Virus record (IMG/VR): IMGVR_UViG_3300046383_000002
Coordinates: 1-32,106 of that record
Length of the DNA: 32,106 bases
From: a virus
Lineage: Duplodnaviria; Caudoviricetes
Reading direction: 5' to 3' (one strand)
In this document: positions 1-32,106 of the stretch, piece by piece
Layout of the letters: each line of letters begins with the position of its first letter
Position numbering within the stretch: the stretch's first letter is position 1
Program-made: the position numbers and the translations under genes
Notes under the pieces: model-generated
Told to the model about the DNA's origin: nothing
Seen by the model: the letters and a program-made list of their open reading frames with translations, nothing else
The model's database searches: none

Positions 1-558
1 CCTCTCCTGTACATTCTCGGAAGTCGAATTCAAACTGTTCCTGACGTATACGTCGGCGTCGACCTCAACAACATCCCCAAAAAGAGCAACGTCAACTGGG
101 CAGACATCTACGACAACTTCGACTTTGTAACCAAAGGCAAGAGCCTTGAAGCCAAGTACACCCCCTTCGATAAGGCAGTTTGCCTCGAGGTCATCGAGCA
201 CATGGGTCCGGAAGATGGGGACGCTCTCCTCGGGAACCTGCACTACCTTCTCCGAGATAGTGGGATCCTCTATCTTTCAACACCAGTCTTCAACGGATCT
301 CGGGCTGCTAACCACATCCACGAATACACCATCCCCGAACTCCAGGGAAAGGTTGAGAAGGCTGGCTTCAAAGTCCTGAGGCGCATCGGCACGTTCGCCA
401 GCAAACCCGACATTAAGCCAGTGCTCACCCCACCGCAAGAGCTGATCTACAACGAGATGGAGGAGTGGTTCGGCGGAGACGTGATGTCAACGATCATGGC
501 GTACAACCACCCCGACCAGAGTCGCAACAACATGTGGGTTCTTCAGAAGTCAGAGTAA
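1..558 (+). CDS. Class I SAM-dependent methyltransferase (5' partial, small-molecule type)
   Basis: Frame 1 is open from base 1 (PLLYILGSRIQTVPDVYVGVDLN...FDKAVCLEVIEHM...GILYLSTP...NHIHEY). YVGVD, FDxxxCLEVIEH and GxLYLSTP are typical Methyltransf_11/23 motifs. The track's ATG at 202 is internal. Confidence 0.8.
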   Translation, partial: PLLYILGSRIQTVPDVYVGVDLNNIPKKSNVNWADIYDNFDFVTKGKSLEAKYTPFDKAVCLEVIEHMGPEDGDALLGNLHYLLRDSGILYLSTPVFNGSRAANHIHEYTIPELQGKVEKAGFKVLRRIGTFASKPDIKPVLTPPQELIYNEMEEWFGGDVMSTIMAYNHPDQSRNNMWVLQKSE

Positions 559-562
559 CGTT

Positions 563-1471
563 GTGGGGCAAATCGTTATTCTCGAAGGGCCTGATGGCTC
601 TGGAAAAACGACCTTGGCTAGGTGTCTGTGTAACGGGTACGGGTTTTCGTACGCCCACACGGGCCCTCCCAAGCCTGACGAAAACGTCCTGCTTGACTAC
701 GCCTTGAAACTGTATCGTGCCAACGAGAGTGGCAAGAATACAGTAATCGACCGACTACATCTTGGGGAAGGAATCTACGGACCCATCATGCGGGGAGTTG
801 ACCTCCTTACTGAGGAAGGTCTCGTCATCCTGCAAAGGATGATAACGGCGTACGACGCAAAGACGGTTATCTGCCTTCCAAAATTCGATGTCGCCTCCCA
901 AAACTGGAGATCGAAACACAACGAATACATCTCCGACGACAGCAAGTACAGACGCATCTACACGGCGTACGCAAAACTTGTTCCGCAGTACGATCACTGG
1001 GATTACAAGGAGGTCGACGTCGAAGACAAGGCAGACTCCCTCCTTACGGTTCCAGTCCCAGAAGATCGTTGCCCGCCAGACGTCGTAGGCTCCCCACACC
1101 CCTGCTTTCTCGTCGTTGGCGAGAAGGCGAATCAAAAAGAACTTGACGTTCCGTGGGTAGACCTGAACCACGGCAGCCACTTCTTATACGAATGTCTCCA
1201 TGAAGCGGGGTTCGTCGAAGAGGAGTTGGCGTTCATCAACGCCCTCAGGATCGACAACACTGAAACCGAAGTGATGAAAGCTTGGGGTGCGCTAGGTTCC
1301 CCGACCCCAATCCTTCTCGGAGGCATCGCGAAGAAACTCTTCTTCGTCGCAGGATTTGACAATGAACCCTACAGCATCCCACACCCAAACTACTGGATGC
1401 GGTTCCACTCCAAACGACGAGCAGAATATGTCGAGAAGCTCAGGAGGGTCAGGTCACTCGTGTATGCATAA
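563..1471 (+). CDS. P-loop dNMP (thymidylate-like) kinase fused to a C-terminal uracil-DNA-glycosylase-like domain
   Basis: N-terminus has Walker A ILEGPDGSGKTT and the dNMP kinase motif VIDR. C-terminus has FLVVGEKAN, GSHFL, FINA, ILLGGIA and IPHPNY, in the order of the UDG-superfamily motifs. Confidence 0.8.
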   Translation: MGQIVILEGPDGSGKTTLARCLCNGYGFSYAHTGPPKPDENVLLDYALKLYRANESGKNTVIDRLHLGEGIYGPIMRGVDLLTEEGLVILQRMITAYDAKTVICLPKFDVASQNWRSKHNEYISDDSKYRRIYTAYAKLVPQYDHWDYKEVDVEDKADSLLTVPVPEDRCPPDVVGSPHPCFLVVGEKANQKELDVPWVDLNHGSHFLYECLHEAGFVEEELAFINALRIDNTETEVMKAWGALGSPTPILLGGIAKKLFFVAGFDNEPYSIPHPNYWMRFHSKRRAEYVEKLRRVRSLVYA

Positions 1472-2291
1472 CCGCGACATCTACACCGCTTGGATAAGCC
1501 TCCTGAACACGCTGATTCGACACGGGAAGGTAACGTCACCTCGAAATTTAAAGACCCTCGAGCTGCTCGGCGTTTCGTTGCGTGTTGACACAGGCCTGGG
1601 AAACATCATCTACCACCCGTATAGAAACCTCAACTATAAGTTCATGGTCGCCGAATGGCTGTGGATTGTTGAGGGCTCGAACCAGGTGAAGGTCCTATCG
1701 CAGTACAACAAAAAGATCGCCCAATTCTCAGACGACGGAGAAACGCTCGCGGGCGCGTACGGACCCAGGATCAACGCGCAGCTTGATTGGGTTCACCACG
1801 TGCTTGTCCTGGAAGACACGCGGCAAGCCGTCATCACAATCTGGACTCCCACGCCAGCGGCCTCAAAAGACATTCCCTGCACAGTCGCTCTTCAATTCCT
1901 GAAACGTGGCGAGTACATGAACCTCATTGTGACAATGAGGTCTTCAGACGCGTGGTTGGGGATCCCGTACGACTTCTACTCGTTCTCGATGCTCCTCAAC
2001 CTGGTGGCTTCGTACCACGGCTGCCAGGTGGGGTTCGTTCAGATGAATCTGGGGTCATCTCACTTGTACGAAACAGACCTCGCTGAGGCTAAGAAGGTCA
2101 TCAATAGTCCTGGTCAGGGGATGGTCGCTTGGTCCCCTAGGGTACCCTATGATGTCCCACTGGATGTCTTTAGGACTCTTCATGACCCGACCCTTGGCCT
2201 CGAAATTTTGCCAGCTCCATGGGGTTTGTATCAGAGAGTCTTAAGAGAAGAGACGAGGAGAGCAGATGCCTTTAAGGTACTCACCGAGTAA
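1464..2291 (+). CDS. Thymidylate synthase superfamily enzyme, predicted dCMP hydroxymethylase/methylase
   Basis: Motifs AEWLW, GAYGPR, DTRQA, DIPC (catalytic Cys), MRSSDAWLGIPYD and GSSHLYE. ATG at 1464 overlaps the kinase stop and is preferred over the track start at 1356. Confidence 0.85.
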   Translation: MHNRDIYTAWISLLNTLIRHGKVTSPRNLKTLELLGVSLRVDTGLGNIIYHPYRNLNYKFMVAEWLWIVEGSNQVKVLSQYNKKIAQFSDDGETLAGAYGPRINAQLDWVHHVLVLEDTRQAVITIWTPTPAASKDIPCTVALQFLKRGEYMNLIVTMRSSDAWLGIPYDFYSFSMLLNLVASYHGCQVGFVQMNLGSSHLYETDLAEAKKVINSPGQGMVAWSPRVPYDVPLDVFRTLHDPTLGLEILPAPWGLYQRVLREETRRADAFKVLTE

Positions 2292-2724
2292 CCGGCCAGA
2301 GTTGCAAGAATATTTCTTGCGCATGCTGGACCTTGTTTCATCTCGGTCGACCTGCGGACGCCGTTCAGTTGGTTCAATCATCACCACCGACAAAGGCCAC
2401 ATCTTAAGCACGGGATACAACGGCGTGCCAAGTACCGTTGCCCACTGCATTGAAGTCCCCTGTTCTGGAATCAATGACCCTTCTGGGGATTCCAGCCGCT
2501 GTTTTGCCGTTCACGCTGAACAAAACGCCTTACTTCAATGCTGGAGACTTGACCTTGCCAGAACAATGTACTGCACTGTCTTCCCATGCTTCATCTGTGC
2601 GAAGATGATTGCAAATACTCAGATCAACAAACTCATTTACCGAGAAGAGTACGCAGATCGAGCAGGGCTCGTTCTCCTAACTGATTTGGGATTTGAGCTT
2701 GTTCATGTCCCCAGATCGACATAA
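2266..2724 (+). CDS. dCMP deaminase
   Basis: STCGRRSVG, TGYNG, HAEQNAL and PCFIC zinc-deaminase motifs. GAGGAG Shine-Dalgarno upstream. Confidence 0.92.
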   Translation: MPLRYSPSNRPELQEYFLRMLDLVSSRSTCGRRSVGSIITTDKGHILSTGYNGVPSTVAHCIEVPCSGINDPSGDSSRCFAVHAEQNALLQCWRLDLARTMYCTVFPCFICAKMIANTQINKLIYREEYADRAGLVLLTDLGFELVHVPRST

Positions 2725-4525
2725 ACAACCAAGCCTGCTAGCGCAAGTCGGGCCCGATACAGGGTGGAGGGCCCCAGAACAACTCCCTGTACTCGATGAT
2801 CGATTCAGGAGACTCGGGTTTGATTCGGAGTGGACTGGCACTGACTGGCTAGGGGATGACGTTCCAGTCGGCTACAGCTTCGCGCTTGAAGACGGTCGTA
2901 AGTTTTATCTTCCTGTGGGACACCAGGGAGGGGGAAACCTCGACAAAGCGTTAGTTCACAGGTGGATGAACCGTGAACTCAAAAACAAAACTCTCGTCAC
3001 ACTCTCTGGCAAAGGCGACATCCAAATGTGTCGGAAAGTTGGAGTTGACCTTGAAGCTCTGGGATGTTCAATTGAAGAAGTACAGTACCAGGCGGCACTC
3101 CTTTCGGATATACGGCGATCCTTCAAAATGGAGGATCTGGCAAATGATTACCTCGGACAAAAGAAAATCGAAATACAGCGTAAAGATATCTGGCAACTTC
3201 CAGCCTACGAAGTCGGACCGTATGCTGAAGAAGACGCTGCCATCACCCTTAGACTTGGCGATTTTCTCGGCGAAAAGATCAAAGAGGAGGAACTCGATAA
3301 GGTCCTCGCGCTCGAGAACTCTCTGATTTACTGCGTTTGCGAGATGGAGCGGAATGGAGTGCCGCTGGATTATGATAAACTTTTTGCGTGGAAGGGTGAG
3401 ATTAAGAAGAGGTCTGATCAGATTATTCTTCTTATTGCTGAAGGTACAGGGCTTAAGGTCAACCCTAACTCCGCGCACGATCTTGCTCAGCTGTTTGGTC
3501 TTCTGGGTATTGGATATAATCGCACTCCTCCTACTGGTAACTTTCCTAACGGGCAACCAAGCTTTACAGATGAATTTCTCGCAACTATTGATAATGAGTT
3601 TGTTCATCTTATCCGTGAAGGTCGGACTCTTGATAGTCTTGATTCTAAATATGTTGGAAAGTACGCGGCAGCGATTAGAAGAGGAATCCTCCACTACCAG
3701 CTTCACCAGCTTAAAGGAGATGAAGCTTACGGAACGATCTCTGGGAGATTCAGCTCGTCGAAGGTAAACATCCAGCAGGTCTTCGACCCCGAGCGTCAAG
3801 CGGATAAAATGGGTCGGAGAGACTACATCATCCGTCAGCTGTTTCTCCCCGGCAAGGGGATGAAGTGGTTGAAGGCTGACGCAAGCCAGATTGAGTTTCG
3901 GCTTTTCGTCCACTATTCAAGAAGTGCTCGACTCATTAAGATTTTCAACGAGACTCCAGATGTTGACTTCCACCAGCAAGTCGCTGACCTGTGCTCCATC
4001 AAAAGGAAGCCTGCGAAGAACATTAATTTCGGCAAGTTGTTTGGAATGGGACGGGACAAAATGGCTCGTGAGCTTGGACTACCAAGATCAGAGTCAGACG
4101 TTCTATTCGCGAAATACGATCAGAAATTCCCCGAGACTAAGAATCTCATGGAAGAAGTCATGGGGGTGGCCCGTAATCGTGGTTACGTTAAAACAATACT
4201 TGGGAGACGAGCGAGATTTCCCAACGGTGAGCGCCTACATTCCGCCCTTAATCGAGTAATCCAGGGATCTGCCGCTGACATCCTCAAGATTAAGTTGCTG
4301 GAACTCTACAACAACCGGAAGGCTCTCGGGTTCTTGATGCGTCTAACCGTTCATGACGAGGTTGGTGGCGATGTCGAGAGCAAGGAGCAAGCAGCCGCTA
4401 TTAAAGAGATGCTCGAGGCTCCTATTCCTGGGTTGGGTATCAGGGTTCCTCTGCTGTGGGATGTCACGGTTGCGAACAACTGGGGAGAAGCTTCGTGGCC
4501 CAAAGAGTGGTCGAAAGCGGCCTAA
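2705..4525 (+). CDS. polA: DNA polymerase family A with 3'-5' exonuclease
   Basis: Exo I FDSE and Exo III YAEED. Polymerase motifs GTISGRFSS, A (ADASQIEFR), B (RKPAKNINFGKLFG), NRVIQGSAAD and C (TVHDE). ATG 2705 chosen over TTG 2693. Confidence 0.95.
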   Translation: MSPDRHKQPSLLAQVGPDTGWRAPEQLPVLDDRFRRLGFDSEWTGTDWLGDDVPVGYSFALEDGRKFYLPVGHQGGGNLDKALVHRWMNRELKNKTLVTLSGKGDIQMCRKVGVDLEALGCSIEEVQYQAALLSDIRRSFKMEDLANDYLGQKKIEIQRKDIWQLPAYEVGPYAEEDAAITLRLGDFLGEKIKEEELDKVLALENSLIYCVCEMERNGVPLDYDKLFAWKGEIKKRSDQIILLIAEGTGLKVNPNSAHDLAQLFGLLGIGYNRTPPTGNFPNGQPSFTDEFLATIDNEFVHLIREGRTLDSLDSKYVGKYAAAIRRGILHYQLHQLKGDEAYGTISGRFSSSKVNIQQVFDPERQADKMGRRDYIIRQLFLPGKGMKWLKADASQIEFRLFVHYSRSARLIKIFNETPDVDFHQQVADLCSIKRKPAKNINFGKLFGMGRDKMARELGLPRSESDVLFAKYDQKFPETKNLMEEVMGVARNRGYVKTILGRRARFPNGERLHSALNRVIQGSAADILKIKLLELYNNRKALGFLMRLTVHDEVGGDVESKEQAAAIKEMLEAPIPGLGIRVPLLWDVTVANNWGEASWPKEWSKAA

Positions 4526-5002
4526 ATGACTGAGGCCCAGTATACGTCGAAGGTCGTTGCATATCTGAAGAATGCTGGAACCGTCACGTTCAAGCATTCT
4601 GACCACTTTACGACTGGGATCCCTGATATCAGTTCTACAAATTGGGACCACACGACTTGGATGGAGGTCAAGATCGTTAACGAAGGGCAAACCATCTTTA
4701 ATCGGGTCACACAGCAGGACAAGGTCCAATTCTTTACGATGGTGGCGTTGGGAAATCTAGGCCGAGCGTTCTACATCGTTAAAAAGAGTACTGAAGTCTT
4801 TATCATTCGACCGGCGACGTTCGTTCATATGTTTGAGGCTGAAGACCGTTCCGACGGGTACATTCGGGATAGGAGTCAATTTGTTGGATCTTTAACCAAT
4901 CACGAGGTTCTTGAAAGCGTATTCAGGAGAAACTTCTCCGCAATTATCCTGCCAACAGACTACTCCACGATCTTTAACCTTACCAAAATGGGGAAGATAT
5001 GA
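4526..5002 (+). CDS. PD-(D/E)xK nuclease (VRR-NUC / Holliday junction resolvase-like)
   Basis: MTEAQ...GIPDI...WMEVK...Q pattern, directly after the polymerase. Confidence 0.75.
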   Translation: MTEAQYTSKVVAYLKNAGTVTFKHSDHFTTGIPDISSTNWDHTTWMEVKIVNEGQTIFNRVTQQDKVQFFTMVALGNLGRAFYIVKKSTEVFIIRPATFVHMFEAEDRSDGYIRDRSQFVGSLTNHEVLESVFRRNFSAIILPTDYSTIFNLTKMGKI

Positions 5003-5580
5003 ACAGGCAACAAACTCTTGTCTACGAGTTCATGAAGAAACACGACCTCACCATGAACATCAAAAACATCCAGCATGACGTAGACGCTTTGTTACGGCTA
5101 CGGCTCGTTGTCGAGGAGCTGGCGGAGCTTATCAAAGCTGTTCACGAGCGAAATCTTGTAGAAGTAGCTGACGGTCTTGGAGATCTGATGTACGTGGTCT
5201 ATGGAACAGGCGTGACCTACGGGTTAAAGATCCACGGCAAAACTCCAGTCAACTTCATGGGTGAACCTACGCTCATGAGAATAGCGCAAGTCGTCGAATG
5301 CCTCGCTGAGGTTACGCAAGCTGTTGGGGACTTCGCGTACGCACTCGAAATGTTCGATCTTCTAGCCCTCGAAACCTCCCTGAGCCTCATCATCGAATCT
5401 TGCATCAACTTCGCAGAAACCACGAACTTGCCAATTGAAGATATCTTTGAAGCGATCCATGAATCGAACATGACGAAGGAAAAGCTTACCGAATTCAACA
5501 AGGGCGGTAAGGGCCAGAACTTCATTCCTGTGAATCTAAAAATTGTTCTCTGGCCTGAGGCGCAGAATGGACTACGTTGA
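4999..5580 (+). CDS. MazG-like all-alpha NTP pyrophosphohydrolase
   Basis: LRLRLVVEELAEL...EVADGLGDLMYVVYG and IHESNMTK. ATGA overlap with the previous gene. Confidence 0.85.
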   Translation: MNRQQTLVYEFMKKHDLTMNIKNIQHDVDALLRLRLVVEELAELIKAVHERNLVEVADGLGDLMYVVYGTGVTYGLKIHGKTPVNFMGEPTLMRIAQVVECLAEVTQAVGDFAYALEMFDLLALETSLSLIIESCINFAETTNLPIEDIFEAIHESNMTKEKLTEFNKGGKGQNFIPVNLKIVLWPEAQNGLR

Positions 5581-5923
5581 ACTTCTAGGCAAAGCGAAGA
5601 AGATTGTCGAAGAGTCTCCGGTCAGGAGATTCATGGACGGAACCCCGCTGTACAACGATATCCCAGTCATGATGACGGACTTCGTTGTGGCTCAGAACGA
5701 GTGGCAGGCCATTGAAACCGCCCCGAAAGAAAACAGCGTCAGAATCGATTTATGGGCGAAGTGTTGGCTTCCAGCTTTTGACGAGTTCGCGTTCCAGAGA
5801 TTTCCCAACTGCTACTGGTATAAGGGAGATTCAATGTGTAACGTCGACTCTCATTGGATGAACCTCGACAAAAACTGGCACGCAACTCACTGGATGAACA
5901 TCCCTTCAGGACCGGAGAAATAA
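5567..5923 (+). CDS. DUF551-like phage protein
   Basis: EWQAIETAPK...ATHWMNIPSGP signature. Start at ATG 5567. Confidence 0.7.
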   Translation: MDYVELLGKAKKIVEESPVRRFMDGTPLYNDIPVMMTDFVVAQNEWQAIETAPKENSVRIDLWAKCWLPAFDEFAFQRFPNCYWYKGDSMCNVDSHWMNLDKNWHATHWMNIPSGPEK

Positions 5924-5924
5924 G

Positions 5925-6128
5925 GTGGGTCAAAGACCTTCTGACGCGTTGTACTGGGAAATCTGCGAGTTTGCCAGTCGACTTGGTAAGGCAGATGTTC
6001 GAACTCACCCTGGGGACGTATTGAAGTGGGGACAGCTTATAGCGGTGTGTTGGGCCGAGTTCGACCTTAAGATGAGGGCGGGTGATGATCTTCCTACTGC
6101 GTGGAAGGTTACGAGAACTGACCACTAG
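5925..6128 (+). CDS. Hypothetical protein, last gene of the + strand arm
   Basis: GTG start 1 nt after the preceding stop, GGAG upstream, 67 aa. No recognisable motif. Confidence 0.5.
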   Translation: MGQRPSDALYWEICEFASRLGKADVRTHPGDVLKWGQLIAVCWAEFDLKMRAGDDLPTAWKVTRTDH

Positions 6129-6564
6129 GCGTTAGGTCAGGAGGCTTAAGCTTGTCCGTTGACCGCGGGGGTCGGGTGGCGGTCAAGCCTGGTGGACGAA
6201 CGCGGCCGAAGTAGAATCCGATTACCAGGCCTACGATCGTCCACCACTCCGGTGGGAGTCGGGCGGTATCGTCCTTAATGTACATCGACAAGGCGAGCAC
6301 GCCCGTGCAAGTCGTTACGACGACGAAAACTGCGATTACAGACTGCGTGTATTCCCAGACGTTGTTGAGTCGTCGTTCAGAGGAGGCGGGGGATAGATCC
6401 TTCCTGAGCTGTTGTTGACCAGCAAGAATCGCGGCTTCCACGCTCTTGATTGCTAGCTTAAGCTCTAGAGTCGTCTGATCCTTTAGAGGATCCGCGGCGG
6501 CGGTTCCTACAGCCTCTCCTGTTGTATCCACGGCGCGCAACTTTCCTGGAAGCTTCCACATCAA
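6109..6564 (-). CDS. Putative holin / two-TM membrane protein
   Basis: Two hydrophobic segments (SVIAVFVVVTTCTGVLALSMYI and WWTIVGLVIGFYFG) and a basic C-terminus. Last gene of the late arm. Confidence 0.55.
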   Translation of the reverse strand: MMWKLPGKLRAVDTTGEAVGTAAADPLKDQTTLELKLAIKSVEAAILAGQQQLRKDLSPASSERRLNNVWEYTQSVIAVFVVVTTCTGVLALSMYIKDDTARLPPEWWTIVGLVIGFYFGRVRPPGLTATRPPRSTDKLKPPDLTPSGQFS

Positions 6565-6981
6565 CTACGTCTTACCTTTCAACGCAAGGTAAGCTTTTCT
6601 CGCCAGGATAAATTTCCGGTTCGTTCCTCCCTTATCCGGGTGAGCATCTAACATATCCTGTTTCAACTTCGCCAATTTCTTCCGCTGGAGCCGGGCCCAC
6701 CGCTGCCGGTGGTGGGACAGGGTCTTACAGGCCTTGCATTTCCGCTTCGTACTCCCCGGGGCGATATAGGTATTGGCCGGGGTGAAGAGATGGCCATGGA
6801 TGCATTTAGTTCGTTTCGAACCCTTGCGCTTCCGGTTGGCCCGGACAATCTGCTCTAGGCCTGCGGGCGTGAACCCGCTGGGCCACTGGGCCTTGCGCCG
6901 GGCCATCATGTGCCGGGCAGCGGTGGATCTCCGGGAATCGCCCTTGCGAATAACCCCTTCTCCAACTAATTTCCGACTCAT
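6565..6981 (-). CDS. Basic protein with an HNH-associated-type zinc finger and a C-terminal J-domain-like (HPD) segment
   Basis: TKCIHGHLFTPANTY...RKCKAC, followed by LKQDMLDAHPDKGGTNRKFILARKAY. Confidence 0.65.
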   Translation of the reverse strand: MSRKLVGEGVIRKGDSRRSTAARHMMARRKAQWPSGFTPAGLEQIVRANRKRKGSKRTKCIHGHLFTPANTYIAPGSTKRKCKACKTLSHHRQRWARLQRKKLAKLKQDMLDAHPDKGGTNRKFILARKAYLALKGKT

Positions 6982-6987
6982 GGTTCA

Positions 6988-8136
6988 TCAGAGTTCGCCT
7001 TGGATGATGTAGGCGGTGTTCGCGCTACCATCGCCCGGCAACGTCAGAATTCCGTTTGTTCCCAACGAGCCTTCAAGAAACAATTGGCGGGTAACGGGGT
7101 TGTAGACCCTGAATCGCATCGGCTGGCGCGCCTTGAATTCCGCTTGATTCAGGACTCCGCAGGGCATGCATACGAAGCTCGACCCCGACATCGCCGCATA
7201 GTTCTTGTTGACTCCCCAATCTGATCCGATGCCGTCTCCCCAAAATTTCTGAGCCGGTAGCGGGTGAACGGGATTCGGCGGTACCCAGTTGTCGTTCGCC
7301 TTCGTCCAGTCCTCGATGCCATCAGGGCAGAGGGTATGCACCTTGCTGACGGCGTCATAGATCGCTTCGGCGTTCGGGGTTTCCCACACGTTCGCCTGGC
7401 GGACCATCCCACCGTGCGGGTTGGTGTTCGGGTAACCGTAGATACCGTTGGCGTTGTGCAGCACGTAAGCTCCCTTCCCGCATAGGATACCAAGAGCACG
7501 ATCCATTGCGAGGCGAAGGGGGTCTGAGCACTGGCAGACGCTAGAAGCGGGGCCCATGGGTTCGTTGGCGTTGATGAGAACTTTCTTATACTTGAAGTCC
7601 CAGTTCTGCCGAACGAACTTCCACATGTAGTCGTTGTAGCTGCGCTGACCATGTACTGTGCCCTTCGTGTACGGCCCGCTGTTCAGGTACTCATCGAACT
7701 TCGGATCTTGCGGATCCGGCGGACTTGAGCGAGCGACCAGATGAGGCAGTTGTCCGCGGATGATCTGCGCCATGTCGCGTTGCTGCTGTACCGTGTTCGG
7801 CCACGTCGAGTAGTCCTCGTTGACCATCTCGAGCCCAAGCACGGTATGCACGCGGGGCTTCACCGCGTCAACGATCTTCTGAGCCAGCATCCTGTGGTCG
7901 ACTGCCCCGCCACCGTGGCACGTAATCTCAGCCCTCATCCTGAACGTCGTATAGATCGTGTCGAGGAACTCCCCTAGCACCTGAACATAGTCAGGCGCGT
8001 TGGGGTCGATATGTTCAAACGTTCCCAGGATTCTGATGTAGTCGAGGCCGTGTTTCGAAAGCCAGTCGACGTTCTGCAGCAAGCGATCACGCTCGGTCCT
8101 GAACCCCGAGAGAGACCAGAACAGTGTACCGCCCAT
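6988..8136 (-). CDS. Glycoside hydrolase-like TIM barrel (clan GH-A-like), probably the C-terminal part of a -1 frameshift fusion starting at 8486
   Basis: LDYIRILG, LEMVNE (candidate acid/base) and NANEPMG (candidate nucleophile). The frame stays open upstream of ATG 8136 with GH-like RAEGRTWADDTG but has no start codon there. Confidence 0.6.
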   Translation of the reverse strand: MGGTLFWSLSGFRTERDRLLQNVDWLSKHGLDYIRILGTFEHIDPNAPDYVQVLGEFLDTIYTTFRMRAEITCHGGGAVDHRMLAQKIVDAVKPRVHTVLGLEMVNEDYSTWPNTVQQQRDMAQIIRGQLPHLVARSSPPDPQDPKFDEYLNSGPYTKGTVHGQRSYNDYMWKFVRQNWDFKYKKVLINANEPMGPASSVCQCSDPLRLAMDRALGILCGKGAYVLHNANGIYGYPNTNPHGGMVRQANVWETPNAEAIYDAVSKVHTLCPDGIEDWTKANDNWVPPNPVHPLPAQKFWGDGIGSDWGVNKNYAAMSGSSFVCMPCGVLNQAEFKARQPMRFRVYNPVTRQLFLEGSLGTNGILTLPGDGSANTAYIIQGEL

Positions 8137-8171
8137 CGGTCTCCAACGCCCGGTGTCGTCCGCCCACGTGC

Positions 8172-8223
8172 GGCCTTCAGCGCGCGGAACTCCAAGCCGC
8201 GCTGAAGACCTTACACGAAAGGG
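8172..8223 (-). promoter_or_regulatory. Programmed -1 ribosomal frameshift signal
   Basis: Heptamer C CCU UUC (8223-8217) in frame, spacer GUGUAA, then a 13-bp stem GGUCUUCAGCGCG / CGCGCUGAAGGCC (8210-8172). Confidence 0.75.
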
Positions 8224-8486
8224 GTAACGACGACGTTCACCTCTTGCTCTCCCCGGACTTCGTACGCATCGCCCCAGACGTTGCCCACGTAACGAATCTT
8301 CGGATCCGTAACCACCAGCGTAACGCGATTCCCCTCAGCCGACGTTCCGGTGTTGACGTCAGCGTACCCTCCGCCGTCGGTCGACCGAGAGTAGCTTTGC
8401 CCCGTAATGAGGTCATTTGCCACCACCCACATGTCTGGCACCGGATTTCCTTTGTCGTCCGTAACCGTAACCTTGAACAAACCCAT
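8211..8486 (-). CDS. Small Ig-like (carboxypeptidase-regulatory/prealbumin-like) beta-sandwich protein
   Basis: KVTVTDDKGNPV...STDGGGYA pattern. Strong AGGAGG Shine-Dalgarno. Confidence 0.65.
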   Translation of the reverse strand: MGLFKVTVTDDKGNPVPDMWVVANDLITGQSYSRSTDGGGYADVNTGTSAEGNRVTLVVTDPKIRYVGNVWGDAYEVRGEQEVNVVVTPFV

Positions 8487-8495
8487 AATCCCCTC

Positions 8496-9770
8496 CTAAA
8501 GCGGTCTTAAGTTAGTGAGCTGAGCATCTGGTACATACTTCTGTAAAGAAGCGAGAGTATCCCCGTAGATGTTGTGCCACGTATATGGAGTCTTATCGGG
8601 ATATCTCCAATCGTCCAACACAAGTCCAGTAGGCGGAGTAGAACCGTCAAAGTAGCCGATGGATTTAAGGTTTGCCCCCGAGACCACGATTCCCTCAATG
8701 GTAATGTTCCTAGGCCCGTTCCTAAAGAAGAAGCACCGACCATGACCACCCGTTATTCCTTTCGGGTCAATCATGGAGAACGCAAATTTCTTGATAACGA
8801 TGTTCTGAAGCATTCCACTAGGATGTTCGCTATCAGTTCCTAACATCGTCACACATCCACCAGCGATAGCTCCAGTACAATCTTCAATCAAGGCATTCTC
8901 GACGCTAGCCGTAGGATCCTTGCCACTTTGATTTCTCGGGGTAAGAACGATGAGATAGCCTCCCTGACCTTCAGCAATACCTGCACCTTCAAGGTGACAA
9001 TTGGACATGTCGAATCCAGCGACGTTCTTGAGTTCGAGGGAACACTTCCGCTGCCACAATTTTCCAGTTACAGGATCTGTGTCGTAGTAGTTGGGATTCT
9101 TGACAAGGTCGCAATTAATGATTCGAATGCTTCGAGGTTTGAGATCAGGGTTTTGATCTTCTCCACCAGCCATAAAACTCTGGCCAGCCCCTGACAAGTA
9201 ACAATCACTGATCAGCAATCCTGGTTCCGCCATGCCAGATACAAAAACAGCCTGTGTATCCTGACCTACTTTCTTGATGTTGTCGATATAGCAGCGATCA
9301 ATGTACCCGCTAGTATTCATGTAAATGCCTCGTTTGTTTCCACGAACGGGGTCACCCATGATACAGCATTGAGAGAAAGCTGTATTCTTAATACCTGTTT
9401 GACAGAATACAATGTCATCAGAAACAACGTCAGAAAAGTGAAGTCCAGCAAACAACGTATTATCGGCTGAAACAAGCATTCCAGCCGTGAATTTCGGAAG
9501 AATATCGTTAGGGCTTGCGCGGCCAGCAAAAGCGATTTCCTGAGCCCGCAATTCTACCGATCGAGTTATCTTGAGAATCTTCGGATAAACAAGATCATTA
9601 CTAATTAGAATTGTGTCGGCCGTTCCAGCTAACTCTTCATCGAGTTCTTCAGGGGTAAAGACAACGGCGGGTTCAGGAGGTGTAGGGGTGCCGTTAGGGA
9701 TTTCGTCGCGAACTTCGGTGATGAGCTGGATTGCCTCGTCGAGCTTTTGGCGCATCTCGTCATTCGTCAT
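8496..9770 (-). CDS. Right-handed beta-helix (pectin-lyase-fold) protein, candidate depolymerase/tailspike
   Basis: Repeated short strands with Asn/Cys ladders (IDRCYIDN, ISDCYLSG, IINCDL, MSNCHLEG, IEDCTG). GAGGGG precedes ATG 9770. Confidence 0.65.
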   Translation of the reverse strand: MTNDEMRQKLDEAIQLITEVRDEIPNGTPTPPEPAVVFTPEELDEELAGTADTILISNDLVYPKILKITRSVELRAQEIAFAGRASPNDILPKFTAGMLVSADNTLFAGLHFSDVVSDDIVFCQTGIKNTAFSQCCIMGDPVRGNKRGIYMNTSGYIDRCYIDNIKKVGQDTQAVFVSGMAEPGLLISDCYLSGAGQSFMAGGEDQNPDLKPRSIRIINCDLVKNPNYYDTDPVTGKLWQRKCSLELKNVAGFDMSNCHLEGAGIAEGQGGYLIVLTPRNQSGKDPTASVENALIEDCTGAIAGGCVTMLGTDSEHPSGMLQNIVIKKFAFSMIDPKGITGGHGRCFFFRNGPRNITIEGIVVSGANLKSIGYFDGSTPPTGLVLDDWRYPDKTPYTWHNIYGDTLASLQKYVPDAQLTNLRPL

Positions 9771-9827
9771 GACCCCTCGCAATACTTTTGGTAAACCCTG
9801 CGTGACCCTAGCGAAATTTTGAAATGT

Positions 9828-9851
9828 TAAGCCATAGTATTCTATGGCTTA
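9828..9851. repeat. Perfect 10-bp inverted repeat (terminator or operator candidate)
   Basis: TAAGCCATAG-tatt-CTATGGCTTA in the intergenic gap. Only a weak U-tract follows on the - strand. Confidence 0.55.
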
Positions 9852-9854
9852 CCC

Positions 9855-10112
9855 CTATGACATCTGCACCCCACTGACCCCACGCTCCGGCCAGTGCCAC
9901 GTACCGGCGGTTTTCTGCTCACTGTAGGGTACTGATTCTCGGAAATGTACTCCCGTAGGGTTGATGACCATCAGGCCTACGGTCCCGATCGTCGTGGCAT
10001 TTCCTTCTGTTACGACGGCTGCGCGACAGACGTTCACGGGGTATTCACCGCCAGGGGTACCGTAAGCCACGTAGTGCACGATACGACCAACAGTCGGGAC
10101 GTCCATAGTCAT
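9855..10112 (-). CDS. Conserved small phage protein of unknown function
   Basis: PTVGRIVHY...RAAVVT...GTWHWPER pattern, common in phage hypothetical proteins. GGAG upstream. Confidence 0.75.
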   Translation of the reverse strand: MTMDVPTVGRIVHYVAYGTPGGEYPVNVCRAAVVTEGNATTIGTVGLMVINPTGVHFRESVPYSEQKTAGTWHWPERGVSGVQMS

Positions 10113-10125
10113 CTCCAGTTAAGGC

Positions 10126-10197
10126 GGGCGTGACACCCGAGGGGAACGGATGCCACGCCCTACCGCAGGTTCTCGGGGGCACACCGCTAACCTACGG
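10126..10197 (-). other. Tandem intergenic RNA hairpins
   Basis: CCGUAGGUU/AACCUGCGG (9 bp) and GGGCGUGGCAUCCG/CGGGUGUCACGCCC (14 bp). The apparent mismatches are G-U pairs only on the - strand. Confidence 0.55.
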
Positions 10198-10198
10198 G

Positions 10199-13100
10199 TT
10201 ATTGCGTATGGCCACCACCAAGGCTGCCATCCAATACTACGTGCCTGATTAGGTCTGATAATGAGAACTTGACGCTAGAAGCTTTAACCGTGTATCTCGG
10301 AAACGCCGGTCGTGGAAGTCCGATACGATCGATGTTCACCTCAAGAATCTTGAGGGTTTTAGTAATGTTAGTCGGCGCTCCAAACGTGATGACGGCGTCC
10401 TTGCCGCTTCTAGTCTTGATGTCGGTGGTCGCGTAGTTAACCGTAACGATGGGGTTCTTGAATAGGAAGAGTTCCGCGTCACCCCGTTTGTTGCAATCTG
10501 CGACGCTCCTCAAGCTGGTGTCGTTGACGAAGAATTCGTGAATCCCGTCACCACCTTCGAGAGCCGCAAGATTTGCTTGGGCCGTCAGGTCATCCCTCTG
10601 AACCCACAAAGCTAGATCATCCCCTTCAACTAACGCGATATCAATTCCTGAGGTTCCAATCAACATGGGAACTGCAAGAACTTGCGTGCCACCAGCGATA
10701 GATCCTATAATCGCCCCAGGGGCGGACGTCGTAATGATACCAAAAATCGTGTTGCTGGTTCCTGCGTTAATAGTGAACTGAACTTGCGTGGCGTTAAGAA
10801 CGGCGGTAATCTTGTGACTTCCATTCCACTCTGGAACGCTTGCTCCAAATATGCTAATGCTTTGATCCTTCGACATCTGGTGAGGATTCTGCGTGGTCAT
10901 CGTTGCCACGCCAAGGGTCTGTGAAAGCCCCGTGACAAGTTGCAATCGGGGGATTCCGGTAAAACTAGTAGCCGTAATATTGGTGTAAAAAATGAGTTGG
11001 TTGCCGACTTCTATCCACCCAGGAGCCGTAAATCCTGAAGTCGACTTCACTTGAAGCGTTATGTCTCCAGGAAGAGCTCCCAAGCTTCCCTCAATTGGCG
11101 GAAGTCTACCAAGATCGCTGTCGGGTGCCGTGTCGATGTAGCTAAGTGTGTTGTTGTCGTTTATGGTTGCCAGGTACTTATAAGCGAAGAAGTCGTTTCC
11201 TGGAGTCCTGTAAATGATGCGGCTCGTAACTCCAGCAGGTCCGATAGGTAGGTTGAATACCTGAACGGCTGAACCTCCACCGGTTGCAACTATCGGGGCA
11301 TTGCCACCCAGGGAGGTATCGGGGATGTTGTCAAGAAACGATGCGATATTGTTTCCGTTGATCTGGGTTAAGAACTTAAATTCAGTGCCTCCAGCTAGGG
11401 TCCTGTAAATCTTACGAGCTAAAACCGCAGGTGGACCGGAGGGGATCGACGTCAGCTGAATAGCCTCGCCGCCCGCCGTGTTGAGCCCAGGAAGAGTAGT
11501 GCTCAGGTTCGTATCTGGGGTGTTGTCGGAAAGAGTTCTTGAAACGTTGTCCTTCAACTCTCCGAGAAAGAAATATTGAGACCCGTTCGCCTTAGTGCGA
11601 TAAATTCTTCGACCGATGATGCCGTTAGGCCCGGTAGGTATGTTGTTGAGAAAGGCCCTTCTACCGGTTGTTTGAACGATCGGAGCTCGCTTGTCAAGGT
11701 CTAAATCGTTGGTACTGTCAATGATGGTGACCCCGTTATTGTTGTTCGGAATTTCTCCGACAACGTAGAAGTCGCTACCACCACCAACTTTGGTTCGATA
11801 AACTTTCCGACCTACAACCCCTACGTCCCCAGAAGACTGAATATTCAAAAAGGTGAAGACCCCAGGCCTAATCTGTTGAATGGGGTATTGGCCTCCAAGC
11901 TCGGACTCCGCCAAACTGTCATACACCTGACCACCACTTTGCTTGAGGTCGATGACAAGTTTGTAGACGGACCCGTTGTTGGACCTGTAAAGTCTGAGTC
12001 CTGTAGCTCCGCCACTTACGACTGGCAAGTTCATCAACAACCGAACAGTTAGAGATCCACCCACGCTGACCTGAACAAACGAACTAAGGTCTGTTTCCCC
12101 GTAATTCTCGTTATACTGTGAACACGCGTATCTGTAAGTCCCAGGAGCTATCCTACCACTTGTGTCAAAAATTCCCGAATAATTCGGGTTAAGTGGGCTA
12201 GGAGTTAAGCCAGTAGTGACGGAAGTTATGAACTGGGCCGTTGTTTCTCCAAATTGCGTAACGATGCCAGTCGCGTAGTTATAGAACCCAGGACGCAAGC
12301 CACCGAAAGCAAATTGCTGGATGCTATTGATTCCAGGAACAACGATAGGTCCAGGCACATACCCGACTGGAGCAACACCGTTCGTCTCCCCAAACGGGGA
12401 TACGAACGTAGCGACGTAGTTGTACTGATTGTTAACCTGGAGAAGACCAGCCTGACCGTCATTCTGAACAGTAAATGGCCCTGGAGCGGCAATCCCCGAC
12501 GCTAACCTGAAGCTTGACGGTCCTTGAAGAGTTTCCCCAAGCGACGTAACGTTCGTTACAACATACTGATAACTTCCAACAAGCGGGCCTACTGACGATG
12601 AAGGCCCCAAGCCAGGAGCAGATTCTGGGGTATTGACTGCGGGAGCCACAATCACCGCAGCAGGTCCGGGTAACGTTTCTCCAGTCGAGTTTCCAAACGA
12701 CACCTTATAGCCATAAGTTCCAATCAGTCGTCCTGCAGTTCCAGGAATCAACTGAACACTGGGGGCGAATGGTGGCTCCGTAACGCTTCCCGTAATGACG
12801 GTTGCGGAACCTCCTGGAAACTTACCGGTATAGTTGATGATATCGCACTTGTTACTGATTACTTGACCCGCCGAGAAGATCTCCACGTCGTCCATCGGGA
12901 TGACCGAAGAACCAGCCGAAATCGCGAAGCCATTTGGGGCAACGACTTGCTCTGAAGCTCCCTGAACGAAAACTCTCGTCCTGATTTGTGAGATGTCCGT
13001 AACCATCGTGAGTGGCGGGTCGATCTGCGTTCGAAGGTTGGATGCATCTATCGTATCAGGAGGGTTAAGATTTTCAGTGACGAAGAAATGCAGATTCCTC

Positions 13101-14092
13101 GTATAGTCCACGTACCAGTAACCCCCGACAAGACTAGCGACCTCATTAAGGGCATTGCTGATATCTTCCCCGTTAAACGTTACGCTTATGACGGGCAGAT
13201 TTGGTTGAACGTTAAAAACGGTAAACCCTGACGTGTACTCCGCCATGAGGCTGAGAACAATCGAAGTCGCAGACAGATCCTTGTACATCTCCCAGACCTT
13301 ACGACGATTCAGAAGGAACGTGTAATCCATGCAGGAGATGTCCCACATAGGGTTCCTCAGAAGACCGTCGTACGCCTGGTTGATGATCTGGATAGTTCCC
13401 CCAAATATTAAGTTAAGAGAAGTCAGATCACCTAAACCCAGCTTGACCTCAGAACCAACCGACGGAGGCGTTCCATTCAACCGGCAGGTAAGAGTGTTAG
13501 GGGCCTCGTTTAGGATGTCTGTAACACGAACAGTTTCAAATCTGATGTCAGATGTTCTATTAACCCCATTTATGGTAAAGATAACGTCGATCGCCGAAGG
13601 ACCAGTAAGTGTGATGTTTCCAAAAACACCAATGTGGAAATTTGGTGAAGTTGAAATTGGTGCTGGAATTTGAAGGAATACGGTTGTAGAAACATTAATT
13701 TCAGAAGTCGAAGTAACGGTAGTTGCCCCTGGTAACGAGGCAAGAGTCGAGAAATCAAATTCTGCAAAACCTTGAAGATCATGTTGAGCAACAGAAAGGA
13801 AGGTTCCATCACCACTAATTCCAAACGAAGTAGTGGCTGAAAACCTGCTTAAAACTGCGAGGTTAGCGTCCTGAATTGAAACGCTAAAATATGAATCAGA
13901 TTCAAGTCTTGAGATGGTTGAGAGATTTACTGTCGCCGCAATCGAAATCTGAGTAGTGCTAGCAAACAGGGCAGTAGCCTGAAGGCTACTAATTGTCGTA
14001 ACACTGAATCGGGTATCTGAAAGAAATTCTCCAAAGGTTCCAGAGAACTCCTCACCGAAATACGCCGCCCCGAAGTATACGCTACCGAACAC
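10199..14092 (-). CDS. Large tail tip/baseplate hub protein with inserted repeated beta-sandwich domains
   Basis: 1297 aa downstream of the tape measure. Hub-like core (VGSEVKL...IFGGTI...CMDYTFLLNRR...WYVDY...LHFF...IRTRVFVQG) with GET and RxxYRT repeats. Confidence 0.8.
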   Translation of the reverse strand: MFGSVYFGAAYFGEEFSGTFGEFLSDTRFSVTTISSLQATALFASTTQISIAATVNLSTISRLESDSYFSVSIQDANLAVLSRFSATTSFGISGDGTFLSVAQHDLQGFAEFDFSTLASLPGATTVTSTSEINVSTTVFLQIPAPISTSPNFHIGVFGNITLTGPSAIDVIFTINGVNRTSDIRFETVRVTDILNEAPNTLTCRLNGTPPSVGSEVKLGLGDLTSLNLIFGGTIQIINQAYDGLLRNPMWDISCMDYTFLLNRRKVWEMYKDLSATSIVLSLMAEYTSGFTVFNVQPNLPVISVTFNGEDISNALNEVASLVGGYWYVDYTRNLHFFVTENLNPPDTIDASNLRTQIDPPLTMVTDISQIRTRVFVQGASEQVVAPNGFAISAGSSVIPMDDVEIFSAGQVISNKCDIINYTGKFPGGSATVITGSVTEPPFAPSVQLIPGTAGRLIGTYGYKVSFGNSTGETLPGPAAVIVAPAVNTPESAPGLGPSSSVGPLVGSYQYVVTNVTSLGETLQGPSSFRLASGIAAPGPFTVQNDGQAGLLQVNNQYNYVATFVSPFGETNGVAPVGYVPGPIVVPGINSIQQFAFGGLRPGFYNYATGIVTQFGETTAQFITSVTTGLTPSPLNPNYSGIFDTSGRIAPGTYRYACSQYNENYGETDLSSFVQVSVGGSLTVRLLMNLPVVSGGATGLRLYRSNNGSVYKLVIDLKQSGGQVYDSLAESELGGQYPIQQIRPGVFTFLNIQSSGDVGVVGRKVYRTKVGGGSDFYVVGEIPNNNNGVTIIDSTNDLDLDKRAPIVQTTGRRAFLNNIPTGPNGIIGRRIYRTKANGSQYFFLGELKDNVSRTLSDNTPDTNLSTTLPGLNTAGGEAIQLTSIPSGPPAVLARKIYRTLAGGTEFKFLTQINGNNIASFLDNIPDTSLGGNAPIVATGGGSAVQVFNLPIGPAGVTSRIIYRTPGNDFFAYKYLATINDNNTLSYIDTAPDSDLGRLPPIEGSLGALPGDITLQVKSTSGFTAPGWIEVGNQLIFYTNITATSFTGIPRLQLVTGLSQTLGVATMTTQNPHQMSKDQSISIFGASVPEWNGSHKITAVLNATQVQFTINAGTSNTIFGIITTSAPGAIIGSIAGGTQVLAVPMLIGTSGIDIALVEGDDLALWVQRDDLTAQANLAALEGGDGIHEFFVNDTSLRSVADCNKRGDAELFLFKNPIVTVNYATTDIKTRSGKDAVITFGAPTNITKTLKILEVNIDRIGLPRPAFPRYTVKASSVKFSLSDLIRHVVLDGSLGGGHTQ

Positions 14093-14101
14093 GGCAGTCT
14101 A

Positions 14102-14356
14102 CTACGGGTGAGTTAGCGCCGCAGCTTTTGCAGCTGCGTAATCAGAAATGACTTGCGGGGTCCATATCAGAGCACAGAGAGACTTTACTTTTCCCGGGTA
14201 CGTTGAAACGTTTTGACCAGGTTCAAGAACTTCTCGAAAGAACTTGCGGCCAAGTTCCTGACCATCTTCTTCAATAACAGTTGCCAGGCGAAGTTCCATC
14301 AGACCATTTACCTTGATCGTGATTGAATCGTACTCCTGACGCTTCAGAATTGCCAT
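14102..14356 (-). CDS. Small tail-fibre companion/chaperone protein
   Basis: TVIEEDGQELGR...REVLEPG...IWTPQVI pattern, typically found after DDYEEGTWTP fibres. Confidence 0.6.
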   Translation of the reverse strand: MAILKRQEYDSITIKVNGLMELRLATVIEEDGQELGRKFFREVLEPGQNVSTYPGKVKSLCALIWTPQVISDYAAAKAAALTHP

Positions 14357-14365
14357 CGCCAGCTC

Positions 14366-15547
14366 CTATGAAGTCGACGTATAATGGAAGCTGAAGACTA
14401 CGTCGAAGGTTGCTCCAGCGTCAGTTGTGGTCATTACGGTAGTCCAAGGAGTTGCCGCAGCAGCTCGGAATATGAGTTGCGCAGTTGTTGTACCGGAAGC
14501 AACATAACCACCCATCCAAACTCCTGCACCGGCGATAGAAGCCGAGTATCCAACTTGAAGCGTGCTATTGCTTGAGGTAACCGTAAAAGGAAGTCCTGCA
14601 ATTGAAATCGATCCAGTACCGCCACCCAGAGAACTGAGGCTGATGCGGCCCTCAATAGCAACTAACCTACCAACTTTAATGTAAAGTCCAAAACGCTGAG
14701 AGTAAGTTGGGGTGCCGCCACCGCTACAAACCAATGCAGGGGTCCAGGTACCTTCCTCGTAGTCGTCAAGCGTGTTCGCGTCCGATGAAGCGTTCTGGGT
14801 GGCTGGAAACTTAATCTGACCGCCTAGAAGAGTATGAAGACCTGTTGAAATAAACGCACCAGTTCCAGGATCAGTAGTCGTTCCAAGACTCAAACCACCG
14901 GACGAGCTAATTCTCAAGCGTTCGGCATTAGTCGTTCCGAAGATTATCGGTTTAGCGTTAATACCCGTACCAATAAGTAAGCCATTTCCGTTATTCGCAA
15001 CCAATTCCGCCATTCCCGCAACAGGAACCCCATACACCGGTGTAGTTACGTTACCCGAAGAATAAGCTATAAGACTACAAAAAGTAGTATCACTAACTGC
15101 TTGAACCGTCGACAGCGCAAAAGTCGACACGTTCAAGTTATACACACTTACAGCAGAAATACCATCTTGATTTTTTGAAACTGACTGACTTTCAGTAAAT
15201 GAGTTAGCATCAGTCTTAAACGCCGCCTGAGTCTGAATGTCTTGAATCTTTTTCGCTGTAATCGTTAACGCAATTTGATCCCCAACAATTATCGTTCTAG
15301 CAGTCGAGCTTTCTTGAGACCTGGCGATTGTAAATGTATCGGTAGAGATTGCCGTAACACGAACAATTTCAGCATTTGTTGGAATCGGTAACACGCCGAT
15401 TGGCCAGATGGTGACATTAAACGGCGGGACTGGAAACCTAGCTCCTTCTCCAGCCGAAACAATCAGAGTGGTGCCAGAAATTGCGGGTGATGGAACTGTA
15501 TTAACTCTACTGTACGCGAAATTCTTATGCGTGTCAAAAGTAGCCAT
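14366..15547 (-). CDS. Tail fibre protein
   Basis: EIVRVTA...FTIARSQE N-terminal domain, FGTTNAERLRISSSG, NTLDDYEEGTWTP, YIKVGRLV and IAGLPFT fibre motifs. Confidence 0.8.
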   Translation of the reverse strand: MATFDTHKNFAYSRVNTVPSPAISGTTLIVSAGEGARFPVPPFNVTIWPIGVLPIPTNAEIVRVTAISTDTFTIARSQESSTARTIIVGDQIALTITAKKIQDIQTQAAFKTDANSFTESQSVSKNQDGISAVSVYNLNVSTFALSTVQAVSDTTFCSLIAYSSGNVTTPVYGVPVAGMAELVANNGNGLLIGTGINAKPIIFGTTNAERLRISSSGGLSLGTTTDPGTGAFISTGLHTLLGGQIKFPATQNASSDANTLDDYEEGTWTPALVCSGGGTPTYSQRFGLYIKVGRLVAIEGRISLSSLGGGTGSISIAGLPFTVTSSNSTLQVGYSASIAGAGVWMGGYVASGTTTAQLIFRAAAATPWTTVMTTTDAGATFDVVFSFHYTSTS

Positions 15548-15548
15548 C

Positions 15549-15989
15549 TTACCCTACAGTAATCTGAAGTTGCCCGATGGCAAAAGATGGCGCGGGGTCA
15601 CCCGATAACACGGTTCGAGACGCGGTCAAGGCATCCCAGATCCATAGGTTACCTCCCGAACTAGCGTCTAAAATTGCGAAATGGGTGATGGTTCCCCAAT
15701 TCGCAGTCGGTGCTGGAAACGTGATGGCAAGCGCGTTCGCCGTGAATCCGGTAGAACCGCTGGAGTTTCCAGAAGTACCTCCCTGAGTCGCTGTCCAGTT
15801 AGTGTCCAGGGGAGGTAAGTTGATACGAGAGTACGAACCTCCAGTTACCTCAGTACCACCTCCAGAATCTGACGGGGCCGCCGTGTACAGGGCCATGTAA
15901 AGAGCCGTTGGCTTCGCCCACGTGCGGGTGCGGAAAAGATGGTCAACGATGAGATTTTCAAGGAAGTCAGACGCTTGTACAGTTCCCAT
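15549..15989 (-). CDS. Minor tail protein
   Basis: SDFLEN...LYMALYTAAPSDSGGGTEVTGGSYSR...ITFP...WGTITHFAILDA.SGGN, a widespread tail protein family. Directly after the tape measure. Confidence 0.75.
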   Translation of the reverse strand: MGTVQASDFLENLIVDHLFRTRTWAKPTALYMALYTAAPSDSGGGTEVTGGSYSRINLPPLDTNWTATQGGTSGNSSGSTGFTANALAITFPAPTANWGTITHFAILDASSGGNLWIWDALTASRTVLSGDPAPSFAIGQLQITVG

Positions 15990-18139
15990 TACGCTGAACC
16001 AAACTTTCTGCCTGTTCGGCGAAGAATTTCAGTCCCCAACGTATCAGCCATGCTTTTAACAGTTCCTGGATCCCAAACCCCGGAAACGTTCATGTTAATG
16101 GTTCCCAATGGGTGAGTTCCAGTCAACGGATGAAGTGGTGACGCGCCAAGAGAAAACTCATTAAGACGAAACGACGTATCTTCAACGGCCTTATTCAACC
16201 TACGGAGATCTTCGGCGCCCTTTTTAGTCGCGTCACCAAACTCGTTCGTGCCCTGCGTAGCCTTCTTTTCAGCATCCAGGAATTCATTGATGATTTGTTG
16301 CTGGCGTTCCAGAATCGGTTTTCCGTACGCCTCAAACTCCAGGAACAAAGCCTCAAGCCTTCTCTGCATGATGGCGAACGGCGACTCGTCGATGTTACCA
16401 CCTTGCAAGTTAACACCCGCGCGAGCCATGTTTGCTTCGCGAGCCTTCAACTCTGCGATAATCTGGTTATTAATTTCTGCCGTGATATCTTTTTCCAACT
16501 TAAGAATCTGGGCAGCGATCCGCTCGTGAATCTTGCCATACTCCTCAAGAACTCGCGTGCGGTCCTTTTCAGAGTTCAACTGTTCGAACGTAGATTTCGC
16601 GAGAGCGCGCTCTGATTCTTCCAATTGGCGAAGAAGCTCAATTTTACCACGGTCTCCGTAATTCCCAGAACTCTCCCGTTCTTGAATCTGAAGAATCTGA
16701 GATCGAATGCGAAACGTTGTCATTAGTTCGGCGTCTAGCTCCTTTAACCTTGCGATTCGCTCACGCTCAGCTTCAGCACTTTCCCGAACAAACATGTTAT
16801 ATGCTTTAAGCTGTTCAGTTGTGACCCCGATCTTCGCAGCATTCTTTTCGTTAAGTTCCCCGATCAAACGAAGCTCATCAAGCATCGTCATCATCTCAGG
16901 GGTAATCTCCTCAATCTGCTTTCTAAGGTTATCAATCCAGTCCTGACCAAATAATGGGGTATCTCCAGGAGCAGAAGGGGGCCTGGGGATATCCTTTGGA
17001 AGAAAGATATCTCTCTGGAATTTCGTCTGTCTAGCTAACGCTTCTTCTGCCGCAATGTTATAAGCTTGCCAGCCTCCAGCGGCATAAGCAAAAAAGGGAG
17101 TAAGCCCATCTTCAACAGCTTTTTGACTTGAATAGATGAACTTAGACGCCCATTCCGAAACCGTGACTCCAAGGTCCTTGTACATGCGAACGGTGTCAGA
17201 AAGAACCTTGATGTGGTCTTCATCAACATTCGCGGAGTCCTTAACCTGCTTGGTAAGTTCGGCGTACTTCTTCAAAAACGCGTCAACGTCCCCGAGACCA
17301 AGTCCAATAGCAACTTGCTGACGTTCAAGAGTTGAAGTAATCTTCGACAAGCCCTCAGCAATCATCCTAAACCGTTCATCCTGACCAACTTCAAAGATTT
17401 CGTTCAGGGTGAGGCCTAGCTTATGGAGCGAATCCACCGTTTCAGGACGAATCTGCGAAAGTTTCTCAGCAAGTTGCTCAATACCCTTCGCGATATCTTT
17501 TGTCGGAACATCGGCTCTTGCAGCCGCGCGCTCCCACTCATTGATAAGTTCGACGGAAACCCCACTTTTCTCACTAAGCTGAACCATCGCGTCAGCGGCT
17601 TGAAACAACCCAACGGTGAAATCGAATGTCGATTTCAGGGCGTAGAAAATCAGAAGGCGCTCAATCATCCTGGTGGCGAGAGCATCCATCTGACCCAATG
17701 CGGCAGAAGCCTGACCCGTGGCCGCCGCAACACCACCCATCGCGGTAGCCGTCGCTGCTGCTGCAGTTCTAGCGTTGTTCATCGCCGTCGTCGCCGCGGT
17801 TCCAGCTGTCGCAGCTTGAGTTGTAGCGTTCGCAGCGGCCCCCGCCGCCTGACCAGCTGCTGCAACCGTAGCAGCCGCTTGGGCTGAAGCAGCAGCTTGC
17901 TGAGTTGCCCAAGCCTGAGCTTGCTGTTGCGCCTGGTTCATCTGCATGGCAAGCGCGTTGATGTTAGCCTGAGCCAACACCATAGATTTCTGAATATCAG
18001 CACCAGCGGTAGTTGCAGCTCCGCCCGCGGCTCGAAATTGTTCTTGCAAATTGCGCAAGTTCGCCTGAGCCTCCTCCATTTTTTCCTGGAGGATCTTGAT
18101 GCGGATCGTGGCGTCTACTTCACCAGCGCTGATAGGCAT
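15989..18139 (-). CDS. Tape measure protein
   Basis: 716 aa, helical, Ala/Gln/Glu rich, with LSEKSGVSVE and a C-terminal INMNVSG. Follows the tail chaperone with a TAATG overlap. Confidence 0.85.
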   Translation of the reverse strand: MPISAGEVDATIRIKILQEKMEEAQANLRNLQEQFRAAGGAATTAGADIQKSMVLAQANINALAMQMNQAQQQAQAWATQQAAASAQAAATVAAAGQAAGAAANATTQAATAGTAATTAMNNARTAAAATATAMGGVAAATGQASAALGQMDALATRMIERLLIFYALKSTFDFTVGLFQAADAMVQLSEKSGVSVELINEWERAAARADVPTKDIAKGIEQLAEKLSQIRPETVDSLHKLGLTLNEIFEVGQDERFRMIAEGLSKITSTLERQQVAIGLGLGDVDAFLKKYAELTKQVKDSANVDEDHIKVLSDTVRMYKDLGVTVSEWASKFIYSSQKAVEDGLTPFFAYAAGGWQAYNIAAEEALARQTKFQRDIFLPKDIPRPPSAPGDTPLFGQDWIDNLRKQIEEITPEMMTMLDELRLIGELNEKNAAKIGVTTEQLKAYNMFVRESAEAERERIARLKELDAELMTTFRIRSQILQIQERESSGNYGDRGKIELLRQLEESERALAKSTFEQLNSEKDRTRVLEEYGKIHERIAAQILKLEKDITAEINNQIIAELKAREANMARAGVNLQGGNIDESPFAIMQRRLEALFLEFEAYGKPILERQQQIINEFLDAEKKATQGTNEFGDATKKGAEDLRRLNKAVEDTSFRLNEFSLGASPLHPLTGTHPLGTINMNVSGVWDPGTVKSMADTLGTEILRRTGRKFGSA

Positions 18140-18327
18140 TACGTTTGATGTTTAAGCCGCTCGAACTCCATCTCTTCCTGTTCCTCGTTCATGACGTTGA
18201 TGACCTCATTCACAACGGACATGGGGGTCGCCATAAGTTCTTGCCAGCTCCAACCCATATACTTCATTATGTAGATATCACTTCGACGTCTTCTTTTTGC
18301 TCCCGAGCTTTCTTCTTCGTTTTTTTT
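18139..18327 (-). CDS. -1 frame extension of the tail assembly chaperone (gpGT, about 183 aa from 18689)
   Basis: Slippery A AAA AAA at 18327-18321. The -1 frame reads ...SDIYIMKYMGWSWQELMATPMSVVNEVINVMNEEQEE...HQT* and its stop overlaps the tape measure ATG. Confidence 0.8.
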   Translation of the reverse strand, partial: KKNEEESSGAKRRRRSDIYIMKYMGWSWQELMATPMSVVNEVINVMNEEQEEMEFERLKHQT

Positions 18328-18689
18328 AGCTCGATGACTTTCATGATATGTTGAAAGATGGCGTCATTGATCTCATCGAAGGTTTCGAGATCAAGCGACC
18401 TGATCGCTTCAACGGTAACGGGAACAGCAACGATTTTCCCCTCACGATTCTTATTCGTGAAACTCCAGTCAACAAGCCAAAGATGGGTTCGAAGAACCTC
18501 ATAATTCGACCAGTCAACTCTATCACGAACTTCTTCTTTGTCACCAATCATGACAACGGTTGGAATTAAAGCAAGAGTATCTTGCTTGCGCTGATCACCA
18601 GCATCAAGCTCGCTCTTTACCTCTATCCAATCACCATCAGAAATGTCGATGCGGGTAGTTCCCGGGGTGACGAATCTGAATCTTCCCAC
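18267..18689 (-). CDS. Tail assembly chaperone (gpG)
   Basis: LVDWSF...TVEAIRSLD motif, position upstream of the tape measure, and the slippery site. Confidence 0.8.
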   Translation of the reverse strand: MGRFRFVTPGTTRIDISDGDWIEVKSELDAGDQRKQDTLALIPTVVMIGDKEEVRDRVDWSNYEVLRTHLWLVDWSFTNKNREGKIVAVPVTVEAIRSLDLETFDEINDAIFQHIMKVIELKKTKKKAREQKEDVEVIST

Positions 18690-18698
18690 GCGTGCCCC

Positions 18699-18992
18699 CT
18701 AAATTATGTCCGGATCCCCAATAAGTCTGAATTCTACGTTATCTTCAACTTTCAAATTAACAGCGTAGAAATCAACCTGTCTCCAAGTCCACCAAGAAGA
18801 ATTGAGCCTGAAAGATGCTTTCGTAATGACTCCATGAGACCAGAAGGGGCTCAAGTAGTCAACAACCCCCGTCCCCTGAACAGCAATGTTCCCCAAGGGT
18901 TCATCTTTCTTAATCAACTTCCACTGTCGTAAGGTAATGCCAACCCTGTACCCGACGTACAATTTTGCAACATTACCAGTAATCTCGACCAT
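18699..18992 (-). CDS. Hypothetical tail-region protein
   Basis: TAATG-coupled to the tail tube gene, 97 aa, beta-rich. Confidence 0.6.
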   Translation of the reverse strand: MVEITGNVAKLYVGYRVGITLRQWKLIKKDEPLGNIAVQGTGVVDYLSPFWSHGVITKASFRLNSSWWTWRQVDFYAVNLKVEDNVEFRLIGDPDII

Positions 18993-19393
18993 TACGTCGA
19001 GAGTAAGGCACCCTGTCCAGTTGCCTTGAAGCTTGAGCTCGCCTTGGTCGTCGTCGAACCTTCAGCGATTTTACCAAGCTGAATCCACGCCGTTCCGCTA
19101 TAGAACTGCGCAGGGACGTCAAATCGAGGATACAGGTAAAGGGTTTGCGGAACGGTGTCGATTGACGCCGTCCAGAGAGCCTTACTTCCGATGTCAAAGT
19201 TGCCTGCGAAGGTTCCTGTCCAACCTTGCAGACCTTTGACGAACTGTTTCCAGGAATTGACCAATGGCGTAGTATCAACGATCGCCATATCGAAGTCAAT
19301 TGACCAAGAAAGTTGTTCCCCGATAGGGATGGCGACACCACCGCCAGTAGGGGACATGTAGATAACCGCGCTCTTACCATGAATGTTGGGCAT
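18992..19393 (-). CDS. Tail tube (major tail) protein
   Basis: IHGKSAVIY...SWSID...VDTT...WKQFVKGLQGWTGTFAG...LYLYP...YSGTAW. ATG 19393 has an AAGGTGGAG SD, so the track's longer start at 19567 was rejected. Confidence 0.85.
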   Translation of the reverse strand: MPNIHGKSAVIYMSPTGGGVAIPIGEQLSWSIDFDMAIVDTTPLVNSWKQFVKGLQGWTGTFAGNFDIGSKALWTASIDTVPQTLYLYPRFDVPAQFYSGTAWIQLGKIAEGSTTTKASSSFKATGQGALLST

Positions 19394-20393
19394 TCGGATT
19401 CTCCACCTTTGCGTAATCGCAAATCGTTTTAACGACCTCCACCGCCCGGTGATCGAAGGTACATTCCTGAACCCACTCGTATGCTTCTTGAGCAAGTTCA
19501 GATCGTTTTTCTGGAAGTTGTAGATAATACCTAATTGTAGCTTCCCAATCTCTGGGATCTTTAACATACGGAACGCTGGAGTTGAACACGTTTACAAGTT
19601 CAGGTCTATAATCAGAAATCTGAAATGATTCACAAGCGGCGATTTCGTATGCCCGGGGACCCAAACTATACGCCTGGTTATCGGCGTAAGCTCGATGAAA
19701 ATTGATACAGATTTTCGAGCTTGAATAAAGTTCAGCGACCTTATCGTTAGGAACGACCGACTGATCTAGAAACGGGTAAAGATTGCTATCAGGTCCAATA
19801 TTCGGCCAGATTCCACACAGCTTGAGGCGAATATCTACCCAGTTAATATCTTCAAGAACCTTTTGTCTTTCAGGCCATCCTGAACCAACCATCATTACGT
19901 CATACTGAATCGGAGTATTAACGTGGTAGTGGATCTTGGGATCGTACGAATGAGGAACATACGTCCACCCAAACTTCTTAGCAGAGAATCGATCATTCGT
20001 CATGATCAGCATCTCAGGGTAGGTAGACGCCCACTCCTTTTGATATTCGTCCTCATACGGTGATTCGGTGAACAGTACCACCGTCGGGATTTTTGCCTTC
20101 TTTAACAACCACAAACTAATGGGGTGGAGGTTTAACCCTGAAACAACGAAAACGACATCTGCCTCAAAGTAAAGGGCCTCGTTCAAGATGTTTTCACTAG
20201 CAAACCTCGAAAGCAAAGCTACATCGTTTGAGATGTCAGGAGGAAGCGCCAATTTATGGTATGAAGTTCGTTGTTGAAGCGCGTAATCCTTGATGTTCTC
20301 TTCTCCGAAGATCTTGGAGAACGCGCTACGGTAGCCTCTCGCCACGTCCCCGATGGACATCTTAACGATCGGCCACACAAACAGGAGCTTCAC
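19374..20393 (-). CDS. GT-B glycosyltransferase (CgeB / Glyco_trans_1_2-like)
   Basis: FTESPYE, HSYDPKIH, YDVMMVGS...ER, YSSSKICINFHR, RAYEIAAC..FQISD and TFDHRA. Confidence 0.85.
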   Translation of the reverse strand: MKLLFVWPIVKMSIGDVARGYRSAFSKIFGEENIKDYALQQRTSYHKLALPPDISNDVALLSRFASENILNEALYFEADVVFVVSGLNLHPISLWLLKKAKIPTVVLFTESPYEDEYQKEWASTYPEMLIMTNDRFSAKKFGWTYVPHSYDPKIHYHVNTPIQYDVMMVGSGWPERQKVLEDINWVDIRLKLCGIWPNIGPDSNLYPFLDQSVVPNDKVAELYSSSKICINFHRAYADNQAYSLGPRAYEIAACESFQISDYRPELVNVFNSSVPYVKDPRDWEATIRYYLQLPEKRSELAQEAYEWVQECTFDHRAVEVVKTICDYAKVENPNAQHSW

Positions 20394-20542
20394 CGACGTT
20401 CGATTTCAGGAACAGGATTTGGTAACGGCACTTTTTCCTGCGGGGTCAATTGTACTTTCAGTGCATCTCGCTCCGCTTTTACGATAGCAAGCTGCAACAT
20501 CAAGTCCCCAAGCATTTGCCTGATATAGTCTTCCGGAGTCAT
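20390..20542 (-). CDS. Small coiled-coil protein (50 aa, not in the ORF track), possible fibre chaperone
   Basis: MTPEDYIRQMLGDLMLQLAIVKAERDALK... with AAGGA SD. Its stop overlaps the glycosyltransferase GTG. Confidence 0.65.
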   Translation of the reverse strand: MTPEDYIRQMLGDLMLQLAIVKAERDALKVQLTPQEKVPLPNPVPEIERR

Positions 20543-20550
20543 AGTTTTCC

Positions 20551-23205
20551 TTAAGGTTCAATCGCGATTTGAATCGCCGCGCCTGTATTGAACTGCACCA
20601 TCAGACGAGTCTTGCCCGCGCCGTTGTCTTCACACCACATAGCCATCCGGTCCGCTGGGGGCGTCGGTGGCGCGCCCGTGCGTTCCTGAAAGCGTATCGA
20701 ACTGCTCGTGCCAGCCATATCCAACTGACTCTGGATGTTAACCATCGCGCTATAAAAGGTGCCCATGCTGTAGACGACCCACCCGCCTTGCCCAATCTGC
20801 ACATCACCAAAACTGTTCGTGCAAATCAGGTTGTGGTCACCGGTCCCGGCGGGGTTTCGGAAGTTGATCCCCGTTGTGAGCGGTAACCGAATTAACCCAG
20901 TTTGTGCCGCGCTCGTTCCAACGGTCAAGGTCCCCACCGTATGACCAGCAAGCGCCGAATCATCAGCTAGTCGGGTTTCGAGAGTTGCGCCGTTGCGCTT
21001 GATCGCTGGGGCCGAAGCCGTTACGCCACCAAACTGAAGACGATCAAACCCAGACTCTGCCCAATTACTGATTCGCAAGCATCCAGCCACAGGAGCCCTG
21101 ATAATCGTCCGATTATTGAACCCGATATACATCGGGGCGCTATCAGTTCCAGCTCCAACAACGACAGTCGAAGAAGTTGTTAAGGTACCGCATTCCAGCG
21201 GGGCATAATCAGAATCATTTGCCAGGCGAGCTTGAAGAATCGTATTACTTCGCTTCAGCGCTGGAAACGAAGCGGAAGTTCCACCGAATTGAAGACGATC
21301 AAAACTTGTAGCTGCGCCATCGTACACGGTTAATACGCCAGTACTCGGAGAATTAAAGTACGCACGCGTACCTATACCGAGCCAGCCGTTCGCGCCGGCC
21401 GCAATCGTTCCTGTCAACGAACCAGAAATACCAGACGATCCTACCAGCGTCAAGCCATCACAAGTCAATAGCCCGGTGTTCATTTTTACGCCAACGTCAA
21501 CTTCATTTGAGGCGTTTACCTTAAGTATGTTGATGTCAGCTGTTCCTGCAGCATTTCGACCTGTCATGTAGACGTTATTGACCCCGAAAGCAATATTTCG
21601 ACACCGGAAATCAGCAAACGCGCTATCGTCAGCAAGTTTAACCTGAAGTTCAGCAGAAGATCGTTTCAATGCTGGAAAACTCGACGTCTGGCCACCAAAC
21701 TGTACACGGTCAAAAGTCGTCCGGTTACTGTTTGATAAAGTCAAAACACCGTCTGTTTGCATCCACAAACTGCCACGAACACCATCTCCACCAAAATTAA
21801 TCCCGTCCATCGGACGTGATGCATGGCAACCAACTTCTATTTGTTGCAAACACGACGCCCGATGAAACCAGAGATACCCACCATCTTGTCCAGTAACCGG
21901 CATATCTGGACCGCAGCCAATTTCTGCGTGATCCCCGTAGTTCATCGGTGCGTAGCCAGTTCCAGCCCACCGCAAAAACCGTCGATCAGGACCTGTGCCT
22001 TCTGGATAAGTGGCTACAGTCCCCCAAATCCAACGATCATCTTCAATTTTGATACCATCAGCACGAAATCGTGCAGCAAGAAGACTCCCATCCGTCCCTG
22101 CTCGAATATCGACAACAGATGTTGCATCACCCGCACCACTCGTCGACTTCAACGTCAACTTTGACGTTGCTCCTGAACCTCCCTGAACCGTTCCAACCGT
22201 TAAAGGATCAGGAATTCCAGCACCGCCACCAGACAATATGGCGACCTCACCATCACCAAACATGACTTTCAACTGTCCGTCTGCTTGGTCGACGTAGATC
22301 ATCGCCTTACCGGCTACTGGAGTCGGAGGCGTCACACCATCGAATACAACGCTCGCAACACGACCATCAATTGCGACCGGCCACGGCTCGACACCAGTAG
22401 TTCTAAAAATCGGACTGACTGGCGTAGAATTTCCCGCCCAGTAAACCGTCGGAAATGAATCAGCCCCAAATGCATAGAGTCCTTGCTGACCGTCTTCACC
22501 ATCGGCGAGAGCGCGCACGTCACCCGTTGTGATTCCGGTAAAGGGCCCTGACTGATACGCAAACGTACCTGTACCAGGAACTGACCACGACGCCAGATAC
22601 GTCGTCGCAGCAAATACAGGAACAGAAGCAGGGAACATCACTGTGTTGAACCCAGCTACCAATGACGACGCCGCAATTGCGGCTAGAAGCGTCCCTGTCG
22701 ATGACCAGATTTGAACACGATAACTTGATACCGGCCCCATTGGCGTATTGATAAAGAATCGAACACCAAGCAATTCTCCTGGAACAGTAAATCGATATTT
22801 CATGCCCATCGTGTAGATCGAACCGGGCGAACCCCCAATAAACGGCGGCGTATAGTTAACAAACTGCTGCGGACCTGGAGGCGCCCCAGCCACTTTCGGC
22901 CCGTACAAAGTTCCGGTTTGCGTATCAAGATAAAAGTCGCCAATATTACCAGTACCAACTGTAGGTACGCCCGCACCGTCTAAAATCGCTTGAACAGAAC
23001 CATCTCCATCTCCACCACCTTCACTTGACCACGAAACTCCATCATTCGAAGCTGAATCTTTGATGAGATAATAACCGTCAGGCTCAGCTCCGCCCAAGAC
23101 GCGGGTCAGGAGGTTCGAAACAGCGTTCCAGTCCGACGGACGAAGCTTCGTTACGTCGGGACCGTCGGGTTTACCAGAAACAAAGAGTGGAGGGGTAAGG
23201 CTCAT
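20551..23205 (-). CDS. Virion fibre protein with a DUF4082-like domain and internal repeats
   Basis: GxGVP...GDFYLDT...LYGPK motif, a DUF4082-like segment (MGMKYRF...GVRFF...IWSSTGTLLA) and three FDRxQFGG repeats. Confidence 0.75.
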   Translation of the reverse strand: MSLTPPLFVSGKPDGPDVTKLRPSDWNAVSNLLTRVLGGAEPDGYYLIKDSASNDGVSWSSEGGGDGDGSVQAILDGAGVPTVGTGNIGDFYLDTQTGTLYGPKVAGAPPGPQQFVNYTPPFIGGSPGSIYTMGMKYRFTVPGELLGVRFFINTPMGPVSSYRVQIWSSTGTLLAAIAASSLVAGFNTVMFPASVPVFAATTYLASWSVPGTGTFAYQSGPFTGITTGDVRALADGEDGQQGLYAFGADSFPTVYWAGNSTPVSPIFRTTGVEPWPVAIDGRVASVVFDGVTPPTPVAGKAMIYVDQADGQLKVMFGDGEVAILSGGGAGIPDPLTVGTVQGGSGATSKLTLKSTSGAGDATSVVDIRAGTDGSLLAARFRADGIKIEDDRWIWGTVATYPEGTGPDRRFLRWAGTGYAPMNYGDHAEIGCGPDMPVTGQDGGYLWFHRASCLQQIEVGCHASRPMDGINFGGDGVRGSLWMQTDGVLTLSNSNRTTFDRVQFGGQTSSFPALKRSSAELQVKLADDSAFADFRCRNIAFGVNNVYMTGRNAAGTADINILKVNASNEVDVGVKMNTGLLTCDGLTLVGSSGISGSLTGTIAAGANGWLGIGTRAYFNSPSTGVLTVYDGAATSFDRLQFGGTSASFPALKRSNTILQARLANDSDYAPLECGTLTTSSTVVVGAGTDSAPMYIGFNNRTIIRAPVAGCLRISNWAESGFDRLQFGGVTASAPAIKRNGATLETRLADDSALAGHTVGTLTVGTSAAQTGLIRLPLTTGINFRNPAGTGDHNLICTNSFGDVQIGQGGWVVYSMGTFYSAMVNIQSQLDMAGTSSSIRFQERTGAPPTPPADRMAMWCEDNGAGKTRLMVQFNTGAAIQIAIEP
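20953..21714 (-). repeat. Three dispersed 32-aa repeats in the fibre
   Basis: FDRxQFGGxxxSxPAxKRxxxxLxxxLAxDS at 21714-21619, 21303-21208 and 21048-20953. Confidence 0.85.
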
Positions 23206-23654
23206 AAGCCTGGATCAATCCAACCGTAATCAATGCCAGCCACGATTTCTTTGGTGACTTGGCAGTTAAATGCGTAATGTTCTCGGAAATTCTCATCGCT
23301 ACGAAGTCGAAACGGAGGCTGAAGCGGCTCAACCGCGAGGTACTTGACGCCCTTAAGAACCTGATTTGAGATACGCACAAGTGCATCTCGAGCGTTTACA
23401 GCCCGCTGGTAAGGACCAGTCGTGTCATCACGAACTCCTCGACAAAGAATTTGAATTCGGGGATACTCAAGTCGAATTGCCCGACCAAACGATGTAGAAT
23501 CCCCAAGAGACGGTTCATCCTGAATTCCTCCGTAAATCTGAACAATGATAACAGAACTCGGGTACGACTCCTTCATGGCTCCATAAAACAAATCGACGCC
23601 CATGGAGCCAACCCCGTTGAAGCTCAAGTATTCCGTTATCTCGTCGAGAACCAC
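23202..23654 (-). CDS. Tail terminator-like protein
   Basis: LDEITEYL...YGG...EYPRIQILCRG...LRSDENFR...FN. GAGG precedes GTG 23654. Confidence 0.7.
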   Translation of the reverse strand: MVLDEITEYLSFNGVGSMGVDLFYGAMKESYPSSVIIVQIYGGIQDEPSLGDSTSFGRAIRLEYPRIQILCRGVRDDTTGPYQRAVNARDALVRISNQVLKGVKYLAVEPLQPPFRLRSDENFREHYAFNCQVTKEIVAGIDYGWIDPGL

Positions 23655-23661
23655 GAAGCCC

Positions 23662-24285
23662 TCAGGCGTCAGGAGGAGGCTTAAGCGCGAAAACAAGAAA
23701 TTCGGGATTCATCTGCGAAACATTTCCAATAGCTGCAGCAATTCTCGGAATCACCGTTGGAACAGCCGCAAGAAATGGAATTTCAAGATACTTGGGACCT
23801 CCTCCACCGGGATGGTTAAACGTCAAGTCTTCGTGCTGAATCAACGCGTACTCACTTGGCGGCACGATGGTATGCAGCCCTGCGGTAGCGGACTCCGCCT
23901 CGTTCATAGCTTGAGTCGTTGAACCCTCACCAGTCGGAGGGGCCCCAAACCAGCAATAAAGCTGGGTAATCTGGATATCTTTACCAGGTTCGTAGTCGTC
24001 GCTACCACCCGAGGAGTTCAATTCACCCGTTCGAAACGGAACCAATCCGTCTTTCGCCGTGGCAATCACCTCAGCAAGAATCGAAGCTACCTCAAAGCCT
24101 GCTGCATCTTGCCACGCCATGGGTAGAAGTTTGATGTTCTCCATCAACGCTTCCATACCCCACAGCGAGTACCTGACCTCCGACCCCTCACTCCCCGACT
24201 TAAAATCATATTTCGGGGCTACGAAAGCGATCCCTCGCTGCCGTCGGTCAACGATTCCAGGAAGCGGCGGGAGCTTCTTAGCCAA
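23662..24285 (-). CDS. HK97 gp10-like tail completion/neck protein
   Basis: LVPFRTGELNSS and YALIQHEDLTFNHPGGGGPKYLEIPF. Confidence 0.75.
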   Translation of the reverse strand: MAKKLPPLPGIVDRRQRGIAFVAPKYDFKSGSEGSEVRYSLWGMEALMENIKLLPMAWQDAAGFEVASILAEVIATAKDGLVPFRTGELNSSGGSDDYEPGKDIQITQLYCWFGAPPTGEGSTTQAMNEAESATAGLHTIVPPSEYALIQHEDLTFNHPGGGGPKYLEIPFLAAVPTVIPRIAAAIGNVSQMNPEFLVFALKPPPDA

Positions 24286-24631
24286 TGATTATCGTGATGT
24301 GGTGAACTCCCTCCTCATCATTTTGCGGAATTACGCTGATGATGGGCGGGATGTTCGGGGTATAGTTGTTTGGCAAGATGATCTTATCTTTCACGCTGGG
24401 AACGATCGTCGTTCCCACGAACACCTTGCCGCGCGCCACGATCTGCCGACCTTCACGGTCAACAGCGATATGATTCTTGATCTCAATTCGAGCCGGATAG
24501 ACGACTCTCGCGTTGATGTCAGTATCCCCCGCGAAGTGCGTCTGACCACTGACGTCTGTTGAGACGTAAGGGTCGAGCGTAACCGTCTCCGGCATGAAAT
24601 CGAGGTAATCTTCGACTCGGGGAACGCCCAT
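24278..24631 (-). CDS. Head closure / head-tail joining protein
   Basis: Size, synteny and YPARIE...VDREGRQIVA...DKIILP. Confidence 0.65.
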   Translation of the reverse strand: MGVPRVEDYLDFMPETVTLDPYVSTDVSGQTHFAGDTDINARVVYPARIEIKNHIAVDREGRQIVARGKVFVGTTIVPSVKDKIILPNNYTPNIPPIISVIPQNDEEGVHHITIIIG

Positions 24632-25110
24632 TACAGTGTCGGATCAGGAGGGTTAGGTTGGGCGTTAGCGGGACCTGGGGCAGCAGGATTGTCGTCCAGA
24701 CCGCGGTAGAACTTCGGCCTCACCCAATCAGGATCGCCCTGAACGGCCTGTTTATCACTGACAGAAATACCACCACAGTACGGAATCTGGTGAGACGCCC
24801 CTCGCCCGCGGTAGATAACGGCAAGATCAGTGTAAAAGCCCGTATCATACGTGATATAGAATTCACTGATTCGCTTCGACTTGATAGCCCCAGCTTTCGC
24901 TACGAGGTTTTCGCAGCACATCGCCGCAGCCGTATAAGCGTTTTGTTCTTGAGTCTGGGTCCAGTCGATTTCCTCGTCCTGCATCAGTGGGCGCGTGGAA
25001 ATCGTATCTTGAATAAGAAAACGGATTTGATTGCGGACACCGACGGTGGAACCAGCATATGTTCCCACCGTCGGATCTTCGAACTTCGTTGGATCGTAAG
25101 TCCAAGCCAC
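24631..25110 (-). CDS. Head-tail adaptor/connector protein
   Basis: MAWTY...IRFLIQDT...LMQDEEI...YTAAA pattern and synteny. Confidence 0.7.
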   Translation of the reverse strand: MAWTYDPTKFEDPTVGTYAGSTVGVRNQIRFLIQDTISTRPLMQDEEIDWTQTQEQNAYTAAAMCCENLVAKAGAIKSKRISEFYITYDTGFYTDLAVIYRGRGASHQIPYCGGISVSDKQAVQGDPDWVRPKFYRGLDDNPAAPGPANAQPNPPDPTL

Positions 25111-25111
25111 G

Positions 25112-25528
25112 TTACGCCCCTACAAGGTCCACCTGGATGCTTGTCAACCCGGTATACGTTCCGGTTGACTTGTACTTCACCCTGTACTTGTTGCCCAACA
25201 AGCCGTTTAGGATAGTGTTGGAGGCGAGTGTCCCATCAGTCGGGGTAACCGCGGCAGCCAACGCGATATCTGACGAACATGCTGAGATCTTCGTCGCCGC
25301 CGCCGTTGTGAAATTGAAGTTCATGATATCGGTCCAGGAGGCCCCATTATCGATGCTCGTTTGAACATAAACATCGACCGTGGTTCCACCCGCGCCATAC
25401 AGGAACTTCGCCTGAACTGTGGCAAGTCGAATGGGAGCTGTGTTGGCCACCGATGGGCCAGCGGTGAGACCCACCGCGGCCCCAATGGTGGTTGCCGGCA
25501 AGAGCGTAAACCGACTTGGAATGCCCAT
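25112..25528 (-). CDS. Putative virion structural beta-sandwich protein
   Basis: TVDVYVQTSIDNGASWTDI...KYRVKY, located between capsid and adaptor genes. Confidence 0.6.
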   Translation of the reverse strand: MGIPSRFTLLPATTIGAAVGLTAGPSVANTAPIRLATVQAKFLYGAGGTTVDVYVQTSIDNGASWTDIMNFNFTTAAATKISACSSDIALAAAVTPTDGTLASNTILNGLLGNKYRVKYKSTGTYTGLTSIQVDLVGA

Positions 25529-25532
25529 GCTG

Positions 25533-25760
25533 TTAAGCCTGCAGACCGACGACAGTCCAAACCGGGCTCGCCTTGGTACCGGTATTGATGTAAAGCTTCG
25601 CGTTGGTGATGTTGATCAGGAGGGTAGCCGGGCGGGCGTTGTCGGTGTTCGCGTACGTGGTGTTGACGTTGATGGTGCCGCTGAACGTCACGAGCCGGGG
25701 ACCTCCGCGGAATTGAACTCCCACGCACGGCCCCATGATTCCTTTAGTTAGTTCGTTCAC
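25533..25760 (-). CDS. Small virion protein (head fibre/decoration-like)
   Basis: KLYINTGTKASPVWT motif. GGAG SD and a GTGA overlap. Confidence 0.55.
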   Translation of the reverse strand: MNELTKGIMGPCVGVQFRGGPRLVTFSGTINVNTTYANTDNARPATLLINITNAKLYINTGTKASPVWTVVGLQA

Positions 25761-25930
25761 GGTGATTCTCCAGTGTCTTGAGGTGGCAACGCTGGTCTCG
25801 CGGGTCTAAGGACGCGTTGGTCCAGCAGCTGCCCGATCTTTTGGGCTGATAATTTGGTCGTGTCAACGGGATCACCGGGGGAGTACTGCACTCCCCCGAT
25901 GAGCACGCGTTTGTTTGCTTCTACGTCCAC
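25757..25930 (-). CDS. Small hypothetical protein (57 aa, not in the ORF track)
   Basis: MDVEANKRVLIGGVQYSPGDPVD...QLLDQRVL... fills the gap exactly, and its TGA overlaps the next GTG. Confidence 0.65.
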   Translation of the reverse strand: MDVEANKRVLIGGVQYSPGDPVDTTKLSAQKIGQLLDQRVLRPARPALPPQDTGESP

Positions 25931-25933
25931 TGG

Positions 25934-26278
25934 CTAAACTGTGGGCTCGACTTCAGCCGGTGGAGGCTCAACCGGTTCAACCGGGGTCTCAGCTGGAAGC
26001 TGACCAGCCGTCGGAGGTTCACCAGGGCGAGCCGGTCGGCCTGCGTCGGGAAGCGCATTATCGATCTTGGGGCGCTGGTCGCCTGGGGTTCCCAGAACGA
26101 GGTTGCGCGCCAAGGTATGCTTCTCGGCCTGAAGATCGTTGACCAGAGCCTGAACCTGCTCGGGGTTCGTCCCTGCCTCAGCGATCCGGGCGATCAGCGC
26201 GTTGATGAGAAGAAGGGCGTTGGCTTCGCAGTTCAGCCCGTCCTTCAGTTGGGTCTTGAGGGTTTCAAACGACGGCAT
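25934..26278 (-). CDS. Hypothetical protein, helical N-terminus and Pro/Glu-rich tail
   Basis: AGGAG SD, directly downstream of the major capsid gene. Confidence 0.65.
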   Translation of the reverse strand: MPSFETLKTQLKDGLNCEANALLLINALIARIAEAGTNPEQVQALVNDLQAEKHTLARNLVLGTPGDQRPKIDNALPDAGRPARPGEPPTAGQLPAETPVEPVEPPPAEVEPTV

Positions 26279-26314
26279 TGTTGTAACTCCTGTGCTTCTA
26301 GTGTGGTTGGGCGC

Positions 26315-27310
26315 TTACGCCACGCAAGCTGCAAAGAACGCGCCGAGATCCGCGCCGACGACCTTGTCGTCAAACGCGATTTCTCCTTCGATTCGCACCG
26401 TGTCAATGCCGAGCCACGGCATCGGAATGCGGTAGGTCGAGATCGTGGTTCCGAGACCACGGCTGATCCCCTTCCACATGAACACGTACCCTGCGGTCGG
26501 CGTCATGATCCCGGGTGAGGGGGTGACGTAGCAGAGAAGCGCGTTCTTGCCGGCGGTCAAGAGGCCGGTGAAAGTGTTGGAGCCCGGGGTCTTCTGCGCG
26601 GTGTTCTTGACCGACTTGCTGACGAGCACGCGATCGACGTTGAAGATCTTCGCGAGCGCGACCTCGTTGGCGATAGCCGGGTTGCCAGGACCCGCGCCGT
26701 ACTTGATCAGGTCGATGATGTCAGGGTGGCGTACCAGCTTCTGGTACACGCCGAACCCGATCACGAACGTGTTCGGCTCGAAGCCGGTACCCTGGAGAAT
26801 CGCCAGCTGCTGCGTCTGGAGGTCCTCAATCGGGGTCGAGGTCGCGTCATCCCACGTCGGCGCAACAGTGATGTCGGTGCCGGTCGACGAACCGGTCCAG
26901 ATGCCGGTCGTGAAGTAATCCGCAACCCACTGGATTTCCTGCCGAAGCAGGAGCTTGCGGGTCACGAAGATCGTGGCGTCCCGCTCCATGTTGAGCGGCG
27001 GAACGTCGGCGTTCGCGTTCGTCTGCTCTTCCGTGTCCTTGTGGTACGCGAACACGTCGCAGACGTAGCTGGGGGTGTTGTCCAGATCGTACCCGCCGCC
27101 CGCGGACTCCGTTGCCGGAGCGCGAAGCGTGGCATCGTCTCTGAACCAGTCGTCCTTCGTATATACGAAATACCGATCCGATCGTTTGTCGACCGGAACA
27201 ACCGGGAACACCTTCGTGCAAATGAAGGCGTCTTCCGATTGAATGTAGGCAACGCTGATGTTGGTCAGCGGCCTATCAACGTGCACCATCGAAAGAGTCG
27301 GGCTAGGCAT
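26315..27310 (-). CDS. Major capsid protein (HK97 fold, lambda gpE-like)
   Basis: HVDRPLTNISVAY...FPVVPV...PNTFVIG...HPDIID...AGYVFMW. 331 aa, after the cement gene. Confidence 0.9.
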   Translation of the reverse strand: MPSPTLSMVHVDRPLTNISVAYIQSEDAFICTKVFPVVPVDKRSDRYFVYTKDDWFRDDATLRAPATESAGGGYDLDNTPSYVCDVFAYHKDTEEQTNANADVPPLNMERDATIFVTRKLLLRQEIQWVADYFTTGIWTGSSTGTDITVAPTWDDATSTPIEDLQTQQLAILQGTGFEPNTFVIGFGVYQKLVRHPDIIDLIKYGAGPGNPAIANEVALAKIFNVDRVLVSKSVKNTAQKTPGSNTFTGLLTAGKNALLCYVTPSPGIMTPTAGYVFMWKGISRGLGTTISTYRIPMPWLGIDTVRIEGEIAFDDKVVGADLGAFFAACVA

Positions 27311-27340
27311 TTGTGATCTCCATCACCTCTATGAAGTGAA

Positions 27341-27736
27341 TTACGCCTTGATACTGGGTGCGGCGCAATTCACTAGAGCGGTAAGAAGATTTCCCGCTGA
27401 AGTTGCACCAGAGACGTTGGCCACCTGACCAACGGCGATCTGAGTCGCGACGGCAGCCTGAGCCTGCCCGGCGGTGCTCGTGCCGATCACGGCGCCGGCT
27501 GACAGAGACGCACCGGCCTGAAGCAGCGTTTCGCCGATGACGACCACGTCAACGGGGTCGCCGGTAGCTCCGACAGACGCCTGCAGAACGCCGCAAGGGA
27601 TGTCGGTGATGGCGGAGCAAAGAACCACGGTGTTGTCCGCGCTGAACTTCACGAACTTGTACTGGACGGTAGCGCCGGTCAGACCCGCACCGGCTTTCGC
27701 ACCAGTAAGCTTGAGAGGAAACTGTCCTGAAAACAT
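27341..27736 (-). CDS. Capsid cement/decoration protein (DUF2190-like)
   Basis: QYKFVK...PCGVLQ...GDPVDV...G, Ala/Gly rich, located between scaffold and capsid. Confidence 0.75.
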   Translation of the reverse strand: MFSGQFPLKLTGAKAGAGLTGATVQYKFVKFSADNTVVLCSAITDIPCGVLQASVGATGDPVDVVVIGETLLQAGASLSAGAVIGTSTAGQAQAAVATQIAVGQVANVSGATSAGNLLTALVNCAAPSIKA

Positions 27737-27752
27737 GATCTCTCCTTGGTAT

Positions 27753-27786
27753 CATCGGAATTATCAGCTAGCTGATAATTTCGATG
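27753..27786. repeat. 34-bp near-perfect palindrome with a 22-bp perfect core
   Basis: CATCG-g-AATTATCAGCTAGCTGATAATT-t-CGATG in the scaffold/cement intergenic gap. Confidence 0.85.
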
Positions 27787-27790
27787 TTAC

Positions 27791-28663
27791 TTACTGTTGC
27801 TCGGCTCGGTACTCGGCGACGAGCTTCGGGTTCTGCTCCATCACCTTGTTGATCGCCGCTTCACGCGTCATCGGATTCGCGCTCTTCTCGATCAGCGCGT
27901 CAGCCTTCGCCTCGATCTTCGCCCACGCCGACCCGGTTCCATCGCCCTGGCGACCGGAGCCGAACTGGCTGTAGATGGCCGACTGCGCCAGCTGAGCGTC
28001 GGTGGCCTTGAGGATCTCCATGGTGCGGTTGAACGTGTCGGGGTCCGCAATCTGCATCTTGCGGAAGCGGACGACGTCATTGTCCGCCTTCGTCAGGTCA
28101 ATGTTCAGGGGAGTCGCTTTGAACGACTTCAGAACGTCGAGCATGTCGCGGTCAAGCCGCGCGTCCCGCTCCGCCTTCGCCATGGCCGTCGCGTTGTCGA
28201 GCGACTTCTGCAGGTCCGTGTTCCTCTTCTCGAGGTCCTCGAACCGCTTCGCCATCGCGAGGTCAGGGACGGGCATGTTCTTCTTCTTCTCCATGCAATC
28301 CGCGCAATTGCAGTTGGGGTCACTGGGGTCGTGAGCTTTCGCGACTGGAACTTCAGGCTCGTCTTCGACGGCCTTTGTCAGCTCTGCGAGGCCCACCTTC
28401 CGCTTCTCGACGTCCGTTTCACCGAACAATGCAAGAAGCCTCTTGAGTAGGTCTTTTCCCACAGATTTTTCTCCATTCGTAGTAGGTTTCTTCTTTTTTG
28501 GGGAAGCTGGCGGAATTATGGGGGCTTCGACATGAACTGAGGAAAGGGAGGGTGAGTCTTTCGCAACAACGCGCTTTGTCAGCACGATCTCGGCGTGCTG
28601 ATTCGCGCCCCGATCGACAAGATCAACACGATTGATCTTGAGCTTGATCAGCTTACGTGGCAT
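27791..28663 (-). CDS. Capsid scaffolding protein
   Basis: Charged coiled coil with the typical C-terminal EAAINKVMEQNPKLVAEY. GAGG precedes ATG 28663. Confidence 0.75.
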   Translation of the reverse strand: MPRKLIKLKINRVDLVDRGANQHAEIVLTKRVVAKDSPSLSSVHVEAPIIPPASPKKKKPTTNGEKSVGKDLLKRLLALFGETDVEKRKVGLAELTKAVEDEPEVPVAKAHDPSDPNCNCADCMEKKKNMPVPDLAMAKRFEDLEKRNTDLQKSLDNATAMAKAERDARLDRDMLDVLKSFKATPLNIDLTKADNDVVRFRKMQIADPDTFNRTMEILKATDAQLAQSAIYSQFGSGRQGDGTGSAWAKIEAKADALIEKSANPMTREAAINKVMEQNPKLVAEYRAEQQ

Positions 28664-29039
28664 CTTCCGCCTCGGCGCTTCCCTGAATGGAGAACATTGA
28701 GAGCTCCCCACTGACAACACGCTTGTAGACTTCTTTATCGGGGTACTTCACGCCAATCAACCACCCGACGGGAACGACAGCCTCGGAACCAAAGAGCGCC
28801 TTAACAATCTCCGGGGTGGTCACGAGGCTTGCCACAATCGTCCCAACTGACTTTCCCTCATGCATAATCCCCGAAGCACGATGCTCTAGCATGAAGTCAA
28901 CCGCCGCCTTTTCGACCTCTTCAGGTTCAATAATATCTCCCTGGAGGTCGACGAGCGGCTTACCGTCAGCTCCAACGTACTTGCCAGCCCAGCCGTACAC
29001 AACCTGCTGAGCTTCGTCTGACTTAAGGATCTCGGTCAT
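28653..29039 (-). CDS. XkdF-like prohead serine protease
   Basis: QQVVYGWA...DLQGDII...KAAVDFM...GIMH...GWLIGVK...GELSMFSIQG. ATG 29039 lies in an ATGA overlap. Confidence 0.85.
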   Translation of the reverse strand: MTEILKSDEAQQVVYGWAGKYVGADGKPLVDLQGDIIEPEEVEKAAVDFMLEHRASGIMHEGKSVGTIVASLVTTPEIVKALFGSEAVVPVGWLIGVKYPDKEVYKRVVSGELSMFSIQGSAEAEDAT

Positions 29040-29215
29040 GCGGGGGATTCCCACTCGAGGATCACCTGAACCGCCTCGTTGGCGGACGGAACCCAACCGC
29101 CTGAACCCGTCTGGACTAGGGTCGTCTGCACCGCGTCCTCAGGAGCCATGACCTTGCTTTTCGCGATGACCAGAAGGTCCGCCTTGGTCAGCGTGACAGT
29201 CGTTTTGCACTTCAT
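29036..29215 (-). CDS. Small hypothetical protein (59 aa, not in the ORF track)
   Basis: MKCKTTVTLTKADLLVIAKSK...VILEWESPA*. Its stop overlaps the protease ATG. No clear SD. Confidence 0.5.
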   Translation of the reverse strand: MKCKTTVTLTKADLLVIAKSKVMAPEDAVQTTLVQTGSGGWVPSANEAVQVILEWESPA

Positions 29216-29221
29216 GGTGTG

Positions 29222-29265
29222 AAAAAGTTGAGGAACTATCCCATCGCCGGCCTAGTCCCTCAACT
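29222..29265 (-). terminator. Candidate intrinsic terminator/attenuator
   Basis: 13-bp stem AGUUGAGGGACUA / UAGUUCCUCAACU followed by UUUU. Confidence 0.5.
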
Positions 29266-29301
29266 ACAACTAGTTGAGAAACCCCCCAGCTTCCCAGACA
29301 T

Positions 29302-29330
29302 ATTGTAGCCAGATTGTACTACAGCTAGAA
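29302..29330 (-). promoter_or_regulatory. Candidate sigma70-type promoter for the head genes
   Basis: TTCTAG-N17-TACAAT in an AT-rich gap, with a second TACAAT inside the spacer. Confidence 0.4.
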
Positions 29331-29342
29331 AATACCTGTAGA

Positions 29343-29624
29343 CTACGTCACCCGACGTGACCCGAAGAGCTCCGGTGAGTCTCTGAGAATCGACCCGAGC
29401 CGTGTATCTATCTGCCCCGCCATGTCGTTCTCAATCTCGTTGAGCTTCTTCCGCAATCTGCGAACGTCAGACATCCGCACCTTGATAAGCTGTGGGCCAC
29501 AGCGATAGCCAGTGAACCACCCCCAGCGCACCCATCGGCGCATGGTGATGTTCTTGACCCCGAGATATCGAGCGGCGCTTGTTAGTCGGATGAAATCACT
29601 TTTTTCTGGTAGGCTCGTCTGCAT
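29343..29624 (-). CDS. Excisionase/MerR-like HTH (HTH_17) protein
   Basis: IRLTSAARYLGVKNITMRRWVRWG...YRCGPQLIKVRMSDV. Confidence 0.8.
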   Translation of the reverse strand: MQTSLPEKSDFIRLTSAARYLGVKNITMRRWVRWGWFTGYRCGPQLIKVRMSDVRRLRKKLNEIENDMAGQIDTRLGSILRDSPELFGSRRVT

Positions 29625-29793
29625 CTGTTATAACGATGGAGTTTCGCAGATGCCGTGGAACATCCAGCGGAGCTCCAACTCCCCCTCTTGATTTTCTGGA
29701 CCTCCGAAGTGCTTCTAGAACTCTGTTATTGTCGTCGAACTCTTTCTTCTTCTCCTCGACAAGAAACTTCCCCAGATCCTCATTATTTGCCAT
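29596..29793 (-). CDS. Small hypothetical protein
   Basis: 65 aa, overlaps both neighbours, GGGGAG SD. Confidence 0.55.
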   Translation of the reverse strand: MANNEDLGKFLVEEKKKEFDDNNRVLEALRRSRKSRGGVGAPLDVPRHLRNSIVITDADEPTRKK

Positions 29794-30022
29794 TGTTGCT
29801 CCCCTTCATGACTACTGGCTCGTCTTCCTGCTCAAGCGTTTCCCCGGTGTACGCGTTCTTCACGACGTCCCCTCGACGGATTCGCTTGATCTTGAACGGC
29901 CCGACCGGGATGAATGGTATGTGCCCACCCTTCATCCACCGGCGAACCGTTTCCTCGCTGATCTTGTATTCTGCGGCCACCTGCGAGACCGTCAGAAGCT
30001 CGTCCCAGTTACGACTCGCCAC
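29783..30022 (-). CDS. Excisionase/MerR-like HTH (HTH_17) protein
   Basis: LLTVSQVAAEYKISEETVRRWMKGGHIP...KRIRRGDV. Confidence 0.85.
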   Translation of the reverse strand: MASRNWDELLTVSQVAAEYKISEETVRRWMKGGHIPFIPVGPFKIKRIRRGDVVKNAYTGETLEQEDEPVVMKGSNNGK

Positions 30023-30311
30023 CCTGCTCTCCCCTCTCCAAGCCAGCGATGTGGTCCGTAAGCTGCTTCAGCGCGAACGCACAGTTCCAAATGAGGTGCC
30101 GGTACTTGTTCGACTCATCTCGAACCGCGGTATTACACTGCGCGATCAGGGAGGCAACGGAGATTTGCTCAAACACTGGTTGTCCTGACGCTACCGGTGC
30201 CTCCACCGGTTGCGTACGTTCTACGTCTACGTTAACCTCCGGGTCATCAGGGTCGTAGAACTCCACGCCCAACTGCTTCTCTAGCGCTTTCCTGACCTCA
30301 TCTTCAGACAT
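30009..30311 (-). CDS. Hypothetical protein
   Basis: MSEDEVRKALE... with GGAGG SD before ATG 30311, just after the portal stop. Confidence 0.6.
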   Translation of the reverse strand: MSEDEVRKALEKQLGVEFYDPDDPEVNVDVERTQPVEAPVASGQPVFEQISVASLIAQCNTAVRDESNKYRHLIWNCAFALKQLTDHIAGLERGEQGGES

Positions 30312-30327
30312 GTGCCCTCCCATGTAC

Positions 30328-31914
30328 CTACGTCGTGCGAATCGTATCGAACGTCCCACTTTCCATCTGGGGACCCGTTACCGGGGTCCGACCGCCCGAC
30401 ACCGTCCTCGACGGGGGCTCCTCGACCGACCCCTTATCACCGGTCTCCTTACCCTTCCCCTCCGGATCCTTGCCGCCCTTCCCCTCAGGATCTTTCGTGG
30501 GGTCAATTTCCAGGGGTCCGACGCCGGTAGTCGGGAGACGTGCCAGCTCCATGACAACCCGCTGCGTGTTCGGATCCGCGAGGGGGTTGAAGCCCGTGCC
30601 AGCAATCTTCGCGATGAAGTTGCCCAGCTCCTCGAGGTTCACGCTCTCCACGTCGCCATGCTCCATAATCGGCGCAAGCTCCTGCGGCATGCCGTTGAAC
30701 CTCATCAGTATCGGGACCGCACGTCTCGTGATGATCGCGCACACGTTGTCGAGAAACGCTGACAGCCCGCTAGTGAACAAGCTGATCTTTGTGGCGGCCA
30801 GCGCCTTGCTACCTACCGCCTCATGGCCCAGCATGATGAAGTCCGCCATCACGCTCATCGAGATCCGCTGATCATATCTGCTGATGATCGCGTTCGTGTC
30901 GAACGACCGCTTCGACCCCGTGCTCATCAGTTTGAACTCCGCCCACCACGGCAGCACGAGCCCTTCCTGCTCATCCCGCCGAACAGAGCGAACGATCTTC
31001 TGCAGTGTAGCCAGGAGCTGCACCGACTTCTGGTCTTTCTCGTTCCAGACGTCCGGCGGCATCATCCCTTTCTGCATGTCCGGGGGCAGCGTTTGAATCA
31101 CGGGGTAACCTGCGAGGTCCCGCTCAATGCCGATCCCCTCGAAGACCTGCAAGTTCTTCTTGAAGTAGTACGACGTCCACGCATTCCGGAGAATGCTTCG
31201 ACCTTCGGGGTTGTTCTTGGAGACCGTCGTTCTGAAGAGGAACGCCTTCGTGAGAGGGATTCGACGCAGCCTGTAATCTGGCGGGGCGATCTGCTCCATG
31301 ACAATCGCGTTGCTGCGATCGTCAAACTCCCACATGTGGAGAGTCTCCTGAGCCCGCAACGACCACGACCTAAACCCGATCATCCCGTCATTAAACTTCG
31401 ACGGCACGAACGACTGATTGAGGTTGCCCTGAAGAACTTGCGATACAGGAGGTACCTCAAATGACGTTGACGCGCTTCGTTCTCCTGGCACGATGTTGGG
31501 GTCGCTCTCCGACATCCCGAGGCGGCGCTTCATGTCGAACTCCATGAGCGCCCACCCAAACGGCAGCATCGTCAAGATCTCCGACAGCGTGTCCGGCCAC
31601 GTGCTCTCGAGGTCGTCGAAGATCGCCCCGCCCACGAAATCCGCGATCGCTTGCGCCTCAGCCGACTGCACTGGAGGCCTGAACCTGAACTTCACCTTCC
31701 TACAGAGGTGGTTCGCCGCAAAGAGAATCGCGCCCGAGATGGGGTCGTTGTCCGCCATCTCCCTGAGGGACTTCATCCCCTGAGGACCCTGGAGTTCCCG
31801 CAGGAACTCCTCGTAGACCTTGCTTATGGCACCATAACGCTGGATGCCTGTGATACCCTGCATATTGAATGCGGAAAGATCTGTGATTCCAGGGGTTTCA
31901 TCAACTACAGGCAT
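30328..31914 (-). CDS. Portal protein (DUF935 / Mu gp29-like)
   Basis: REMADND...MLPFGWA..E...NNPEGRSILR..W...GIERDLAGYP...IISRYD...GSKALA. GAGG SD. Confidence 0.9.
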   Translation of the reverse strand: MPVVDETPGITDLSAFNMQGITGIQRYGAISKVYEEFLRELQGPQGMKSLREMADNDPISGAILFAANHLCRKVKFRFRPPVQSAEAQAIADFVGGAIFDDLESTWPDTLSEILTMLPFGWALMEFDMKRRLGMSESDPNIVPGERSASTSFEVPPVSQVLQGNLNQSFVPSKFNDGMIGFRSWSLRAQETLHMWEFDDRSNAIVMEQIAPPDYRLRRIPLTKAFLFRTTVSKNNPEGRSILRNAWTSYYFKKNLQVFEGIGIERDLAGYPVIQTLPPDMQKGMMPPDVWNEKDQKSVQLLATLQKIVRSVRRDEQEGLVLPWWAEFKLMSTGSKRSFDTNAIISRYDQRISMSVMADFIMLGHEAVGSKALAATKISLFTSGLSAFLDNVCAIITRRAVPILMRFNGMPQELAPIMEHGDVESVNLEELGNFIAKIAGTGFNPLADPNTQRVVMELARLPTTGVGPLEIDPTKDPEGKGGKDPEGKGKETGDKGSVEEPPSRTVSGGRTPVTGPQMESGTFDTIRTT

Positions 31915-31943
31915 CGAAGTGACCTCAGTGAATTTTTGACGCT

Positions 31944-31949
31944 ATTATA
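31944..31949 (-). promoter_or_regulatory. Consensus -10 box upstream of the portal gene
   Basis: TATAAT about 30 nt upstream of the ATG. No consensus -35. Confidence 0.45.
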
Positions 31950-31960
31950 TTCGGGCGCGT

Positions 31961-31994
31961 CCCGCGTACGGGAACGCCCGCGTACGCGCGCGTA
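31961..31994. repeat. CCCGCGTACG direct repeat (16-bp period) with overlapping palindromes
   Basis: Copies at 31961-31970 and 31977-31986. Palindromes CGCGTACGCG and TACGCGCGCGTA. Confidence 0.7.
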
Positions 31995-32008
31995 GAGGGA
32001 GTTCAGGA

Positions 32009-32106
32009 TCAGAAAATGAACGCCAACACAACGAATGCGGCCGCCAACCACTCCCAGCGTACCGGTATATCTGACGGGGGCTTCGCAGCAATGAGGAACA
32101 ACACTG
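32009..32106 (-). CDS. 3' end of a small membrane protein (partial)
   Basis: ...VLFLIAAKPPSDIPVRWEWLAAAFVVLAFIF*, with two hydrophobic stretches. Confidence 0.55.
   Translation of the reverse strand, partial: VLFLIAAKPPSDIPVRWEWLAAAFVVLAFIF

Follow-up and report, generated by a model that had tools for sequence, protein, structure and literature searches.

We found that a tailed phage encodes, in one open reading frame, a P-loop dNMP kinase joined to a domain of the uracil-DNA glycosylase (UDG) superfamily, and that this fusion is both real and widespread, an uncharacterised form of a known superfamily of enzymes set in a T4-like pathway. The homology of the fusion, the conservation of its residues, its gene context, its losses and its standalone forms were observed directly. 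We favour, with a confidence that stops a little short of even, the reading that the UDG-like domain is an accessory DNA glycosylase, which would remove 5-hydroxymethyluracil (hmU), and U, from phage DNA predicted, from gene content, to contain 5-hydroxymethylcytosine (hmC).

The fusion gene and its neighbours

In the window, that is, the whole stretch of 32,106 nucleotides that was analysed, the minus strand encodes the structural proteins of a tailed phage and the plus strand a replication module; the k-mer bias of the window revealed nothing diagnostic. The module contains the following features.

1..558, plus strand: class I SAM methyltransferase, cut at the 5' end of the window (Pfam Methyltransf_23, E=5e-7; homologue of AXL3 gp31)
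563..1471, plus strand: dNMP kinase-UDG-like fusion gene (302 aa, GTG start, single open frame)
563..1012, plus strand: P-loop dNMP kinase domain, aa 1-150 (YorR/thymidylate-kinase fold; predicted hm-dCMP kinase)
1070..1468, plus strand: UDG-like domain, aa 170-302 (derived from family 4 but lacking the Fe-S loop; key residues E187, W198, N226, H274 and R280)
1464..2291, plus strand: thymidylate synthase (TS) homologue (Pfam, E=2e-23; L143D, H147T, D169, N177D; predicted dCMP hydroxymethylase)
2266..2724, plus strand: dCMP deaminase family protein (Pfam, E=1e-18; PHROG 174)
2693..4525, plus strand: family A DNA polymerase (PolA) with 3'-5' exonuclease and no N-terminal UDG domain
4526..5002, plus strand: small conserved protein (cluster in 22 loci; weak PHROG 2165 match)
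4999..5580, plus strand: MazG/PRA-PH nucleotide pyrophosphohydrolase, predicted dCTPase/dUTPase (Pfam PRA-PH, E=2e-11; PHROG 671)

The fusion open reading frame begins 4 nt past the methyltransferase stop, its 3' end overlaps the ATG at 1464 by 8 nt, and a UDG-domain HMM run across the window gave its sole match at 563-1468. The product of 4526..5002 we take, from its motif, to be nuclease-like. Elsewhere in the window, an HNH-endonuclease-like gene (6565-6981, minus strand; PHROG 826, E=3e-13) lies near the convergence of the two gene blocks, and a glycosyltransferase gene (19374-20393, minus strand; Pfam Glyco_trans_1_2, E=2e-20) lies among tail genes; its more likely role is glycosylation of the virion rather than of DNA.

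A thymidylate-kinase-like domain joined to a UDG-like domain

An earlier note, made from the sequence alone, had placed a P-loop kinase over about the first 150 residues, and this was confirmed by matches to PHROG 761 (E=2e-10) and to YorR (PDB 2axp, E=3e-16). When the full-length model was searched with Foldseek, YorR ranked first (2axp/3kb2) and thymidylate kinases (TMKs) were also returned; down to rank 50 the list held kinases only, with no UDG match there, and a single-sequence search of the PDB gave nothing beyond P-loop noise. The P-loop occupies aa 9-16 of the 302-aa protein. Residues E8, G9, G14, K15, D63, R64, Y72 and R77 are invariant among the listed relatives, and the P-loop (G9/G14/K15), the DR motif (D63/R64), Y72, R77 and the NMP-kinase fold place the domain with the YorR/thymidylate-kinase-like enzymes. 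Its predicted substrate, hm-dCMP, is drawn from context only. AlphaFold gave a confident two-domain model of the full-length fusion (pLDDT 96.4, pTM 0.92), and for the UDG-like domain alone the two scores were 94.2 and 0.89.

The same note had read UDG motifs in the C-terminal part and had staked this assignment on the UDG fold. All four motifs were found in the order claimed: GEKAN at aa 186-190 (nt 1118-1132), FINA at aa 224-227, LLG at aa 251-253 and HPNY at aa 274-277. Single-sequence matches to Pfam UDG were weak and sub-threshold (E=0.013; domain alone, E=0.0017). A 50-sequence profile of the domain matched the Thermus family-4 UDG 1ui0 (E=3e-9), TM0511 (1.5e-7) and UdgX (1e-6), a kinship beyond chance, and matched 9qhs, a phage polymerase UDG domain, weakly (E=3e-4). 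The fold was recovered as well: in an ESM Atlas structure search with the Atlas's own model, 136 residues aligned to a type-4 UDG cluster with a TM of 0.79, and AF2 models of the domain consist of four alternating strands and helices (pLDDT 94-96).

By alignment, the counterparts of Thermus E41, F54, N80, H155 and R161 in the fusion are E187, W198, N226, H274 and R280. Among the 150 listed relatives, an acidic residue is kept at 187 in 148, F/W198 in 148 and N226 in 147, the last never being replaced by Asp (0/150); H274, P275 and R280, which make up the family-4 motif B HPxxxxR, are kept in 147, 149 and 145. All five positions (E/D187, F/W198, N226, H274, R280) are retained together in 141 of the 150. 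The homology, the alpha/beta fold, the pocket aromatic, the Asn and the motif-B His assign the domain to the UDG superfamily.

Several marks of family 4 are absent, namely the [4Fe-4S] cysteines, motif A GE(G/A)PG, a conserved E47 and N89. As the earlier note had observed, the motifs diverge from the usual GExPG and no Fe-S cysteine set is apparent. Across the 150 relatives motif A reads G186, E/D187, R/Q/K188, A/P/G/V189, N/S/G190, and the Cys-bearing loop that follows the N80 counterpart is about 14 aa shorter and has no conserved Cys set. The spacing from N226 to the Leu is mostly 26-27 residues versus 40 in 1ui0, the Fe-S/N89 loop being deleted. A Glu at the E47 count (G+7) occurs in 6 of the 150 listed relatives, the window copy included, in a loop whose length varies from 10 to 19 residues; rare residues of the window copy are W198, N276 and M279. 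Having lost the Fe-S loop, N89 and conservation of the thymine-blocking E47, the domain was rejected as a member of family 4; against TIGR00758, 6 of 50 members of the fusion family matched weakly, short of the curated cut-off (best E=0.003), and the window copy was not matched. Membership of UdgX was rejected as well, since the R-loop KRRIH, with its covalent His, falls in a loop that is deleted here. The domain thus appears, from its sequence, to combine a family-4-like pocket with a position outside family 4.

Published work on these enzymes gives the retained and lost residues a meaning. In Thermus UDG, E47 blocks thymine, H155 dominates catalysis (H155S causes a >1000-fold loss, N89A one of <10-fold) and changes at G42 are harmful to activity (PMC5387724). 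In UdgX, R184, six residues after the His, binds the phosphates of the backbone to either side of the target; the Glu of motif A is able to activate water, and activity is lowered by a Gln at position 3 (PMC10359453). R280 of the fusion occupies the same His+6 position as R184.

The fusion lies within a predicted hmC pathway

Gene context was compared across the window, 4 phage records and the 80 best of 364 IMG/VR matches. Of these 85 sources, 59 have the fusion (L016 only weakly) and 26 an unfused kinase; since the loci are akin to one another and were ranked by their similarity to the query, the counts overstate independence. A TS homologue is present in 57 of the 59 fused loci of this set. 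Asp177 is found in all 57, residue 143 is Asp in 56 and Glu in 1, and Asp169 is kept (E. coli numbering), while the dUMP hydroxymethylase controls SPO1 and ZC01 have Asn where these proteins have Asp177. By published residue rules, Asp177 with an acidic residue 143 and D169 marks a 5-hydroxymethyl-dCMP synthase (PMC13326640), and we predict from sequence that the TS homologue of the window, as in all 57 of the fused loci with a TS, is a dCMP hydroxymethylase. Ordinary dTMP synthesis, as the AXL3 module is annotated (PMC7504290), and dUMP hydroxymethylation, the label in PW916, were both rejected on the Asp177 versus Asn difference from the controls. The published rules likewise reject a 5-hydroxy-C product, since D169 is kept, and a 5mC product, since residue 143 is acidic. 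A link to Xp12 was dropped, Xp12 not being among the matches listed.

By homology, the module holds the components of a T4-like pathway: a hydroxymethylase signature, a dNMP kinase, a dCTP pyrophosphatase and a deaminase. Neighbourhoods of TS(Asp), deaminase, PRA-PH and PolA have been found in cytosine-modified contigs (PMC8670742; bioRxiv 2024.12.05.627091), and seven such deaminases, whose partner synthases are predicted to make 5mC, put hmdU into DNA when T4 gp42/gp1 were co-expressed (bioRxiv 2024.12.05.627091). AXL3 carries the same module as the window. Its DNA is cut by 2 of 37 restriction enzymes, both with A/T-only sites, and resists 35 of the 37 (PMC7504290), a pattern that we count, indirectly, in favour of an hmC context. 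In 15 related loci without a TS, the UDG-like domain is absent; 13 of these use ThyX and 11 have a deaminase.

The methyltransferase at 1..558 is a candidate capping enzyme for the hydroxymethyl group. Among 68 TS-bearing loci, 19 carry the methyltransferase and 19 a member of a putative glycosyltransferase cluster (so labelled from the look of its sequence, with no Pfam match); the two never co-occur (Fisher p=7e-4, kinship ignored), and the sister loci L013 and L015 differ in that one has the methyltransferase and the other the putative glycosyltransferase. This pattern suggests alternative ways of capping hmC, possibly including an undescribed methyl-capped base; a literature search on a methyl-capped hmC base found nothing. 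A protein resembling C5-cytosine methylases (Pfam, E=2e-11), atypical and with an altered motif I, is encoded at L009:5201-6418 and in 19 further loci, often beside the module, and the methyltransferase gene of L005 (upstream of 9947) bears a long in-frame insertion that looks homing-endonuclease-like. An HMUDK_hel (5-hmdU DNA kinase helical-domain) gene adjoins the hm-dCMP module in 4 loci (L010:7310-8176, L005, L031 and L072); this family is known from thymine hypermodification.

The domain is widespread, repeatedly missing and sometimes standalone

At E<=0.001 an exhaustive search with the fusion returned 2,805 cluster representatives, of which 958 reached <=1e-10; for many, the match may lie in the kinase only. 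A word-index search with the UDG-like domain returned 2 proteins only, the family having come from the exhaustive search. The 150 listed relatives are 253-358 aa long, with both domains matched in all or nearly all, and relatives about 32-46% identical to the query keep the acidic 187 and H274. Among cultured phages, the fusion is present in Stenotrophomonas AXL3 (gp29, annotated as thymidylate kinase only), Pseudoxanthomonas PW916 and Actinomycetia DSL-LC01; the metagenomic record ctUtU524 has it too. The gene is absent from the deposited annotation of PW916 (L002:2319-3296) and of ctUtU524 (L004).

In a quick kinase tree, kinases that adjoin a TS but lack the fused domain are dispersed (11 changes for 12 rows), several being nested inside fused clades, and in 7 loci of the 85-source set (best 80 of 364) a synthase of this signature accompanies a kinase that is not fused. 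A search, run without a positive control, for the UDG-like domain elsewhere in 10 unfused records, of which four are complete or almost complete, found it in 0 of 10. The scatter of unfused kinases and these records together argue that the domain is accessory. In a relative-rate test the domain-less lineages had changed more in 9 of 11 triplets for the kinase, 6 of 8 for PolA and 7 of 10 for TS, the triplets overlapping. No drop in GC followed loss of the domain, GC being lower in 3 of 11 overlapping pairs.

Standalone copies also occur. One is gp394 of phage RsoM2USA; measured in either direction round the genome, at least 84 kb separate it from a TS (Asp143/169/177), a deaminase-like gene and a kinase of the same phage. 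This TS, the second in that phage, has the dCMP-hydroxymethylase signature and stands with the deaminase-like gene and the kinase (L091/L094, 5956-8443), so the DNA of RsoM2USA is probably C-modified; the paper describing the phage treats the TS as ordinary (PMC8504454). In the jumbo-phage fragments L098 and L099, the standalone copy is immediately followed by genes for a guanylate-kinase-like protein, an SIS isomerase and a nucleotidyltransferase/APH-kinase fusion (L099:2308-6142, L098:9986-12213). These neighbours are likely to activate sugars for DNA hypermodification, and the same kind of sugar-activating pair is given for DLP3 and RB69 (PMC13326640). The copy in L100 has no kinase or sugar-activation neighbours. 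The three standalone loci are 4-44% complete jumbo-phage fragments, one showing only a canonical TS within the fragment; a locus search with P0154 found no locus. Standalone copies retain the motif HPQxWKRF, which argues that this motif is not a kinase interface.

The catalytic His was lost in one clade of 8 loci that retains the domain, a single event. A deaminase is found in 0 of these 8 loci and in 0 of 4 whole records, AXL3 having served as the positive control, versus 40 of 51 His-keeping loci; G016, which is 97% complete, keeps the His yet has no deaminase.

A candidate hmU DNA glycosylase and its alternatives

We infer every activity, the identity of the base and each substrate in the scheme that follows. 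From homology, the TS homologue would make hm-dCMP, which the kinase and host enzymes would convert to hm-dCTP; MazG would remove dCTP and dUTP while the deaminase supplied dUMP for dTMP; and PolA would build hmC-DNA, to be capped by the methyltransferase (here) or the glycosyltransferase (elsewhere). Host Ung is not known to remove the deamination products that arise in the DNA of phages that replace C with hmC. In our scheme hmU could arise by deamination of hmC (giving hmU:G) or through a deaminase that also acts on hm-dC nucleotides. The HPxYWKRF loop would flip the base, and F/W198, N226 and H274 would bind it. Since the Glu that blocks thymine is not conserved, the pocket would tolerate a 5-substituent; completing the repair would fall to the base-excision pathway of the host. 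The fusion itself would serve to co-express the domain with the pathway and not to channel a substrate.

Several observations point in this direction. The joint retention of the five pocket positions favours a glycosylase; the conserved His and acid argue for chemistry, R280 at the place of UdgX R184 for DNA rather than a nucleotide, and N226 for a uracil-type base rather than cytosine. The missing thymine gate suggests that a 5-substituent is tolerated, and the gene context suggests that this base is hmU, which the hmdU-producing deaminases of like neighbourhoods make a real by-product. The lack of a deaminase in the His-less clade we also count in favour. Retuned pockets have precedents in the UDG-fold enzymes Brig1 and Brig2, which act on modified bases (bioRxiv 2025.10.29.685425). 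Of the roles that the earlier note had proposed, excision of deaminated modified C appears the best supported and is here narrowed to hmU from 5hmC, as the TS signature (57/57) and the kept pocket and Arg would suggest.

Other observations weigh against an hmU glycosylase. Motif A position 3 is R/Q/K rather than G/A, and changes there lower the activity of Thermus UDG and of UdgX (PMC5387724, PMC10359453). The window copy has the Glu at G+7 along with its rare W198, N276 and M279; the loss of the His is a single event, and G016 keeps the His without a deaminase. Domain-less lineages show no GC drop, and 7 loci of the same signature are unfused. If hmC is capped, the deaminated base may exceed the pocket. 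Finally, the fusion to a kinase, the model with its pTM of 0.92 and the standalone copy beside a different NMP kinase hint at a role at the nucleotide level.

Such a role would have the UDG-fold pocket, shifted to the nucleotide pool, sense or hydrolyse free dUMP or hm-dUMP, the latter as a deaminase by-product, before the attached kinase could carry it towards the triphosphate, whether to sanitise the pool or as a form of allosteric control. We consider this unlikely, although it is the main alternative. Kinase fusion in all or nearly all of the 150 listed relatives, a confidently modelled interdomain arrangement, the greater change of domain-less kinases than of their fused sisters (9/11 overlapping triplets) and the guanylate-kinase-like neighbour in L098/L099 speak for it, and the deaminase link fits it equally well; against it, both the backbone-binding Arg and the aromatic and basic loop of motif B are highly conserved, the RsoM2USA copy is far from the kinase and the L100 copy has no kinase neighbour. 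No UDG-family enzyme is known to us that acts on a free dNMP. If it hydrolyses hm-dUMP, the protein would be a one-chain proofreading kinase and, to our knowledge, the first nucleotide sanitiser of the UDG superfamily; DNPH1, the eukaryotic hm-dUMP hydrolase, would be its functional analogue. The earlier note had suggested that the domain might channel the kinase. Unlike a nucleotide-level role in general, obligatory channelling does not fit, since several kinases next to the same synthase lack the domain and it stands alone in RsoM2USA.

That the domain is an ordinary uracil-specific DNA glycosylase, clearing dU misincorporated as the deaminase raises dUMP, seems to us quite improbable. Hosts usually supply Ung, the thymine gate is not conserved (6/150), and the domain goes with hm-dCMP synthases, being absent from the 15 TS-less loci of which 11 have a deaminase. 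Nevertheless, the uracil-type pocket is kept, the window copy has its Glu at G+7, and active phage UDG domains with Glu and His are known from the polymerases of SPO1/SP15-like phages (PMC13697223), to which the weak 9qhs match also relates. Inactive phage UDG domains, of N4-like polymerases, exist too (PMC13697223), and the deletion of the Fe-S loop and N89, the bulky residue at motif A position 3 and the clade that lost the His but keeps the domain would suit a non-catalytic binder of hmU, hmC or abasic DNA or of a nucleotide, or a stabiliser of the kinase. We hold this to be more doubtful still: retention of the acidic 187 (148/150) and H274 (147/150) in sequences as divergent as about 32-46% identity is not easily accounted for unless the domain performs chemistry or recognises a base tightly. 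The earlier note had also raised an attack on unmodified host DNA. An anti-host weapon that excises host cytosine or the modified bases of rival phages would parallel the repurposing of Brig1 and Brig2 against modified bases (bioRxiv 2025.10.29.685425), but N226 is Asn in 147 of 150 relatives and the module has its own nuclease-like gene in 22 loci. In engineered UNG it is an Asn-to-Asp change that gives cytosine excision, and this change is never seen here (0/150), which makes attack on unmodified host cytosine unlikely. T4 does degrade C-containing DNA, a point in favour, and we regard the anti-host reading as very improbable overall.

Returning to the hmU glycosylase that we favour, this UDG branch is a concrete candidate for keeping hmC genomes from drifting to A/T, and since AXL3 (gp29) is in culture the idea is open to direct experiment. 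For mapping hmC and hmU, a small glycosylase free of Fe-S that accepts uracils with a 5-substituent would be useful as a reagent, and the module further predicts an undescribed methyl-capped hmC base. A literature search for a kinase-UDG fusion found none, although an earlier bioinformatic mention is possible; the accessible portions of PMC13229309, PMC7824862 and PMC8504454 do not mention one.

Comparison with known systems

The pathway shares its logic with T4 5hmC synthesis (gp42, gp1, gp56, Cd and the alpha/beta-glucosyltransferases): a hydroxymethylase signature, a dNMP kinase, a pyrophosphatase, a deaminase and a capping enzyme. It differs in having a YorR/TMK-type kinase (gp1-type in T4), a MazG-type pyrophosphatase, a family A polymerase and a methyltransferase as capping candidate, and we know of no comparable UDG-like fusion in T4. 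YorR of B. subtilis SPbeta (2axp, 3kb2) is the best match to the kinase domain in both sequence and structure; unlike the phage fusion, it is a single domain of 173 aa with no UDG-like part.

The UDG-like domain has the motif order of Thermus thermophilus UDGa (1ui0), TM0511 and UdgX and keeps counterparts of E41, F54, N80, H155 and R161. It differs from family 4 and UdgX in being about 130 aa long, kinase-fused and phage-encoded, in lacking the [4Fe-4S] cysteines, the N89 loop, the UdgX R-loop and a conserved E47, and in its motif A, G-E/D-R/Q/K-x-N in place of GE(G/A)PG. SMUG1, the eukaryotic hmU glycosylase, would be a functional analogue of the mechanism that we favour; neither SMUG1 nor DNPH1 was matched by sequence in the kinase-UDG profile searches, and the domain derives from family 4. 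The nearest precedent of the fusion is the active UDG domain on the PolA of SPO1/SP15-like phages such as phiLo and YerA41, likewise a phage UDG with catalytic Glu and His, attached to a replication enzyme in a modified-base genome (PMC13697223). Those domains are fused to a polymerase in T-modified genomes, with dU excision shown, whereas the present domain is fused to a dNMP kinase in genomes predicted to be C-modified.

Follow-up and report, generated by a model that had tools for sequence, protein, structure and literature searches.

Well-known frameshifts of phages are those of the tail chaperones and those that add Ig-like domains to virion proteins. Frameshift-added Ig-like extensions have been described for gp10 of T3, for Lactobacillus phage A2 and for the Listeria phages A118, A500 and PSA, and a review ascribes the frame indifference of the known extensions to the chance rescue of out-of-frame domains (PMC5009743). 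In phage lambda, the ratio of the short to the long form of the tail chaperone, gpG and gpGT, depends on a -1 slip close to where a small ORF ends (PMC5009743). Truncating -1 frameshifts are reported for cellular genes, namely copA of Escherichia coli, where the slip is followed by an immediate stop and the N-terminal domain is released (PMC6771820), and dnaX (bioRxiv 10.1101/2025.10.02.679949). A related output is reported for the two-polypeptide endolysins, peptidoglycan hydrolases of Gram-positive phages, where a single gene gives a full-length enzyme and, by an internal in-frame start, a short isoform, with some of the products assembling into a heteromer (PMC9430671; PMC7098653).

The locus described here lies on the minus strand of a 32,106-nucleotide stretch of phage DNA (the window), where a 91-aa ORF ends in an overlap with a glycoside-hydrolase-like ORF in the -1 frame. 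As in the Ig-extension phages, one late gene of the window family would give a short and a long product, and decoding in the family would be -1, +1 or in-frame. However, those phages make a major capsid or tail protein as the short product and add an Ig-like extension, whereas in the window the short product would be a beta-sandwich domain and the extension an enzyme, and only in the window family would some relatives truncate instead of extend. The unit does not belong to the Ig-like C-terminal extensions, its predicted short product not being a major capsid or tail protein and its extension being a TIM barrel. It shares with lambda gpG/gpGT a slip site in the last codons of a small ORF, but differs in genomic position and in the proteins encoded. 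It does not lie between the major tail and tape-measure genes; it lies downstream of the major tail gene at a distance of about 10 kb, and a separate G/GT-type frameshift site is present in the window at about 18321-18327. The copA and dnaX slips resemble the arrangement in six relatives with a putative truncating site described below, although both are cellular genes of one polarity, while the window family has both polarities and the window itself would extend.

The window family may be like the two-polypeptide endolysins in its output of an enzyme and a short form from one gene. The short form, however, would not come from an internal in-frame start, the short product of the window being the N-terminal, zero-frame ORF. 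Because the non-catalytic domain is N-terminal, only a frameshift or a stop can release it. No report of this arrangement was found in the literature, as judged from titles and the openings of abstracts, and the site is probably a genuine programmed -1 frameshift in a setting that is new, with a pattern of apparent recoding at one domain boundary across a family.

Genomic context of the recoding unit

The window derives from a soil phage and is a linear virus record with an estimated completeness of 52%. Pfam and PHROG matches identified genes for portal, protease, scaffold, major capsid, connector, major tail and tail-fibre proteins on the minus strand and for thymidylate synthase, dCMP deaminase and a family A polymerase on the plus strand. 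The recoding unit is found at the end of the late operon. The gene before it (8496..9782, minus strand), which is outside the unit, encodes a predicted right-handed beta-helix protein (from an Atlas feature and structure matches) with no Pfam or PHROG match; it is possibly a polysaccharide lyase or depolymerase. Two genes after the unit, given as context only, close the late operon (6109..6981, minus strand). These encode an HNH-related protein (6565-6981, PHROG HNH matches) and a membrane protein identified by hydropathy (6109-6564), possibly a holin. No other lysin was detected by Pfam and PHROG among the 34 window ORFs scanned, the record being incomplete.

The slip site and its predicted hairpin

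The 91-aa ORF (8211..8486, minus strand) begins at ATG 8486, which is served by a Shine-Dalgarno-like AGGAGG (8492..8497, minus strand). A first-pass annotation of this DNA had described its end as ACC CCU UUC GUG UAA, with an in-frame heptamer, a 6-nt spacer and a 13-bp stem, and all of these elements are present on the minus strand. The slippery heptamer C CCU UUC lies in the zero frame (8217..8223) and is followed by the 6-nt spacer GTGTAA (8211..8216), which holds the zero-frame stop UAA, and by a predicted stimulatory hairpin (8172..8210; -25.4 kcal/mol). The stem, with 13 bp and one G-U, is formed by pairing of 8210-8198 with 8184-8172; the 5' arm lies in linker codons and the 3' arm in those of the conserved beginning of the hydrolase domain. 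A hairpin beginning 5-7 nt past the slip site had a p of 0.013 in 300 synonymous-codon shuffles, and the 55 nt on the 3' side of the heptamer (-30.6 kcal/mol) ranked top of the 80 XXXYYYZ sites on both strands of the window, the runner-up being at -23.1. The entire 101-nt region gave a z of only -1.96, with 6 of 200 dinucleotide shuffles equally stable.

The -1 frame stays open between 8334 and a stop at 6988, and its earliest ATG, GTG or TTG is ATG 8136, as expected from the earlier description of a frame that runs into the hydrolase ORF without a start of its own. The locus has three features of a programmed -1 frameshift, namely an in-frame X XXY YYZ heptamer, a predicted stem at 6 nt, which fits the 5-9 nt range, and a conserved -1-frame coding sequence lacking its own start. 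In E. coli, C_CC.U_UU.C is a high-level frameshifter, and the U_UU.Y tetramers are shift-prone and the second-best tetramers (PMC4066793).

Other readings of the signals were considered. A terminator was ruled out, given that the hairpin has no U-tail, and scans for promoters and terminators in general gave only chance-level results. Transcriptional slippage was judged unlikely, since the runs are merely 4 C and 3 T and a hairpin lies downstream.

Given a slippery sequence and a predicted hairpin at the gene overlap, it is likely that ribosomes in the window phage make both the small domain alone and a domain-enzyme fusion. In the proposed mechanism, ribosomes with Pro and Phe tRNAs on CCU UUC would stall at the hairpin and a fraction of the tRNAs would re-pair on CCC UUU, leading to a fusion of 499 aa (90 + 409 when recomputed, the length annotated earlier). 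Most ribosomes would terminate two codons on and release the free domain, probably in excess. As judged from the sequence, frameshifting very probably occurs at this site. The -1 reading is backed by a conserved domain start upstream of ATG 8136, by in-frame fusions of the same short domain with the hydrolase and by shift-prone sites at the same boundary in relatives, and the explanation as a whole, in which a -1 slip yields both the free sandwich domain and the 499-aa fusion, is considered probable.

The predicted short product

The 91-aa ORF was predicted to encode the short product, a CarboxypepD_reg (transthyretin-like) beta-sandwich with no signal peptide. Its Pfam matches to Big_1 (E 2e-4) and CarboxypepD_reg (E 0.004) were both below cut-off, the score against the PF13620 profile being 17.9 bits under a curated cut-off of 32.3. 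Comparison of its model with CarboxypepD_reg domains, with predicted models on both sides, gave TM scores of 0.81-0.85 over 84-88 of the 91 residues. The earlier label of an Ig-like domain holds as far as the beta-sandwich is concerned; the fold is specifically of the CarboxypepD_reg type and Ig-like only loosely. No PHROG match was found for the ORF, and the capsid and tail proteins of the window are encoded elsewhere.

The domain is homologous to the N-terminal domains of two in-frame fusions, P0036 (locus L037; E 3e-7) and L020. A check for in-frame fusions in homologues had been suggested, and these two do join the short domain to the hydrolase. In a search of proteins of similar length the ORF was its own sole match. 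A profile of three short-domain sequences retrieved just the two known fusions at meaningful E-values among longer proteins, and one match, already known, among viral loci. Pairwise comparisons with P0001-P0004 and P0008 gave no significant match.

The predicted hydrolase extension

The -1 frame extension (6988..8217, minus strand) encodes 409 aa and was modelled (pLDDT 83, pTM 0.87) as a (beta/alpha)8, or TIM, barrel with a C-terminal beta-sandwich; it is glycoside-hydrolase-like and of an unnamed family, for which there are 619 representatives. The best PDB structure matches by Foldseek were to GH140 and GH5 enzymes (E 6e-14 to 1e-12), the matches 8t9w, 5msy, 3kzs, 4qfu and 9gpe having 9-13% identity. 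Clan GH-A (including GH5) and GH140 have this barrel and C-terminal sandwich in common, whereas the window family has no Pfam match. No Pfam, PHROG or PDB sequence match named the enzyme, the best PDB sequence match being to GH53 with an E of 0.16. Searches with the single protein gave no match in viral contigs and none in cultured phage records.

Enzymes of clan GH-A carry an Asn-Glu after strand 4 and a Glu after strand 7. In the predicted structure of the extension, Glu135 of an Asn-Glu pair follows strand 4 (7816..7818, minus strand) and is the predicted acid/base, while Glu220 of an Asn-Glu-Pro follows strand 7 (7561..7563, minus strand) and is the predicted nucleophile. Both glutamates, and N134 with them, are invariant in the two alignments (A1 and A2). 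With its modelled barrel and glutamates after strands 4 and 7, the extension matches the description of clan GH-A and is predicted, with high confidence, to be an active retaining glycosidase of this type. The annotation as a glycoside hydrolase is thus upheld by the predicted fold and the catalytic residues.

The start of the hydrolase domain

The first-pass annotation cautioned that a GGAG 4 nt before ATG 8136 (8134..8144, minus strand) could permit independent initiation. The motif is there, and the hydrolase could be read as a separate gene that starts at this ATG or at a non-standard codon upstream. A start at 8136 would retain the first barrel strand, an in-frame CTG is found 28 codons ahead of the slip site, the family includes stand-alone hydrolases and at L034 a small upstream gene of its own abuts the hydrolase start. 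Against this, the segment just upstream of the ATG (8137..8199, minus strand), which lacks a standard in-frame start, is a conserved part of the domain with invariant residues R8, G10, D21, G24 and P28 (alignment A1). Initiation at ATG 8136 would leave out these five residues and shorten the domain, with the loss of well-predicted N-terminal strands (pLDDT about 90 for query residues 11-30). Among the 150 best family representatives (out of 619), the alignment begins no later than query residue 21 in 140. In 9 of 9 homologues, Phe or Leu takes the place of M29, the residue encoded by ATG 8136; the ATG itself sits inside a small predicted hairpin, and translation of the stand-alone forms begins 15-25 codons ahead of the conserved Gly, upstream of the conserved segment. 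An independent start is weaker than had been feared, and two separate genes are considered highly improbable.

Split genes and other relatives

Relatives were collected as 83 unique loci with an intact junction, the window included. Duplicates were left out of the counts, as were loci cut before the junction (L005, L010, L011, L015, L017, L021 and L026), loci without a hydrolase match (L153, L160 and L168-L182) and L217 from the unpublished genome G780, which underlies no claim made here.

At four of the 83 loci, the window, L001, L003 and L016, the hydrolase has no in-frame start and is not cut by a contig end. The zero frame of L001 and L003 ends GGT TTT TAG with the hydrolase in the -1 frame, and the last zero-frame domain is homologous to the in-frame N-terminal domains of L002 and L083. 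The hairpins of L001 and L003 were not significant (p 0.26 and 0.32), and these loci, together with L020 and L037, have a tetramer only and no heptamer; tetramers are reported to be weaker than the best heptamers in E. coli (PMC4066793). At L016, a fascin-like ORF ends with GAGG, 3 nt and CTT TGA C, and the hydrolase is in the +1 frame. This matches the +1 site of release factor 2, CUU UGA C with a Shine-Dalgarno sequence 3 nt upstream (PMC5009743), placed at the hydrolase domain boundary; here it would join a fascin-like domain to the hydrolase, with no regulation of release factor 2. L016 was seen in one 2.4-kb contig only.

Other N-terminal domains of the family are fascin-like, NBR1-Ig, lectin-like or helical, or there is merely a short leader. 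The closest hydrolase relatives of the window bear such other N-terminal domains, and the one with DNA, L009, is without a site. Of the other loci among the 83, 9 have a shift-prone site at this boundary, mostly with the opposite polarity. Searches by short ORF, by profile and by junction pattern found no close relative sharing the exact junction of the window, the pattern scan returning 15 loci of which none has the hydrolase.

Putative truncating sites in in-frame fusions

A truncating site was defined as a U_UUY located within the 15 codons that precede the conserved Gly and followed, 0-2 codons on, by a stop in the -1 frame. Such sites were found in 6 of 18 in-frame sandwich-type fusions and in 0 of 61 other loci (Fisher p 7e-5), with a background of 9 in 32,721 codons; the sandwich and other classes were assigned by eye, the 15-codon window was picked after the first cases and the six loci (L002, L083, L013, L014, L020 and L037) stem from about four lineages, and for these reasons the p-values are too favourable. 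In each of the six the cut would fall at the domain boundary. A further 28 loci, 27 of them from cellular genomes, had no truncating tetramer, the conserved Gly being placeable only roughly in 6 of the 28.

In four of the six, C CCT TTY lies exactly 9 nt ahead of the Gly codon, and CCT makes up 5-19% of the Pro codons in the genes that carry it. The heptamer, whose conservation had been proposed as a check, is seen at the boundary in four relatives, but not in the exact junction of the window. A hairpin 6 nt past the Phe codon was significant for L002 (p 0.010), L083 (0.003), L020 (0.033) and L037 (0.020), and not for L013 and L014 (0.71 and 0.90). Between L020 and L037, all pairs of an 11-bp stem are preserved, two of them through compensatory changes; this covariation, which had likewise been called for, beats slid controls but not the shuffle control (132/500), and it comes from two sequences only. 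In a quick fallback tree, in which L083 fills just 20% of the columns, the site-bearing loci are scattered among site-free loci and both polarities occur within one supported clade. All six site-bearing in-frame genes are leaderless, and none of the 11 leader-bearing genes has the site. The correlation is not universal, at least seven leaderless fusions known as proteins only (P0041, P0056, P0095, P0096, P0100, P0137 and P0152) lacking Phe among the 15 residues that precede the Gly.

These relatives bear on whether the window gene is simply broken, by a recent indel, a small inverted duplication or an assembly error, with no fusion being made. Its homologues are mostly in frame, and its linker is 14 nt longer than in the relatives with the 9-nt spacing, the extra linker being an inverted copy of downstream sequence of the kind that a template-switch mutation leaves. 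The stem, on the other hand, is perfect only as RNA, by way of the G-U, and imperfect as DNA. The break coincides with a high-efficiency heptamer and with the best hairpin of the window, the same heptamer occurs at the same boundary in the four relatives, and the hydrolase is intact, with all invariant residues retained. Confirmation of the bases from reads had also been advised. One Logan contig, of mean depth 13.6 and with no variant contig beside it, spans the recoding stretch in one piece with 0 differences; this single, unreplicated contig is probably the source of the window, so the agreement gives no independent confirmation. A broken gene is regarded as very unlikely.

In the relatives with a truncating site, the free domain would instead be the outcome of the equivalent slip. 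The extending and truncating routes would end in the identical two proteins, from which it is argued that the pair is what is selected, and since some in-frame relatives carry a site that would cut the enzyme off, selection for both products appears likely from these sequences. Three modes of recoding appear to be in use at this boundary across the family, namely -1 extension, a +1 shift like that of release factor 2 and -1 truncation, which argues for selection of two products and not for chance rescue of split genes. Chance rescue, as invoked for the known extensions, does not explain truncating sites in genes that are already in frame. The fixed ratio of short product to fusion that had been deduced for the window is probably not fixed family-wide, because some relatives have the opposite polarity.

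It could also be that the frameshift is real and serves only to limit the level of the enzyme, the free domain being a by-product. Low-level transframe products can set dose, as reported for the transposases of insertion sequences (PMC4066793), and a hydrolase harmful to the host would fit. The sites of the six in-frame relatives, however, would truncate, which makes them poor limiters of the enzyme and a direct source of the free domain, and the cut at a domain boundary in each case also speaks against control of dose alone, which is considered unlikely.

Predicted role and host

The best guess for the function of the hydrolase is an envelope glycanase acting at host lysis. Many homologues have lipoprotein or amphipathic leaders, the cellular copies have signal-peptide-like leaders, and the gene often follows tail-fibre-like genes and precedes genes for membrane proteins or lipoproteins (in our reading of the ORF lists); the leaders and the adjacency to membrane-protein genes point to action on the host envelope. 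At L152 and L034 a conventional lysin gene is found beside the hydrolase gene, which speaks against a role as the sole endolysin, and with the incomplete record of the window an accessory enzyme is more likely.

The main rival to a lysis-time envelope glycanase is a depolymerase of the virion, in which many free domains would decorate the tail or head and a few would bear a particle-borne enzyme for adsorption. The window gene closes the structural operon, after the tail-fibre genes and the beta-helix protein, known phage frameshifts yield two forms of virion proteins (PMC5009743), the site-bearing versions are without export leaders, and in Erwinia and Pantoea phages the putative EPS-degrading enzymes are reported to be mostly tail-associated (PMC13532396). 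Yet the lipoprotein-type and amphipathic leaders of many homologues would not be needed by virion proteins, and the gene lies between terminase and portal in L001, among non-structural genes in L004 and between membrane-protein genes in L016. A virion role is possible, though doubtful.

The host is probably a member of the Vicinamibacterales. The hydrolase family was found in 55 of 401 genomes sampled from the order so labelled (the order of genome G002) and in 3 of 401 sampled across its phylum, and Acidobacteriota account for most structural neighbours of the short domain and likewise of the upstream beta-helix gene. Family copies were also found in records of Archangiaceae and Oligoflexia. 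On the reading of a lysis-time envelope glycanase, there is about an even chance that the enzyme cleaves a surface glycan of such a host and so aids the escape of progeny at lysis. More tentatively, the free domain may act together with the fusion, as its scaffold or as a binding subunit, and stand in for the membrane leader found in other members.

Taken together, these points allow a wider reading, which is speculative. An undescribed family of phage glycosidases may tune the ratio of free binding domain to fusion by repeated recoding of one boundary, through -1 extension, -1 truncation and +1 shifts like that of release factor 2, the polarity being flipped by small indels beside a retained C CCU UUY. 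The products would form a hetero-oligomeric envelope-degrading enzyme, a mirror image of the two-polypeptide endolysins, with recoding taking the place of the membrane leader.

A family with apparent truncating and extending genes permits a direct test of whether the two-product output is itself selected, and it offers natural candidate stimulators of both polarities. Split genes of this kind are cut short by gene callers, which overlook the short products. The substrate of the hydrolase may reveal the surface glycans of the Acidobacteriota, which are abundant in soil and barely cultured.

Gene context of the hydrolase in the window

The hydrolase is flanked by two genes that lie on the minus strand. 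One of these (8496-9782) has a product predicted to fold as a right-handed beta-helix, with a short helix at its N-terminus as well as a proline-rich linker, and most of its closest predicted structures come from Acidobacteriota. It is possibly a second glycan-acting enzyme adjoining the hydrolase. The other is an HNH-related gene (6565-6981), the product of which has PHROG matches at residues 43-124 and carries at its C-terminal end an HPD motif that we take to be reminiscent of a J-domain.

A glycosyltransferase-like gene (PF13524) and a gene for a DUF4082 protein separate the tail terminator gene from the major tail gene (19374-23205, minus strand), a position that hints at virion glycosylation. 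Genes for thymidylate-kinase-like, thymidylate synthase, dCMP deaminase, family A polymerase and MazG-like pyrophosphatase proteins are clustered on the plus strand (563-5580), which could be a sign of a modified pyrimidine.

Other slippery sites in the window

A minus-strand ORF (18267-18689) has the heptamer A AAA AAA near its end (about 18321-18327), with the -1 frame open past its stop. This is likely a tail-chaperone G/GT site, and it is probably the "first" frameshift of the first-pass annotation, which had counted that of the hydrolase as the second. The heptamers GGGTTTC and GGGAAAT (about 29284 and 27395, minus strand) are followed, after 12 and 14 nt respectively, by strong hairpins, these possibly being terminators or intergenic hairpins.

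Gene neighborhoods in related loci

In L001, a related locus in which the gene is also split, the zero-frame protein (4622-6010, 462 aa) comprises a large unannotated N-terminal region and then the sandwich domain, and has a possible internal Met; the locus has terminase and portal genes on either side. Two kinds of gene recur 5' of the hydrolase in the family: those for radical SAM proteins (L072, L083) and those related to DUF483 (L072, L037). On its 3' side the hydrolase is followed by a conserved pair of genes, one lipoprotein-like and the other small and helical (L002:7502-8149, L001:7248-7841, L161:3805-4403). The pair has no Pfam or PHROG matches in these loci and may be an unnamed one of the lysis or spanin-like kind.

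L013 and L014 are in-frame fusions with truncating sites, shift-prone sequences soon followed by a -1 stop. A probable tRNA gene, judged by eye, lies beside L013 and a beta-eliminating lyase gene neighbors L014, the surroundings of both looking cellular. Truncating sites may therefore not be confined to active phages.
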